From an uncultured Gemmatimonadales bacterium (GTDB lineage Bacteria > Gemmatimonadota > Gemmatimonadetes > Gemmatimonadales > GWC2-71-9), in NCBI GenBank assembly GCA_963730185.1, contig CAVSQW010000005.1, forward strand, positions 101,777 through 165,776: a DNA stretch of 64,000 nucleotides, in the 5' to 3' direction. Positions 1 through 64,000 of this stretch are shown in pieces. The position numbers and the translations under genes are program-made. Under the pieces are notes generated by a model. It made no database searches. It had not been told where the DNA came from and saw only the letters and a program-made list of their open reading frames with translations. Position 1 is the first letter of the stretch, and the number at the start of each line of letters is the position of its first letter.

Positions 1-2
1 TC

Positions 3-131
3 GGCATCCAGAACGACGAGTTTCTCCATCACCGCGGCCAGCTCTCGGCCTTCGTCCGAGTCTGCGGCGGCGTGCCACCCTTCATCTGGGGGTTCGGCGA
101 CAATGAGGTCGGCTTCCGTCCCCAAGCCTGA
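3..131 (+). CDS. DinB family protein, C-terminal fragment (5' end outside window)
   Basis: Frame from base 3 reads GIQNDEFLHHRGQLSAFVRVCGGVPPFIWG...*; HHRGQL..xR..G..PP is the typical DinB C-terminal motif. Confidence 0.75.
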   Translation, partial: GIQNDEFLHHRGQLSAFVRVCGGVPPFIWGFGDNEVGFRPQA

Positions 132-146
132 TCGGTCGGCGACGAC

Positions 147-608
147 GTGCCTCGCCGCTCCTTGGTGTACCCCGCCGACGCCGACGCCATCGTCGCCCGG
201 CTCGAGCAGTTCACGCCCGAAGCGACCCGGCGGTGGGGCACCATGACGGCGAGTGAGGCGCTTTGCCACCTGAGCGACGCCTTCCGACCGGCGCTGGGAG
301 AGCTGGACCCTCCCGAGTTCCGGGTGTTCGGGCTCCGGGGCGCGGTGCCCAAATGGTTCGCCCTCTCGGCCCCGCTTCCCTGGCCGCATGGGATCCGGGG
401 GCCGGCCCAGGTCGACCCCCGGAAGCTGGGCGCCAAGCCCGGGAGCTTCGACTCCGATCGGGCTCGGACCGTCGCCATGACTCGTCGATTGATCGCCGAG
501 GCAAGCGACGACCGCGCTCACCCGATGTTCGGACCGATGACCCGCGGCGACTGGCTGCGATGGGGTTGGCTCCACCTGGATCACCATCTCAGGCAGTTCG
601 GGCTGTGA
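147..608 (+). CDS. DUF1569/DinB-superfamily protein
   Basis: WGTMTASEALCHL, HPMFGPMT and HLDHHLRQFG motifs. Confidence 0.85.
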   Translation: MPRRSLVYPADADAIVARLEQFTPEATRRWGTMTASEALCHLSDAFRPALGELDPPEFRVFGLRGAVPKWFALSAPLPWPHGIRGPAQVDPRKLGAKPGSFDSDRARTVAMTRRLIAEASDDRAHPMFGPMTRGDWLRWGWLHLDHHLRQFGL

Positions 609-678
609 CCCGAGCGCGCCCGGGCCAGGCCGCGGCGATCCCGGCCCGGCTCGGGAAGGGCTGAGGCTCGAGGTCGCC

Positions 679-1080
679 CTGCCCGCCGGATACTCGGGAA
701 CGCCGCTGGGCCAGAAGCTCGGCTATCGGTCCGGCCAGGTCGTCTATCTGGAGGGCGCGCCGCCGGCCTACGCCGCCCTGGTGGCTCCGCTGCCGGACGG
801 CGTCCGTTTCGTAACCCGTCTGGCAGGCGCCATCGATCTAATCCATCTCTTCACCGACCGCCGCGCCACCCTCACCGAGCGGCTTCCGCGCTACCAGAAA
901 CGGCTCGCCCCCGGTGGCATGATCTGGGTGTCCTGGCCCAAGAAGGCATCCCAAGTGCCGACCGACATCACCGAGGACGTCGTGCGCGCCGTCTGTCTGC
1001 CCCTCGGCCTGGTGGACGTCAAGGTGTGTGCAGTAGACGAGACCTGGTCCGGGCTCAAGCTGATGGTCCGCCGCCGCTGA
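679..1080 (+). CDS. DUF3052-like protein, probable CTG start
   Basis: In-frame extension upstream of 781 gives (M)PAGYSGTPLGQKLG; core has WVSWPKKAS and GLVDVKVCAVDETWSGLKL; GAGGT at 670-674. Confidence 0.75.
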   Translation: MPAGYSGTPLGQKLGYRSGQVVYLEGAPPAYAALVAPLPDGVRFVTRLAGAIDLIHLFTDRRATLTERLPRYQKRLAPGGMIWVSWPKKASQVPTDITEDVVRAVCLPLGLVDVKVCAVDETWSGLKLMVRRR

Positions 1081-1175
1081 TCGCACCGGTCACAGACCGG
1101 GTCGCGAGGCCCGATTGTCAGGCTCGCCGGACGGAGCGATGTTTCCCCCTCGCCCTCACATCGAGCGTGGCCCCC

Positions 1176-2285
1176 ATGTCGACCGACCGTCGCACGTTCC
1201 TCCGCCTGGCCGCCGCCACCGGCGCCCTCGCCCTGACGCCCCGGGGCCTCCTTTCGGGGCTGACGCCCCGACGGTCGGGCCTCCGGATCCTGATCCTGGG
1301 CGGCACCGGGTTCATCGGACCCTATCAGGTGCAGTACGCCCTCGACCGGGGGCATAAGGTCACCCTCTTCAACCGGGGCCAGACCAACCCGGGCCTCTTT
1401 CCGACGGTCGAGAAGCTGATCGGCGATCGGAGCAGCGACCTCAGCGCGCTCGAGGGCCGCACCTGGGACGTCGTGATCGACAACGCCCGGTCCAATCCCG
1501 ATTGGGTCGAGCGCTCAGCCAAGCTGTTGGCCAAGCAGGCCGATCGCTATGTGTTCGTGTCGACCCGGTCGGTCTACAAGGACACCAGTCGCGTCCCGAT
1601 GACCATCGACGCCGAGCTGTTCACGCCGGAGAACACCCCGATCAAGCCCGGGCAACCCCTGCCCTACGGCCTGGCCAAGGTCATGTCGGAGCGGGAGGCC
1701 GAGCGGTTCTTCCCCGGGCGCACCTTGGTCGTCCGGCCGTCGCTCATCGTCGGCCCCGGCGACCTGACCGACCGGTTCACCTACTGGCCGGTCCGGCTCC
1801 AGCGGGGCGGTGAGGTCCTCGCGCCCGGCGACGGGACCGACTCGGTCCAGATCATCGACGTGCGCGACCTCTGCGAATGGACCATCCGGCTCTGCGAAAA
1901 GAAGGTGGCCGGCATCTTCAACGCGCTTGGTCCCGCGGAGCCCTACTCGTTCGCGAGCTTCCTCGACCAGATCAAGGCGGCCACCGGCTCGAACGCCACG
2001 CTCACCTGGGTCGACACCGACTTCCTGACCGCGCACGATGTCCGAGGCTACCGGGAGATGCCCGTCTGGATGCCGGCCAAGGGCGGCCACGAGGGCTTCG
2101 GGCGATTCGACATCTCCCGCGAGGTGGCCCTCGGTCTCACCTTCCGGTCGTTGGCGGTGACGACCAAGGACACGCTGGAGTACTACCACTCGCAACCGGC
2201 GGAGCGGCAGGAGACCCTCAAGGCCGGGATCTCACCCGAGCGCGAGGCCGAGGTGCTGGCGGCCTGGCACGCGAGGCGGGGCTGA
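1176..2285 (+). CDS. Tat-exported NAD-dependent epimerase/dehydratase
   Basis: DRRTFLR twin-arginine signal; ILILGGTGFIG Rossmann motif; YGLAK catalytic motif. Confidence 0.9.
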   Translation: MSTDRRTFLRLAAATGALALTPRGLLSGLTPRRSGLRILILGGTGFIGPYQVQYALDRGHKVTLFNRGQTNPGLFPTVEKLIGDRSSDLSALEGRTWDVVIDNARSNPDWVERSAKLLAKQADRYVFVSTRSVYKDTSRVPMTIDAELFTPENTPIKPGQPLPYGLAKVMSEREAERFFPGRTLVVRPSLIVGPGDLTDRFTYWPVRLQRGGEVLAPGDGTDSVQIIDVRDLCEWTIRLCEKKVAGIFNALGPAEPYSFASFLDQIKAATGSNATLTWVDTDFLTAHDVRGYREMPVWMPAKGGHEGFGRFDISREVALGLTFRSLAVTTKDTLEYYHSQPAERQETLKAGISPEREAEVLAAWHARRG

Positions 2286-2350
2286 GCCGGAAACCTCGCG
2301 TCGCCTGGTCGCGTCGGGCTCCCTATCGTCCTTCGAAGTCGGAACCCGCA

Positions 2351-3466
2351 TTGTCCTTGCCCCTCGGCCGGCCCGGCCGCGGTTCCCGCCTGACCCGCTG
2401 CTGGTGGCTCCCGCTGGCCTTGTTGGCTGCGTGCCGGGCCGGTGGCACCGAAGCCGCCCTGCGGCAGGTGCTCGCCGAGGAACGCCAGGCTCACCTCGAC
2501 ACCGACGCCGACCTCCTCGCCTCGAACCTCGCGGACACCCTCGTCGCGATCGACGCCGGGACGATCGCCCCCGAGCCGCGAGGCCGGGTTCGCGACCAGT
2601 TCCGGCGTTACTTCGCTGGAGCGCGGTACCTGACCTGGGACGACGAACGGGATCCCGTGATCCGAGTCGCGCCGGGCGGCGAGCTGGCCTGGGTGGCGCG
2701 GCGGGTTCGGATCGCTCGAGATGAGCCCGCGCTGGGCGGGGGCACCCGCCGGCGGGCCCTGGTCGGCGCCTGGAGCGCTACCTACGCCTGGCGGGCGGGT
2801 CGCTGGCAGATGACCTCCGTGACATCCACCTTCCTCCCCGACTCCCCGGCCGACCGGATCCTGGCCGCGGCGCAACGCGCCCTTGGACCGGCGGCGCTCG
2901 ACCACCTCGAGGGCGTACGGGCGACCGCCGCCGCGTCCGGCCCGGGGACGACGTTCCGGGTCACCGTCACCTCGCGGCGGTCGGGCGAGGCCCGGGTCGA
3001 CTTCTCGACCGGCTTCTCGGCGGGGATCGGCGCGCACCACCGCTGGAGCAGAACCGGCGACTCGACCGGGCCGCTCTCGCCCGCCATGGAGACCTTCCTT
3101 CGCGGCCACGAGATCCACCTCACCCTCCTGCTCCCCGAGAGTCGCTATCCGGCGCTCGCCTTCGGCGGCCGAGTGCGGCTCGACGGCCGGGAGGTCCTCT
3201 CCCTGGTGGGCGCCGACGCACTGGGCGGACGAGTGGAGCTCTTCTACGCCCCGGACGACACCCTGCCGGTCGGCTACCGGGTCCTCGACCAGGCCCGGCC
3301 GGCGCGCGGACCCGTTACCCTGACCGTGGGCGACTGGGAGCCACGGGACGGACTTCGCCTCTTCACCACCGCGCAATTCCGCCAGGGCGGCGAGGTCTTC
3401 CGCTACCAGTTCACCGACGTCCAGCTCGACCCGCCGGTCGCCGATTCCCTGTTCGACGCTCCGTAG
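2351..3466 (+). CDS. putative lipoprotein, NTF2/DUF4440-like N-domain plus beta-rich C-domain (start uncertain)
   Basis: LLAAC lipobox; AWSATYAWRAGRWQMT NTF2-like terminal strand; C-terminal LDPPVADSLFDAP. Confidence 0.55.
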   Translation: MSLPLGRPGRGSRLTRCWWLPLALLAACRAGGTEAALRQVLAEERQAHLDTDADLLASNLADTLVAIDAGTIAPEPRGRVRDQFRRYFAGARYLTWDDERDPVIRVAPGGELAWVARRVRIARDEPALGGGTRRRALVGAWSATYAWRAGRWQMTSVTSTFLPDSPADRILAAAQRALGPAALDHLEGVRATAAASGPGTTFRVTVTSRRSGEARVDFSTGFSAGIGAHHRWSRTGDSTGPLSPAMETFLRGHEIHLTLLLPESRYPALAFGGRVRLDGREVLSLVGADALGGRVELFYAPDDTLPVGYRVLDQARPARGPVTLTVGDWEPRDGLRLFTTAQFRQGGEVFRYQFTDVQLDPPVADSLFDAP

Positions 3467-3493
3467 GGCAGGCGCCGCCCGGACCAGGGCCGC

Positions 3494-4405
3494 CTAACGA
3501 ACGCGCATGCCTCGGGCTGGATCCCAGTGGAGGGCTTGGGGATTCCGGGGCAGCGGCGCCCCGCTCGCCTGGTCGATGGTGACGCCGTTGGGGGTGTCGG
3601 GCGGACAGATCGCGATGTAACGGGCGTAGCCGCCTACGCCGCCCTGGAGCTTGGGATAGCCGATCGAGACCAGGCACCCGGTGGGTGGCACCTGATCCAG
3701 GTTGGCGACCCCTTCGGCCTGGGTATACCCGTGATGCATCAGCCAGGACTCGCCCTCGAGCGTCGCGGTGGTGTCGGTGTCGAGCGGCTCGTGACCATGC
3801 ATCAGGATCTTCCGCTGCTCATGGAGGAACTGGAGCGCCGCCAGGGAGACGCCAGGAAAGGGGCGCTCCTCGGCCAAGCCCGGCTCGGACCACCGCTTGG
3901 ACCAGTCGGAGCGGACGAACACCACGGAGCCCTCCGGGATCCGCCCGTGTCGGGCTTCGAAGGCCTCGATGTCGGCGACAGACAGGTGGTATCCCGGCGC
4001 CTTGACCAGCTGATCCACGATCGAGATCACCACCAACGGACGGACGGCGAAGGTGGCCGGCAGCTCGTCGATGGCGGGATAGTTCGGGTCCCAGTGGGCC
4101 GGCGGGTCGAGCTGGGTGCCCAGCTGATCGGTCGGGAGGAGGTAGCGGGTGGCGGCGAAGCCGTCCGCCTCGTAGGTGTACGGCGTCCCGGTCTTGGGGT
4201 TGACCGTCTGGCCAAAGGTCGGGTCGCCGAAGCCGGGCCAGACCGGAATGGTCGGCGTGATGGTGTGGGTCAGATCGAGGTAGCGGGCCTGACGAAAGGA
4301 CTGCTGGTAGACGTCCCAGAGCGACGCCGGCGCCGCGGACGGGGCCGCGCAGGCCGCCGTCAGGGTCGCCATCGCCGCCAGCGCCACCAGCCCGTGCTTG
4401 CTCAT
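3494..4405 (-). CDS. cyclase family (kynurenine formamidase-like) lipoprotein
   Basis: DLTHTI..IPVWPG, GTQLDPPAHW and EGVANLDQVP motifs; lipobox TAAC. Confidence 0.88.
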   Translation of the reverse strand: MSKHGLVALAAMATLTAACAAPSAAPASLWDVYQQSFRQARYLDLTHTITPTIPVWPGFGDPTFGQTVNPKTGTPYTYEADGFAATRYLLPTDQLGTQLDPPAHWDPNYPAIDELPATFAVRPLVVISIVDQLVKAPGYHLSVADIEAFEARHGRIPEGSVVFVRSDWSKRWSEPGLAEERPFPGVSLAALQFLHEQRKILMHGHEPLDTDTTATLEGESWLMHHGYTQAEGVANLDQVPPTGCLVSIGYPKLQGGVGGYARYIAICPPDTPNGVTIDQASGAPLPRNPQALHWDPARGMRVR

Positions 4406-4521
4406 GCTGCCTCCTCGGGGTTCGGATGGTCCGTCATCCCCGATCTTCGGCGTTCGGGACCGGCCCCGCAACCACCAGGCCGACTCGTGATTCGAGGCGA
4501 ACCGGGGAGATATTAGGACCG

Positions 4522-5256
4522 ATGACCACGATCGACAGGGGGACCCGCTACGGCATCGTCGGCGACGGACAGCTCGCCCGGCACCTGACTCACTACTTCC
4601 GCGAATCGGGACTCGAGGTGGCCACCTGGTCCCGGCGGGCCGAGCGTGACACCGGCAGCGCCCTCGGCGACGCGCTCGCCGGCGCCGGCGTGGTGCTGAT
4701 CCTCATCAACGACGACGCCATCGTGCCGTTCGCCGCCGGGCACCCGGAGCTGGCGGACCGCACCCTGGTGCATTGCGCCGGGGCGCTGGTGACGAAGGAC
4801 CTCATCGGGCTCCATCCGCTGATGACCTTCGGGCCCACCCTCCTGTCGCTCGACGGCTATCGCGCGGTCCCCTTCGTCGGCGACCTGGGCCGTCCCGGGT
4901 TCCGCGATCTCTTTCCGGCCCTTCCCAACCCGTCGTACGCGATTCCGGTCGAGAAGAAGCCGATCTACCACGCCCTGGCCTCGCTGGCCGGCAACCTGAC
5001 CCCGGTCCTCTGGGAGCGCTTCATCGTGGTGCTGAGCGGCGAGCTCGGCCTCCCACCCGAGGTCGCGTCGCCGTACTTCGAGGCAGTGGTCACTCGGTGT
5101 CGCGGCCCGCTTCCCTTCGCCACCACCGGCCCGATCGTCCGCGGCGACCGGGAGACCATCGCGCTCCATCTCCAAGCGCTCCGGCACGAGGCGCTCCGCC
5201 CCGTCTACGAGAGCTTCGTCCGGGCGCTCGGCCCCGAGCTGCTCGACCCCGAATGA
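4522..5256 (+). CDS. Rossmann-like/DUF2520 protein (PanG-type ketopantoate reductase candidate)
   Basis: GIVGDGQLA, HCAGA, HPLMTF, YHA and TGPIVRGD..TI..HL motifs; ATGA overlap with panC. Confidence 0.8.
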   Translation: MTTIDRGTRYGIVGDGQLARHLTHYFRESGLEVATWSRRAERDTGSALGDALAGAGVVLILINDDAIVPFAAGHPELADRTLVHCAGALVTKDLIGLHPLMTFGPTLLSLDGYRAVPFVGDLGRPGFRDLFPALPNPSYAIPVEKKPIYHALASLAGNLTPVLWERFIVVLSGELGLPPEVASPYFEAVVTRCRGPLPFATTGPIVRGDRETIALHLQALRHEALRPVYESFVRALGPELLDPE

Positions 5257-6020
5257 GTCTCGAGCCGATCACCTCACTCGAGCGCTGGGGCGCGCTTCGG
5301 GCGTCGCTCCGGCGCGAAGGACGGACGCTGGGCTTCGTCCCGACCATGGGCGCGTTGCACGCCGGACACGAGTCGCTCTTCCGGCGGAGCGCCGCCGAGT
5401 GCGACGTCACCGCGGTCAGCATCTTCGTCAACCCGGCCCAATTCAACGACCCCGGCGACCTGGACGCCTATCCCCGAACGGTGGCGGCCGACTGCCGGCT
5501 GGCGGCGGCGGCCGGCGTCGATCACGTCCTGGTACCCGCCCCCGGCGACGTCTATCCCGACGGCTACCGCTACCGGGTCACCGAGACGGAGCAGAGCCGG
5601 ACCCTGGAGGGCGAGTTCCGACCGGGTCACTTCGACGGCGTTCTGACGGTGGTTCTCCGGCTGCTGCGGATCGTCCAGCCGGCCAGGGCCTACTTCGGGG
5701 AAAAGGATTGGCAGCAGTACGCCTTGGTGCGGGGGATGGCGGAGGCACTCTTCCTCGACGTCGAAATCGTCCCCTGCCCGATCGTCCGCGATCCGGACGG
5801 CGTAGCGCTCAGCTCCCGCAACGTCCGGTTGAACCCGGAGAGCCGGAGCCTGGCGGCCGAATTCGCGGCCCGGCTCGCTCGGGGCGGACCGCCCGATCGG
5901 ATCCGCGCCGACCTCGAAGCCGGCGGGATCGAGGTGGAGTACGTGGCGGAATGGGACGGCCGCCGGCTGGCCGCGGTCGTCATCGGCGGCGTCCGCCTGA
6001 TCGACAACCAGCCACTCTAG
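5253..6020 (+). CDS. panC: pantoate-beta-alanine ligase
   Basis: GFVPTMGALHAGH, SIFVNPAQF, RPGHFDGV, FGEKDWQQ, ALSSRN and RLIDN motifs. Confidence 0.97.
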   Translation: MSLEPITSLERWGALRASLRREGRTLGFVPTMGALHAGHESLFRRSAAECDVTAVSIFVNPAQFNDPGDLDAYPRTVAADCRLAAAAGVDHVLVPAPGDVYPDGYRYRVTETEQSRTLEGEFRPGHFDGVLTVVLRLLRIVQPARAYFGEKDWQQYALVRGMAEALFLDVEIVPCPIVRDPDGVALSSRNVRLNPESRSLAAEFAARLARGGPPDRIRADLEAGGIEVEYVAEWDGRRLAAVVIGGVRLIDNQPL

Positions 6021-6199
6021 ACGGCGAAATCCTTGCGGGCGACCGGCCTGCGGGGTAGCGTTGGGTCTGGGGATCCCGCCGTCTAGCATCACCCTGGGCG
6101 CCGCGGCCGCCCGCCTTTATTCCTGAGTGATTGCCGGTGTTTTCGGAATCCCCGAACCCGGACGCTTGCCGAGCACTACTCGCAGGGCCTGGAGCCTCA

Positions 6200-7795
6200 A
6201 TGCGTCGCTTGCGGATCGCCATCCTCGATCTCGTGACCAAGCGCCCCCATCCGGGGCTCTACGGCCGCCTCATGAACGCCAACCTGGCGAGCATCATGCC
6301 GCAGATGATCGGCGTCTGGTGCGAGGAAGCCGGCCACGACGTCACGTTCGTCTGTTACACGGGGATCGAGGATCTCACCGCCGAGCTGCCCAAGGACATC
6401 GACCTCCTCTTTATCGGGGCGTTCACCCAGAGCGCCTTCCTGGCCTACGCTCTCAGCAACATGTTCCGCCAGCGGGGCACCGTCACGGTGCTCGGCGGAC
6501 CGCACGCCCGGTGCTACCCAGAGGATGCCCAGAAGCACTTCGACTATGTCCTCGGCTTCACCGACCGGAACACCATCGACGAGGTGTTGAAGGACTGCTC
6601 ACCCCACCGGCCGATGGGCGTCACGCTGTCGGCGCCCCGTCAGCCGGAGACGCTGCCCACGTTGGCGTCGCGGTGGAAGTTCGTCGAGTCCACCCTCGCC
6701 AAGGCGCCGACCATCAAGATCGTGGGCATGATCGGCAGCCTGGGCTGCCCGTACACCTGCTCGTTCTGCATCGACTCGACGGTCGAGTACCAGCCGCTGG
6801 CGTTCGATCAGCTCACCGACGACCTCAAGTTCCTGTTGACCAAGTACCGACGCCCGATCGTGGGGTGGCACGATCCCAATTTCGGGGTCCGGTTCGAGGA
6901 CTACATGAACGCCATCGAGGCGGCCGGCGCCCCGGGCCGGATGCGCCATATCGCCGAGAGCAGTCTGTCGCTGCTGTCCGAGCCGCACCTCAAACGACTC
7001 AAGGCCAACGGCTTCGGCGCCGCCCTGCCGGGCATCGAGTCGTGGTACGACATGGGCAACAAGTCCAAGACTCGCCGGACCGGTCTCGACAAGGTCAAGC
7101 AGGTCTCGGATCATGTGAACCTGGTCCTCCGATACATCCCCTACGTGCAGACCAACTTCGTGCTGGGGATGGACACCGACGAGGGCTCCGAGCCGTTCGA
7201 GCTCACCAAGAAGTTCCTGGACCTGACCCCGGGTGCCTTCCCGGCGTACTCCCTGCTGTCGGCCTTCGGACGGGCGGCGCCGCTCAATCTGGACTACCAG
7301 CGAGCGGGACGGGTCCTTCCGTTCCCGTTCCACTTCCTGAACAACAACCACGCGATGAACGTCACGCCGCTCAACTACTCCTGGCCTCAGTTCTACGACG
7401 AGGTGGTGAGCCTGAGCCGGTACTCGTTCTCCTGGCGGGCCATCGGCCGACGGTTCGCGGCCACGCCGGCCGTCATCCCCCGCGGCATGAACGTGGTTCG
7501 GGCGGTCTCGTCGGAGGGCTTCGGTCGGATCAAGTACCACACCCAGATGCGCCGACTGCTCGACGAGGATCGCGACGTCCGGGCCTACATGGAGGGCGAG
7601 ACCGAAGTCCTGCCGGCGTTCTATCACGACAAGATCCGGCGCGACCTCGGGCCACTGTACCACTTCCTGCCCGAGGGCGCGATCTATCACGACCAGAACG
7701 CCTACCTCAAGGCCCATGAGGCCGGCACCGCGGCGGCTCCCCCGGCGGCCCTGGGGCGACGGCCGAACCGGCCGACCATCGCCGCCTCGAACTGA
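6200..7795 (+). CDS. B12-binding domain radical SAM protein
   Basis: VLGGPHA cobalamin-domain motif; GCPYTCSFC cluster motif; GIES motif. Confidence 0.88.
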   Translation: MRRLRIAILDLVTKRPHPGLYGRLMNANLASIMPQMIGVWCEEAGHDVTFVCYTGIEDLTAELPKDIDLLFIGAFTQSAFLAYALSNMFRQRGTVTVLGGPHARCYPEDAQKHFDYVLGFTDRNTIDEVLKDCSPHRPMGVTLSAPRQPETLPTLASRWKFVESTLAKAPTIKIVGMIGSLGCPYTCSFCIDSTVEYQPLAFDQLTDDLKFLLTKYRRPIVGWHDPNFGVRFEDYMNAIEAAGAPGRMRHIAESSLSLLSEPHLKRLKANGFGAALPGIESWYDMGNKSKTRRTGLDKVKQVSDHVNLVLRYIPYVQTNFVLGMDTDEGSEPFELTKKFLDLTPGAFPAYSLLSAFGRAAPLNLDYQRAGRVLPFPFHFLNNNHAMNVTPLNYSWPQFYDEVVSLSRYSFSWRAIGRRFAATPAVIPRGMNVVRAVSSEGFGRIKYHTQMRRLLDEDRDVRAYMEGETEVLPAFYHDKIRRDLGPLYHFLPEGAIYHDQNAYLKAHEAGTAAAPPAALGRRPNRPTIAASN

Positions 7796-8015
7796 ATCGG
7801 GCGGGACCCTGCAGACCGCGATCGCGTTCCGCGATCCCCATCGGCCGCCCCCGGGCGGCCGATCTCGTTGTGGGGCCAGCAGGTGGAGCGTCCCAGCCGC
7901 CTCGCCGGCATCAACCGGCCCGGGATTTGCCGTTTCCGCTCCGCTCGACGCCAATCGGCAACGGAAACTGCACCGGCGGTGCCCGAAAGCGGCCCGCGCC
8001 CTGGGGAGCCCGCTC

Positions 8016-9116
8016 GTGACGGTAGTCCAGACCTTCAATGCCGTGCTCAAGAAGGCCATCGAGGTCGACGCGTCGGACATCCACGTCTGCGCCGGCGGGC
8101 CGTTCCGGCTCCGGATCCGAGGCCAGATCATCGCCGTGACCGGCACCGAGACCCTCACGCCGGACGACACCCTGCAGATCGCCCGAGAGATCCTGGTCGC
8201 CGCCAAGCGGGCGACGAACGAGACCGTCGAAGAGGCTCTCCGCAAGCTCCGCGACCTGGACTGCTCCTATTCCCTCCCCGGTGTCGGGCGGTTTCGAGTG
8301 AACCTCGGCAGCCAGCGAGGATCGATCGCCGCGGTCCTCCGGCACATTCCGCTCACCATCCCGACGTTCGACCAGCTGGGGCTGCCCGAGATCCTCGAGA
8401 CGATCACCTTCGAGGAGCGGGGCCTGGTACTGGTCACCGGGGTGACCGGCAGCGGCAAGTCGTCCACCCTGGCCTCGATGGTCTCGTTCCTGAACCGGAA
8501 CAAGGCCGTGAAGGTGGTGACGATCGAGGATCCGATCGAGTTCCTGCACCGGGACGACAAGTCGATCATCACCCAGCGGGAGCTGGGCGGCGACACCGAC
8601 AGCTTCGGCACCGCGCTCCGGGCCGGCCTCCGGCAGGACCCCGACGTGATCATGGTCGGGGAGATGCGCGATCAGGAGACTATCGACATCGCCTTGAAGG
8701 CCGCCGAGACCGGCCACCTGGTATTCAGCACCGTGCACACGACCGACGCCATCAAGACCATTTCACGGCTGGTCAGCGTGTTCGAGCCCGCCGAGCAGCC
8801 CTCGATCCGGCTCCGCCTGGCCGAGAACTTGAGAGGCGTGGTGTCGCAACGGCTCCTGCCCAAGCAGGACGGCACCGGCCGGGTCGTGGCCGTCGAGATC
8901 CTCCGGCACACCGCCACGATCGAGGACTGCATCGCCAACCCGGAGATGACGCCGACCCTCAAGGACCATATCGTCGAGGGAAGGACCCAGTACGGCATGC
9001 AGACCTTCGACCAGCACCTGACCGACCTCTACCGGCGCGATCTGATCTCCCTCGAGGTAGCCCGGGGGGCGGCCACCAGCCCCGCCGACTTCGTCCGGAA
9101 TCTGGAATTCGTCTGA
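8016..9116 (+). CDS. pilT: PilT/PilU family type IV pilus retraction ATPase
   Basis: ASDIH, GVTGSGKSST, TIEDPIE, LRQDPDVIMVGEMRD, AETGHLVFSTVHT and GMQTFDQ; GGGGAG RBS before GTG. Confidence 0.92.
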   Translation: MTVVQTFNAVLKKAIEVDASDIHVCAGGPFRLRIRGQIIAVTGTETLTPDDTLQIAREILVAAKRATNETVEEALRKLRDLDCSYSLPGVGRFRVNLGSQRGSIAAVLRHIPLTIPTFDQLGLPEILETITFEERGLVLVTGVTGSGKSSTLASMVSFLNRNKAVKVVTIEDPIEFLHRDDKSIITQRELGGDTDSFGTALRAGLRQDPDVIMVGEMRDQETIDIALKAAETGHLVFSTVHTTDAIKTISRLVSVFEPAEQPSIRLRLAENLRGVVSQRLLPKQDGTGRVVAVEILRHTATIEDCIANPEMTPTLKDHIVEGRTQYGMQTFDQHLTDLYRRDLISLEVARGAATSPADFVRNLEFV

Positions 9117-9257
9117 CCCAACCCGCCGGGCCGCTCTGAAACAGCCGGCCGGGCCCGGGCCGTACGGTTCTCCACAACCTCAGCGCCGCCAGCCCCACGC
9201 CCTCGCGTCCGAGCGCGTCACCATCCCGGGCCGACGGACCCATTTCGGAGGGCTCCG

Positions 9258-9839
9258 ATGCTCAACGCTCGCGCTCGTGCCGGTCGTCTCCTGCTCGCTC
9301 TGGCCGCTTTGGCCGTGGGCGCTGCTCCACTCGCCGCTCAGGCCCAGAGCTCCGCGGAGCTCCGGGCTCAATACGTCAAGGACATCGAGAACCTGGGATC
9401 GAAGTTCGCCGATCTGGCCGGTGCCATGGGGGCGGACACCTACACCTGGCGGCCGATGGAGGGGGTCCGCTCGGTGAGCGAGGTCTACATGCTCGTGGCC
9501 GCCGAGAGCTACCTGGTCCCCGGCTTCTGGAACGCCACCCCGCCCGAAGGCGTCACCCCGGGCCCCGCCGCGTTCGGCACGCTGTCCAAGATCAGCGACA
9601 AGGGCGAGGTCGTGGGTCACGTCAAAAAGTCGTTCGACTACTTCAAGGGCGTCGTGGCGGGGCTGAGCGACGAGCAGATGGGGTCGAGCGTCAAGTTCTT
9701 CGGCCGGGAAGGCAGCGTGTCCGACGCGCTCTATGCCATCCTGAGCGACATGCACGAGCACCTCGGTCAGGCGATCGCCTACGCCCGGATGAACAAGGTC
9801 GTGCCGCCCTGGACCGCTCGGCGGCAGCAGAAGGGATGA
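9258..9839 (+). CDS. secreted DinB family protein
   Basis: signal peptide; WRPMEGVRSVSEV; HEHLGQAIAYARMNKVVPPW. Confidence 0.85.
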   Translation: MLNARARAGRLLLALAALAVGAAPLAAQAQSSAELRAQYVKDIENLGSKFADLAGAMGADTYTWRPMEGVRSVSEVYMLVAAESYLVPGFWNATPPEGVTPGPAAFGTLSKISDKGEVVGHVKKSFDYFKGVVAGLSDEQMGSSVKFFGREGSVSDALYAILSDMHEHLGQAIAYARMNKVVPPWTARRQQKG

Positions 9840-9846
9840 CCCCGGG

Positions 9847-10296
9847 TCAGGCGGGCGCCGGACCGCTGGTCCGGCGCCACCGCTCGAGCTCCTGCCGATA
9901 GGCCGTCGGCAATTCTTCGCGCTCCGCCGACGCCAGGATGTCTTCCAGATATCCCGGGTTCGGAACGCCGGCCGTCGGATCGGTCGCCTGGTAGATCATC
10001 GCTACGCACGGCTCCCCGCCGAGGGGCCGGATCTCCGGCTCCGCCTTGAGGTAGAGGCCATCGTCCATCCCCTCGAACCCGTCCAGCTCCACCTCGTCGG
10101 CTTCGCTGATCTCCCAAAGCAGCCCGTGCACCACCGCCTCCGGTTCGGGAGTCACCGTCGCGTACCCGCACCGGGCGATCCCGAAGCGGTACCCCGGCAG
10201 CACGGCCCGGCCCAGGAACCGCGCCGACGGACAGCGGGCCCTGAAGGAGGCCCGGTTCATATTGGCGCCGTAGGCAAAACACGGCCGTCTGCTCAT
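9847..10296 (-). CDS. gamma-glutamylcyclotransferase family protein
   Basis: FAYGANMN, VHGLLWEI and LDGFEG motifs; ATGA overlap with TetR stop. Confidence 0.85.
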   Translation of the reverse strand: MSRRPCFAYGANMNRASFRARCPSARFLGRAVLPGYRFGIARCGYATVTPEPEAVVHGLLWEISEADEVELDGFEGMDDGLYLKAEPEIRPLGGEPCVAMIYQATDPTAGVPNPGYLEDILASAEREELPTAYRQELERWRRTSGPAPA

Positions 10297-10904
10297 CGCT
10301 GGCTCCGATCGGCGGTGGACCTCGGAAGGTAGGGCCGGAGCGCCACGTCCACCGCCCCATCCAGGCGTTCCCGGGCGGTGCCGATCCGATCGATGGCCCA
10401 CCGGAGCAGCGTGCCGGTCGCGAGGGTCAGCAACACGGGCGACAGGGCCGGCGGATCGCACGGAGTCAGCTCGCCCTGGTCCACCGCTTGGCGGAGCAGC
10501 CCGGCGATGGTCGCCTCCTGATCGCGCAGCAGCTGATCGGCGAGCGGGCGGAGCGCGGGATCGCTCACGTCCTGATGGAAGAAGGCCAGGTGGTTCGCCA
10601 TCTCCTCCGGCGTGGCCGCCATGGCGGCAAAGCAACCGAGGTAGGCCCTGAGGGTGGCGAGGGGACCTTCGTGCCTGGCCCTGAGGCCGGCGACGAGGGC
10701 CTCGTCGCCCCCCAAGCTGCTCCGAGCAAACGCGATGAACAGCTCGCGCTTGGACCCGAAGCGCTGCACCAGGGTGGCCGGCGCCAACCCCACCTCGTTG
10801 GCGACCCGACCAAGGGTGAGCTTGGTCGGCCCCGCGCGGGCACCCACGCGGGCCACCGCGGCGAAGATGGCGGCGTCATCGACGGTGCGGGGGCGGGGGG
10901 ACAC
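10293..10904 (-). CDS. TetR/AcrR family regulator
   Basis: LTLGRVANEVGLAPATLVQRFGSKREL HTH. Confidence 0.92.
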   Translation of the reverse strand: MSPRPRTVDDAAIFAAVARVGARAGPTKLTLGRVANEVGLAPATLVQRFGSKRELFIAFARSSLGGDEALVAGLRARHEGPLATLRAYLGCFAAMAATPEEMANHLAFFHQDVSDPALRPLADQLLRDQEATIAGLLRQAVDQGELTPCDPPALSPVLLTLATGTLLRWAIDRIGTARERLDGAVDVALRPYLPRSTADRSQR

Positions 10905-10934
10905 TTGCGGCTCCGGAGAGGGCGAATCAGATTA

Positions 10935-10952
10935 TAACCGAACATTCGTTTA
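10935..10952. promoter_or_regulatory. putative TetR operator in divergent promoter
   Basis: AT-rich imperfect palindrome TAACCGAAC|ATTCGTTTA (7 of 9 bp) between divergent TetR and SDR genes. Confidence 0.65.
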
Positions 10953-10980
10953 CATACAATCAAGACTGGAAAAGGTCGTC

Positions 10981-11505
10981 ATGGGAACCCTCACCGGGAA
11001 GGTCGCCGTCGTCGCCGGAGCCACCCGGGGTGCTGGTCGAGGCATTGCCCGGGGGCTCGGCGAGGCCGGCGCCACGGTGTACTGCACCGGTCGAAGCACC
11101 AAGGGGCAACCCTCGCCCTACCAGCGGCCGGAAACGATCGAGGAAACCGCGGAGATGGTCACAGCCATCGGCGGCACCGGTATCGCCGTGAAGGTGGATC
11201 ACGGTCAGGAGGCCGAGGTCGAGGCGTTGTTCCAGCGGGTCGAGGCGGAGCAGGGCCGGCTGGACCTGCTGGTCAACTCGATCGCCGGCGAGGATCCGCT
11301 GCTCGGCGGCTGGACCTCCCTCTGGGAGACCGATCTCGGCCAAGGCGCCGAGGCGCTCCGGAACACCATTCTCACCCACGTCATCACCGCGAAACACGCC
11401 GCTCGGCTGATGATGAAGCAGGGTAGAGGTCTGATCGTCGAGGTCACCGAGCACGACCTGCTGGGCGGCGGCGGCAACGTGCTGGGCGACCTGGCAAAGG
11501 CGTCG
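10981..11505 (+). pseudogene. SDR oxidoreductase, C-terminally truncated
   Basis: GKVAVVAGATRGAGRGIA and GRLDLLVN; similarity ends near DLAKA (~175 codons), then the frame runs into non-homologous sequence. Confidence 0.7.
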
Positions 11506-11641
11506 AAACCGATCAACGGCGTGACCCCTCGCGGGCTGGACGGGCCGGGATCACGGGCAGGTCACGGTCCCGGACTAGTGTGGGGATGGATCGCGGCGCC
11601 ATTCCGGACCCCGATCCAGTCGCGAACCGCCGGAGCGCACC

Positions 11642-12277
11642 ATGAGACGCATCCTGATCGTCGCCACCGTGCTGACCGGGCTGGCCGGACGGCTCGCCGG
11701 GCAGGTCCCGGCGAGCGGACCGGACCGGTTCTGCTTTCGGGGCCAGCCGAGGGAGGCGTGCCGAGGCTTCATGATTACTGAGACGGCCTACAGCTTCCGG
11801 CCCTCGCGCAACCCGCTCATCACCACGGCCCCCGGTGGGGTGGTCCTGCCCTCGGTCGAGCTGGGGGCGATGCGCAACCTGAGTGACCGGGTCGCGATCG
11901 GCGGATCGGTCGGCGCCGGCTTCCTCGGTGATGTCTACCTGGCGGTCAAGCCGAGGCTTCGGGTTTGGCTCTCGCCCGAGTGGGCGGCGGACGTCTCCGC
12001 GGGGTACCTGGTCAAGCACTCGTACGGCGTTTCGAACCTCACGGGCGACGTCTCGATCATGTTCCGCGACCAGTTGGGGGTCACCGCCCAGGCGTTCGTC
12101 GTGCCCGTCACCACCTATCGCCCGGAAGGCTACCTCACCAGGGACCAGCTCACCGTCTACCTCGGCGTCCGGTTCGGCTCCAAGCTCGGCGTCGCCGGGG
12201 CCATCGGCGATGCCACCGCATTCCTCGCGGTGCTCGGCGTCTACCTCATCGCCTGCGGCCGCGGCGGATGTGACTGA
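11642..12277 (+). CDS. hypothetical exported protein, possible small outer-membrane beta-barrel
   Basis: signal peptide, alternating amphipathic strands, hydrophobic C-terminal segment. Confidence 0.6.
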   Translation: MRRILIVATVLTGLAGRLAGQVPASGPDRFCFRGQPREACRGFMITETAYSFRPSRNPLITTAPGGVVLPSVELGAMRNLSDRVAIGGSVGAGFLGDVYLAVKPRLRVWLSPEWAADVSAGYLVKHSYGVSNLTGDVSIMFRDQLGVTAQAFVVPVTTYRPEGYLTRDQLTVYLGVRFGSKLGVAGAIGDATAFLAVLGVYLIACGRGGCD

Positions 12278-12283
12278 CTCGGC

Positions 12284-13813
12284 TCACCGGGTGCGATCGA
12301 ACGTCGCGGTCACCCACAGGTAGAGGTCGAGTCGCGCCGCGCGGCGGTCGCCATCGATCGTGAAGTTGAGGTAGTTGGCGCCCCGGGCAGGGTTCCGCCA
12401 GTGCGCTTGGAAGGTGTCATACTGGACGGGCTCGAGCTCGCCCTCGAACTCGGTGCCATAGCGGAGCACCAGCTTGCCATTCTCGAGCCGGACGGTCGCG
12501 TCGCCCCAGGCGTCGTGATGATAGGTCCCGACGTACCGGGCCAGCGGCAGGGTGGGCGACGTGCCCGTCACCCGTCTCGCGGCCATCGTCGCCTTCTCGG
12601 CGGCTTCCGCGGCGTCGATCGCCTTCCGGGTCGCCTCGAAGTAGCGGCCGCTCCAGTCGGCCGGTGGCCGGCCCAGGGCCGCATCGACGACTCGCATCAT
12701 CAGGGCGGCGGGCAGCTGGTTCCCGTTCAGGTTGCTCAGCACCACCACGCCGACGTTGGCCTCGGGAACGAGTCCCACCATCGCGCTCATCCCGTCGATC
12801 CCGCCCCCGTGCTGGAGCATCAGCCGGCCGTGGTAGTCGCTCATGATCCAGCCCAACCCGTACGCCATGAAGTGGGCATCCGGACTCATCTCGGCCCAGG
12901 CGCCCTCGCGGCGGATCATGATCTGGGGCATCCGCATCTCGTCCAGGTAGGCCCGGCTCACCAGCTGATGGCCGTTCCAGGTTCCGCCCGCCAGCTGGAA
13001 GCGGAGCCACTGCGCCATGTCGCGCACGTTCGAGTTGATCCCGCCGGCGGCCGCGGTGTTGTCCATGTTCCGCCAGGGCACCGGCAGGGGCGCATCGGGC
13101 CGAGGGTCGTGCGGGGTCGCGACGTTCCCGGCCGCGGACGGCAAGTCGCGAATGGACGTCACCGTCTCCGTCATGCCAAGTGGGTCGAGGATGCGGCGAT
13201 GGATGACGCTGTCCCACGGCTCACCCGCGACCGCGGCGAGCGCCTGCCCCGCCGCGATGACCATCACGTTCGAGTAATCGAACCGGGAGCGGAGGCTCCA
13301 GGTCTGAGGTAGGAAGCGGAGCCGCCGGACGATCTCGTTGCGGGAAAGCTCCCCACTGGCCCAGAGGAGATCGCCGCCGGCGACGCCGGTCCGGTGGCTC
13401 AGGAGGTCACGCAAGGTGACCTCGCGGGTGACGTAGGGATCCCGGAGCTCGAACCCTGGCAACAGCCGGGTGACCGGCGAGTCGAGCGAGAGCCGGTGCT
13501 CGTCGGCCAGCATCCCGATGGCGGTGGCGGTGAACGTCTTGGTGGCCGAGCCGATCGCGAAGAGCGTGTGATCGTCGACCGGGGCGGGCTCACCGATCGT
13601 CCGAACCCCATAACCCTTGGCCACCACGACCCGGTCGCCCTCCACGACGGCCAGGGCCAGGCCGGGCACCTTCCACTGCTGCATCGCCGAGGCGACGTAG
13701 GCGTCGAGGCCGGCGTACCGTCCGGCGGGCGATTGCGCGAGTGCGGGCCCCGCGCCGAGCAGCGCCAGCCCAGCGAGCCCGAACCGCGCGCTCCAGCGGG
13801 AGCGGTCGGTCAC
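12284..13813 (-). CDS. serine hydrolase (beta-lactamase-like plus DUF3471)
   Basis: FAIGSATK (SxxK), LLSHRTG, YSN and HGGGIDG motifs; signal peptide. Confidence 0.92.
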   Translation of the reverse strand: MTDRSRWSARFGLAGLALLGAGPALAQSPAGRYAGLDAYVASAMQQWKVPGLALAVVEGDRVVVAKGYGVRTIGEPAPVDDHTLFAIGSATKTFTATAIGMLADEHRLSLDSPVTRLLPGFELRDPYVTREVTLRDLLSHRTGVAGGDLLWASGELSRNEIVRRLRFLPQTWSLRSRFDYSNVMVIAAGQALAAVAGEPWDSVIHRRILDPLGMTETVTSIRDLPSAAGNVATPHDPRPDAPLPVPWRNMDNTAAAGGINSNVRDMAQWLRFQLAGGTWNGHQLVSRAYLDEMRMPQIMIRREGAWAEMSPDAHFMAYGLGWIMSDYHGRLMLQHGGGIDGMSAMVGLVPEANVGVVVLSNLNGNQLPAALMMRVVDAALGRPPADWSGRYFEATRKAIDAAEAAEKATMAARRVTGTSPTLPLARYVGTYHHDAWGDATVRLENGKLVLRYGTEFEGELEPVQYDTFQAHWRNPARGANYLNFTIDGDRRAARLDLYLWVTATFDRTR

Positions 13814-13845
13814 CTGGATCGAGCTCGCCGGCCGGCTCGGATCGG

Positions 13846-14388
13846 TCAGCTGCCGCCGCGCCGCTGGGCGGTGGGCGGGAGAATGCCGTTCAAGCGAAGA
13901 TAGATCGCCAGCTGGCTGTAATGGTCCACCAGGTCGATCACGTACCCGAGTGCCGCGGCGGCCTTGGGCCGGCTCCGCCCGAACATCTGCACCTCGTCGG
14001 TCAGGTGGTCGTCCGTCAGCTTGTTCATGGCCTGGTCGCAGAACTCGAACGATGTCTTGAGCTCGTCGATCAGCGTGTCTTTGGGCTCGGTCCCGTCGCG
14101 ATCGGGCAGGGTCGCGCCCTTCTCGCCACCGATGGCGCTGCAGAGGGCATAGTTGGCCTGGGCGATGTGGTGGGCCACGAAGCCGAAGGTGAGCTGGGCG
14201 TCGGTCGGTTTGAAGCCGTATTTGTCGGCGGGCATTGCTTCGAACGCCTTGACGATGTTCGCCGCGTAGCGCGAGGCGGTGCCGCGATAGGTCTCGGAGA
14301 TCGGATTGGCCGAACCACCCGCTTGAGCGGCGAGCGCGGGGGGTAGCCCAGTCATGACTGCGAGCACGAAGAAACCAGTATGACGCAT
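13846..14388 (-). CDS. secreted DinB family protein
   Basis: signal peptide; AMPADKYGFKPT; DHYSQLAIYLRLNGILPP. Confidence 0.88.
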   Translation of the reverse strand: MRHTGFFVLAVMTGLPPALAAQAGGSANPISETYRGTASRYAANIVKAFEAMPADKYGFKPTDAQLTFGFVAHHIAQANYALCSAIGGEKGATLPDRDGTEPKDTLIDELKTSFEFCDQAMNKLTDDHLTDEVQMFGRSRPKAAAALGYVIDLVDHYSQLAIYLRLNGILPPTAQRRGGS

Positions 14389-14500
14389 GAGGCACTCCAG
14401 ATCAGAGGCGACAGGGGTGATCGCACAGTGATTTTGCCGCTCGCGGCCGGGTTGCGCAAGCTGGGTGGCCGGCGATCGAACCCGACCGTAGGTTGGGAAC

Positions 14501-15678
14501 ATGAAGGTCGCGATCAGCGGCGCCGGGGTTGCCGGGCCCTCCCTCGCCTTCTGGCTCCTCCGGGCCGGCCACGACATCACCCTGATCGAAAAGGCGCCCG
14601 CCTTCCGAACCGGCGGCTACCTCGTCGACTTCTGGGGCCTCGGCTACACCGTCGCCGAGCGGATGGGTATCCTGCCGGCCGTTCGGGAGGCGGGATATCC
14701 GGTCCAGGAGGTCCGCCCTGTCGACGGGCGGGGCCGAAAGGCCGGCGGGTTCTCCGCCGACGTGTTCCGGCGGATCACCGGCGACCGGTTCACCAGCCTC
14801 CCCCGCGGCGATCTCGCGGCGATCATCTACCGCACCGTGGAGCCCAGCGTCGAGACCCTGTTCGCCACCAGCATCACGGCGCTGGAGCAGCACTCGAGGG
14901 GTGTCGCGGTGACGCTCGACTCCGGCAGCGAGCGGGCGTTCGACCTGGTGATCGGGGCGGACGGGCTCCACTCCCGGGTACGGGAGCTGGCCTTCGGGCC
15001 CGAGGCCCGATTCGAGCGACAGCTGGGCTACCGGGTGGCCGCGTTCGAGGTCGACGGCTACCGGCCCCGGGACGAGTTGGTCTACGTCGGCTACAACTCC
15101 CCCGGCCGGCAGATCGCGCGGTTCGCGCTCCGGGGCGGCCGGACCATGTTCATGTTCGTGTTCCTGACCGAGCATCTCCGCGGACCGGACCCGACCGACC
15201 TGGCCGAGCGGAAGGCGACGATCCGGCGGGTGTTCGGGAACGAAGGCTGGGAGTGCCCGGGATCCTCGAGGCGATGGACGGCGCGAGCGAGGTCTACTAC
15301 GACCGGGTGAGCCAGATCCGGATGGACAGGTGGTACGACCGCCGGGTCATGCTGATCGGCGACGCGGCGGCGTGCGTCTCGCTGCTGGCCGGGGAGGGGA
15401 CGGGACTCGCGATGACCGAGGCTTATGTGCTGGCCGGAGAGCTGGCGTGGGCCCACGACGACTGGGGCATCGCGTTCCCCGAGCACGAGCGCCGGCTCCG
15501 CGCCTTTCTCCATGCCAAGCAGGAGTCGGCTCGAAAGTTTGCCGGGGCGTTCGCGCCCAGGACCCGGTTCGGGGTGTGGTTCCGGAACCAGGCCACCAAG
15601 CTGCTGGCGATTCCGCCGGTGGCGAACTATCTGGTGGGGCGTGACCTCAGGGACGAGGTGGAGATTCCGGAATACTGA
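14501..15678 (+). CDS. FAD-dependent monooxygenase, one frameshift near 15257-15261
   Basis: ISGAGVAG and DLVIGADGLHS in first frame; LIGDAAACVSLLAGEGTGLAM in second frame. Confidence 0.88.
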
Positions 15679-15679
15679 G

Positions 15680-15784
15680 AGGGGGTGGGGAGGGATGGGG
15701 AGGGATGGGGAGGCCACCCTGCCCTGCCCGTTTCTCCCGTCTTTCCCCGTTCCCCGTCTCGCCCCGTCCCTCCCCATCTCCCCC
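15680..15784. repeat. G-rich/C-rich low-complexity inverted repeat between convergent genes
   Basis: GGGGAGGGAT tandem units followed by complementary CCCCGTCCCTCCCCATCTCCCC. Confidence 0.65.
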
Positions 15785-18748
15785 TACTCCTTCTTCTCCC
15801 CCACCACGTCGTTCCAGTTCAGGATCGAATTGAAGATCATGTTGAACTCGCCGTGGTTCTGCCAGCGATAGATCGGGTTGTTCGAGAACATGATCACCCG
15901 CCCGTGCCCGTGGTACGCTTCCGGGATGTCGACCGCGAAGGGACGGTTCTTGAGCGAGTCGGCGCCGGTCATCAGGCCCGACAAGACCGACTTCTCGCCG
16001 CCGACGTAGCGGGCCAGGACGTCGCCCTCGTTGGCGATGCCCACCCGGAACGGCTGCCCGCCGACGTATTTGATCGGGAGAGTCTTCTTCTCGTAGCCGT
16101 AGAAGACGGGGTTGTCCATCCGGACGATCTCGCCCTCGACCAGCGGACGCTGGGCCCGAAGTCCCTGCACCGGCGCCGTCTCCACCGTACCCGCCCAGCC
16201 GAAGTCGATCGGGAGCCGGGCCGCCGCGCCGACGGCGACGAGCGTACCGCCCTGATCGAGGAAGGCCTCGAAGGCGTCGACGCCCTTCTGGCCGAAGCCG
16301 CCGGTGATGTCGGCCGACTGGCCGTACATCCCCAGGAACTGATACTTGGCGCTCTTTTGGTAGGGGACCGGCTTCAGGTTCGGCTTCTGCATCACCGTCC
16401 GCTTGCTGAGGTCCTGCTCGGCCACCAGAATCACGTCGTACTTGGCGCGCAGCCCGCCCTGCTCCACCTGCTCCTTGAAGATCAGGTCGTAGGGAATCCC
16501 GAACTCGTCGAAGGTGAGCCGGTACCACCCCAGGTTCTGGGTTCCGCTCCACGCGGAGTAGATGGCGATCCGGGGCACGTCGGCGTCGTGCATCGGGACG
16601 CTGGGCGCGCTCGGGAGCAGCGCCCCGTCGAGCCCCAGCTCCTCGGCCGCCGCGCGGGCCGGCGCGACCGAGGCCGGATCGGTGATCACGAACGATCCCG
16701 CCGGGAACTCCATCCCCTCGGCCTTGAAGCTCTGCTCCGCGATCTTCATCGGCACGCCCTTCAGCCGGTAGCGGAAGGTCACCATGTTGTTCGAGCCGAC
16801 GTGCGCCACCGCCAGGCCGGCGCCTCCGCTCCCGGTGAACTTGCCCCGTACCGACGGCATGGCCACCGGCGCCGTCGATACCTTCAGGATCGACGAGTCG
16901 GACACCTCGACCACGTCGACGTTCATCGCGAGGCCCATGGTCCAGCCGCTGTCGTCGTAGGTGTTGAGCCGAGGATCGGGGTAGTCCTGCTTTTCGAGCA
17001 GGTTCTTGGCCAGCCGGCCGTAGGGCTGGTTCCGCTTGATCACGTACGAGCCCGCCGGGTAGGTCGTGGTGTCGACCTTGAACGCCTTGCTGGCCGTGCC
17101 CACCTCGATGTGCTGCCGCCGGAGGATCCGCACCAGCTCCGCCGCCCGGGTCATGTCGCGCTGGACCGGAATCACGTAGCCGTACGGGGCCTCGGTGGTG
17201 CCGTCCTCGATCGCGTTGTGGGTCTTGACGTAGAAGTTTTCCAGCACGGTGGCGGGAAACATCGACGCCAGCTGGAGGGCGGAGAGGACGCCGGTCTCCA
17301 TGTAGTTGGTGTTGGCCCGGCGGGTAAATTGGGCCGAGTCTTCCGGAGCGATCGGGATGCCGCGGTACCACTCGCGCTCCTGCTCGCCTCCCTTGCCGGT
17401 GGGGAGGTTGTTCCCACCGAACGGGCTGCCGCCACCACCGCCGGCGCGGATCCTCCGGCGTCCCCGAGCGGTCGAGTCCGCTTTGGTGGAATCGGCCTTG
17501 GTGGAATCGGCCTTGGTGGAATCGGACTTGGCCTTGGCGTCCTTCGCCTTGCTCTTGTCTTTGTCTTTACCACCGGCTTCGTCGAGGTCCCGGCCCGACT
17601 GGGTCTCGTACATCTTCATGATGCCGTTGTGATTGTACGACACGGAGCCGAGATAACCCGGCGACCACCCGTCCATGAAAGCGTGGGTGTAGACGCCCGG
17701 CATCCCGTACTTCGTCATCTGCGCCATCTCCCAGTCGCTGAACCAGGGCAGCTCGGAGAAGAGGAGCGGATCGAGATTGGGGTTCTGGGGCGGGCCGCCG
17801 CTGTAGGTGTACATCAGCGGCAGCGCCTCGTGCAGGTCGTGCATGATGGGCGGGTGGGCCGTGAAGTACCAGTCGGTGATGGCCCGCATCTGCACCAACT
17901 CGAGGTTGATGTCGCGGTTGTTGTCGTGGTAGACGTACTTGCCCCAGTAAGGCACCGACGGCAGACTGGCCCGGCGAATCGAGTCCGCCTTCGCGGTGTC
18001 GCGGGGTGCCGGCCGGGGTCCTTCGAAGGGCTCGAGACCGAGCTCGAGGCGCTGGTAGAACCAGTCCACGTTCCGGTCGCGTCCGTCGGCGTCGGCCACC
18101 GGCGTGATGGAGACGTAGAGATTGTTCCGGATCCGACTCACCAACGGTGACGTCTCGGTGGCCAGCCGGTAGGCCAGCTCCATCAGCATTTCGGATGGCC
18201 CGGTCTCGCCGCTGTGGAGCCCGCCCATCAGGTGGTAGTGCGGCTTGGTGGTCTTGATCAGGTCGGCCACCTGCGACTGGCTCAGGCCGCGCGGGTCGGC
18301 CAGCTTGGCCAGGTTGGCGCGGTTGGTGGCCAGGTTCCGCAGGTTCTCCTCGGAGCTGACCCAGACCACCACCAGCTCACGGCCCTCGTCGGAGCGGCCG
18401 ATGCGTCTCGACCCTCACCCGCGGGGTCGCGGCGGCCAGGGCCCGGTAGTAGCGGAGCTGGTCGGCGTAGTAGGTGAGTTTCTTGGGCGCGCCGATGTAG
18501 TAGCCGAGCACGTCCTTGGGCGTCGGAATCCCGGGCACCAGCGGGAGGTGATCGACCAGGGGGCTTCCGAGCTTGGGATTGGGCAGCCACGCCTGGTAGG
18601 CCTTGGCAAAGTCGGGATCCTGCTTCTGGGCGGGGTCCCGGGTCTCGATGCTGACCTGCTGGGCGGCGACGGGGACGGCGAACGGGGCGGCCAGGATCGC
18701 GCCAAGCGTCAGGGCCCGGGCGGTCGAGAGGACCGATCGGAGGGGCAT
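15784..18748 (-). CDS. secreted M14-family zinc carboxypeptidase, one frameshift near 18404
   Basis: GLHSGETG (HxxE), HDNNRD and DLHE motifs; VRVET|IGRSDEGREL restored by removing one base. Confidence 0.88.
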
Positions 18749-18882
18749 TGGGATTTCCTCGGAGTTGAGACAGCGGGTGACCGGAGGGAATATAGAGGAA
18801 CTGGCGGGGGACGGGGGTCGCCCCCCGAAACTGAGGCGGACCCGAGCCCGTAGGCGGGCGGAGACCCCCAAGGAGAAGGCGG

Positions 18883-20217
18883 ATGGCGCCGAGACGAGCG
18901 GGTTGCCTTGCCGTGGCCCTACTGCTAGGAGCCGGCAGGGCGGCGAGTGGGCAGGCGGCCGATCGGCATTTCTCCTCCGGCTACGCCGGGACGCTCCCGA
19001 CCGACCCGAAAGACCTGGCCCGGACCTATTTCAACGCCCCACCCATCCGCCGCCTGATCTACCGACTCGAGAATGGACCGGCGACGAGGGGGGAGGTCGA
19101 CTCCGCCCTGGCCGGCACCGATTTCAGCGCCGACGAGTTGCTCAGACTCAAGATCCTGAGCCAGACCGACGGGCGGTTCCAGATCGGCTTCAACTACTTC
19201 AGCGCGTCCGACATGGAAGCCATTCACCGGGCGGCCGCCCGGTACGTCCCGACGCTGGTGGCGGGCTACCTGGCGAAGCGGGCCGAGCTCCGGCAGATCC
19301 TGGCCGCCTACCCCGCCAAGTCCGTGCCCGAGCCTCGGCTCGCGTTCGCCTTGATCGCCGGCATCTCGCTCAACTGGGACGGCCTCAAGATCGGGCTCGA
19401 GAAGGGATATCGCCGGCCCAACCTGGTGACCGGCCCAGGATGGAAGTACAGCTTCTGGGCATCCGAGACCGTCCCCAATCACTCGTCCCGCGACTTCATC
19501 TGGGGGAGCACCACCTTCCCCGCCGGATCGTTCAACTATCGGGTCGATCCGGTGGACTATGCGTTCTCGTCGTTCGGCGACCCGGCCAGCGATCCCCGAA
19601 TGAACTTGCCGGATCTTCTCTATCTCCCGCGCTCGGAATTGCCCGAGCCGGTGCAGCGGCTCGCGGCGGCGGTCGGCTTTCACGACGAGAGCCGATTCGG
19701 CATGGACTTCAAGGATGTGCTGGGGTTCGACGTGGGTCGGCCGATCGCGACCTTGCTCTTCGCGCTCCGGCGAGGACCCCGGACGCCGGCCGACCTGACG
19801 CCGTTGGTGCCGCCGGCGTGGCGAGCGCGGGTCCCGGCGATCCTCGACCTGTTGGCCGAGGTGCAGTACCTCTCGGTCGACCGGGGCGGTCGGTATCATC
19901 TGACCATGCCGGTCCTGGACCGGGACGACGCCGTCATGACCGGGGCGGCGCTCGCCCTGAGTCGTCAGGTCGTCGAGGCGTGGCTGGCCGAGTGCTACGG
20001 GCCGATCAAGGCCGATCTGGCGGGACTCACGGCGATTCGCCAGGGAGTGGCGTACCAATCGCTCTTCACCCAGATCTGGCACGAGCTGTTCGGGTTGGCG
20101 ACCAAGCAGCTGGCGACGGCTGAGGTGATCGAGGACGCCCGGGGATCGTCGGTGCGGTACCCGGGCTCGTTGGCACTGCTTTGGCGAACCACTCTCTACC
20201 ACCTCGACGCGCAGTAG
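18883..20217 (+). CDS. hypothetical exported protein
   Basis: signal-like N-terminus, GGAG RBS, 444 codons with typical codon usage. Confidence 0.65.
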   Translation: MAPRRAGCLAVALLLGAGRAASGQAADRHFSSGYAGTLPTDPKDLARTYFNAPPIRRLIYRLENGPATRGEVDSALAGTDFSADELLRLKILSQTDGRFQIGFNYFSASDMEAIHRAAARYVPTLVAGYLAKRAELRQILAAYPAKSVPEPRLAFALIAGISLNWDGLKIGLEKGYRRPNLVTGPGWKYSFWASETVPNHSSRDFIWGSTTFPAGSFNYRVDPVDYAFSSFGDPASDPRMNLPDLLYLPRSELPEPVQRLAAAVGFHDESRFGMDFKDVLGFDVGRPIATLLFALRRGPRTPADLTPLVPPAWRARVPAILDLLAEVQYLSVDRGGRYHLTMPVLDRDDAVMTGAALALSRQVVEAWLAECYGPIKADLAGLTAIRQGVAYQSLFTQIWHELFGLATKQLATAEVIEDARGSSVRYPGSLALLWRTTLYHLDAQ

Positions 20218-20234
20218 GACGTCCCTTTCCCGCC

Positions 20235-20813
20235 ATGACTCACCCGCTCACGGATCCCGCGCTCTGCGCCCGGCTCGAGACGGACGGCGTGACCTATCGC
20301 CGGTTCGACCACCCCGCGGTCTTCACCTGCGAGGAGGCCTACCGGCTGGTCCCGGCGGACGCCGCCGGCGTCCAGACCAAAAACCTCTTCGTCCGGGACA
20401 AGAAGGGGAAGCGCCATTGGCTCCTGGTTACCAGCTGCGAGACGGCCGTCGACCTGAAGGCACTCGCGGCCCGGATCGGCGCCGACAACCTGAGCCTGGC
20501 CTCGCCCGACCGCCTGAGTCGGCTACTTGGGGTAACCCCCGGCAGCGTGACCGTACTGGCGCTCCTGAACGATCCTGGCGGCCAGGTCGAGCTGCTCGTG
20601 GACCGGGCGGTCCGGGAGCAGCCGTGGCGCTGCCATCCGCTGGTGAATACGGCCACCCTGGTGCTGCCCTGGCCGAGCGTGGAACGGTTCCTCGCGGTCA
20701 GCGGGCACGAGCCAACGGTGATCGACGTTCCGGTCCGCGCCGCCCCGGGCGGCTCGACGCCGGCGGGTCAGCTCACCCGATCGGTGCCGCCTTCCCCGCC
20801 TCGGTCTGGTTGA
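20235..20813 (+). CDS. YbaK/ProX (PrdX-like) aminoacyl-tRNA editing protein
   Basis: HPAVFT, KNLFVRDKKG, LGVTPGSVT and CHPLVNTAT motifs. Confidence 0.9.
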   Translation: MTHPLTDPALCARLETDGVTYRRFDHPAVFTCEEAYRLVPADAAGVQTKNLFVRDKKGKRHWLLVTSCETAVDLKALAARIGADNLSLASPDRLSRLLGVTPGSVTVLALLNDPGGQVELLVDRAVREQPWRCHPLVNTATLVLPWPSVERFLAVSGHEPTVIDVPVRAAPGGSTPAGQLTRSVPPSPPRSG

Positions 20814-23800
20814 AGGCCGGGAGGTCCACGGTCATCACCGCGGCATAGGCTGCCTTGGCCCGGGCCAGGTCCTTCTCCAGGCCGGCCAGCACCGCCAGCG
20901 ACGCCTCGGTCGGGCGGAACTCGGCGCCGCCGGCCACGTCGCCCGCGCCGGTGCCCACCTCGCCCGAGAGCCACACCAGGTTCATGTACACCTGGTATTG
21001 CTCGACGTAGTACTTGTCGTCGCTCTGGAGATCGCTCTCCGAGAGCAGGCGGAGCTCCACCGCGAGCATCTTGGCGTCGAGCGCCCGGAGCGCGGCGGCG
21101 CCGGCCCCATCGGGGCGGGCCAACCGGTCTTCGACCTGGCGCCTGAGCGTCTCCAGCCGGTTCACCATCGCGACCGTGGTGTCCATGTCGTCGCGAATCC
21201 GGACCTGCGTCCGGGTCGAGGCCGCCAGGTCGGCCGCGCTGGTTCCCAGGTCGGGATCCTCGAGCACCTGGAACGGCTGGCTGGAGCTCGCGCTGTCGGC
21301 GGTGATCCGGACGGTGTAGCGCCCCGGCGACGCCAGCGGCCCCACCCGCTCCGGGCCTTCGATTCCCCAGTGGAGCACCGGCCGGAACTTCTTGTCCTTG
21401 AAGCGCGGCTCGCTCCAGATCCCGGGGTTGTTGGGTGGTGTGGTCCGGAGCTCGATCTGCTTCGGGCCGTCGTACCGGAGATCCCAGGTGTAGCGGTTCA
21501 TCCCCGCCCGGGACCGGGCCTTCGCGGTCCGGATCACGGCCCCGGCCGAGTCGAGCACCTCGACCCGGACGGAGTCCTTTGGGGTCCGGCCGAGCAGGAA
21601 GGTGAAGTCGGCGCTCCCGTCGCGGGCCATCCGGAAGCCGGCCCTGGGCGCGAGGATCTGGAGCGGGGCGCCCGCCGTGACCTGGTCCGACCGCTCCAGC
21701 GGGGTAATGTCCCGGAGCACGAACAGTCCCCGGCCGTAGGTCGACACCACCACGTCGTGCTGCGGCTTGGATACCACGATCCAGGAGACCGGCGCGGCCG
21801 GTAACCCGGCCCGGAACCGGGTCCAGGTGGTGCCGTCGTCGAGCGAATAGTAGAACCCGTTGCCGGTCCCCGCGAAGAGCATCCCCCGGCGGTTCGGATT
21901 CTCGGCGATCGACATGACGTAGGCGAGGGGGTGATCGCGGGGAAGCCCGTCGCTGATCCGGGTCCAGGTCTTTCCGTAGTCCGCCGTCTTGTAGACGTAG
22001 GGCTGGCGGTCGTCCATCAGGTGCAGGTCGATCGCGGCGTAGGCCACCGCCGGGTCGAAGCGCGACGGCGAGATCTGCCGGACGATCCCCCAGGCGGGGA
22101 GACCGGGAAGGTCCGCGGTCACGTCGACCCAGCGACCGCCGCCGTTCGGGGTGTACCAGACCTTGCCGTCGTTGGTTCCCGCCCAGATCAGGCCTCGCCG
22201 GACCGGCGACGGCGCGATCGCGAACACCACCTCGCCGTAGAACTGGCCGAGATTGTCGCCCACCACCCCGCCAGAGGAGACGATCCGGGCGGAATCGCGG
22301 GTCGAGAGGTCGGGGCTGATCACCGACCAGCTCTGGCCGGCGTTGGTCGTCTTGAAGATCACCTGACAGCCGTAGTAGACCGTGTTGGGATCGAAGGGAT
22401 CGATCGCCAGGGGCGGGGTCCAGTGGCAGCGGTACTGGAGCTGGTCGGGCGGGGAGTCGAGGGTGTGGATCCAGGGGCTCACCGAGCGAGCCCGATCGGT
22501 CCGGGCGTCGTAGCGGGTGACGGTGTTGCCGTAGCAGGACGCCCAGATCACGTCGGGGTTGTGGGGAGTCGGGAGCGTGAAGCCGGATTCGCACCCGCCC
22601 AGCGGCCCCTCCCACTCCGAAGCGGCGGCGCGGCGCCCGCCGAAGACGAAACCGGCCCGCCGCCGGGCGCCCGCCTCGTCCTGACGGGCGGTGTCGGGAG
22701 CGGCGCCGAGCCGAAAGCCGGGACCGCCGCCGCCGGCCCGGGCAAGCCCTGGCACCGCCGGGACCGGCACCGGCCGGTTGCTGGGGCCGCGCATGGTGCC
22801 GTCGTCCTGACGGTTGCTGTAGATCCAGTAGGGCACCCGGTCGTCGACGGCCACGTGGTACATCTGACCGATCGGGAGCACCACCTGGTGGAAGCTGTGA
22901 CCGTGGTCGCGGGTGATCCCGGCCCCGCCGTCGCCGGTCGCTACCCAGTGCGAGGGGTTCTCCGGATCCATCCAGATGTCGTGGCAGTCTCCGCAGCCGC
23001 CGCCGCTGACGGGGAAGGTCTCCCCGCCGTCGAACGACCGATGAAAGCTGCTGTTGGCGACCAGCACCTCGAGGTCGTTCTGGGGATTGACCTCGACCCG
23101 GATGTAGTAGCCGGCCCGCCCGATCAGGGTCCGGTCCCAGCTGACCCGCTTCCACTTGGAGCCCCCGTCGTCCGAGCGCCAGAGCGACCCCTGGTCGGCG
23201 GTCTGGATCAGGGCGTAGACCCGCTTGGAGTTGGAGGGCGCCACGGCGACGTCGATCTTGCCTAACGGCGACTTGGGGAGCCCCGGATCGGCGATCCGGG
23301 CCCAGGTCGAGCCGGTGTCGCGGGAGACGTAGAGCCCGCTCCCGGGGCCGCCGCCGAACATGGCCCAGGTGTGCATCACCACCTGCCAGGTCCCGGCGAA
23401 GAGCACCTCGGGGTGGGTGGCGTCGATCGCGAGCCCCGAGCAGCCGGTGCCGGGATCGACGAACAGGACCTGCTTCCAGGTCTTGCCGCCGTCGGTGGTC
23501 TTGAAGATGCCGCGCTCCTGCTCGGGTCCGGTCACCCGGCCCAGGGCGCAGACCAGCACGATGTCGGGGTTCTTGGGGTGGACCACGATCCGGCCGATCC
23601 GTCCGGTCTCGGGGAGCCCCATGTTCTTCCAGGTCCGGCCGCCGTCGGTCGACTTGTAGATCCCGTCGCCCATGACGTCGGCGTCGCGGATGGCCCAGGC
23701 TTCCCCGGTGCCGGCCCACACGATCCGGGGGTTCGACGGGGCTACGGCGAGGGCGCCGATCGCCTGGACCGGCTGGTCATCGAAGACCGGGGCGAAGGTG

Positions 23801-24075
23801 CGGGCGCCGTCGGTGGTCTTCCAGACGCCGCCCGAGGCCGCGCCGAAGTAGTAGGTGCTGGTGTCGCCGGGGACGCCGGCCACCGCGGAGATCCGGCCGG
23901 CGGGCTCGGGGCCGACCCACTGGAAGCGGAGCGGGGCGGCCGCAGTGGTGGGCGGACCGCCCGGGCGGCGCTGGGCCGAGACGACCAGCGGGGTGGCACC
24001 GAGGAGGCACAGGGCCCACACGAAGCCTCGGCCCGACTGCCACAGGGCGGGCGACGGCGAACCGGGACGCGACAT
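20773..24075 (-). CDS. VPS10/BNR-repeat (sortilin-like) secreted glycosyl hydrolase
   Basis: repeated Asp-box motifs (KTTDGA, KSTDGG, RSDDGG, YSLDDG); GRISAVAG; signal peptide. Confidence 0.9.
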   Translation of the reverse strand: MSRPGSPSPALWQSGRGFVWALCLLGATPLVVSAQRRPGGPPTTAAAPLRFQWVGPEPAGRISAVAGVPGDTSTYYFGAASGGVWKTTDGARTFAPVFDDQPVQAIGALAVAPSNPRIVWAGTGEAWAIRDADVMGDGIYKSTDGGRTWKNMGLPETGRIGRIVVHPKNPDIVLVCALGRVTGPEQERGIFKTTDGGKTWKQVLFVDPGTGCSGLAIDATHPEVLFAGTWQVVMHTWAMFGGGPGSGLYVSRDTGSTWARIADPGLPKSPLGKIDVAVAPSNSKRVYALIQTADQGSLWRSDDGGSKWKRVSWDRTLIGRAGYYIRVEVNPQNDLEVLVANSSFHRSFDGGETFPVSGGGCGDCHDIWMDPENPSHWVATGDGGAGITRDHGHSFHQVVLPIGQMYHVAVDDRVPYWIYSNRQDDGTMRGPSNRPVPVPAVPGLARAGGGGPGFRLGAAPDTARQDEAGARRRAGFVFGGRRAAASEWEGPLGGCESGFTLPTPHNPDVIWASCYGNTVTRYDARTDRARSVSPWIHTLDSPPDQLQYRCHWTPPLAIDPFDPNTVYYGCQVIFKTTNAGQSWSVISPDLSTRDSARIVSSGGVVGDNLGQFYGEVVFAIAPSPVRRGLIWAGTNDGKVWYTPNGGGRWVDVTADLPGLPAWGIVRQISPSRFDPAVAYAAIDLHLMDDRQPYVYKTADYGKTWTRISDGLPRDHPLAYVMSIAENPNRRGMLFAGTGNGFYYSLDDGTTWTRFRAGLPAAPVSWIVVSKPQHDVVVSTYGRGLFVLRDITPLERSDQVTAGAPLQILAPRAGFRMARDGSADFTFLLGRTPKDSVRVEVLDSAGAVIRTAKARSRAGMNRYTWDLRYDGPKQIELRTTPPNNPGIWSEPRFKDKKFRPVLHWGIEGPERVGPLASPGRYTVRITADSASSSQPFQVLEDPDLGTSAADLAASTRTQVRIRDDMDTTVAMVNRLETLRRQVEDRLARPDGAGAAALRALDAKMLAVELRLLSESDLQSDDKYYVEQYQVYMNLVWLSGEVGTGAGDVAGGAEFRPTEASLAVLAGLEKDLARAKAAYAAVMTVDLPAFNQTEAGKAAPIG

Positions 24076-24229
24076 GGGAGGGCTCCGGATGGTTGGAGGC
24101 TGGAGAGGGGAAGGTCGTGTCGGGGGCCAGGGGGCGCAAGCCGGAGGAATGGGGCGAACGGGGGCGGCAGCGGACCGGCGGCGACCGCCGGGCGGCTGCC
24201 CCGAGGATCGGTTAGGCAACCGAGGGTGG

Positions 24230-24254
24230 AATTGTGATTTTCGAAGTCACAATT
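24230..24254. promoter_or_regulatory. putative transcription-factor operator
   Basis: perfect 8-bp inverted repeat AATTGTGA-N9-TCACAATT, AT-rich, ~155 bp upstream of the VPS10 gene. Confidence 0.55.
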
Positions 24255-24290
24255 TGGGCGGGGGAGACTGGGCCGCATCCCCGGCGACCG

Positions 24291-25025
24291 TCAGCAGCGA
24301 TGGCGCCGATGATCCTGGGGCCGACAGGCGAACCCACCCAGGCGCCAGAGACCCCGCGACTCCGCTTGGGCTCGCACCTCCGCCAGCCGGAACTGCGCGA
24401 CATACCGGAGGTTCGGAGGGAACTCGAGGCCGACGGCCCATCCGCGTCGCACCATCTCCCAGTTGACCATCGCGCCGTCGAACCAGACGTAGGCGAGGAG
24501 CCGGTGATAGACATCACGTTGCTCTTGGTCCAGCTCGAGCCAAACCGAGGCGCCGGCCGGAAGGAGTGACGCGAGCGCCGCGGTCGCCGCGCCCCCGAAC
24601 GGCGGCTGGTCGTCTTCCGGGCTGTCCATCCCAATCAGGCGGACTCGGCCCCGGTTCTCGCACTCGAGCGTGTCGCCATCGACGAGGCGACTGATCGTGC
24701 ACGACTGGAGAGAGGTCGAGTCGGGCATCGGCGGCCCGGCATCGGTACCTGGCGCGCCCACCGGCCCGGCTGACAGGAGCGAACGCGGCCCCTCGGACGG
24801 CGCGATCAGACCGCAGCTCCGGCCCCCCGCGGGTCGGAAGCCCCGCTCTCGGGCGTCGGATTCCCTCAGGTACTCGCCCCGCTTGGTCTTCCCGTAGTAC
24901 TTGGTCCCGGGACAGTGATAGACGTGGGAGCTGAGGTTGACCCAGACCGACGCGGGCGACGACGCCTGCGCGGCGAGACGGGGGGCGAGCCCGGCAATGA
25001 TCAGCAGGACGAGCAGCAGGCGCAT
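24291..25025 (-). CDS. secreted thermonuclease (SNase) with N-terminal Ada-like metal-binding domain
   Basis: VDGDT, VRLIGMDSPE, DVYHRLLAYV and RGLW motifs; N-terminal YHCPG...GFRPAGGRSC. Confidence 0.88.
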   Translation of the reverse strand: MRLLLVLLIIAGLAPRLAAQASSPASVWVNLSSHVYHCPGTKYYGKTKRGEYLRESDARERGFRPAGGRSCGLIAPSEGPRSLLSAGPVGAPGTDAGPPMPDSTSLQSCTISRLVDGDTLECENRGRVRLIGMDSPEDDQPPFGGAATAALASLLPAGASVWLELDQEQRDVYHRLLAYVWFDGAMVNWEMVRRGWAVGLEFPPNLRYVAQFRLAEVRAQAESRGLWRLGGFACRPQDHRRHRC

Positions 25026-25122
25026 GGACGCGGCCTTTGAGGTTCAGGGCAACATAGCGCGGGTCCCGGCTCGAGGGGCGGGCGACCCGGTGCAGGCCCT
25101 CCGGGGTCGCCAGGGAGGGGCC

Positions 25123-25161
25123 GGAACTCCCCGCTCCAACGTTCCGTAGGGCCGGTGCGTC
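25123..25161 (+). promoter_or_regulatory. putative ECF-type promoter(s) of DUF4097 gene
   Basis: GGAAC-N17-CGTA (25123-25148) and overlapping CAAC-N17-CGTC (25137-25161). Confidence 0.45.
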
Positions 25162-25191
25162 CATTCCTGGAACCCCGAAGCGCCGAGGATC

Positions 25192-26106
25192 GTGATGAAC
25201 CGTCTGCTCGCCCTGATGGGCCTCCTGGCCCTGATCGCCGCCCCAGCCCCCGCCTTGGCTCAGGCGGTCGTGGGCCGGCACGATGCCACCTTCACCATCA
25301 GCGAGGTCGTCTCCCGGGGCGGCTGGGTCCGGATCGCCTCGTTCAACGGCCCGATCGACATCGCCCCCACCCGCGGCAATCAGGTCGAAATCAGGGCCAC
25401 CAAGACCATGCGCCGCGGGTCGGTGGAGGACATCGGCTTCGTGGTTCGGCGCGAGGACGGCGGCGTGACCGTATGCGCGGTGTACGACGACGCCGACGAG
25501 TGTGATCGCGACGGCCATTATCGGGGCCACTGGGATCGCGGGAATCGGGGGCCGCAGGGCCGGGTGGAGTTCGTGGTTCGGGTGCCGGACGGCGTCCGGA
25601 TCCGGGCCGCGACCGGCAACGGGGACCTTCGAATCGGCGGGACCAGTGAAGAGGTGGCGGCCTCGACCGGGAACGGACGGATCGATATCTCCGGCTCGAC
25701 CGGTGAAGTCACCGCCTCAACCGGCAACGGCCGGCTCACGATCGCGGACGCGCACGGCCGGGTCGAAGCGTCGAGTGGAAGCGGCGACGTCCGGGTCGTG
25801 ACCTCGGAGGGGCCGGTCTCGGCCCACACCGGCAACGGCGACATCGAGGTGTCGATGGCGCGGTTGGACGGGTCGCCGGACATGCAGTTCGCCACCGGGA
25901 ACGGCCGCGTCACACTGGAGCTGCCCGAGGGATACTCGGCCGACCTCGACGCCACCACCGGGAACGGCGATGTCACGAGCGACTTCTCGATCCGGACCCG
26001 CGGCCGCCTCGAGCACTCCCGGCTTCGGGGAACCATCGGGAACGGTGGTGGCCGGTTATCGATCAGCTCCGGGAACGGCGACGTGGAGATTCGGCGCCGG
26101 CCTTGA
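25192..26106 (+). CDS. DUF4097 beta-strand repeat protein
   Basis: signal peptide; repeated (A/S)TGNG.I/V units. Confidence 0.88.
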   Translation: MMNRLLALMGLLALIAAPAPALAQAVVGRHDATFTISEVVSRGGWVRIASFNGPIDIAPTRGNQVEIRATKTMRRGSVEDIGFVVRREDGGVTVCAVYDDADECDRDGHYRGHWDRGNRGPQGRVEFVVRVPDGVRIRAATGNGDLRIGGTSEEVAASTGNGRIDISGSTGEVTASTGNGRLTIADAHGRVEASSGSGDVRVVTSEGPVSAHTGNGDIEVSMARLDGSPDMQFATGNGRVTLELPEGYSADLDATTGNGDVTSDFSIRTRGRLEHSRLRGTIGNGGGRLSISSGNGDVEIRRRP

Positions 26107-26157
26107 GGCGCCCGAGTCCGTCCGGGCGGTCGAGGCCGCCCGGCCGGTCGGGGTCGA

Positions 26158-28170
26158 TCAGAACGGGCAGAGCTGCTGCGCCGACCCGCCCGCATTGGTG
26201 TAGACGTAGTACAGGAACCCGCCGTGGTCCACGTTGGTGCAGGTGAGGAACCCGCCGTTCCGGACGATCGCCGCGTAACCGCCGGTCTTCGCGAAGGTCG
26301 CCTCCGAGAGCGTCAGGGTGCCGTCCGCGGTGACGTGCAGCGTCGCGGTGCTGTTGTTGCCGCCGAACCAGGCCTGAGAGCCGGCGTTGCTGAAGAGCAC
26401 GTGATCCAGGCTGTTGGCCGCGGCCGCCGTGCCGATCTCGATTCCCTGCCAGTAGCCGATCAGGTCCTGACCGCCGAGGAACAGCACCTCGTTCCCGGCC
26501 GTGCCGTCGGCCGTGAGCGAGCCACCCTGATTGACCACCAGGCTCGCGTCCTGCGCGAACTGGAGCTCGACCCCGGCGTCGATCGTGAGCGGGGCCTGGA
26601 CGAACGTCCGATCGGTCACGTAGAACGGGGCGTCGAAGTCGTGCCAGGCCTGCGCGGTGGTGACGGCGTCGGTGTTCCCGAAGGTGACCCGGACCATGTC
26701 CTCGGCGTTGCCGGCGATGGTGTTGTTGGCGGAGATCGCCCCAGCCCGGGTGGGGTGGACAATCATCGCCCGGGCGTTGGCGACGAAGGTGTTCTGGTCG
26801 AAGCCGGCGATGTCGCCACCCGAGGGGACCCAGAGCCCGTAGTGGCCGCTGCCGGAGAACATCGTGTGGGTGAAGACCGCCTTGCTGTTGCCCTCGAGAT
26901 AGACCATCGACCGGGAATCGGAGGCCCCGGTCCACGCCTTGCTCCCGCCGTTCTCGAAGTGGACGTAGTCGAACTGGTTGCCGGTCGAGGCCGTCGCGAT
27001 CTTGAGCCCCTGCCAGTAGCTGGGCAGATTCTCGACGCTGGTGAAGGTGATCGGCGAGGCCGCGGTCCCGATCGCGGTCAGGGAGCCGGCGTTGTCGACG
27101 ATGATCGAGACGTCGGTCCGCAACGTCAGCACCGCGCCGGCCGCGATCGTCAGGTCGGCTTGGATGAAGGTCCGGTCCTGGATCTCGTACGGCACCTCGA
27201 GCGCCGGCCAGGTCTGGGCCGTGGTCACCGCGTCGGTGTTCCCGAAGGTGACCCGGACCACGTTGGCCGTGTTGCCAACGAACGAGGTACCCCCGCCGAT
27301 GAAGTGAACGGCATTGGGAGGGACCCAAGCCGCCACGGCATTGTCCCGGAGCGTGTTGCCGACGAAGGTCATCTCGGCATCGGCGTCGAGGGTGATGCCC
27401 TGGCCGCCGCTGTTGGCGATGGTGCTCTGCTGGATGTCGACCAACGAGCTGCCGTCGAGGAAGAGGGCCGAGGTCGACTGATTGCCTCCAGTCCAGCCGG
27501 CGGAGCCGCCGTTCTCGATGGTCACGTAGTGAAGGGCGTTGGCGGTCCCCTGGCTATCGACGAAGTGAATCCCTCGCCACCGGGCCACCGGATCGATGCT
27601 GGTGAAGGTGATCGGCGAGGCCGCGGTCCCGACGGCGTTCAGCCGGCCGCCGGTGGCGATGGTGAGGTTCCCGCTGGTCCCGAACTCGATCCGGACCCCG
27701 GCCGGCACCGTCAACGTCCCCCCGCTCACCGTCAGCGCCGTGGTCACCTGGTAACAGACGCCCTGGGTCAGGGTGGCCCCGTTCGCCACGGTGGGGGCGT
27801 CGAGGGGCACGCAGCCGGTCAGCGTCAGACTCACGGTGGCGCTCTTGGTCGGATCCGCGGCACTGGTCGCCGTGATCGTCACCGAGCCGGGGAGGAGGGC
27901 CGTGACCAGGCCGGTCTGGCTCACCGTCGCCCGGGCCAGGTCGCTGCTCGACCAGGTCACCGTCTGCGACGCGCTCGAGGGGGCGACCGCCGCGCTCAGC
28001 TGAAGGGTGGTTCCCACGGCGACCGAGTTGTTCGGCGCCGAAATCGAGACCCCGGTGACGCCGGTGTTCCCGGAGGGACCGGTGGTGGTGGCGGTCTTAC
28101 AGGCCGCGACCGACAGGCAGGCGCCCGCGATCGCGAGAGCGGACAGGGACTGGCGGACTCGACGGGCCAT
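26158..28170 (-). CDS. lipoprotein with Ig-like (Big_2) domain and repeated beta-helix modules
   Basis: VAAC lipobox; VTWSSSD..ATVS.TGLVTA; three units with GTAASPITFTS/WxGI; near-identical DNA at 27037-27071 and 27598-27632. Confidence 0.8.
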   Translation of the reverse strand: MARRVRQSLSALAIAGACLSVAACKTATTTGPSGNTGVTGVSISAPNNSVAVGTTLQLSAAVAPSSASQTVTWSSSDLARATVSQTGLVTALLPGSVTITATSAADPTKSATVSLTLTGCVPLDAPTVANGATLTQGVCYQVTTALTVSGGTLTVPAGVRIEFGTSGNLTIATGGRLNAVGTAASPITFTSIDPVARWRGIHFVDSQGTANALHYVTIENGGSAGWTGGNQSTSALFLDGSSLVDIQQSTIANSGGQGITLDADAEMTFVGNTLRDNAVAAWVPPNAVHFIGGGTSFVGNTANVVRVTFGNTDAVTTAQTWPALEVPYEIQDRTFIQADLTIAAGAVLTLRTDVSIIVDNAGSLTAIGTAASPITFTSVENLPSYWQGLKIATASTGNQFDYVHFENGGSKAWTGASDSRSMVYLEGNSKAVFTHTMFSGSGHYGLWVPSGGDIAGFDQNTFVANARAMIVHPTRAGAISANNTIAGNAEDMVRVTFGNTDAVTTAQAWHDFDAPFYVTDRTFVQAPLTIDAGVELQFAQDASLVVNQGGSLTADGTAGNEVLFLGGQDLIGYWQGIEIGTAAAANSLDHVLFSNAGSQAWFGGNNSTATLHVTADGTLTLSEATFAKTGGYAAIVRNGGFLTCTNVDHGGFLYYVYTNAGGSAQQLCPF

Positions 28171-28253
28171 GCGGAACCCCTTCGTAGGCGTGACGCGAAA
28201 CCATGGTGGGCGGCGGCCGGCCAGCTGGCCGGCCCGACCGCCCTGCTCAACGG

Positions 28254-28282
28254 AGAACGCGAAACGCCAGGGAAGTCCGCCA
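28254..28282 (-). promoter_or_regulatory. degenerate copy of ECF43-like promoter motif
   Basis: minus strand TGGC-N19-CGTTCT, 84 bp upstream of the Ig/beta-helix gene start. Confidence 0.35.
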
Positions 28283-28389
28283 GCGAGGGTTCCGTCCATC
28301 ACGAGCCACGAGCGAGGCGAGGCTGGCCTTGCGGCGCCCGGCGGGCAGACGATCTTTGGGTCTCACCACCCAACCAAGCAGAGTGCCCC

Positions 28390-29961
28390 ATGATCCGCCC
28401 CAGCCGGCCCCTGGTCTTCGCGCTGTTCGTTGGCGCGGCGCTTACCGCTCCGTCCCCGACCGTCGCCCAGCAGCGGGCCGATCCGCTCCGCGGGCTCGAC
28501 GCCTACATCGAGAAGGCGCGGACCGACTGGCACGTCGCCGGGCTCGCCGTCGCGATCGTCCGGGGCGACTCGGTGATCTACGCCAAGGGGTTCGGCGTCA
28601 AGGAAATGGGGAAGCCCGACCCGGTGGACGCCAACACCCGGTTCGCCATCGGCTCCAACTCCAAGTCGTTCACGGTCACCGCGTTGGGCATGCTCCAGGA
28701 TGAGGGGAAGCTCAACCTCGACGACAAGGTGATGCAGTACCTCCCGGACTTCGCGGTCTCCGATCCGTACGTCACCCGCGAGCTCACCATCCGCGATCTG
28801 ATCACCCACCGGAGCGGGTACTTCCGGGGTGACGCGGTCTGGATGGGGAGCGGCTACGGCCGGGATGAGATTCTCCATCGGACCTTGCAGCAGGCGCCGA
28901 GCACGAGCTTCCGGTCCAAGTTCGGCTACAACAACATCATGTTCCTCGCCGCCGGCCAGATCGTCGGCAAGGTGGCGGGCACGACCTGGGACGAGTTCGT
29001 CAAGCGGCGGATCTTCGCTCCGTTGGGCATGGCCACCGCCAACACCAGCGTCCGGGACCAGACCGGCCCCGACGTGGCCCGGCCGCACGCGATGGTCGAC
29101 GGCCGGCCGGTTCCGATCCAGTACCGGAACATCGACAACGTCGGGCCGGCCGGCTCGATCAACGCCAGCGTGCTCGACATGGCGCGGTACGTCCGGTTCC
29201 ACCTCCGCGACGGCCGCGCCGGAGGGGTGCAGCTGGTCAGCAAGGCTTTCCACGACCAGATGCAGAGCGCGCAGATGATCTCGAGCCCCGGCCGGGACAG
29301 CCTGCTCCCGATGGTCCACTTCGACACCTACGGTCTCGGCCTCTGGCTCCGGGACTACTACGGCAAGCTCCTGGTATCGCACGGCGGGGGGATCGACGGG
29401 ATGCTCTCCCAGATGGCCTGGCTTCCCGAGGCCGACGTCGGCGTGGTGGTGCTGACCAACACCGACGGCCAGAACCTCCAGAACGCGCTGCCGTTCGCGA
29501 TCCTGGACCGGTTCATCGGCGCGCCCCCGCGGGATTGGAGCGCGCTCTACCTGACCCAGGCCCAGGGGCAGCGTCGCCGGGCCGACTCGATCGGGGCGGC
29601 GCTCGCCGCCCACCGGGTCACCGGCACTAAGCCGTCGCTCACGCTGGACCACTACACCGGGGTCTACGAGAACCCGTTCTACGGAGAGCTTCGGATCGAG
29701 CAGGAGAACGGCGGCCTCGCGCTCAAGCGGAGCGCCGAGCAGTGGGCCACGCTCGGCCACTGGCACTTCGACACCTTCGGGGTCACCTGGAACACCTCCC
29801 GGACGCCGGAGATCAACAGCTTCGCACTCTTCCGGGTCGACCCGAACGGGGCGGTGACGGCGCTCGAGATGCGGGGTCCGCCGTTCGCGACGCCGTACGT
29901 GGAGGGGGCGGTGTTCACCCGGAAGGTGGAGGGGCGGACGGCGGCGGGTGCCGGCCGCTAG
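28390..29961 (+). CDS. serine hydrolase (beta-lactamase-like plus DUF3471)
   Basis: FAIGSNSK, LITHRSG, YNN and HGGGIDG motifs; paralogue of 12284-13813. Confidence 0.92.
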   Translation: MIRPSRPLVFALFVGAALTAPSPTVAQQRADPLRGLDAYIEKARTDWHVAGLAVAIVRGDSVIYAKGFGVKEMGKPDPVDANTRFAIGSNSKSFTVTALGMLQDEGKLNLDDKVMQYLPDFAVSDPYVTRELTIRDLITHRSGYFRGDAVWMGSGYGRDEILHRTLQQAPSTSFRSKFGYNNIMFLAAGQIVGKVAGTTWDEFVKRRIFAPLGMATANTSVRDQTGPDVARPHAMVDGRPVPIQYRNIDNVGPAGSINASVLDMARYVRFHLRDGRAGGVQLVSKAFHDQMQSAQMISSPGRDSLLPMVHFDTYGLGLWLRDYYGKLLVSHGGGIDGMLSQMAWLPEADVGVVVLTNTDGQNLQNALPFAILDRFIGAPPRDWSALYLTQAQGQRRRADSIGAALAAHRVTGTKPSLTLDHYTGVYENPFYGELRIEQENGGLALKRSAEQWATLGHWHFDTFGVTWNTSRTPEINSFALFRVDPNGAVTALEMRGPPFATPYVEGAVFTRKVEGRTAAGAGR

Positions 29962-30016
29962 AGAGGACGGCGAAGGCGAGGGGAGCTCATCGGTGGAGGG
30001 CACCGTTCCGGCGGGA

Positions 30017-31490
30017 TCAGCGCCGACCTTGCCCTCCGGACACGGATCGATGCGCCGGGCGGATCACTCCGACGTTGCCCTCGACCTCGATCGTCGTGCC
30101 GAAGGGCCGTGAGAGCCTGGCGAGGGTGCCGAGGATCTGGCGCGCCACGTCGGGCGGCGCCATCCGGGGGACGCCCTTGCTCGCGGCCGAGTCAGCGACC
30201 CCCAGCTCCACCGGGTAGAGCCGGATCTCGGCCACCTGGCCCCCCTCGTACCGGCTGACCGCGATCACACTCCGGTACCAGATGGGCTCGCCGTCGCCGC
30301 CGAAGTATTTCTTCCGCCACGACTCGTGGAACTCGGCGTCCACCATGGTGCTCGGATCCTTCTTGAACTGCTCGTACAGGTCTTTCGCGATCGGCTCCAA
30401 GCTGCTGACCTGGAAGAAGAAGTTGCCCAAGCTGTAGAAGATCGGGCGGCCCCGGTAGACCTCGATACCGCGGAGCTGGTGGGGTCCATGCCCGACGAAA
30501 GCGTCGGCCCCGTTGTCGATGGCGGCGTGGGCGAGCGCCGGGAGGAAATCGGGGGGCTGATCGCTCCAGTTGCCGGGCTCGTGGGCATGAATCGTCGCCA
30601 CCAGGAAGTCGGCGTTGTCCTTTCCCTGGCGGATCGCCGCCAGGATCTCCCGCACGTCCACCGAGTCGGCGTCATAGCTGAACCGGACCTGGTCCTCGAT
30701 CGCCGGGCTGGCCCGGTACGACACGCCGAACAGGCTCAGGTCGGTGGGACTCGAATCGGCCGGTGGAAGGAAGGATCCCTTGGGTTGGGCGTCGTAGATC
30801 GCGCGGAGCGAGCGGAGCATCTCGGGCGAGACCAGCACCCGGCGGCTCGTCCGGAGGGCATCGATGCCGGGGCGGCCCGGGGCCTCGCGCAGGGGATCCA
30901 TCGAGCGCGAGATCGGGGTGAAGCTCGAGGCCATCGAGACCAGGGCGACGGTGCCTTGCGGGGTTGCCAGGTAGCGGGCCGCACGGGCGGCGGCCCGGGT
31001 TTCGCCGGTGCCCGCGTGGACGATCCCGGCCTCGTCCAGCCGCCGATCCGTCTCCCGCATCCCCTCGAGACCCCAGTCGGTCGCGTGATTGTTGGCCCGG
31101 GCCACCAGGTCGAAGCCGTTCCGGGCCAGATCCCCGATCACGGCCGGGTCGCTCCGGACCCAGAGGCCGCCGTACTCGGCCTGGGGGTATCCGGTGAAGG
31201 TCCGCATGTCGATCGCGGTGGACTCGAAGTTTCCGAAGGTCACGGTGGCCCGCCGGAGCAGGTCGATCGCTTCCGCCAGCCCGCCGGTTTTGGCCGGGGC
31301 CACGGGGTGGGTCTGGATGAGATCGCCCACGGCGGCCAAGGTGAAGCCATCGGGGACGCCGAGCCGGAGGGGCCGGACGGTGTCGCGGGCGGCCATGGGG
31401 GCCCTGGGCGTCGGCCTGGACCAGTGGCAGGACGAGGGCGCCTCCCAGGAGGAGAGCCGCGAAGCGAATGGCGCGAACCGAACCGATCAT
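30017..31490 (-). CDS. CapA family metallophosphoesterase, frameshift in homopolymer 31397-31401
   Basis: AVGDLI, GNFES, ANNHATDWG, IHAHE, GHGPH and YSLGNF; signal peptide lies in the adjacent frame. Confidence 0.88.
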
Positions 31491-31746
31491 GGTCTTCCCC
31501 AGCAAGGGACGCCTTACGGTACGGTCGGCTCGGCCGGCGTGCCAGCCCCGAAGATGGGATCGCTGACCCGGGCTGCCATGCCTTTCCCTTCCACCGTGCC
31601 GGCTTGACGCCCGCTTGATCCAAGGAGGCTCCCCCGCCGGCGGGAGGCGCTGAGCGTCCGAACGGGCCCGTCTGCCGACTCGTCTCCGACAGCTGTCTCC
31701 CGGGCCAGATCATCTCGCACTGGTCAGAGCGCGTCGGGTTCTCGAC

Positions 31747-31810
31747 CGGGACGATTACCGCGGGGCGACGGACCGAAGCCGGCCTACCACCGCGATATCG
31801 ACCCGACCCC
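31747..31810 (-). pseudogene. 3' remnant of duplicated phosphoribosyltransferase-hydrolase gene
   Basis: 31769-31810 aligns to 32862-32903 (GRVDIAVVGRLRS vs GRVGETVVRWLRS); stop context cgggac..ttaccgc shared with 32801-32818. Confidence 0.6.
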
Positions 31811-31816
31811 GCTCGG

Positions 31817-31981
31817 CTAGTTCGCCGAGAGCCTGAACGATGGCGTGTTGGCCTGCGACGCGGCCTCGAGGCTCTTCTTGGCCTGGAGGGCCTGGGCTTC
31901 GTCGTCCTGGGGCCCGACCAGATTGGCGCATCCGCTCATGGCCAGCGCTGCCGCCACCAAAGCCACAACTCGCTTCTTCAT
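31817..31981 (-). CDS. small lipoprotein-like peptide, copy 1 (54 aa)
   Basis: MKKRVVALVAAALAMSGCANLVGPQDD...LSAN*; lipobox-like MSGC; G-rich RBS; conserved paralogue at 34217-34321. Confidence 0.8.
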   Translation of the reverse strand: MKKRVVALVAAALAMSGCANLVGPQDDEAQALQAKKSLEAASQANTPSFRLSAN

Positions 31982-32032
31982 GGAACCCCCTCGGATTGGG
32001 TTTGGGCCGGCCCACACGGCCGCCACCTGGTT

Positions 32033-32061
32033 AGAGCGTGATCCGGGGACCGAACCCGACA
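32033..32061 (-). promoter_or_regulatory. putative ECF43-like promoter of peptide 1
   Basis: TGTCGGG-N16-CGCTCT; same motif and spacing at 34373-34401 and 34580-34608. Confidence 0.7.
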
Positions 32062-32076
32062 CCGGCCCGGCCCCGG

Positions 32077-32106
32077 TTGCGGACCCTCGGAACCGGCCCG
32101 TACCTT
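32077..32106 (+). promoter_or_regulatory. putative sigma70 promoter of ECF gene
   Basis: TTGCGG-N18-TACCTT; both hexamers retained in copy 2 (34417-34446) while the spacer diverges. Confidence 0.55.
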
Positions 32107-32128
32107 GAGCAAGCATCCAGTCGATTCC

Positions 32129-32680
32129 ATGAGCTCGGTCGCCACCCTCTTCGATCGCTCCGACGCGGGCGACTCGGCCGCCGCCGGTCAACTCTTCGCC
32201 GCGCTGTACGAAGAGCTCCACCAGCTGGCCGAGCGGCAGCTGCGTCGGGACGGCGGCGCCCTGACGCTGGGGACCACGACCCTGCTCCACGAGACCTATC
32301 TCGCCCTCGCCGACCGGGAGGCCGGTGCCTTCCCGGATCGGGCCCGCTTCCTGGGCTACGCCGCCAAGGCGATGCGGAACCTGATCATCGACTACGCCCG
32401 GGCCTGCCGAGCCTTGAAGCGGGGGGGCCAATTCGAGATCACCCAGATCGGCGCCCGGGAGTCGCCAGCCGACGCCGGGGACAGCGCCGAGCTCGAGCGA
32501 GTGGCCGACGGTCTGACTCGATTGGCAGCGGTCGACCCTCGGCTCGCCGAGCTGGTCGACCTGCACTTCTTCTGCGGCTACACCCTGGTGGAGATCGCGG
32601 CGCTCCGGGGCGTGACCGACCGGACCGTCCAGCGCGACTGGCGCAAGGCCCGAATGCTGCTCGAGGGTCTCCTCGACTAG
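32129..32680 (+). CDS. ECF sigma factor, ECF43-like (kinase-associated)
   Basis: LYEELHQLA, TLGTTTLLHETYL, AMRNLIIDYAR, LKRGG and RTVQRDWRKAR motifs. Confidence 0.92.
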   Translation: MSSVATLFDRSDAGDSAAAGQLFAALYEELHQLAERQLRRDGGALTLGTTTLLHETYLALADREAGAFPDRARFLGYAAKAMRNLIIDYARACRALKRGGQFEITQIGARESPADAGDSAELERVADGLTRLAAVDPRLAELVDLHFFCGYTLVEIAALRGVTDRTVQRDWRKARMLLEGLLD

Positions 32681-32779
32681 ATCAGATCGGGCCACCGGCG
32701 CGAGCCGGATGGCGGGCTGGCGATGATCCTTTCGCTCCGGGAATGGTGGGGACGAATGACGAGGGGCCGGCGAGGTGCC

Positions 32780-32800
32780 ATGACACCGATGGACCGAGAT
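32780..32800 (+). pseudogene. 7-codon stub of duplicated Ser/Thr kinase
   Basis: ATGACACCGATGGACCGAGAT (MTPMDRD) matches kinase start at 34637; preceded by decayed motif TGGC-N19-CGCTCC (32710-32738). Confidence 0.7.
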
Positions 32801-32811
32801 CGGGACCTGAT

Positions 32812-34245
32812 TTACCGCAGATGACGCCGAGGGTGCTTCGGCGGCAGGGTCGGCCCGAGCTCGGACCGAAGCCAGCGAACCACCGTCTCACCCACCCGGC
32901 CCAACGTCCTCGGCTCCTCGAAGACGTGCCCGGCTCCCCGAATCACCACCCGCGTGGCGCGGGAGAGGGTCCGGCCGAGGTCGCGGTTCATCGCCGCGAC
33001 CTCGCGGTCGCGCTGCCCGACGACCAGCAGGCACGGGCACCCCACCCGCGCCCGACTTCCCGCCAGGTCGATCCGGCCGCTTCGGGCCACCACAGCGGCG
33101 ATCCGACGCGGCTCGCGCGCCGCGGTCTCCAGCGCGGCCGCGGCTCCGGTGCTGGCGCCGAACAGGACGATCCGAGGGCACCCTGGAACGGCCGCGTCCT
33201 GGGCCCATTCCACCACCCGGCTCAGCCGTTCCGTGAGGAGGTCGATCTCGAAGCGATGGCAGCCCGTCTCGCCGTCGGCTTCCTGCTCCGGCTCGGTCAG
33301 GAGGTCGCCTCGCAGGGTGGCCCACCCGGCCAGGCGGAGGCGCCCGGCCAGGTATCGGTTCCGGTAGCTCCTGCGGCTGCTTCCACCGCCGTGAACCAGA
33401 ATGACCAGGCCGTTCGGGCGGCCGGTTGGGAGGCCGAGATCGCCGGCGAGCCTGCCGACATCGTCCCGGAGCACCACGGATACCGGTTGCTCACGGGGCT
33501 GGTCGGAGGCGGTCGGCCCGGCGACTGCCTCAGCCGCCACAGGGACGGCCGGTGCCCCGACACCACCCAGAGACCGAAGCACGTCCTGGTCCGACACCGG
33601 CTCGAACCGCTCATACCAGTCCGAGACGGTGCCGAACGGCTCCGGCGTGGCCGCCGCAACGACCTCGTCGAAGCAGCCCGCCACCGACTCGACCCCGGCC
33701 GGTGCAGCCACCGGCACGGCCGCGATGAGCCGCCCAGGCCGCCGCGATCGGAGCGCCGCCGCCACCGCCCGAAGCGTGGCGCCGCTCGAGAGCCCGTCAT
33801 CGACGACGATACAGGTCTTGCCGCGGAGCTCCGGCAAGGGCCGCCCGGCCCGGTAGCGTTGGAGCCGCCGGGCCAGCTCCCGTCGCTCCCCAGCCAGCAC
33901 CATCCGCTCGACGGCTCGAGGAATCCCGACGAACGACGCCACCCCGTCTCGCACCGGCCGGCGCCGCCCCTCGGCGATGGCGGCAAACGCTACCTCCTCG
34001 ATCCCGGGCACCCCCAGCTTCCGGGCCACCAGGACCTCGAGCGGCGTGCCTAACCCTCGGGCGATCGGCACCGCCACCGGCACGCCGCCGCGGGCCAGAC
34101 CGAGCACCACGACGTCCCCGCGGTTGGCCCAGCGGGCCAGTAGCCGGGCGACCGCCTCGCCGGCCGCCGCCCGATCGTCGAACAGCGCGCCGACCGGCAA
34201 GGCAGCGTCCAACCAGCTAGTTCGCCTGGAGGTGGGCTCCGTCAT
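32812..34245 (-). CDS. phosphoribosyltransferase fused to dienelactone-hydrolase-like alpha/beta hydrolase (true start possibly TTG at 34212)
   Basis: FDDRAAAG, LGLARGGVPVA and IVVDDGLSSG (PRT); HGGGSSR, GASTG and HVFEEP (hydrolase). Confidence 0.88.
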   Translation of the reverse strand: MTEPTSRRTSWLDAALPVGALFDDRAAAGEAVARLLARWANRGDVVVLGLARGGVPVAVPIARGLGTPLEVLVARKLGVPGIEEVAFAAIAEGRRRPVRDGVASFVGIPRAVERMVLAGERRELARRLQRYRAGRPLPELRGKTCIVVDDGLSSGATLRAVAAALRSRRPGRLIAAVPVAAPAGVESVAGCFDEVVAAATPEPFGTVSDWYERFEPVSDQDVLRSLGGVGAPAVPVAAEAVAGPTASDQPREQPVSVVLRDDVGRLAGDLGLPTGRPNGLVILVHGGGSSRRSYRNRYLAGRLRLAGWATLRGDLLTEPEQEADGETGCHRFEIDLLTERLSRVVEWAQDAAVPGCPRIVLFGASTGAAAALETAAREPRRIAAVVARSGRIDLAGSRARVGCPCLLVVGQRDREVAAMNRDLGRTLSRATRVVIRGAGHVFEEPRTLGRVGETVVRWLRSELGPTLPPKHPRRHLR

Positions 34246-34321
34246 CCTGGGGCCCCACCAGATTGGCGCATCCGCTCATCGCCACCACGGCCGCCACCAA
34301 CGCGGCAACCCGCTTCTTCAT
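34217..34321 (-). CDS. small lipoprotein-like peptide, copy 2 (34 aa)
   Basis: MKKRVAALVAAVVAMSGCANLVGPQDDGAHLQAN*; GGAGG RBS. Confidence 0.75.
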   Translation of the reverse strand: MKKRVAALVAAVVAMSGCANLVGPQDDGAHLQAN

Positions 34322-34372
34322 ATGACCTCCCCTGACCCGGTTGTGGCCGGCCCGCACGGACAGCACTGAGAT

Positions 34373-34401
34373 AGAGCGGAATCCCGGCCCCAAACCCGAC
34401 A
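34373..34401 (-). promoter_or_regulatory. putative ECF43-like promoter of peptide 2/PRT operon
   Basis: TGTCGGG-N16-CGCTCT. Confidence 0.7.
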
Positions 34402-34468
34402 CCGACCCGAGCCCGGTTGCGGGACCGTGGAATGGTCCCGTACCTTGAGCCAAGCAGGACCCGATGCC

Positions 34469-34550
34469 ATGAACCCGGTCGCAACGCTCTTCGATTTCTG
34501 CGGCCACCGGGTGGAAGGCGCGGATGCTGCTCGAGGGCCTCCTCGACTAG
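34469..34550 (+). pseudogene. internally deleted copy of ECF sigma gene
   Basis: MNPVATLFD (cf. MSSVATLFD) joined via ttctgcggc..ggtgga to KARMLLEGLLD*; most of the gene is missing. Confidence 0.8.
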
Positions 34551-34579
34551 GCCGGGTCGCGCGACGAGCCCGGGCCGAA

Positions 34580-34608
34580 TGTCAGGCTGGTGATGATCCT
34601 TTCGCTCT
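34580..34608 (+). promoter_or_regulatory. putative ECF43-like promoter of kinase
   Basis: TGTCAGG-N16-CGCTCT ending 29 bp before the ATG. Confidence 0.7.
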
Positions 34609-34636
34609 GGGAGTGGGAGGGAGCCGGCGAAGTGCC

Positions 34637-37447
34637 ATGACACCGATGGACCGCGATCTCTGGGCTCGCGTCGAGCCATTGCTCGGGGAGGCGATGGAGC
34701 TCGCCGCCGAAGAGCGGGAGCCGTGGCTCGCCCGGCTTCGTGAGACCGCGCCCCAATTGGCTCCCTTCGTCGAGGCGCTGCTGGAGCAGGAGTCCGGTCC
34801 TCGCGCCGCGTGGCTCGAGGGCGACGTAAGCCGGCTCCTCGGTGATCGCCCCGGTCTGGCCGGGCAGCCGATCGGCAGCTACCGGCTCGAGGCCCCGATC
34901 GGTCACGGCGGGATGGGGTCCGTCTGGCTTGCCTCCCGAAGCGACGGCCAGTTCCAGCAAGAGGTGGCGATCAAGCTGCTCAACGTCGCCCTGGTGGGCC
35001 GAGCCGACGAGCAGCGGTTCGTCCAGGAACGCCGCATCCTCGCGCTGCTCGAGAGCCCCCGCATCACCCGGCTGATCGATGGCGGCGTCACCGGCGACGG
35101 GCTGCCGTGGTTCGCCATGGAGTACGTCGACGGGGAGCCGATCGATCAGTACTGCGACACCCGCGCGCTCCCGATCCCGAAGCGGCTCGAGCTGTTCGCG
35201 GCGGTCTGCGAAGGAGTGCAGTACGCGCACCAGCGGCTGGTCGTGCACCGCGATCTCAAGCCTTCCAACATCCTGGTCGCGAAGGACGGCCAGCCCAAGG
35301 TGCTCGACTTCGGCATCGCGAAGCTGCTCGATCCGCTGGCCGGCCCGGCCGAAGGCATGACCCGCACCGGCCTCTACCTCATGACGCCGGAGTATGCCGC
35401 TCCCGAGCAGGTGCGCGGGCAACCGATCAGCGCCGCCACCGACATCTACGCGCTCGGCGTATTGCTCTATCGACTGCTCGCCGGCGTCGCGCCGTACGAC
35501 GTCCGGGGCGAGACGCTGCTCGAAGTCGAGCGGGCGATTTGCGAGACGGAGCCGCCGGATCCATCGAGTACCTTCGGGACCCGGCGGGATCGGGCGCAGG
35601 TAGACTCGAAGGGTGCGCCAGGAGACGGAGTCGCGGGCGACGCTTCGACCGAGCGGGCGGTACCGGTCGTCGACCAGGCCGACCCCCGAGAGCGCGCCCG
35701 GCTCCGAAGCTCGTCACCGGAACGGCTCCAGCGCCTGCTGCGCGGTGATCTCGACCTCATCGTCCGGAAAGCGATGCGGAAGGAACCCGATCGCCGGTAC
35801 GTGTCCGCCGCCGCGCTCGGTGCCGACGTGCTGAACTTCCTCGAAGGCCGGCCGGTGATCGCCCGGCCCGACAGTGCCGGGTACCGGTTCCGTAAGTTCG
35901 TGCGACGCAACCGGGTCGCGGTGACGGCGGCATCGACGACCCTGCTGGCACTGATCGCCGCGACCGCCTTCTCGACCGCAAAGATGCGCGAAGCCCGACA
36001 GCAGCGCGACGCCGCGCGGCAGGACGCGCGACGGGCGCAGGCGACCGCTGAAGTGCAGTCGGTCGTCCTGAGCGATGCGCGTGGACCGGGGGGACGCCTG
36101 CTTACGGCCGTCGAGCAGATCGAGCTGGCGGAGCGGATGATCCTTCGCAAGTACGGCCCGGAGCCGTGGCTCGCGAGCGACCTTCTCGCCGGTCTTTCGG
36201 AGCGGTTGTACGACCTCAGTGAACGGGAGAAACAGCGAGCGATGCTCGGCCTGGCCAGCCGACTTGCCCTCGACGCCGATCTGCCGTCACAGCTGGCCCG
36301 CGCCGATTGCGATCGGGCGTACAGCTTCGTTTACGACGAGATGTTCGACTCGGCGCAGGTGGCGCTCGCCGAGGCCACGAGTGCGCTAGGCCGGGCTCGG
36401 CCACCGCTTCCGGAGGCCAGGACTGTTTGTCTCGAGGCGGAAGGCGCGCTCCTCCTGGCCCAAGGGCAGCCGGATTCCGGGCTGGTCGCTCTGCGCCGTG
36501 GGGCCGCGATTGCCCAATCCACCCCCGGTCAACCCCGGTACCTCTCGATCCTCAACGACATGGCCGGGGCGTTGCGCGCGCTCGGGCACACCCGCGATGG
36601 CGCCGGCTACCAGCGCCAGATTCTCGCCGAGCTGGATTCGACAGGCTTCGCGGGGACCGAGATCCTGGCCAACGTCGCGACCTTCCTCGTTTCATCGCTC
36701 AACGAGCTGGGCGAGCTGACAGTGATCGACTCCGTGTCGCGCGCGCTCGTGAGAGAACGTCGCGACCTGTTCGGCACCGATGGCGGGGGCAGCTCGGTCG
36801 CGTTCCTGTATGGGTTCGGCAAGTTGCGGCTGGGGCAGCTCGATTCCGCGGACGTTTGGCTCGGCCGCGCGCGCCAGGATACGACCGAAGGATACGGCAT
36901 CAGCGACCTCCTTCCGCCGTTCCTCACCCAGCTCCGGCTCGAGCAGCACCGCCCCATCGAGGCCAGAAGCGCCTTCGCGGGCCTTCCCACCGGCACGCTG
37001 GGACGCCGCGTCAATTCGGCCTGGCTCGGCGCCTGGCTCCGACGCGAGGAAGGTGATCGTCTCGCGGCCCGCGCCCTCGAGGACAGCCTTCGCGTGCTGT
37101 CCGCCGAAGGCCTCAAGCCGGTGCTGGCCCTGCCGCTGCTCAGCGTCGCGGAATGGCGCTTGGCCGGGGGCGAGTTCGGAGCGGCGGACTCCCTGGCGGG
37201 GCTCGCGCGGACCGCCGCCGCCGTCGACTCGATCGCCCTGTCGCAGAGCGCGTGGGTCGGCCGGGCCGAGCTGATCCGAGCCCGCGCCCGGGCCGCCCTG
37301 GGCGAGGGACCGGGCGCTCGGGAGGCGGCGAGCCACGCCGTCATCGCCATCGACCACGCGTTCGGCACCCGAAGTGCGCTCGCCGCCGAAGCGCACGCGC
37401 TGCGCGACTCGCTCACCCGCGTCGGAGTGCGCCCACCCTCCGACTGA
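34637..37447 (+). CDS. Hanks-type Ser/Thr kinase with hydrophobic segment and TPR-like helical C-terminus
   Basis: GHGGMGSV, VAIK, HRDLKPSNIL, DFG, TPEYAAPE and DIYALG; AVTAASTTLLALIAATAFS segment; Ala/Leu-rich helical repeats. Confidence 0.93.
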   Translation: MTPMDRDLWARVEPLLGEAMELAAEEREPWLARLRETAPQLAPFVEALLEQESGPRAAWLEGDVSRLLGDRPGLAGQPIGSYRLEAPIGHGGMGSVWLASRSDGQFQQEVAIKLLNVALVGRADEQRFVQERRILALLESPRITRLIDGGVTGDGLPWFAMEYVDGEPIDQYCDTRALPIPKRLELFAAVCEGVQYAHQRLVVHRDLKPSNILVAKDGQPKVLDFGIAKLLDPLAGPAEGMTRTGLYLMTPEYAAPEQVRGQPISAATDIYALGVLLYRLLAGVAPYDVRGETLLEVERAICETEPPDPSSTFGTRRDRAQVDSKGAPGDGVAGDASTERAVPVVDQADPRERARLRSSSPERLQRLLRGDLDLIVRKAMRKEPDRRYVSAAALGADVLNFLEGRPVIARPDSAGYRFRKFVRRNRVAVTAASTTLLALIAATAFSTAKMREARQQRDAARQDARRAQATAEVQSVVLSDARGPGGRLLTAVEQIELAERMILRKYGPEPWLASDLLAGLSERLYDLSEREKQRAMLGLASRLALDADLPSQLARADCDRAYSFVYDEMFDSAQVALAEATSALGRARPPLPEARTVCLEAEGALLLAQGQPDSGLVALRRGAAIAQSTPGQPRYLSILNDMAGALRALGHTRDGAGYQRQILAELDSTGFAGTEILANVATFLVSSLNELGELTVIDSVSRALVRERRDLFGTDGGGSSVAFLYGFGKLRLGQLDSADVWLGRARQDTTEGYGISDLLPPFLTQLRLEQHRPIEARSAFAGLPTGTLGRRVNSAWLGAWLRREEGDRLAARALEDSLRVLSAEGLKPVLALPLLSVAEWRLAGGEFGAADSLAGLARTAAAVDSIALSQSAWVGRAELIRARARAALGEGPGAREAASHAVIAIDHAFGTRSALAAEAHALRDSLTRVGVRPPSD

Positions 37448-37459
37448 ACGCCTGGTGGC

Positions 37460-38053
37460 TCACAAGCCGGTCGTCGCGGACGAGTCGGATACCTCCCGCT
37501 CGAGGCGAGCCAGCCCGGCGAGCTCGCGAGTGGCCCGGCGGTGGGACACCACGGCCCACGTCATTGCCGCAGCCGTCACGGCCGCCGCCGCCACCCAGAC
37601 CGCGCCCGACCGCCCCGCGCCCGTCCCGGGCCAGCGCGCGAACGCCGCGAGCGCGGCGACCTCCGCCCCGACCAGCCCTAGGGTGAACCACGCCGCCTCC
37701 CGCCGCCGGACCAGGCGCTTCCGGAGGAGCGCGAGATAGGCCGCTGGCGTGGCGCCGAGGGGCCGCCAGATCCGGCGCCGGTTCCAGAGGGTGAAGAGCC
37801 AGACCACCAGGGTGTGGGCGGCGGCCGCGATCGCCCAGCCGGTGGCCAGCACGCCGGGGCGGGCGGCGAGCAGCACCACCGGCACCATCACCGCAATCGT
37901 CAATCCGATCTCGAGGAGCAGCGTGAGCCGCAACCGGGCGGAATCGCGGTCGACCCGCTCCCGCACCGACCGGAGGTCGATCGGCGGCGCGCCCGCACCG
38001 CTCTGCCAGAGTCCGGCCCACTCGGTCCAGATCGCGTCGTCGCCGTTTGTCAT
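37460..38053 (-). CDS. membrane protein, putative anti-sigma factor
   Basis: W..LWQS N-terminus, about four hydrophobic segments, ATGA-coupled to the upstream ECF. Confidence 0.65.
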   Translation of the reverse strand: MTNGDDAIWTEWAGLWQSGAGAPPIDLRSVRERVDRDSARLRLTLLLEIGLTIAVMVPVVLLAARPGVLATGWAIAAAAHTLVVWLFTLWNRRRIWRPLGATPAAYLALLRKRLVRRREAAWFTLGLVGAEVAALAAFARWPGTGAGRSGAVWVAAAAVTAAAMTWAVVSHRRATRELAGLARLEREVSDSSATTGL

Positions 38054-38544
38054 CCGTCCTCCCGAAGCAACTCCCGGAGCGCCTGCCGCGCCCGCGTGAG
38101 TCGCACCGCCACGTTGTTCTCGGTGAGCCCCAAGATCTCGGCGATCTCCCGGGTGGTGAGCCCCTCGAGGCTGAGCGTCACCACCTGGCGCTGCCCCAGG
38201 CTGAGACACTGCACGGCGCGGTGGAGCCGCTCCCGGTCCAGGGCGGCGGTCGTCTGGGAGTCGGGACCGGGCGACCGATCCCGGACCTCGGGGTCGAGCT
38301 GGGTCGTCTCCCGGCGGCGGAGCCGGTGGGTCAGGCCCCGGTTGTGGCCGATCCGGAAGGCCCAAGTCCGCTCGGTCGACTCTCCCCGGAACGACGGCAG
38401 CGCCCGCCAGATGGCGAAGCAGATGTCCTGGAACAGGTCCTCGGCGTCGTGGGCGTCGGCGCCGTAGGCGGACGCCAGACGCCGGAGCGCGGCACCATGC
38501 TCCGCGAGGATCCGCTCGAACCGCGCCTCGGCCGGCTGGTCCAT
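38050..38544 (-). CDS. ECF RNA polymerase sigma factor
   Basis: DAEDLFQDI, SFRGES, WAFRIGHN and EIAEILGLTENNVAVRLTRAR motifs. Confidence 0.93.
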   Translation of the reverse strand: MDQPAEARFERILAEHGAALRRLASAYGADAHDAEDLFQDICFAIWRALPSFRGESTERTWAFRIGHNRGLTHRLRRRETTQLDPEVRDRSPGPDSQTTAALDRERLHRAVQCLSLGQRQVVTLSLEGLTTREIAEILGLTENNVAVRLTRARQALRELLREDG

Positions 38545-38556
38545 CGTCCTCCGTCT

Positions 38557-39981
38557 CTATCGCGGGGCCGCCGTCCGAACTCGGGCCGGCAGGAACGCCG
38601 CCGGCTCGAGGACCCGCCCCGCCTGGATCACCAGGCCGATCCGCCGGGTGTTGCCGATAGCCGCCACCGGATCGGCGTCGAGCAGCACGAGATCGGCCAC
38701 CTTGCCCCGGGCAATGGTCCCGACCAGCCCCTCGATACCCAACGACCGGGCCCCGTTCCGGGTGGCGATCCGGAGCACCTCGAGCGGCGGAATCCCGGCA
38801 GACACCAGGAGCTCGAGCTCGCGGTGGAAGCTCTCGCCGGGAACGGTCCAGGGGTTCCCCATGTCGGTCCCCGCGGTGAGGGGCACGCCCGAATCGTAGA
38901 GGAGCTTGGCGAAGGCCAGAACCCGAGGCCAGACCCGCTGGGCCTCGGCGAAGTCCTCGGGCTTCCACCCCGCCGTCAGGTCGAAATGTCGCCATCCCTC
39001 CCGCCAGCTCGGCGGCGCCAGCCGGAGCGAGGGCGCCTCGCGGATCCGGGCCGAGTCGCCCCAGGCAATCGCCTCGAAGGTCACCAGGGTGGGGTCGATG
39101 AAGACCTGGTGGGCCACGAGGGCGGCCAGCATTCGCCGGATCTCGGGCCCGTCGAAGTCGACGTAGCCGAACCACTCCAGCATGAACTGGGTCCCCCGGA
39201 ATCGGCTCAGGTACGCCCGCCGGGCGCTGTCGGCAAGGAGCCCGGGGTTCCCTGGGGCAATATGGACGATGCCATCGATCCCGGCGTCCGCCGCATCGGT
39301 CCACGAGGTGGCGAAGAGGTGGGCGATGGCGCGGATGCCGCGGCGATGGGCCTCGTCGATTCCGGCCCGGACCAGCGCGGGGGGCAGCGACGCATAGAGC
39401 TTGACGTAGTCGACCCCCTGCGCCGCCTGCCGCGCCACCTCGGCCCGAACCTCGGCCTCGGTGTGGACGCTCACCGTGAGTCCGGGCGCGTCGACCGCGT
39501 CGATCACGTCACCCGCCGTGAAGATCCGGGGCCCCGGCTCGAGACCGAGCCGGATCGAGTCGCGAATCGCCACGGCGATGGCGCCGTTTCCGCCCGGGCT
39601 CCGGATGGTGGTGATCCCGTAGGCGAGCAGGGTCCGGAGCGCCTCGCGGCTGCCGGCCGGGTCGTAGGTTGCCGTCATCATCGGAGGCGTTCGGGTCGTG
39701 TCCATGGTCACGGGCCCGATCGCGTAGTGGGCGTGCATGTCGATGAACCCGGGCACCAGAAACCGGCCGGTGCCGTCGACGACCCGGCCGCCGGGTGGCG
39801 TTCGGACTCGGGGCGCGGGGCCGACCTCGCGGATCAGGCCGTTCTCGATGAGGACGGACTGGCCCGGCTGGGGCGGGGCTCCGGTACCGTCGATCACGGT
39901 GACGTTCCGGACCAGGATCGGTTGCTGGGCCGCGACCGGTGCCGCGGCGAGCGAGAGGACCAGCGGGAGAAAGAGTCTCAT
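38557..39981 (-). CDS. secreted amidohydrolase
   Basis: PGFIDMHAH, GTD and GKVADLVLLDADP motifs; signal peptide. Confidence 0.92.
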   Translation of the reverse strand: MRLFLPLVLSLAAAPVAAQQPILVRNVTVIDGTGAPPQPGQSVLIENGLIREVGPAPRVRTPPGGRVVDGTGRFLVPGFIDMHAHYAIGPVTMDTTRTPPMMTATYDPAGSREALRTLLAYGITTIRSPGGNGAIAVAIRDSIRLGLEPGPRIFTAGDVIDAVDAPGLTVSVHTEAEVRAEVARQAAQGVDYVKLYASLPPALVRAGIDEAHRRGIRAIAHLFATSWTDAADAGIDGIVHIAPGNPGLLADSARRAYLSRFRGTQFMLEWFGYVDFDGPEIRRMLAALVAHQVFIDPTLVTFEAIAWGDSARIREAPSLRLAPPSWREGWRHFDLTAGWKPEDFAEAQRVWPRVLAFAKLLYDSGVPLTAGTDMGNPWTVPGESFHRELELLVSAGIPPLEVLRIATRNGARSLGIEGLVGTIARGKVADLVLLDADPVAAIGNTRRIGLVIQAGRVLEPAAFLPARVRTAAPR

Positions 39982-40028
39982 GTACCGGTAGTCCCGATAC
40001 CGGTCGTTTTCTTACGCGGGCAGGCGGA

Positions 40029-40451
40029 TCAGACCAAGCGGGCCAGGAAAATGGTCACCACCGTTCCGATCCAGAACGCGAAGGACCACTTGATGAGGTC
40101 GGTGCGGGTCGCGGCGAGGGCGGTGGTGAATTTGGTGTCGAGCTGGGCGAAGCGCTGCTCAAAGGTGGTCTCGACTTCGGCGAACCGCCGCTCGACCTTG
40201 GCTTCGAACCGCGCCAGTCGCTGCTCGAGCTTGGCTTCGAGCTGGGCAGTGCGCTGCTCGAGTTTCGCGTCGAGCTGGGCGATCCGCTGCTCGAGCTTCG
40301 CGTCGAACCGCGCGAAGTTGAGCTCGTTGAGCTCTCGCAGATCTCCCCGGTAGGTCAGGTCCACGGCGTTGAACCAGTCCACGAGCTCGTTTGCTACCTC
40401 GTCGCCGAGGGCCTCGTAGAACCTTCGGGACAGCTTGGCGGTAACGGGCAC
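40029..40451 (-). CDS. DUF1640/CCDC90-like membrane-anchored coiled-coil protein, long copy
   Basis: head FYEALGDEVANELVDW, six 11-residue coiled-coil units, DLIKWSFAFW anchor. Confidence 0.75.
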   Translation of the reverse strand: MPVTAKLSRRFYEALGDEVANELVDWFNAVDLTYRGDLRELNELNFARFDAKLEQRIAQLDAKLEQRTAQLEAKLEQRLARFEAKVERRFAEVETTFEQRFAQLDTKFTTALAATRTDLIKWSFAFWIGTVVTIFLARLV

Positions 40452-40486
40452 GACCGGGCTCGCGGGCTGGGGTCGGGCCTACGATA

Positions 40487-40516
40487 AGGTACGCTCGGCG
40501 GGATCGGGTAGGCAAA
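40487..40516 (-). promoter_or_regulatory. putative sigma70 promoter of DUF1640-like gene
   Basis: TTGCCT-N18-TACCTT; paralogue has TTGCCT-N18-TAGCTT. Confidence 0.55.
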
Positions 40517-40717
40517 ATTGCGCGAGGTGGGGCGGGATTGGGCGCGGAGGACGCAGAGGGGCTCAGGCCTTCGTAAGATCGGGAGATTGACAGCGGTCGG
40601 GATGGACTCGATGTTGCTCATCGCTGACTCCACCCATTCTTCACTAACCGACACGAGCGATGACCGAACCCATCCGAGAGGGCGGGGTTGGCGAAGTGAG
40701 CAATAGTTAGGAGCGCC

Positions 40718-42762
40718 ATGTCTCTGCGCCGGATCGCCATCGTACTCGCCCTCTCCGCCTGCGCCCGCCAGGCCGACTGGCCCGTCTACCAGGGCAGCGA
40801 CGCCCACGACCACTACGTAACGCTGTCCCAGATCACCCCGGAGAACGTTTCCAAGCTGCAGGTTGCGTGGACCTACGACACCAGGGACGCGTTCCCCGGC
40901 TCCGAGATGCAGTCGAACCCGGTGATCGTCGACGGGGTGCTGTACGCGATGTCGCCCAAGCAGCGCGCCTTCGCGCTCGACGCGGCTACGGGCAAGGAGC
41001 TCTGGAGCTTCGACCCGACCGGCGGGAGCTTCACCGGCCCCAGGATCCGCTACCGGGGCGTGGTGGTCCACGGGGGGAGAGTCTACTTCAACTACCGGCA
41101 CCGGCTCTTCGCGCTCGACGCCAAGACCGGGCGTCAGGCGTCCGGCTGGGGCAACGACAGCGGCTGGGTCGACCTCCGGGCAGGACTGGGCCGCCCGGTC
41201 GAGGGGCTGTCGGTGAGCGCCAGCACCCCGGGCGTCGTCTACCGGGATATGCTGATCGTCGGCACTTCGGTCCCCGAGGCGCTGCCCAGCGCGCCGGGCG
41301 ACATCCGCGCCTACGACGTGAAGACCGGAGCGATCCGCTGGACCTTTCACACCATTCCGCACCCGGGCGAGTTCGGCTACGAGACCTGGCCGCCCGACGC
41401 GTGGAAGGTGGCCGGCGGGGCGAACGCCTGGTCCGGCGTCACGGTCGATCAGAAGCGGGGGATGGTGTTCTTCGCCACGGGGTCGGCGTCGTACGACTTC
41501 TACGGCGTGAACCGGGTGGGCGACGACCTCTTCGCCAACAGCATCGTCGCGCTGGACGCGAACACGGGCAAGCGGATCTGGCACTTCCAGGGCCTCAAGC
41601 ACGACCTCTGGGACCGCGACTTCCCGGCCGCGCCCGCGCTGGTGACGGTCACGCGCGACGGGAAGGCCGTCGACGCCATCGCCCAGACAACCAAGACCGG
41701 CCACGTCTGGGTGCTCGACCGCATGACCGGAAAGGAGCTCTTCCCAAGCGAGTGGCGGCGGATGCCGAAAGGGATCCTGCCCGGGGAAGTCACCGCCGAT
41801 TCGCAGCGGTTCCCGACCTTGCCAAAGCCGTTCGTTAGGCAGCGGCTCACCGAGGCCGACCTGACCGACCGGACCCCCGAGGCGCACGCGGCCGCGCTCG
41901 CGGTCTTCCGCGACAACCCCACCCCGGACCCCTTCACCCCACCCAACGAGCGGGGCATCATCATCTTCCCCGGCGTGGACGGCGGTGGCGAGTACGGCGG
42001 GCCGGCGTTCGATCCCGAGACCGGGCTTCTCTACGTCAATGGCAACGAGATGGGCTGGGTCCTCAAGATCGTGCCCCGGGAAACCAAGTCACTCTTCGGG
42101 GCCTACTGCGCCGAGTGTCATGGACCGGCGACCACGCCACTGGCGCCGACGCTCACGGGCGTGGCCAAGCGGCTCTCGCCGGCGCAGATCGTTGATGCGA
42201 TCCGTTCGGGGACGGGACGGATGCCGGCCTTCGCCACCGCCCTGGGCGACTCGGGCGTCGCCCAGCTGGCCGACTACCTGGTGAGCGGCAAGCAGCCGAC
42301 CATCATGCCGACGAACATCCCGACCTTCCTCAAGTACCGGAACGCCTCGTTCGACATCTTCCTCGACCCGGAGGGCTACCCGGCGATCAAGCCGCCCTGG
42401 GGCACGCTGACCGCGCTCGACCTCAATACCGGGGAGACCAAGTGGGCCATTCCCTTGGGCGAGTATCCCAAGCTGGCGGCGCAGGGGCTGAGACTACGGG
42501 GTCGGACAACTACGGCGGGGCGTTGGTCACCCGGAACGGGCTCCTGATCATCGCGGCGACCACGTACGACGACAAGATCCGGGCGTTCGACAAGGCCACC
42601 GGGCGGCTGCTCTGGGAGGGGCAGCTGCCGGCGGCGGGGAACGCGACGCCGGCGACCTATATGGTGAGGGGGCGGCAGTACCTCGTGGTGGCGTGCGGGG
42701 GTGGGAAGAACGGGGCAGAAAGCGGGGGGACGTACGTGGCATTCGCGTTGCCGGAGCGGTAG
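40718..42762 (+). CDS. PQQ-dependent (glucose-type) dehydrogenase with inserted cytochrome c, frameshift near 42490-42500
   Basis: [31 protein letters not shown] haem motif, KPPWGTL and PATYMV.GRQY. Confidence 0.9.
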
Positions 42763-42781
42763 CCACGCGGGTTCTGTTCAT

Positions 42782-42900
42782 GGCGGGGCGGGAGGTGTTG
42801 CGTACTCGGGCGCTGCGGTCGGCTGGCGCATTTCCGGACTTGGTGGGAACGCGGGCGCCCGACCGACGCGCCCTGCGCGCGCAACACCTCCCGCCCCGCC
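42782..42900 (-). repeat. palindromic element E0 (divergent family member, inverted)
   Basis: 21-bp perfect terminal IR; minus strand carries core AGGGCGCGTCGG...CCGCAGCGCCCG. Confidence 0.75.
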
Positions 42901-42988
42901 TCCCTTGCGCAATGCCACGGCAGGCGCCGGGACTCGGTGCTGCCGACGGGCCACTTCGATGCCGTTGGCCTGCCAACTGGATGCATTG

Positions 42989-43017
42989 TTGCATACAAAC
43001 TGTCTGGATCGTACAAT
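42989..43017 (+). promoter_or_regulatory. sigma70 promoter with overlapping GntR/FadR-like box upstream of SusC-like gene
   Basis: TTGCAT-N17-TACAAT; near-palindrome TTGCATACAA (42989-42998) covers the -35. Confidence 0.65.
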
Positions 43018-43154
43018 ATCCGAACGGCTCGTCGGCTGAGAGCGTTCGGAACGCCGATCGAACGCCGCTCGCGAGCGTCCACATTTGCACATCCAGGCCG
43101 GTTCGATCGGCCGCACGTCGCCCATTCCGTACCGTCCGAGCAGGAGGTGGTGGC

Positions 43155-46100
43155 ATGCGTTCGCGGGGCCACATCAGGTTCTCATCCATCGCCATGGCGG
43201 CAGCGGTCGTCGCGATGGCTCCCACCAATGACGTTGCCGGTCAATCGCTCGGACCCGCGGCCGTCATCGGGCCCTTCACGGCGGCGGCAGCGCAGGTCCG
43301 GACCATCACCGGCATCGCGGTTGACGAGCGGGGCACCGCGGTGGCCGGGGCGATGGTCGCGGTCGTCGGCACCACGGTGCAGACCTCGACCGATGGCGCC
43401 GGACGGTTCCGCCTCGAAAACGCGCCGGACGGCGACGTGACCCTTCGCGTCACCGCGATCGGCTTCCGGCCCCTCACGAGGAAGGTGCCGGCCGGCGTGG
43501 CCGACGTGCGGCTCGAGCTCACCACCGCGGCGATCAACCTCGAGGAAGTCGTCGTCACCGGCACGCCGACCGCGGCCCAGAAGCGGGAGATTGGGAACTC
43601 GGTCGCCACCGTCAGTGCGACGGACTTCCAGGACGTGGCGCCGGCCCGCGACCTGGCCAACCTCCTCAACGCCAAAGCGCCCGGGGTGACGGTGGCCCAG
43701 GGAACCGGCACCGTCGGCGGCGGCCCGCGGATCACCATTCGGGGTCAGGGCTCGCTTTCGCTGAGCGATCAGCCGCTCCTCTACGTCGACGGCGTGCGAG
43801 TGGATAACGACGTCGCCAGCGGACCGAAGAGCCAAGGGTACGGCTCCGGAATCATCTCCCGGCTCAACGACTTCAGCCCAGACGAGATCGAGAGCATTCA
43901 GGTGATCAAGGGCCCTGCCGCGGCCACGCTCTACGGCACCGAGGCCGCCAACGGGGTGATCCAGATCATCACCAAGCGGGGGAAGCAAGGGAAGACGAAG
44001 TACGACCTGACGGTGCGCGGCGGGTTCCAGTGGTTCATGAATGCGCATGACCGGATCGAGCCGAACTACTATCTCGACCAGAACGGCGACCTCACTTTCC
44101 AGGACCTCTACGCCGACCAGGTGGCGCGCGGCGCTCCGCCGTTCAAGACCGGGCACGTCCAGTCCTACCAGGGCTCGATCAGCGGGGGCAGCGACGCGCT
44201 CACCTACCTGCTGAGCTCGGGCTACGACCGAGACGACGGCATCGACGTCCGAAGCAAGCTCAACCGCTTTACCGTCCGGGCCAACGTCGGCATCGCGCCC
44301 AGCGAGAAGTTCCGGGCGACCGCCAGCCTCGGTTTCGTGCGAAGCCGGACCGACCTGGCCAACGACATCGGCTTCGGCTTCCTCTTCAACTCGCTGCTCG
44401 GCTTTCCCGCCCTCAAGGACGGACCGTCACGCGGCTTCCTCGCGTTTCCGCCCGAGGTGGGCGTGCTGGGCGAATCCTGGCAGACCGTGAACCGGTTCAC
44501 CGGGAGCGTCGAGCTGCAGCACCGGCCCACGTCCTGGTTCAGCCACCGGCTGATCGCCGGCTTGGACCAGACCGAAGAAGGCGACTTTGCCTACCTGCCG
44601 AACTCGCCCTTGCTGCTACCCTTCGTCTCGCCGACGCAGGCGCTGGGGAACAAGGGATCGGCATCGAACGCCATTACCTACGTCACCCTCGACTACGCGG
44701 CCACCGCCACCGCCAAGCTGACGCGCCGGCTCACGTCGGCCACCTCGGTGGGCGGTCAGATCTACCGCCGCCAGACCCAGGTGATCTCCGCCACCGGGCA
44801 GCGGTTCCCCGCCCCGAACGTGCGGGATCTCTCGGCGACGGCGATCACCTTCGGCAGCGACAACTTCGTCAAGAACACGACGGTCGGGAGCTATCTGCAG
44901 GAGCAGCTCTCCTGGAACGATCGGGCCTATCTCACCGCCGCCGTCCGGATCGACAACAACTCGGCGTTCGGGTCCGACATCAAGCTGGTCGCCTATCCCA
45001 AGCTCAGCGCCAGCTGGGTGGTCAGCGACGAGCCGTTCTGGCACGTGGGTTGGATCGACGCCTTCCGGCTCCGTGGCGCGTTCGGTGAGTCGGGCCAGCA
45101 GCCCGAGGCCTTCGCGGCGCTCCGGAGCTATCAGGCCGTGACCATCGGCGGCGGGCAGCCCGGCGTCACCCCGCAATTCCTCGGCAATCCCGATCTCAAG
45201 CCGGAACGGGGCCAGGAAATCGAGGCCGGGTTCGAGGCCAGCCTGTTCAACGCTCGGTTGGGCGTCGACGCGACGTTCTACCGGAAGACCACCAAGGACG
45301 CGATTCTCCAGCGGGTGCTCGCGCCGTCCTACGGCTTCCCCGGGAACCAGTTCGTCAACATCGGCTCGCTGCGGAACCAGGGGATCGAGCTGGCCCTCCG
45401 GTTCGCGGCCATCGACAAGGAGAGCACCAAGCTCGACTTCGGGTTCAACTGGGCCCGGAACGACAACGAGGTCCTCGATTTGGGCGACATCGGCACGATC
45501 GTGGTGCCGAGCAACATGGACACGCCGTCGATCGTGCTGCACCACCAGGTGGGGCTGCCGGCCGGCTCCTGGTTCGGCCGGAAGGTGATCAGCGCCGACC
45601 TCGACGCCAACGGCATCGCCCAGAACGTGTTGTGCGACGCCGGCTCGGCGAGCGGGCGGCCGAGCGGCACCGGGGTGCCGTGCGACCAGGCGCCCGACGT
45701 GTTCCTGGGCCGGTCCGATCCCCGCGACACCGGCACCTTCCTGACCACGCTGACCCTGTTCAAGCGGCTCACGCTCTACGGGATGCTCGACTTCCGGCTC
45801 GACGTCTACCACGGCGACAACGACCGGGTCATCCGCTGCGGCATCTTCCAGACCTGCCGCGATTACTACTTCCCGGCGAGCGCCACCGAGGCGGCCGAGT
45901 TCCAGTCGGGGCTGGCGGTCACGTCGTATGCGGTCCAACCGGCGAGCTTCGCCAAGCTCCGCGAGATCTCCGCCGCCTTCACCCTGCCCGATCGCTGGAG
46001 CAAGGCCCTCGGCGCCACCGCGAGCACGATCACGGTGACGGCCCGGAACCTCCACACCTGGAGCAACTGGACCTCGCTCGATCCCGAGACGGCGTGGATC

Positions 46101-46181
46101 ACGAATCAGTTCGACAAGAGCCAGCAGACCTTCACGCCGCAGCTGGCGCAGTTCGTCACCTCGATCCGGCTCACCTTCTAG
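43155..46181 (+). CDS. SusC/RagA family TonB-dependent transporter
   Basis: LEEVVVTG, QPLLYVDGV, IESIQVIKGPAAATLYGTEAANGVI and NPDLKPE; C-terminal Phe. Confidence 0.95.
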   Translation: MRSRGHIRFSSIAMAAAVVAMAPTNDVAGQSLGPAAVIGPFTAAAAQVRTITGIAVDERGTAVAGAMVAVVGTTVQTSTDGAGRFRLENAPDGDVTLRVTAIGFRPLTRKVPAGVADVRLELTTAAINLEEVVVTGTPTAAQKREIGNSVATVSATDFQDVAPARDLANLLNAKAPGVTVAQGTGTVGGGPRITIRGQGSLSLSDQPLLYVDGVRVDNDVASGPKSQGYGSGIISRLNDFSPDEIESIQVIKGPAAATLYGTEAANGVIQIITKRGKQGKTKYDLTVRGGFQWFMNAHDRIEPNYYLDQNGDLTFQDLYADQVARGAPPFKTGHVQSYQGSISGGSDALTYLLSSGYDRDDGIDVRSKLNRFTVRANVGIAPSEKFRATASLGFVRSRTDLANDIGFGFLFNSLLGFPALKDGPSRGFLAFPPEVGVLGESWQTVNRFTGSVELQHRPTSWFSHRLIAGLDQTEEGDFAYLPNSPLLLPFVSPTQALGNKGSASNAITYVTLDYAATATAKLTRRLTSATSVGGQIYRRQTQVISATGQRFPAPNVRDLSATAITFGSDNFVKNTTVGSYLQEQLSWNDRAYLTAAVRIDNNSAFGSDIKLVAYPKLSASWVVSDEPFWHVGWIDAFRLRGAFGESGQQPEAFAALRSYQAVTIGGGQPGVTPQFLGNPDLKPERGQEIEAGFEASLFNARLGVDATFYRKTTKDAILQRVLAPSYGFPGNQFVNIGSLRNQGIELALRFAAIDKESTKLDFGFNWARNDNEVLDLGDIGTIVVPSNMDTPSIVLHHQVGLPAGSWFGRKVISADLDANGIAQNVLCDAGSASGRPSGTGVPCDQAPDVFLGRSDPRDTGTFLTTLTLFKRLTLYGMLDFRLDVYHGDNDRVIRCGIFQTCRDYYFPASATEAAEFQSGLAVTSYAVQPASFAKLREISAAFTLPDRWSKALGATASTITVTARNLHTWSNWTSLDPETAWITNQFDKSQQTFTPQLAQFVTSIRLTF

Positions 46182-46208
46182 GGCCGGCCGGTCGATGGAG
46201 GATTGATC

Positions 46209-47480
46209 ATGAGAAAGCCGATGATCCCCTTGGGGCTGGTGCCGATCGGGCTCGCGTGCGCGGGGTTCGCCCTGACCGGATGCGTCAACGACCTGCTCGA
46301 GTTCAACGCCGGCGACCGGGTGGAGGCCAGCACCCTGGAGGGACCGGAGAGCGCCGCGCTCCTGGTCCAGAGCGCGGTCGGCGACTTCGAGTGCGCCTTC
46401 GCGCAGTACATCGTGACCACGGGGCAGGTCACTGACGAGATCGACAACTCCAATCTCGCCAGCACCGAGGCCTTTCAGCTGGACCGGCGATCGGTGAACA
46501 AGGAGCGGACCCACTATGCGCTCTTCCCGTGCGGCACGACGGAGGGCCTGCTCACGCCGGTCCAGACCGCCCGGTTCGATGCCGACGACGTCCTCCAGAA
46601 GCTCGATGGCTGGACCGACGACCAGATCGATCCGGCCGATCCGACCAAGCGCACGACGCTCATCGCCCGGGCGGCGGCGTTCTCCGGATACAGCCACGTG
46701 CTCCTGGGCGAGGGCTTCTGCACTGCGGCCGTGGACGGCGGGCCCGAGCTCACCTCGGCGGACGTCCTGGGGCTCGCGGAGGAGCGGTTCGGCCGCGCGA
46801 TCGAGGCCGCCCAGAGCGTGGGATCGAGCCCGCTGCTCAACCTCGCTCTGGTCGGCCGGGCCCGGGCCCGGCTCGATCTCGGCAAGACGGCCGAGGCGCT
46901 GGCCGATGCGCAGCTGGTCACGCCGGGCTTCGAGTACTTCGCCACCATGTCGGCGGCGTCGCCCCGCTCGAGCAACCTGATCTACCAGTTCAACGGCGTG
47001 AGCACGGCACTGACGATCGGGCCGGCCTATCTCGACCTGTCGTTCAACGGCGTGCCCGACCCGCGCGTGCCGGTGGTGGACGCGGGGAAGCCCGGCGGCG
47101 ACAACCTCACGCCGCTCCGCCTGCAGTTGAAGTACACGTCGCTGGATCAGTCGATCCGGCTGGCAAGCTACACCGAGGCACAACTCATCATCGCCGAGGT
47201 AATGGGCGGCCAGCAGGCGGTGGACATCATCAACGCGCTCCACGACGCGGCCGGACTCCCCCATTTCGCGAGCGCCGATCCCGCGGCGATCCACGATCAG
47301 GTGATCGAGGAGCGGGCGCGGGAGTTCTTTCTCGAGTCGCAGCATTTCTTCGACGTGAACCGGCTGCAGCTACCGCTGGTGCCGGCACCGGGCACCCCGT
47401 ACAGCAAGGGCGGGTCGTACGGCGACATGCGGTGCTTTCCGTTGCCGGATGTCGAGCGGGACAACAACCCCAATCTGTAG
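46209..47480 (+). CDS. RagB/SusD family lipoprotein
   Basis: LTGC lipobox; EAQLIIAE, ERAREFFLE and FPLPDVERDNNPN. Confidence 0.9.
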   Translation: MRKPMIPLGLVPIGLACAGFALTGCVNDLLEFNAGDRVEASTLEGPESAALLVQSAVGDFECAFAQYIVTTGQVTDEIDNSNLASTEAFQLDRRSVNKERTHYALFPCGTTEGLLTPVQTARFDADDVLQKLDGWTDDQIDPADPTKRTTLIARAAAFSGYSHVLLGEGFCTAAVDGGPELTSADVLGLAEERFGRAIEAAQSVGSSPLLNLALVGRARARLDLGKTAEALADAQLVTPGFEYFATMSAASPRSSNLIYQFNGVSTALTIGPAYLDLSFNGVPDPRVPVVDAGKPGGDNLTPLRLQLKYTSLDQSIRLASYTEAQLIIAEVMGGQQAVDIINALHDAAGLPHFASADPAAIHDQVIEERAREFFLESQHFFDVNRLQLPLVPAPGTPYSKGGSYGDMRCFPLPDVERDNNPNL

Positions 47481-47549
47481 GCGCCGTCGGGGCGTAAGGC
47501 GCTACGTCCTGGCTCGGGTCGGTGATGGCGTGGAGTGTTGCTAGCTCGG

Positions 47550-47667
47550 GGGAGGCGCCGGGTGCTGTCCGCGGTGGGCGCGTCGGGCGGCCCCCCCGAC
47601 GGTTCCACCGTCTCCCCCGTGGAGGGCGCCCGCAGCGCCCGGAGCGGACAGACACCCGGCGCCTCCC
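47550..47667 (+). repeat. palindromic element E1
   Basis: GGAGGCGCCGGGTGCTGTCCGC...GCGGACAG(A)CACCCGGCGCCTCC; near-identical to 50250-50375 and 56098-56212. Confidence 0.9.
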
Positions 47668-47785
47668 TGACTTAATTTGTCTCCCTGTCGATTTTGCCCG
47701 GCCTCGCTCGACGAGTAACAGAGGCCGGGCTCGGGCGAGCCCCGGACCAGCCATCCCTGGCAGACCAGCACCTGGAGACCGCGCC

Positions 47786-50219
47786 ATGTTGGACCTCCGT
47801 TACGCCGTCCGCAGCCTCTCCCGCGCCCGGGGCTTCACCGCCGCCGTGGTGCTCACCCTGGGGCTCGGCATCGGCGCCAACACCGCCATCTTCTCGGTGA
47901 TCCGCGGGGTGCTGCTCAAGCCGCTCCCGCACCGGGACGGCGACCGGCTGATGTACCTCCGCCAGTCCGCCCTCACCCCCGGCGGCGAGAACATCGCGTT
48001 CTCGGTCCCCGAGATCGAGGACTTCCGAACCGCCGCCAAGACCCTGGGCGGGATCGCCGAGTATTCGCCGATGACCTTCACCATGGTGGAGGGCGACGGG
48101 GCGGTCCGGTTCAACGCCGGCCTGGTGACCGGCAACTACTTCTCGGTCATGGGCTTCGGGCCCGGTGCTGGGACGAGCGTTCGACGCCAAGGACGACGGC
48201 CCCGGCGCGGCCCCGGTCATGATGCTGACCTACGCCTACTGGCAGTCCCACTTCGGCGGCGATTCGTCGATCGTGGGGAAGACCCTCCGGATCAACGGCC
48301 GGGGCGTGCCGGTGGTCGGGGTGCTCCAGGCCGCGCCCGACTTCCCGGAGCGGATGGACGCGGTGATGAACATGGTGAACAGCGCCCACCACGTCAGCGC
48401 GATGATGGTGACCGGCCGGACCCACCGGATGACCCAGATGATCGCCCGGCTGGCGCCGGGGGCGACGGTGGCAGAGGCCCGGGCCGAGGTGGCCGCGATC
48501 ACCGCGCGGGTGCACCGCGACCATCCGGAAGCCTACGACGCCGGGTCCGCCTACCAGGTCACCCTCACCCCGTTCAAGGAAGTCCTCGGCCAGGACGCCC
48601 GGCTCACCCTCTGGCTCCTGATGGGCGCCGCCGCGTTCGTGCTGGTGATCGCCTGCGCCAACGTGACCAATCTGACCCTGATGCGGGGCGTCCGGCGGGA
48701 GCACGAGCTGGTGGTCCGGGCGGCGTTAGGCGCCGGCGTCGGCCGGCTCCGCCAGCTCCTCCTGGCGGAAAACCTGGTGCTGGCCCTGCTCGGCGGCGCC
48801 CTCGGCCTGCTGATCGCCTTCGGCGGGGTGGGGATGCTGATCGCCTTCACCCAGCGGATCAGCCCCCGGGCCGGCGAGATCCGGCTGGACGGGGTGGTCC
48901 TGGCGTTCACCCTGGGCCTCACGGTGGCGGTGGTGCTGCTCCTGTCCTATGCGCCCCGGTTCGCCCGGGAAGACGCCCTCAACGCCGCTCTGGCCGCGGG
49001 CGGCCGGCGGACCACCGGCGGGGCCGGGCACCAGCGGCTCCAGCAGACCCTGGTGGTGGCGCAGATCGCGGTGTCGGTGGTGCTCCTCACCGGGGCCGGC
49101 CTCCTGACCCGGACCATGCTCCGGCTCAGCGCGGTGGACACCGGCCTCACCGGCGGGAACGCGCTGACGCTGGAGGTCCCGCCGGACTACACCAAGCCGC
49201 ACGACGAGAACGTCGCCCGCTACGAACGAATCCAGAGCGAGCTCGCCAACCTCCCCGGCGTCAAGGAAGTCGGCCTCGGCTCGACGGTGCCGCTCCGCTC
49301 CGAGCGATTCTCGCTCGACCTCAAGGGCGAAGGCCACGTGGTCCAGCCGGGCGAGCCGATGCCGCACGCCGAGGGGCGGACCGCGAGCCCGGAGTACTTC
49401 GAGGCGGCGGGCATTCCGCTCCTCGAGGGCCGGGCCTTCGACGCTACCGACCGGGCCGGCTCGCCGCTGGTGGTGATCCTCAACCAGACCCTGGCCGAGC
49501 GGCTCTTCCCGGGTCAGGATCCGATCGGCCGGCGGGTGGCGTGGACCGGCGACGTGCTCCGGTTCATCGGGGTCTCGGGCGACTGGCGGACCGTGGTCGG
49601 CGTGGTGGGCGACACCAAGGACGCCGGCCTCGACGCGGCCCCGGTGCCGGTGCTGTTCGCCCCGTTCGCGCAGGCCGAGGTATTCGGGAGCAGCCTGGTG
49701 GTGCACACGGCCGGCGATCCGGCGGCACTCGCCGGGGCCGCCGGCAAGGTGGTCCGGAGCGTCGATCCCGAGCAGCCGGTCGAGAACGTGCTGACCCTCG
49801 ACGAAATTCGGGACCAGGGCCTGGCGCCGCGGCGGCTCAACGCGATGCTGGTGGCGTCGTTCGGGCTCCTGGCGGTGCTGATCGCGGCGGTGGGCATCGC
49901 CGGGGTGCTGGCGTTCTCGGTCAGCGCCCGGACCAACGAGATCGGGATCCGGATGACGCTCGGCGCCGATGCCTCGCGGGTGCAGCGGATGGTGCTCGGC
50001 GAAGGGGGGCGGCTCCTGCTGGTCGGGCTCGGGCTCGGGGTGGCCGGGTCGGTGGCGATCTCGGGGCTGATCCGGGGGCTGCTCTTCGGGGTGGCGCCGA
50101 CCGATCCGGTGACGCTGGTGGCGGTGGGGATTTTGATGGCGGGGGTGGGGCTCGCGTCGTGCTGGATTCCGGCGGCGCGGGCGGCGCGGATCGATCCGGG
50201 GGTGGCGATCCGGTCTTAG
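47786..50219 (+). CDS. ADOP/MacB-like duplicated ABC permease, frameshift near 48155-48163
   Basis: TLGLGIGANTAIFS, IACANV.NL, AQIAVSVVLL, EIGIRMTLGA and PAARAARIDP motifs. Confidence 0.92.
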
Positions 50220-50249
50220 GCCGTCCGACGTCGGGGCTCCCGGCGGAGC

Positions 50250-50375
50250 GGGAGGCGTTGCGTGCCCGGGTGCTGTCCGCGGAGGGCGCGTCGGGCGGCC
50301 CCCCCGACCGCTCCACCATCTCCCCCGTTTGAGGGCGCCCGCAGCGCCCGGAGCGGACAGCACCCGGCGCCTCCC
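50250..50375 (+). repeat. palindromic element E2
   Basis: same element with an 8-bp insertion in the left arm. Confidence 0.9.
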
Positions 50376-50452
50376 TTCGTATCCCGCCGCCCACGTTCGT
50401 CGATGCCGACGCGCAGCGGCGCGATCCCAGCCGACCGGCTAGATTTCGAACG

Positions 50453-50668
50453 ATGCGTCGCCCGAAGATGACCGCCAGAGTCGTCCCGCTCACCAGCGAT
50501 GAGGCGGCCGACCGCCGCATGGACGGCACGCTCGACGAGCGGGTCGCGGCGGTGGCCGAGCTCACCGAGCTCGCCTGGACCGTCGCGGGCAAGCCCCGCC
50601 CGAGCTACACCCGCGCCACCATCCCGATCGTCGTGGGGACCCTCGATCGCCACGCGCCCAGCACGTGA
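50453..50668 (+). CDS. small hypothetical protein, putative partner of the downstream nucleotidyltransferase
   Basis: 71 aa, TLDERVAAVAELTELAW helix; GTGA overlap with next gene. Confidence 0.6.
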   Translation: MRRPKMTARVVPLTSDEAADRRMDGTLDERVAAVAELTELAWTVAGKPRPSYTRATIPIVVGTLDRHAPST

Positions 50669-51108
50669 TCGCCGACTTCCGGGATCTCCTGGCGGCGTTC
50701 ACCGCGCGCGACGTCCGCTTTCTCGTCGTCGGCGCCCACGCACTCGCGGCCCACGGCGTTCCGCGGGTTACCGCGGATCTCGACCTCTGGATCGAGCCGA
50801 CCACCGCGAACGCCGAACGGGTCTGGCGCGCGCTGGCGGACTTCGGCGCGCCCCTCGACTCGCTCGGGATCGAGCTGGCCGACTTCGCGAAGCCCGAGCA
50901 GGTCGTCCAGCTGGGCCTTCCACCCTACCGGATCGATGTCTTGACCGCGATCAGCGGGATCAGCTTCGCCGAGGCATGGCCAGGACGGATCCAAGGCTCC
51001 CTCTTCGAGGTGCCCGTCGGCTTTCTCGGGCGAGCGGCGTTCATCCGCAACAAGCGCGCGAGCGGCCGCCCCAAGGACTTGGAGGACCTTCGGGCCCTAG
51101 GCGAGTAG
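50665..51108 (+). CDS. nucleotidyltransferase-fold protein (DUF6036-like)
   Basis: LVVGAHAL..HG.PR.TADLDL, RIDVLT and NKRASGRPKDLEDL motifs. Confidence 0.85.
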   Translation: MIADFRDLLAAFTARDVRFLVVGAHALAAHGVPRVTADLDLWIEPTTANAERVWRALADFGAPLDSLGIELADFAKPEQVVQLGLPPYRIDVLTAISGISFAEAWPGRIQGSLFEVPVGFLGRAAFIRNKRASGRPKDLEDLRALGE

Positions 51109-51195
51109 CCGTCCGGGACGATCGCCAACCCCCTGACGACGCCCCGCCGCCAGGACGGCGCTGGCGCCGGGAGCCAACAGGCTCCATGCTCCAGC

Positions 51196-51996
51196 ATGGC
51201 CCGTAACGGCGGCGACCTGCCCGGCCTCTCCCCGAATCGACTCGCCCAGCTGCTCGACGGCGACTGGCGATCCATCGGCGCCGTCCGCCTCGCCGCCACC
51301 CTCCCGGCCAACCGGGTGGACGAGGCCTGGGCCTACCGCGCCGCCTTTCGGCTCCTCGGCCTGATCCGGGACCAGGGCGCCGCGCCGGTGACGGCCACCG
51401 GCAACCTGAACCGGAAATTCGTCGCCCAGGCCCTCGAGACCCTCGACTTCACCGCCGAGGAGCTCGATCTGGTCCATCGCTACAACAAGGTCGTCAACGA
51501 GGACGACGTGCCTCGGCTCAGGGAGCTCAGGGAGACCCTCGTCACCTGCGGCTACGTCCGTCGCCAGCGGGGCTTCCGGGTGACCGCGCTGGGCCGGCGG
51601 CTGCTCGACGGCAAGGCAGGTACCCCGGGCGAAACCTTCCGGCGTCTCTTCATGGGCCGGATGGGCATCCCTCGTCCCTGTCTCGATCGCGAAGGTGAGC
51701 CCTTCCGTACACCGCTCGGCCCGGCGCTCTACCTGCTCAAGCGCCGCGCCGCCGGCTGGATCGAGCAGCTCGAGCTCGACGACGGGCTGCTGATCCCCTG
51801 GCTGGTACCGCACGAAACGCGGCATCAGCTCGGAGGGATGGCCTATCGGTGGGTGGTCGCGCCGGCGCTCGACTTCGGCCTGGTGGAGCGCAAGCCGAAG
51901 GCCGAGCTGCTCGACCCGAGCTACCTCAGGACGACCCCCCTCTTCGGGGAGTTCGTCTCCTTCCGGTTCGAGGAGTGGGACCACGCAGGAGGTTGA
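51196..51996 (+). CDS. hypothetical protein with winged-helix-like segments
   Basis: GLSP, TATGNL.RKFV and FRVTALGRRLL; typical codon usage. Confidence 0.6.
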   Translation: MARNGGDLPGLSPNRLAQLLDGDWRSIGAVRLAATLPANRVDEAWAYRAAFRLLGLIRDQGAAPVTATGNLNRKFVAQALETLDFTAEELDLVHRYNKVVNEDDVPRLRELRETLVTCGYVRRQRGFRVTALGRRLLDGKAGTPGETFRRLFMGRMGIPRPCLDREGEPFRTPLGPALYLLKRRAAGWIEQLELDDGLLIPWLVPHETRHQLGGMAYRWVVAPALDFGLVERKPKAELLDPSYLRTTPLFGEFVSFRFEEWDHAGG

Positions 51997-53133
51997 TCAT
52001 CCACCGGCTCCGGCGGCCGCCGGGCCGGGGCCGGTGTCGTCGAAAAGGTCCACGTACGGCGCATACTGGAAGCGCCGGTTCCGCGCATTCCCGGTGATCT
52101 CGCTGAGCACGCCCAGCTCGACCAGCCGCGCGACCAGGCCGTTGGCGGCGGGGTACGTGGTTCCGGTCATCGTCTTCACGTCGTTCACGGTCACGATCGG
52201 GTGGTCGAGCAGCGACTCCAGCACCTTGTGCCCGTTCCCGGCCGCGCGCCCGAGCCGGGCCGTGATGGCGGCTCGGTTGTCTTCGCGAAGCTGGAGAATG
52301 CGACGCGCGGTTTCCGCCGCTTCGGCCGCGACCTCGGTCACGCCCAAGAGGAAGAAGGCCAGCCAGCCCTCCCAGTCCCCGTGGTCGCGGACCGCCTGCA
52401 GATGGTCGTAGTAGGCCTGCCGATGTCGCTTGAAGAAGTACGAGAGGTAGAGCACCGGTTTGTGAAGAATCCCCCGCTCCATGAGCAGGAACGTGATCAG
52501 CAGGCGTCCCACGCGCCCGTTCCCGTCGAGGAAGGGGTGGATCGTCTCGAACTGCACGTGCGCCAGCGCAATCTTCACCAGAGGCGGCAGCTCGTCCTGG
52601 GCATGCAGGAAATTCTCCAGCGCGCCGAGCGCTTCGGGGACGATCCAGTTCTGGCTGGTCCGAAGCTCCCCCGGCTGAAGGCGGCCCCCGCGAACGCCGC
52701 GGAGCAGCTCGGCGTGGATGTCGCGAATCAACCTCACCGAGACCGGCAGTGCCGGCAAACGGGCCAGCCCATGATTCATCGCCCGGACGTAGTTGATGAC
52801 CTCGTCGACGTCACGCGGGAGCGAGGGGTCGAGGAGCTGTGCCTCGGCCGCCAGCAGGTCCTGGAGGGAGCTCTGCGTGCCCTCGATCTGGCTTGAAAGC
52901 ACGGCCTCCTTTCGGACGTACATGAACACGAAGAGATCGGGATTGGGGAGGGTAAGCACCGAGCCGTCGAGCCTGCCGAGTGCGAGATCGGCGGCCGACA
53001 GACGGCTCTGGAGCTCTCCGCTGAACACCAAGGCGGGGGTGGGGGGCAGAGGGGCTGGCAGGAAAGCCCGATAGCGGGCCGGTTGGCTTATATAGCGGCC
53101 GGCTCGATTTTGAGCCTCGGGGGTCGGTGCCAT
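51997..53133 (-). CDS. Fic family protein with N-terminal inhibitory helix and C-terminal HTH
   Basis: HPFLDGNGRVGR; SSQIEG inhibitory motif; apparent in-frame deletion after SQNWI. Confidence 0.93.
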   Translation of the reverse strand: MAPTPEAQNRAGRYISQPARYRAFLPAPLPPTPALVFSGELQSRLSAADLALGRLDGSVLTLPNPDLFVFMYVRKEAVLSSQIEGTQSSLQDLLAAEAQLLDPSLPRDVDEVINYVRAMNHGLARLPALPVSVRLIRDIHAELLRGVRGGRLQPGELRTSQNWIVPEALGALENFLHAQDELPPLVKIALAHVQFETIHPFLDGNGRVGRLLITFLLMERGILHKPVLYLSYFFKRHRQAYYDHLQAVRDHGDWEGWLAFFLLGVTEVAAEAAETARRILQLREDNRAAITARLGRAAGNGHKVLESLLDHPIVTVNDVKTMTGTTYPAANGLVARLVELGVLSEITGNARNRRFQYAPYVDLFDDTGPGPAAAGAGG

Positions 53134-53186
53134 GATTTATACTGCCTTTCACAAGGGACCGTGAATCCTCCATATGACAGGCAGAC

Positions 53187-53220
53187 TTTAACAAGAAAGG
53201 GAGTGGGCGGCCTTGTTTAA
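53187..53220. promoter_or_regulatory. putative operator upstream of Fic gene
   Basis: TTTAACAAG-N16-CTTGTTTAA (8 of 9 bp inverted repeat). Confidence 0.45.
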
Positions 53221-53284
53221 GGCGACGCGATGGGACTCCCGAGTGGCGGGCAAAGCAGTTGGGTGATGGGCGATCGAGGCGCCG

Positions 53285-53710
53285 TCAGGCTTCGACGACC
53301 GGAAAGCCCTCCCGGCGCGCCGCGCCGGCGAGCTGGCGATCGCAGGTGACGAAGGGCAGCTCGCCGGGGCTCTGGTTGGCGACGACGAGGGCCGCCGCAA
53401 GCTGGAGCGCATCGGCGGCGCGAAGCGAATGGACCCGAAGCATCCGGATGGCCTGCTCGCGGACCCGCTCGACCGGCGGGACCTCCGTCCAGCCGAGTCG
53501 CGCGGCTTGGAGCCGGTCGAGGGCGACGTCGATGGCCCGTTCGTCGAGCCGGCCCTCGCGCGCCAGGCGGGTCAGGGCGGACACGCACTCGATCGGGGCC
53601 GCCCACCAAATCGCCACCGCCGGGTCGGCCCGAAGCTCCTCCTCCAACCGGTCGGTGCGAGGCCCGGGGACCAGCAACGGCACGATGGCCGAGGTGTCCC
53701 AAAATCTCAT
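53285..53710 (-). CDS. vapC: PIN-domain toxin
   Basis: FWDTSAIV, LRAADALQLAAA and FVTCD.QL..AA..EGF motifs. Confidence 0.92.
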   Translation of the reverse strand: MRFWDTSAIVPLLVPGPRTDRLEEELRADPAVAIWWAAPIECVSALTRLAREGRLDERAIDVALDRLQAARLGWTEVPPVERVREQAIRMLRVHSLRAADALQLAAALVVANQSPGELPFVTCDRQLAGAARREGFPVVEA

Positions 53711-54000
53711 CGGCCTTCCCGGCGCTCGGCGATCACGGCCTCGGCGGCGTCGATCCCTGGGGCGACCTCGGGTCGCGGCAGGTCGAGCCATTTGGCGTTG
53801 GGCGCCCGTTCCGGCAAGGTGGCCAACCCCTGCTGCGCCAACGCGATGACGGCCGCCGGCACGCCCTTGCCCAGCCGGACCGGCACCAGTCTGGCGACGG
53901 GCACGCCGCGGTCGGTGATCACGATCTCGCCGCCTCCGGCGACCTCTTTGATGAGGGCGCTCAGGCGGTTCTTGGCGTCGGAAATGGACTCGGAGCGCAT
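53707..54000 (-). CDS. Phd/YefM family antitoxin
   Basis: ISDAKNRLSALI..V..GEIVITDRGVPVARLVP; ATGA overlap with toxin. Confidence 0.92.
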   Translation of the reverse strand: MRSESISDAKNRLSALIKEVAGGGEIVITDRGVPVARLVPVRLGKGVPAAVIALAQQGLATLPERAPNAKWLDLPRPEVAPGIDAAEAVIAERREGR

Positions 54001-54001
54001 C

Positions 54002-54016
54002 TGGCTATAATAGCCA
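54002..54016. promoter_or_regulatory. TA operator palindrome
   Basis: TGGCTAT-A-ATAGCCA immediately upstream of the antitoxin ATG; degenerate second site 54025-54039. Confidence 0.75.
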
Positions 54017-54076
54017 TGACACCGTGGCCAGACAAGCTAGACTCCGCCTGGTGGGCACGGTCCGGGTGGCGGCGGC

Positions 54077-54987
54077 TCAGGCTGCCCGAAACCGCTCGAA
54101 CCGCTCGGCGAGGAAGTCCCGGTTGGGGCGTTTGGCCTTGTCCCGCGGCGTCTCGATGGCGGAACCGTGGATCTCCTGCAGACCGTGCAGCAGCATGGGT
54201 CCGTCATGCTCGTCGAGGACGTCCTGGCGGAGATGGATCCGGTAGTCGGGGTCGACGCCGAGAATCCCGGTGTCGAAGGCGCCGTGGTGGATCTTGCAGA
54301 GCGAGAGTCCGTTGGTCACCGTCGCCCGTCCCCGGGGGTCGCTGTCGGGCAGGATGTGAGCGGCATCGAGCAGCACCGTGTGCCGGAGGCGACACATGGC
54401 GCACTGATGGCGGTAGGCCCCCAGTACGATGAAGCGGAATTGCTGCTGGTGGAGCCGAGCCTTGGCCGCTACGGTTCGGTAGGCTCGGCGGGCCTCGTAC
54501 TGGGCCGGGTCGCCTCGGGTTACGAGTTGGGGGTCGCCAAGACGTCGGCCATCAGATGGAAGGAGAGGCTGGCCGGGTCGTCCGCCGTCACGTAGCAGGG
54601 AAAGATCGGATCGTACACGCCGGGCTGGATGGCGGCGAGGTAGAGCAGCGGCCGCCGGAGCTCCATGGCCCGGCGCACGGCGACGTTGTCGGCATGGTTG
54701 GGGTCGGTGCCCCGATAGCGATAGATGAAGTGACTCGCGTCGGGGTCGGCCTGGTCGTCGTAGGGTCCGTCGTACGCGGTGAACAGGGTGAGCGCGGCGC
54801 CGGGCGACCGGAGGAACGCGGGCCGGAAGATGCCCTTCATTTGACTCCAGATCGGGATCCGTTGGCCCTCGAAGATCACCCCTTCATTCAGCGCGGACGG
54901 CGTGACGACCCCGCCGAGCGTGTCACGGAGGTGGGCGACGTGATCGAAGACCGCAAGTCGGAACGCGAGGTCGGCATCGAGGCTCAT
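54077..54987 (-). CDS. HNH endonuclease with N-terminal putative DNA-reader domain, one frameshift at 54529-54533
   Basis: joined frame gives RLHQQQFR..VLGAY..QCAMC, LDAAHI and NGLSLCKIHHGAFD; N-domain GPYDD..YRYRGTDPNHADN. Confidence 0.88.
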
Positions 54988-55004
54988 CCCCGAGGCGCTT
55001 CCTG

Positions 55005-55403
55005 GTGACGGGTCTCCACAAGGTACTCGCGGCGGTCATCGAGCGGGACGGGAAGGTCCTGATCGGCCGGAGGCCGACTCACAAAGATTTGGGTGGTCTG
55101 TGGGAGTTCCCGGGCGGGAAGCTCGAGCCGGGCGAGACGCTGAAGGACGCCGCGATCCGGGAGCTTGCCGAGGAGTTGGGGGTCGAGGTCACCGGGGTTG
55201 GGCGGACGTTGGCCGAGATCGCCGAAGCGACCGGCCGGTTCCTGATCTGCTTCGTCGAGGTTCGGATTGCCGACGACGTCGAGCCGGCCGCGCTCGAGCA
55301 TCAGGAGCTGGCCTGGGTGTCACGTGACCAGCTCGAGGGAGTCGACCTGGCGCCGACCGACGCGGCGTTCGCGGCTACTCTCACGGGAGCGACCGGTCCC
55401 TGA
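55005..55403 (+). CDS. NUDIX (MutT/NudG-like) hydrolase
   Basis: WEFPGGKLEPGET..AAIRELAEELGV Nudix box. Confidence 0.93.
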   Translation: MTGLHKVLAAVIERDGKVLIGRRPTHKDLGGLWEFPGGKLEPGETLKDAAIRELAEELGVEVTGVGRTLAEIAEATGRFLICFVEVRIADDVEPAALEHQELAWVSRDQLEGVDLAPTDAAFAATLTGATGP

Positions 55404-55424
55404 CCGGCGGCTACCCCGACAAGA

Positions 55425-55682
55425 TCAGCCGCCCTCGGCTCCGTCAGGGCCCAGCTCCGCTACCGCGGCTCGCCATGCGGCAGGATCGCCCAGCTGGATG
55501 GCTTGGTCGATCCCGACTTGTTCCAGAAGAACGCCGAGCATGCAGAGGCGCTCTTCCTCGCTCCAGAGCAGCGCTCCGTCGATGACCTCGAACTTCTCCG
55601 GCAGCCACGGGAGCCGAGCCGTCAGTTCGTCGCCCTCCCAGACGCGGCCGGCCCGCTGGATGTTCCACCTCACCCGGTGCAT
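55425..55682 (-). CDS. small hypothetical protein
   Basis: 85 aa, PEKFEVIDGALLW; starts 5 bp after the DUF1640-like gene stop. Confidence 0.55.
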   Translation of the reverse strand: MHRVRWNIQRAGRVWEGDELTARLPWLPEKFEVIDGALLWSEEERLCMLGVLLEQVGIDQAIQLGDPAAWRAAVAELGPDGAEGG

Positions 55683-55687
55683 GCAGG

Positions 55688-55978
55688 TCACACCTGACGG
55701 GCCAGGAAGATCGTGACCACCGTCCCGATCCAGAATGCGAACGACCACTTGATCAGATCGGTCCGGGTCGCGGCCAGGTCGGCGGCGATCTTGGCCTCGA
55801 GCTGGGCGAACCGCTGCTCGAGCTTGGCGTCGAACCGCGCGAAGTTGAGCTCGTTGAGCTCCCGCAGGTCACCCCGATAGGTCAGGTCCACGGCGTTGAA
55901 CCAGTCCACGAGCTCACTGGCGATGTCGTCCCCGAAGGCCTCGGAGAACTTTCGGGACAGCTTGGCGGTGACGGGCAC
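55688..55978 (-). CDS. DUF1640/CCDC90-like protein, short copy
   Basis: near-identical head and anchor to 40029-40451 but 44 aa shorter. Confidence 0.75.
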   Translation of the reverse strand: MPVTAKLSRKFSEAFGDDIASELVDWFNAVDLTYRGDLRELNELNFARFDAKLEQRFAQLEAKIAADLAATRTDLIKWSFAFWIGTVVTIFLARQV

Positions 55979-56097
55979 GACCGGGCTCGCGGGTTGGGGT
56001 CGGGCCTACGATAAGCTACGCTCGGCGGGAGGGGGTAGGCAAAAACACGCGGTGGGGTGAGGGGCGAAGCGGGGCGTGCTGCACCGCGGCCTCCGCT

Positions 56098-56212
56098 GGA
56101 GGCGCCGGGTGCTGTCCGCGGAGGGCGCGTCGGGCGGCCCCCCGGCGGTTCCACCGTCTTCCCCGGTGAGGGCGCCCGCAGCGATCGGAGCGGACAGCAC
56201 CCGGCGCCTCCC
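56098..56212 (+). repeat. palindromic element E3
   Basis: 22-bp perfect terminal IR, same family as E1/E2. Confidence 0.9.
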
Positions 56213-56324
56213 CAATCGCCGGATCTCAGCCGGCCCGCGCCATCTCCCGGAACCATCACCGCGGCGATCACTGAAATCGCGGCTGCGGTGGGACCAGGTT
56301 TGACGGACCGTACCGTACCATGAG

Positions 56325-56379
56325 GGTAATATTGTATTACCAATAGAGCAATATTATATTGCCAGTCGAAGAATATTGC
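56325..56379. promoter_or_regulatory. tandem operator array and promoter
   Basis: GGTAATA-N3-TATTACC (56325-56341) and GCAATA-N3-TATTGC (56348-56362), half site near 56372-56379; TTGTAT-N17-TATATT overlaps. Confidence 0.7.
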
Positions 56380-56411
56380 ATTTCACCCACCACCACAGAC
56401 GGCAGGCGCCC

Positions 56412-56782
56412 GTGGATGGTTCTGATGACATCGTGCGAGCCCTGACCTTGGTCGGCGAGCTCCTCGAGGCAGACGGACACCACTACCGCATCGTCATCAT
56501 CGGCGGCTCGGCGGTGAACCTGCTTGGCGTCGTGTCCCGGACGACAACGGATGTCGACATCCTGGCCTTCGCGACCCGGGGGCCGAGCGGCCGGGTCCGC
56601 CTGCGCCCGACGCCGGGCCCCGAAGCGTTCATTTCCAGGACCTGCTGGCACTGAAGCCGACGGACGTCGAGCTCGAGGGGGCCGCCAAGTGGATCCGAGC
56701 CCAGGACCCCTCTCCCGACTTCGCTGAGGTCGTTCACAAGGTGGTGCACCGTGTCCAAGTCGAACGCGACGGCCCTCGCTAG
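56412..56782 (+). pseudogene. DUF6036-like nucleotidyltransferase with internal deletion
   Basis: N-part IVIIGGSA..RTTTDVDI joined out of frame near 56620 to C-part HFQDLLALKPT..EL..AAKWIR.QDPSPDF. Confidence 0.75.
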
Positions 56783-57707
56783 CGAGGTTCGCGAAGCGCA
56801 GCTTCGTTACCTCTGGCGGCAATGGAAGGTCATGGGTGCCACGGTATCGACCGGGGCCATGGCCCGGGCCATTGTCGATCCCGAAGTTCTGATCCTGATG
56901 TCGCTCTGGATGGTGGAGGACGAGCAGCGCCTCGCCGACGTGGTCTGGTCGTGGACCACCCGCAACTCGCCACTCCTCAGCATCCAGCGGCTCCGGAACC
57001 TCGGCACGTCGTTCCCGGCAGAGGTCCGGGCACGGCTCTCGGCGTTGGCAGCGACCCGCGTCGCTGAGGGTGACCCCCGCTGGAAGTCCCTCCGGACGCG
57101 GAAGGCCGAGCCACTCGGCGAGCGAACGGGCAAGGCCCGTGCGGTGGAGCCGCCGCTGGCGTCGTGGGCTTCCCTCATGCTCCAGCTCCGTCTCGGTCTT
57201 GGCGTCGGTGTGAAAGCCGACGTGTTGACCTTCATGCTCGGGTCGAGCAACCTGACCCCGGAGTGGGCGAGCGTCGCGACGATCGCGGATGCCCTCGGTT
57301 ACACGGCCGCCGGAGTCCGCCGTGCGGCGGACGACCTCGCCAGGGCCCGTTTCATTCGATCGCTCGACACGACGCCCGGAGCCAAGACATCGCAACGGAT
57401 GTTCACGGGACACCCTGGCTCCTGGAACAACGTCCTCGGGATCGGCTACGAGATGCCGGGCTGGGGCTACTGGCGGGAGCGGTGTCGCTTCGTCATCGAC
57501 CTCCTCACCTGGCTCGAAGGCGAGGCCGACCGGGGGACGGATTACGTGAGAGACGTAGGGGCAGCGCGGCTACTGAAGGCACATGGTGCGACGCTCCGCC
57601 GCGATCAGGTGGTGGACGCAATCGAGTACTCCGACGCGGAGCTGGGGTTCGAGTACCTGGCCGCGGCCGCGCGTTCGCTGATGCGGTGGCTCGAGAACAA
57701 CGGCTAG
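56751..57707 (+). CDS. hypothetical HTH-containing protein, putative antitoxin/regulator of the DUF6036 module
   Basis: LWRQW..MG, VDPE.LIL and LSIQRL; SVATIADALGYTAAGVRRAADDL HTH. Confidence 0.7.
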   Translation: MSKSNATALASEVREAQLRYLWRQWKVMGATVSTGAMARAIVDPEVLILMSLWMVEDEQRLADVVWSWTTRNSPLLSIQRLRNLGTSFPAEVRARLSALAATRVAEGDPRWKSLRTRKAEPLGERTGKARAVEPPLASWASLMLQLRLGLGVGVKADVLTFMLGSSNLTPEWASVATIADALGYTAAGVRRAADDLARARFIRSLDTTPGAKTSQRMFTGHPGSWNNVLGIGYEMPGWGYWRERCRFVIDLLTWLEGEADRGTDYVRDVGAARLLKAHGATLRRDQVVDAIEYSDAELGFEYLAAAARSLMRWLENNG

Positions 57708-58265
57708 GTCGGGCTCCGCGCCATCTCCCGGAACCTGCACAGCCCATTCGCCAGCCGCATCTGCTTGGGCGACCGGCACTCCGGCTCGAACAACCTCGGG
57801 CTCGCCACCAGCACCGCCGCGCACCGCGCCCGCGACGTGGCCACGTTGAGCCGGTTCGGGCTGTACAGGAACTCCATCCCCCGCGGCGCGTCCTCCGGGC
57901 GGGAGGTCGCCATCGAGTAGATCACCACCGGCGCCTCCTGCCCCTGGAAACTAGTCCACCGTCCCCACCCGGACGCCCTTGGCCTCGAGCCGCTCGGCCA
58001 GCCGGGTGACCTGGGCGTTGTAGGGGGCGACGACCAGGATGTCGCCCGGGGTCAGGGGGTGCTCGGTGCCCTGGAAGCGTCGGTCCAGCGGGCGCCCTCC
58101 CGGGTCAGCTCGGCGACCAGCCGGTCCACCGCGTCGATCTCCTCCTCCGAGTAGTTCCGGTTGCCGTCGTGGGGCACGTCCACGGCCCAGAGGCCGGCGC
58201 CGTCGAACCGGCCGGTTCCGCTCAAGACCTGGCGCTCCAAGCCCTGGAAGGACCTAAGCTTCCGC
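57704..58265 (-). pseudogene. C-terminal remnant of TM0106/DNA2-like SF1 helicase-nuclease
   Basis: DILVVAPYNAQV, VGTVD*..QGQEAPVVIYSM and NRLNVATSRA; internal stop, frameshifts, N-terminal part absent. Confidence 0.85.
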
Positions 58266-58475
58266 CCGACGCGGGAGGCGGCCAAGGTGTTGGCCAGGGA
58301 CATCTGGCCGGCCTCGAGAGCCTCCTCGCTGCCGGGGAAGGTCTAGATGCGGTGGGGTCCAGCCAGTCACTGCCAGCGATCACCTGCCCCACCCACGCCG
58401 CCGTTGTCACACCCCATTCGTACCGTAAACCGCGCAGCAGCACGTGGAACGGACCATCGTCACCAGGGGTGTGTC

Positions 58476-59951
58476 ATGCAACAGCATTTCCTGAAGTGGG
58501 CCGTGGCCACCGGGCTCGCGGCCTCCATCGGATGTGGGGGCGGGGACTCCGGCACCGGCCCGGCTCCGCCTCCTCCCCCGCCCTCGGTCGGCTCCGTGGA
58601 GGTGAGCCCTCCTTCAGCTACCATCCTCGTCGGGGGCACGGCCAGCTTCAGCACGACCGTGCGGGACGCCTCCGGCAACCAGCTGAGCGGCAGGACCGTC
58701 ACCTGGACCTCTGCCGACCAGGCGGTGGCCACGGTCTCCAATACCGGCACCGTGACCGGCGTGGCGCCCGGGGGTCCGGTGTCGATCACCGCCACCAGCG
58801 AGGGCAAGTCCGGCACCGCGCAGGTCACCGTCCTGGCGCGGGTCGCCTCGGTGGCGGTGACCCCCGCGACGGCTTCGCTTCTCGTCGGGGCCACCACCAC
58901 CCTCACCGCCACGCCCCGCGACCCCGCCAACAACCCGCTCACCGGACGGACCGTCACGTGGAGCACCAGTAACGCGGACGTGGCGACCGTTTCTTCCGAC
59001 GGCGTCGTAACCGGCGTGGCATCCGGTGGACCGGTCACCATCACAGCCACCGTCGAGGGACAAACCGGTACGGCGCAGGTGACGGTGCTCGCCCCTGTGG
59101 CGTCCGTGCTCGTGACCGGGAACTTCCGGACCAAAGTAGGCGACTCCTACCAGTACACGGCGACGGCTAAGCTCGCCGATGGCACCGTCGTGAACCGCCC
59201 GATGACCTGGAGCGTGGCTGAGCCCGCCAAGGCCGTCATGACACCCGACGGCCGGATGACGGCGCTCCAGACCGGGACCATCACGATCCAAGTGGCAATC
59301 GACGGCGGGGTCTGGGAGGCCACCGCCAGCGGGTACGACTGGCTCGCCTTCGGCAGCGGCACGGTCTTCGGGATTTCCCTGCCGGCCGACCTGTCGATCA
59401 CGAACAAGTTTGGGACCAGCGAGTATCCCACCCTCGCCATGGGCTGCTCGAGCGGGCTCTTCGTGTTGTTCGTGGACACCGACAACTTCGTAACCGAGAG
59501 CGGGCTGGTGACCTACGGGTTCGACAGCGGGACGCTGGAGAGCGCAGTTTGGCTCGAGTTCGATCTGTTCAGCGCGTTGGGCCACCCCGGCCCCGACGCC
59601 GCGACCCGGGCCTTCGCGGCCAGGATGGCGCTTGCCCGGCAGTTCTGGTTCGCGTTCACCGAGTTCAATGGACCGGCCAAGGCCATGATGTTCCGGGTGA
59701 CCGGCCTCTCAGCGGAGCTGCCGTCGTTCGCGTCGTGTCCGTCGAGCTCGGCCGTCGCCGTGGCCGGCGACTCGTCGTCCACGGGTCGGACTGCGCGGAT
59801 GCAGGCGATGATCGGCCGGCCGACCCCGATGACGGCGGAGCGGGCCCTCAGGGCGGAGCTCCATGCCACCGCGGCACGGGCCCCGGAGCTCATGCGGGCA
59901 ATTCCGTCGACGACCCAGGCGGCCCGCCGCCGGTCGATGCCGCTCGAGTGA
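58476..59951 (+). CDS. lipoprotein with three Ig-like (Big_2) repeats and a C-terminal VasI/TagO-like domain
   Basis: SIGC lipobox, poly-Pro linker, two VTW.S....VATVS..G.VTGV repeats plus a third degenerate one. Confidence 0.8.
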   Translation: MQQHFLKWAVATGLAASIGCGGGDSGTGPAPPPPPPSVGSVEVSPPSATILVGGTASFSTTVRDASGNQLSGRTVTWTSADQAVATVSNTGTVTGVAPGGPVSITATSEGKSGTAQVTVLARVASVAVTPATASLLVGATTTLTATPRDPANNPLTGRTVTWSTSNADVATVSSDGVVTGVASGGPVTITATVEGQTGTAQVTVLAPVASVLVTGNFRTKVGDSYQYTATAKLADGTVVNRPMTWSVAEPAKAVMTPDGRMTALQTGTITIQVAIDGGVWEATASGYDWLAFGSGTVFGISLPADLSITNKFGTSEYPTLAMGCSSGLFVLFVDTDNFVTESGLVTYGFDSGTLESAVWLEFDLFSALGHPGPDAATRAFAARMALARQFWFAFTEFNGPAKAMMFRVTGLSAELPSFASCPSSSAVAVAGDSSSTGRTARMQAMIGRPTPMTAERALRAELHATAARAPELMRAIPSTTQAARRRSMPLE

Positions 59952-60021
59952 TCCGGATCCAGTGTCTCACCCTCCCCGTACCGTTCATAGGGGTGGAAGA
60001 GCGATAGGAGCTGGAGAGTCC

Positions 60022-61099
60022 ATGAAACGGGAGGCGAGTCGCACGAATCGGAACGACGAATCGGGTTCCTCCAGACGGGGTACGGATCGCGACTGGACGC
60101 GGTTCGAGCGGAGCCTCGCGCAGTGCCTCGGGCTGCTCCGCCCCACCGAGTACCTGGTCCTTGCCCAGCGGCAGGGACGTCACTACGTCCAGTTCGCGGT
60201 CCATGACGGTGGCGGCTTCCGCGCCGAGGCCCGTTCGAACGTCTACATCGACGAGCCGGAGCCGAAGCTCGGCCGCGACGTCCTACGCCGAGCTGCTGTC
60301 GCTCGGCTGGAACCCGCCGACCAGCCTGCCGCCGGAGCTCCGGCCGCCGGGCGTGCCAAGCGATGCCGGTTCACCCAACTTCTACGTCGACCAGCGGCGG
60401 GCAGCTCGGCCCTCGACGCTCGCCCGTCTCGCCGTGCGAACGCTTCGCAAGGTCTACCACACCAAACACCCGTCCGATCTCGAGTACCGCGCCTTCCATC
60501 GAAGTGGTGAGCGAATTCGGCTACCGCTGGCTTTCACGGACCCGGCTCCGGCGCCGGCCGCGCCGGACCTCACCGGCGTCCCCCTGATGCTGGAGGCCGC
60601 TCACGACGCGTTTCCCACGGCGCTGCTCCAGGTCGGCAAGGATGGGGTCGTGGTCGAGTCGGAGGCCGGGCCGCTGTCGATCGCGCCCCAGGCCGACGGG
60701 GTGCTCGGCATCTGGGCCCCCGTCCTGGGCGCCCCCGATCCGGCACCCGAGGTGTACGAGGCGCTCAATATCGCCAACATCTGGCTCGACGGCGCGAAGG
60801 TCGTGGCGGTCCGGGACGAGCTGTTCCTCGTGGTGGAGCTGCTTCCGGGGTGGATCAGCCGGGAAGCTCTCCGTCATGCACTTCTCTCGGCGGCGACGCA
60901 GATGGTCGTCGCTCGGGAGCGGGTTCTGGCCACTCTCGCGGACATGCAATTCGCCGGGGCAGAGGGACGGGCTCGGCACCGGTCTGGGGTGCAGCGTCCG
61001 CTACGGTCCACTAGAGCCTACCGGGCAGCGAGCCAAATCCTGGCGACGGCCCGATCAACGCTCACCGGCGTGGCGGCCGCTCTTTGGCGACCCGGCTGA
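60022..61099 (+). CDS. TY-Chap (YbjN/CesT-like) domain protein, frameshift near 60265-60275
   Basis: W..FE..LA, YVQF, AEARSN, LGWNPP, SPNF and LA...VRTLR.VY...HPSDLEY; C-terminal YEALN.AN chaperone-like domain. Confidence 0.65.
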
Positions 61100-61187
61100 G
61101 CTCAGCGAGGCCGACTAGCGGAATGGCCGATTCCGCGCCACATTGGCCAGGAGCGTCCCTAACCCCGCTCCTGTTAGGACCAAGGCC

Positions 61188-61910
61188 GTGATCACCATTA
61201 TCGGGGTCGATTGCGCCGTCCAGCCAGCGAAGACTGGTCTGGCGCTCGCCCAGTACGAAGGACCCAGACTCACCGTCACCGAGACCAAGATCGGATCGAA
61301 GCGCGAGCAGCCCGAGGACATCATCAGTCAGTGGCTCTCGGGGGTCGACAGCGCCCTGATCTGCCTGGACGCCCCACTCGGATGGCCTGATCCGCTGAAG
61401 GTCGCCTTGAAGGACCACGAGGCAGGCCTGGCGATCGAGGCACCAGCGAATGAGCTGTTCCGGCGCCGGACCGACGACTTCATCGCCACTCGTCTCGGGA
61501 AGCGCCCCCTCGACGTCGGCGCCGATCGAATCGCGCGAACAGCGTGGGCGGCCGTCCACCTGCTTGGCGAAGTACGACGAATACTGGGACAGCCTGTACC
61601 ACTGGCCTGGACGCCAGGGCCCGTTCAGGGTATTCAGGCCATCGAGGTCTACCCCGCCGCCACCCGCCGGTCGCTCGGCGTTCCAGACGGCAGCGGCTCG
61701 CTCGCGGGGCTCGAAGGCCTGATCCCGTTCGCCCCCGGCGTTCCAGAGCCCAGTTCAGAGCACGCCCGGGATGCAGTGGTCTGCGCTCTGGCAGGGTTCC
61801 ATTTTCTCGAGGGGCAGGTCCTGGCGCCGACCGAAGATCAAGAGCAGCGGGCCCGACGCGAGGGCTGGATCTGGTCCCACTCACCTACACGTCAATCGAA
61901 CCAACCATGA
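61188..61910 (+). CDS. DUF429 predicted RNase H-fold nuclease
   Basis: IIGVD, LDAPLGWP, RRTD, IEVYPAA and DAVVCAL motifs. Confidence 0.85.
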   Translation: MITIIGVDCAVQPAKTGLALAQYEGPRLTVTETKIGSKREQPEDIISQWLSGVDSALICLDAPLGWPDPLKVALKDHEAGLAIEAPANELFRRRTDDFIATRLGKRPLDVGADRIARTAWAAVHLLGEVRRILGQPVPLAWTPGPVQGIQAIEVYPAATRRSLGVPDGSGSLAGLEGLIPFAPGVPEPSSEHARDAVVCALAGFHFLEGQVLAPTEDQEQRARREGWIWSHSPTRQSNQP

Positions 61911-62588
61911 AACGAATCCTCACACCGACAAGATCATCCGCCGACTGGAAGCCCCTCCTGGCGCAGCCCGACCTCCACTGGAAGGAAGGCCGCTCGGCTA
62001 TGTCGGCGGCGCTGTCCTGGGACCGCGCGGACGATCTCCCCGCCGAGGAGCGCTCCGCCCTCCAGACGGGGCCGAGGGACCTCCGCGGCCTCGAGCTTCT
62101 CTTGGCAATCCCGGAGTAGGAGGTGGAACTGCCTGGTGGCAAGACCGCGCCTCACACTGACGTACTGGCCCTCGCAAGGAACGACGCCAGCCTGGTCGTC
62201 ATCGCGGTCGAAGCGAAGGCGGACGAGGTCTTTGGCCCGACCCTCGGCGAGAAGCGGAATGGCGCGTCGCCAGGGCAGAAGGAGCGCATCGACCACCTCC
62301 ACAACGTGCTCGGCCTGAAGGCCCCGTTGCCGGACGAGGTGCGCTACCAGCTGCTCCACCGAACGGCATCTGCCGTGCTGACGGCCGAAGCGTTCCACGC
62401 GCCGACGGCTGTGATAATGGTCCAGTCGTTCAGCCCGGAGGCGAGCTGGTTCGCCGACCTCGAGGCGTTCGGCTCGGCGCTCGGCGCGCCCGTCAAGCTC
62501 GGGGCGGTTGCGAAAGTCGGGAGCCTGGCCAAGTCCAACTCTCTACCTGGGCTGGTGCGTCAGCCCCGTTCCGCGCGAGTCCGACTAG
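61907..62588 (+). pseudogene. DUF6946-like PD-(D/E)XK protein, in-frame TAG at 62117-62119 and frameshift near 62535 (real lesion or assembly error)
   Basis: HWKEGRSAM, PE*EVELPGG, TD...IAVEAK, RYQLLHRTASA and LYLGW; ATGA overlap with DUF429. Confidence 0.7.
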
Positions 62589-62635
62589 CTCGGCGCAACA
62601 GCTTTCCACCCCCACGGCCTTCTCCAGCAGGGGAC

Positions 62636-64000
62636 ATGGATCTCGACTCCGTAACCGAACGGCTCATCGCCCTCGCGAAGCAAGGGTACCCCAACTGGAC
62701 CGGCTTTGACGATCCGCGATTCGTCAGAGACGAAATTGGGTACAAACGAGAGGCCTCAGCCAAAGCACGCGAAAGTCTCTCAGCCGACCTGTTCCAGGAG
62801 CTGATCGGCAAAGAGGCATTCACCGAGCTGCTGGACCGGGTCCGAAAGGCCGCGAGCAGCACGAACCTGCTCTACCTGGCGACACCCTCGACCGGGGACC
62901 TCGCGATCCTCTATCAGGCGAAGGACCAGCGGTCGCTCTGCCTGGCCTTGCAGGACCTCCTGCACGGGCCGGGCGGACCCGGCCGAGCGGCTGGATCGGT
63001 TCAGCGCGTATGCGGAGAAGGAGGGGCTCCCCAACAAGTGGACTCTCCCGACCGTCCTGCTCTTCCTCCTGGCGCCCGAGGAGAACTTCTTCATCAAGCC
63101 TTCGGCCGTACAGTGGCTGCTCAGACTCGGCGGGGAGTGGGACCGATGGGAGCCCAAGCCATCGGGCCAGCTCTATCGCTACTTCATCGAGCTGGCCACC
63201 GGCGTTCGCGATCGCGCCGCACAGTACGGCGCCCGCGACCTGCTAGACGCGCAGAGCCTGATCTGGGTGGGCCGCTGGGTGTCGAGGACGGAGGCGTACC
63301 CAGGTGGGACCAATTCACCACCTTGCTCGAACAGTGTGAGACCGAGTACTTCAAACAGCCCACCGGCGAGAAGCATCTCGCCATGCTACCATCCGTCGCG
63401 GGAGCCGGTCCGCGGATATCTCGAAGACTCGTTCGGAAACGTGCGGCCGGCGAGGACGTCACGGACGACGTCCTGCTCCAACGCTCCCGCACCTCAATTC
63501 CACCAACAACCGTGAGCGGGGCGCCTGGATCGCGGTGCAGCCCGCCGTCACCAAGGACATCAAGAGTTGGTTCGAAGGGCGCCGGGTGGAGGAAGCCCGG
63601 GGACTGGCCCGCGGTGGCCAAGGGACTGCTCGACTTCTACATCGAGTGCGATCGCGACCCCTCAGCGTTGGGGACCGCCTGCAAAACCTTCAACGACTCG
63701 CCCTACTCGAAGGGCCTTCAGACCGGCATCGTCGCCCGTTCCTGGCCGCGCTCCGTCCGGGCGACTACGCCGTCATCAACAACAAGTCCCGGCGGGTCGT
63801 GAACTATTTCATGGAGGGAGCGTTCAAGGCGTCGCTGGCGGATTACCCCGGCGCGAATGCCGCGGCACAGCGGCTGATCGATGCGCTCCCGGCCGAGCTC
63901 TTGGAGTGCTGCCGGCCGGAGGCCATCAGAGCGACCTGCTCGACGCGTTCTCGCACTGGCTGGTGGCAGTGGTCAAGTACGACTTCGGCAGCCGGCGGTA
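62636..64000 (+). CDS. large protein with two N-terminal domains resembling those of McrB-like AAA+ restriction GTPases; multiply frameshifted, runs off the window
   Basis: DEIGYK, NKWTLPT.LLFL, FIKP and DLLDAQSLIW; then TKDIKSWFEGAGW, SKGLQTG, INNKS and FSHWLVAV; AAA domain not inside window. Confidence 0.5.

Follow-up and report, generated by a model that had tools for sequence, protein, structure and literature searches.

An ECF43-type sigma factor and receptor-kinase module of Gemmatimonadota with a probable sigma-driven lipopeptide cassette, partly duplicated in its host genome

The closest described counterparts of the locus analysed here are two sigma factor/kinase pairs, EcfK/PknS of Xanthomonas citri (PMC13147305) and EcfP/PknT of Vibrio parahaemolyticus (PMC8999054 and PMC13147305). 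In the available portions of the literature on this class, a Sigma70_ECF domain defines ECF43 factors (PMC7826278, supplement), QTTA is the consensus motif in place of DAED (PMC13147305), and the ECF43 promoter is predicted, from Proteobacteria only, as GTC at −35 and CAG at −10 (PMC7826278, supplement). The 2026 PknS paper, as far as its accessible text goes, names the signal sensed by ECF43 kinases as future work and contains the word "lipoprotein" 0 times (PMC13147305); the accessible parts of the accounts of both pairs make no mention of a small lipoprotein. Across the mostly open-access literature searched, we found no description of a ligand for an ECF43 kinase or of the peptide family reported below.

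Our analysis concerns a 64,000-nucleotide stretch (the window) of the genome of an uncultured member of the Gemmatimonadota, an abundant and mostly uncultured soil phylum. The preliminary description of the locus is confirmed as an observation, with a net content that is smaller because of one local duplication: one ECF43-type sigma factor, one PknS-like TM/TPR kinase, the peptide genes pepA and pepB, and one gene for a phosphoribosyltransferase–hydrolase fusion (PRT-hydrolase; Table 1). As in EcfK/PknS and EcfP/PknT, to the extent that the available text describes them, a Sigma70_ECF-domain sigma factor with a Thr-rich motif in place of DAED accompanies a Hanks kinase with an N-terminal extension, one TM segment and a TPR-like outer domain. 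Unlike these pairs, within the same portions of text, the present one has a Gemmatimonadota host, would target a lipopeptide, a PRT-hydrolase and peroxidase-like lipoproteins instead of T6SS or polymyxin genes, and has a −10 box that reads CG(A/C)TCT where CAG had been predicted. In the reading that we favour, with a probability of roughly 0.55, the locus combines an ECF43-type sigma/receptor-kinase module with an output cassette driven by the sigma, and part of it has been duplicated in the host genome; judged from sequence, the peptide gene is most likely that output cassette.

Table 1. Coordinates (positions in the window), strands and characteristics of the features discussed
Feature	Position	Strand	Characteristics
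pepA, full-length lipoprotein, 54 aa	31817..31981	-	signal peptide, lipobox Cys18, Ala-rich helix, C-terminal RLSAN
ECF43-type promoter-like site TGTC-N19-CGCTCT	32033..32061	-	80 nt before pepA start; PWM 23.9
ECF43-type sigma factor, 183 aa	32129..32680	+	GTTT instead of DAED; PF07638, TIGR02999
Kinase stub, 14 codons	32780..32824	+	left by duplication; spacer motif decayed, PWM 0.2
Phosphoribosyltransferase (TT1426-like) + alpha/beta-hydrolase (DLH-like) fusion, 462 aa	32812..34200	-	TTG start; second gene of peptide operon
pepB, shortened pepA copy, 34 aa	34217..34321	-	signal peptide, lipobox, terminal AN; leads PRT-hydrolase gene
ECF43-type promoter-like site	34373..34401	-	80 nt before pepB; PWM 30.3, top score in genome
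Remnant of second ECF copy, 82 bp	34469..34550	+	start, central fragment and end joined by deletions
Weak promoter-like site before kinase	34580..34608	+	consensus boxes present, PWM 6.2
Hanks Ser/Thr kinase, 936 aa	34637..37447	+	N-terminal helical extension, catalytic domain, one TM, ~480-aa TPR-like solenoid

The sigma factor scores 132.8 bits against PF07638 (Sigma70_ECF; cut-off 21.1) and 169 against TIGR02999 (cut-off 126), and its segment GTTTLLHE puts Thr49–51 at the usual DAED site, as had been noted preliminarily for TTTLLHE. By likeness to the QTTA and STTA motifs, as given in the available text of PMC13147305 and PMC8999054, Thr50 is the presumed phosphosite. The kinase retains the motifs GHGGMG, VAIK, HRDLKPSN, DFG and APE intact, its best hydrophobic window spans residues 427–445 (KD 1.9), and its tail, with zero Pfam matches including Pfam TPR, is modelled by AlphaFold2 as a solenoid made up entirely of helices (pLDDT 95.4), for which Foldseek matched TPR proteins; a Hanks kinase with a hydrophobic segment and a TPR-like tail is thus what the earlier reading had taken it to be. 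One TM helix with extracytoplasmic TPRs is the predicted topology, and the two Cys of the tail, invariant across 69 homologues, possibly form a disulfide. The closest solved structure, PknS (9EED, E 1e-45, residues 7–288), further supports the pairing of an ECF43-type sigma with a PknS-like kinase.

The preliminary description had omitted both the PRT-hydrolase gene, the most constant partner of the peptide, and the duplication from which both peptides and two of the three promoter-like motifs derive. Segments 31878–32155 and 34221–34495 share 78% DNA identity, and segments 32645–32801 and 34515–34658 share 77%, so that the sequence common to the peptides and two of the motifs reflect one duplication and are not independent evidence; two independent peptides are ruled out. 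Between the sigma and the full kinase lie the kinase stub, the PRT-hydrolase gene on the opposite strand, pepB and the ECF remnant. Owing to the duplication, position +1 of the sigma holds only the stub and the full kinase lies 2 kb further on, behind the remnant; in the four closest sigma homologues (71–74%) the kinase stands at +1. One working copy of each gene would have been retained afterwards, pepA and the sigma from copy 1 and the kinase from copy 2, and this duplication with reciprocal decay, seen in the sequence, counts for the output-cassette reading. pepB itself is pepA minus 20 codons, deleted in frame, with the helix and the Arg of the terminal motif gone. Over the first 29 codons, 19 are identical, 6 differ synonymously and 4 non-synonymously, and the persistence of an open frame with more synonymous than non-synonymous change despite loss of the motif counts against an output cassette.

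Both peptides have the properties first ascribed to them, being tiny genes with signal peptide and lipobox whose mature parts (37 aa in pepA, 17 aa in pepB) have CANLVGPQDD in common and terminate in LxAN. A basic N-terminus, a hydrophobic core and the lipobox Cys mark the peptide as a bacterial lipoprotein, although in Pfam and NCBIfam no family matched pepA above cut-off, named lipoprotein families doing so only below it; the best Atlas score of pepA was 0.89. Sequence conservation identifies pepA as a member of a real, unannotated peptide family, with 69 representatives at 50% clustering that mostly end in [RK][LI][AS]xN (61 of them 48–76 aa long) and a terminal Asn in 71 of the 76 retrieved proteins shorter than 120 aa. 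In the curated alignment 58 of 63 members end in [RK][LIV][AS]xN after a variable middle, the lipobox Cys is invariant (63/63, alignment A3), and mature lengths are 32–49 aa (median 39).

These features bear on the earlier proposal that the peptide is an exported, diffusible autoinducer acting through the kinase in a quorum-sensing-like loop. An exported small peptide, a shared promoter and a TPR receptor would suit such a loop, as would short conserved C-terminal cores resembling Phr-type signals, but the invariant Cys implies a membrane anchor from which the peptide would have to be released by cutting, no dedicated protease or exporter recurs in the loci, the hydrolase lacks a signal peptide, the core shows little kin-specific variation and no visible pherotypes, and the two peptides are duplicates. 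We consider this proposal very unlikely. The RRNPP peptide–TPR quorum systems, such as Rap/Phr and PlcR/PapR, likewise pair an exported precursor, whose C-terminus holds a short conserved core, with a TPR receptor, here only a possible one, and have an auto-regulated peptide gene. In contrast to their cytoplasmic receptors and diffusible, processed peptides, the TPR domain here is predicted to be extracytoplasmic and is fused to a kinase after the TM segment, the peptide is probably lipidated, genes for import or maturation do not recur, and no cognate co-variation of peptide and receptor appears in our small sample (rho 0.21).

Our comparison set comprised 20 peptide loci in 19 other genomes. 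An ECF43 gene and/or kinase lies within ~8 kb of the peptide in 18 of the 20, in several gene orders, and the peptide therefore recurs beside such genes in other Gemmatimonadota, behind the same promoter-like motif; the remaining two, G015 and G307, carry the cassette with no sigma or kinase in the stretch examined. Of 80 ECF-homologue loci only 6 have the peptide, the other 74 showing none within 4.5 kb; the 6 may be an undercount. A divergent small lipoprotein at every ECF43 pair is ruled out by these numbers and by the six other ECF43 paralogues of the host genome, at which no such lipoprotein was seen.

The motif TGTC(G/A)GG-N16-CGCTCT had been reported before both peptides and the kinase. 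All three sites exist, against 0.02 expected in the window (0/100 shuffles reach 3), and are the only exact matches in the 5.27-Mb genome, but two of them are duplicates and the kinase site is weak. In 11 of 29 tandem ECF–kinase loci of relatives a site occupies the same position. A PWM trained on sites around ECF homologues scores at least 13 before 15 of 20 scored peptide genes (TGTC-N19-CG(A/C)T) versus 4 of 2967 RBS-ATG starts. The training set and the assignment of promoters by position only count against the output-cassette reading. The −35 element TGTC fits the published GTC, whereas the −10 element, CG(A/C/T)TCT, differs from the published CAG, which was predicted from Proteobacteria only. 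In relatives and in the host genome the motif also precedes peroxidase-like and other larger lipoproteins, which suggests that lipoproteins are ordinary targets of these sigmas. Since the host encodes seven ECF43 paralogues, any of which could read the sites, assignment of the promoters to the local sigma is less secure. Hairpins are visible in the 5′ UTRs and were given no weight in the analysis.

The PRT-hydrolase domains match 1WD5 (TT1426-like PRTase, E 3e-27) and 2O2G (dienelactone-hydrolase-like, E 1e-39), with the PRPP loop and the Ser/Asp/His positions retained. Fusions of this kind are common in Actinomycetota; unlike other such fusions, the peptide-linked members appear to form a clade of their own under an ECF43-type promoter, 17 of them splitting from 6 unlinked ones (FastTree 1.0). 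A metagenome scan with the PRT-hydrolase gave 39 loci, of which 38 were short generic matches, and was left out of the analysis. The gene lies directly downstream of the peptide in 18 of the 19 loci where this is visible, a few bases after it and often with a TTG or GTG start. Such an arrangement, together with the fixed last residue before the stop and a mature length near that of the ribosomal tunnel, could point to a cis-acting leader that stalls the ribosome in the manner of SecM or TnaC and couples PRT-hydrolase translation to lipoprotein export. We regard a leader function as improbable, however: pepB, the copy that leads the PRT gene, has lost the motif that the free copy, pepA, kept; one locus (G900) has the peptide with no PRT gene; and another (G011) has tandem peptide copies, each with its own promoter.

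The detachment of the motif-complete pepA from the PRT gene fits action in trans, as the output-cassette reading has it. By inference from PknS, an outside signal would reach the TPR solenoid and lift its restraint on the kinase, which, as with EcfP and EcfK, would phosphorylate the sigma at GTTT and so permit RNA polymerase binding. The sigma would then transcribe from TGTC-N19-CG(A/C)TCT sites pepA, the pepB–PRT/hydrolase operon and, weakly, the kinase, and also, elsewhere in the genome, a lipoprotein resembling di-haem cytochrome c peroxidase; the motif is in place before these genes, and its reading by this sigma is presumed. The peptide would be made as a membrane-anchored lipoprotein and work in trans as an envelope effector, its conserved C-terminal [RK][LI][AS]xN-COOH perhaps docking on a protein of the periplasm; the PRT-hydrolase, inherited together with the peptide, would act in the cytoplasm. 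The promoter–peptide–PRT/hydrolase unit would be a portable cassette that has come to lie next to several ECF43/kinase pairs unrelated to one another.

A strict terminal motif needs a partner, and among the conserved proteins of the loci the TPR solenoid alone is extracytoplasmic, which favours a different role for the peptide: a sigma-induced tethered ligand whose C-terminus would dock in the periplasmic TPR groove of the ECF43 receptor kinase and tune its activity, either by closing a cell-autonomous feedback loop, positive or negative, or by monitoring lipoprotein trafficking as RcsF or NlpE do. Peptide and solenoid are both predicted to be periplasmic (from the lipobox on one side, the single TM and invariant Cys pair on the other), the solenoid resembles peptide-binding TPR folds, the C-terminus is nearly fixed, and sigma/kinase linkage is frequent. 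The TPR region of PknS restrains its kinase, according to the available text of PMC13147305. Another, unrelated type of peptide, in which R[LV][AV]xN follows the leader, shares the promoter in 3/5 cases versus 1/47 for other cores.

Against a tethered ligand stand the many ECF-homologue loci lacking a peptide, the two cassettes with no sigma or kinase nearby, and the comparison of sequences. Kinase tails beside peptides are polyphyletic, falling into at least four clades with many pairs below 30% identity, and yet the terminal motif is constant. In pairwise identity the peptide correlates more closely with the PRT-hydrolase (rho 0.60) than with the kinase tail (0.21) or the ECF (0.22), in a sample of 9 loci and 36 non-independent pairs; the peptide/TPR covariation suggested as a check was therefore not borne out in this small sample, and the tail tree requires 7 changes. 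On that tree, a quick one, peptide-linked kinases are mildly clustered (14/500 shuffles as low), with four of nine falling in a single clade with support of 96 and a fifth, on a long branch, next to it, which counts against the output-cassette reading; in the clade of the host tail, 6 of 10 kinases have no peptide in the DNA examined (2 on short contigs). On balance we hold the tethered ligand to be a tentative possibility, short of probable.

Lipoproteins such as RcsF, NlpE and LpoB activate envelope sensors and enzymes. Like them, the present peptide is a putative membrane-anchored lipoprotein, whose flexible linker could extend to a protein of the inner membrane; it differs in having only 37 mature residues, no folded domain and no sequence similarity above cut-off. 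If it is a tethered ligand, the ECF43 kinase class would thereby gain its first peptide ligand, and RLAxN might be a TPR-binding epitope common to two or more unrelated types of precursor within these regulons. As a candidate input for ECF43 kinases it is concrete and cheap, a 37-residue synthetic peptide facing a well-modelled 480-residue domain. Even as an output gene only, it represents a lipopeptide family that had gone unannotated and points to a probable promoter consensus of ECF43 sigmas in Gemmatimonadota, with a regulon of lipopeptide, PRT-hydrolase and peroxidase-like lipoproteins.

A phylum-wide search with a 6-row profile (E 0.01) matched 63 of 401 genomes, full-length in only two (the host and G015) and in most others over the signal peptide only; the weak match in G307 later proved to be a family member. 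Peptides with an ELEERIAP leader, none of which occurs in the host genome, constitute a separate and widespread family, present in 53 of 331 genomes by a tally that counts the unpublished genome G089, the locus of which was excluded from every analysis.

We favour, at a probability of roughly 0.55, a reading in which the kinase would phosphorylate and so activate the ECF43 sigma factor, which in turn would transcribe a portable cassette of promoter, lipopeptide and phosphoribosyltransferase/alpha-beta-hydrolase fusion (PRT-hydrolase) in the course of an envelope or oxidative response; the peptide, probably lipidated and membrane-anchored, would act in trans by docking through its C-terminal motif. 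Every feature named in the preliminary description was found in its place in the window, and two further ones were overlooked there, the PRT-hydrolase gene and a local duplication. Self-comparison of the window reveals a duplication in two blocks, one 78% identical over 279 nt and the other 77% over 157 nt. pepB is pepA minus 20 codons, and the 29 codons common to both carry six synonymous and four non-synonymous changes. The two peptides sharing CANLVGPQDD and LxAN ends are present as described but, because the blocks are duplicated, these likenesses and two of the three promoter motifs stem from a single event. An independent tandem duplication of promoter and peptide is seen in another genome, G011.

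Features of the window and of related loci (L, fetched locus; G000, the window's own genome; C, its contigs)
Feature	Position	Strand	Description
Big_2 + beta-helix lipoprotein gene	26158-28282	-	preceded at about 110 nt by a weaker promoter-like site (14.0); may be another target
CapA/PGA_cap-family gene	30017-31490	-	signal peptide and mature domain in different frames, with a C-run near 31395; either a sequencing error or a frameshift
pepA	31817-31981	-	54 aa
sigma	32129-32680	+	183 aa; has GTTTLLHE; above the PF07638 and TIGR02999 cut-offs
PRT-hydrolase	32812-34200	-	462 aa; between duplication copies 1 and 2
pepB	34217-34321	-	internally deleted copy of pepA
kinase	34637-37447	+	936 aa; catalytic motifs intact
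duplication copy 1			pepA, full sigma, 14-codon kinase stub
duplication copy 2			pepB, 82-bp sigma remnant, full kinase
canonical ECF sigma (164 aa), unrelated	37460-38544	-	then membrane protein resembling its anti-sigma; convergent with kinase
second PRT-hydrolase paralogue	G000:C15:172607-173917 (L216)		internal stop between domains; no peptide, no sigma nearby
CCP_MauG lipoprotein	L289:390-2129 (G000:C8)		strong promoter site (21.9)
promoter + peptide tandem duplication	L229:1081-1702		in G011
non-lipoprotein peptides, ELEERI[AT]P leader	L067:141-320 and 3503-3685; L076:6382-6570; L259; L260		core R[LV][AV][AS]NH[NM]E

The best solved relative of the kinase is PknS (9EED, E 9.7e-46), the match covering the N-terminal extension. 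After a single hydrophobic segment (residues 427-445), its tail is modelled with high confidence (pLDDT 95.4, 69-row alignment) as an all-helical solenoid that matches TPR proteins in Foldseek (best E 1.6e-6). By sequence the module belongs to the ECF43 class, its kinase adjacency altered by the duplication, and by analogy it would work as EcfK/PknS does (PMC13147305). At five loci (L053, L055, L065, L088 and L112), stand-alone genes of 74-80 aa lying directly 3' of the sigma gene reproduce the N-terminal helical extension of the kinase (E about 1e-6 against the window kinase), each preceded by an ECF43-type promoter motif; they are possible decoys or feedback inhibitors of sigma-kinase docking.

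The expectation that small ORFs accompany ECF43-kinase pairs elsewhere was borne out at a minority of loci, with pepA homologues at six of 80 fetched by sigma similarity. Profile searches with the peptide retrieved 17 proteins at first; a later round reached 69 representatives at 50% clustering, of which 61 measure 48-76 aa. Asn is the last residue in 71 of the 76 retrieved proteins below 120 aa, four longer matches being left out and the profile itself favouring this ending. Across a curated 63-row alignment, which leaves out partial, extended and off-pattern matches, the Cys of the lipobox, one Pro, one Leu and the final Asn never vary, and 58 rows finish with [RK][LIV][AS]xN. Judged by these sequence features the lipopeptide is a real family; Pfam, NCBIfam and Atlas hold no family naming it, and literature searches returned no description of it or of an ECF43 kinase ligand. 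The peptide is rare, occurring in 5/401 genomes of the host's own family (own genome counted) and 15/401 of a sister family, both sets being samples with many incomplete genomes. We compared the module with RRNPP, RcsF/NlpE/LpoB and SecM/TnaC systems. It departs from RRNPP in those features open to computational check, and a diffusible quorum signal, as the earlier quorum-sensing-like loop had it, is very improbable because the lipobox is invariant and maturation or export genes do not recur at the loci.

Peptide-led searches yielded 20 loci in 19 other genomes. At 19 of these loci the sequence extends past the peptide gene (G767 breaks off), and in 18 the very next gene is the PRT-hydrolase, which G900 lacks. 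Within about 8 kb of the peptide, 18/20 loci carry an ECF43 sigma and/or related kinase (the exceptions being G015 and G307), counting G011 as inferred across two contigs, G791 at 6.5 kb and a second G898 locus with a kinase fragment only; without the five loci first met through sigma, the figure is 13/15. The genes are arranged in at least six different orders. Neither peptide nor sigma lies near seven more distant PRT-hydrolases or the second paralogue of the own genome, and the 17 peptide-linked PRT-hydrolases separate from six unlinked ones with support 1.0, the latter being those alignable after two with internal stops were dropped. That the peptide is a cis-acting leader seems unlikely, since in the window it is the motif-complete copy that stands apart from the PRT gene.

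Three copies of the motif TGTCRGG-N16-CGCTCT lie in the window, where 0.02 would be expected, and the rest of the genome has none. A matrix trained on 30 sites near sigma homologues, all of them outside the window (consensus TGTCGG-N15-ish-TT-x-CGATCT), scores at least 13 ahead of 15/20 peptide genes, at distances of 67-88 nt to the start, versus 4/2967 RBS-ATG starts in the own genome outside the window's contig. Genome-wide, its three highest scores fall on the two peptide sites and on one ahead of the CCP_MauG lipoprotein on C8, a gene that may be frameshifted (580 aa with one CxxCH, versus about 455 aa in relatives). The earlier placement of the motif before both peptides and the kinase stands for three sites, but two derive from one duplication and the site before the window's kinase reaches just 6.2. 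Among relatives, the motif lies ahead of kinases in 11/29 tandem sigma-kinase loci, a partly circular count as such sites trained the matrix, and also ahead of peroxidase-like and other lipoproteins. At L117 and L152, an ECF43-type promoter precedes what we take to be a lanthipeptide-like precursor adjoining a presumably LanC-like gene. The window sigma probably reads the motif sites, in a genome with seven ECF43 paralogues; the -35 agrees with the published ECF43 prediction of PMC7826278 (GTC / CAG), whereas the -10 differs.

Could the lipopeptide instead be a tethered kinase ligand with cell-autonomous feedback, a form of the ligand role first proposed? We hold this possible though not probable. 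Peptide and kinase tail would share a membrane side, the tail has a predicted peptide-binding fold, the peptide C-terminus is fixed and its linkage to sigma/kinase is tight; moreover, according to PMC13147305, the outer domain of PknS restrains its kinase and has no known ligand. Yet 74 of 80 sigma-homologue loci lack a peptide within 4.5 kb (short flanks undercount it), and peptide-adjacent tails, often below 30% identical to each other, need seven changes on an 81-row quick tree that leaves out truncated and open-ended kinases; 14 of 500 shuffles are as low, indicating mild clustering of peptide-linked kinases. The covariation expected between peptide and TPR tail did not emerge: across nine loci, with non-independent pairs and one kinase 7 kb from its peptide, peptide identity tracks the PRT-hydrolase (rho 0.60) more than the tail (0.21), sigma (0.22) or catalytic domain (0.05). 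A further point for a tethered ligand comes from an unrelated leader-peptide family, in which cores starting R[LV][AV]xN carry the promoter in 3/5 cases versus 1/47 others, although these loci are few and related.

These five ELEERI[AT]P-leader peptides share an RLAxN motif with the lipopeptide and, at L067 and L260 at least, are followed by a stand-alone TPR gene. A large unannotated family (L261-L288, L276 left out) consists of ELEERIAP-leader peptides in tandem, their cores short and variable; it occurs in 53/331 genomes of the order, often adjoining genes that by inspection are GAF-domain-like and SARP/BTAD-like.
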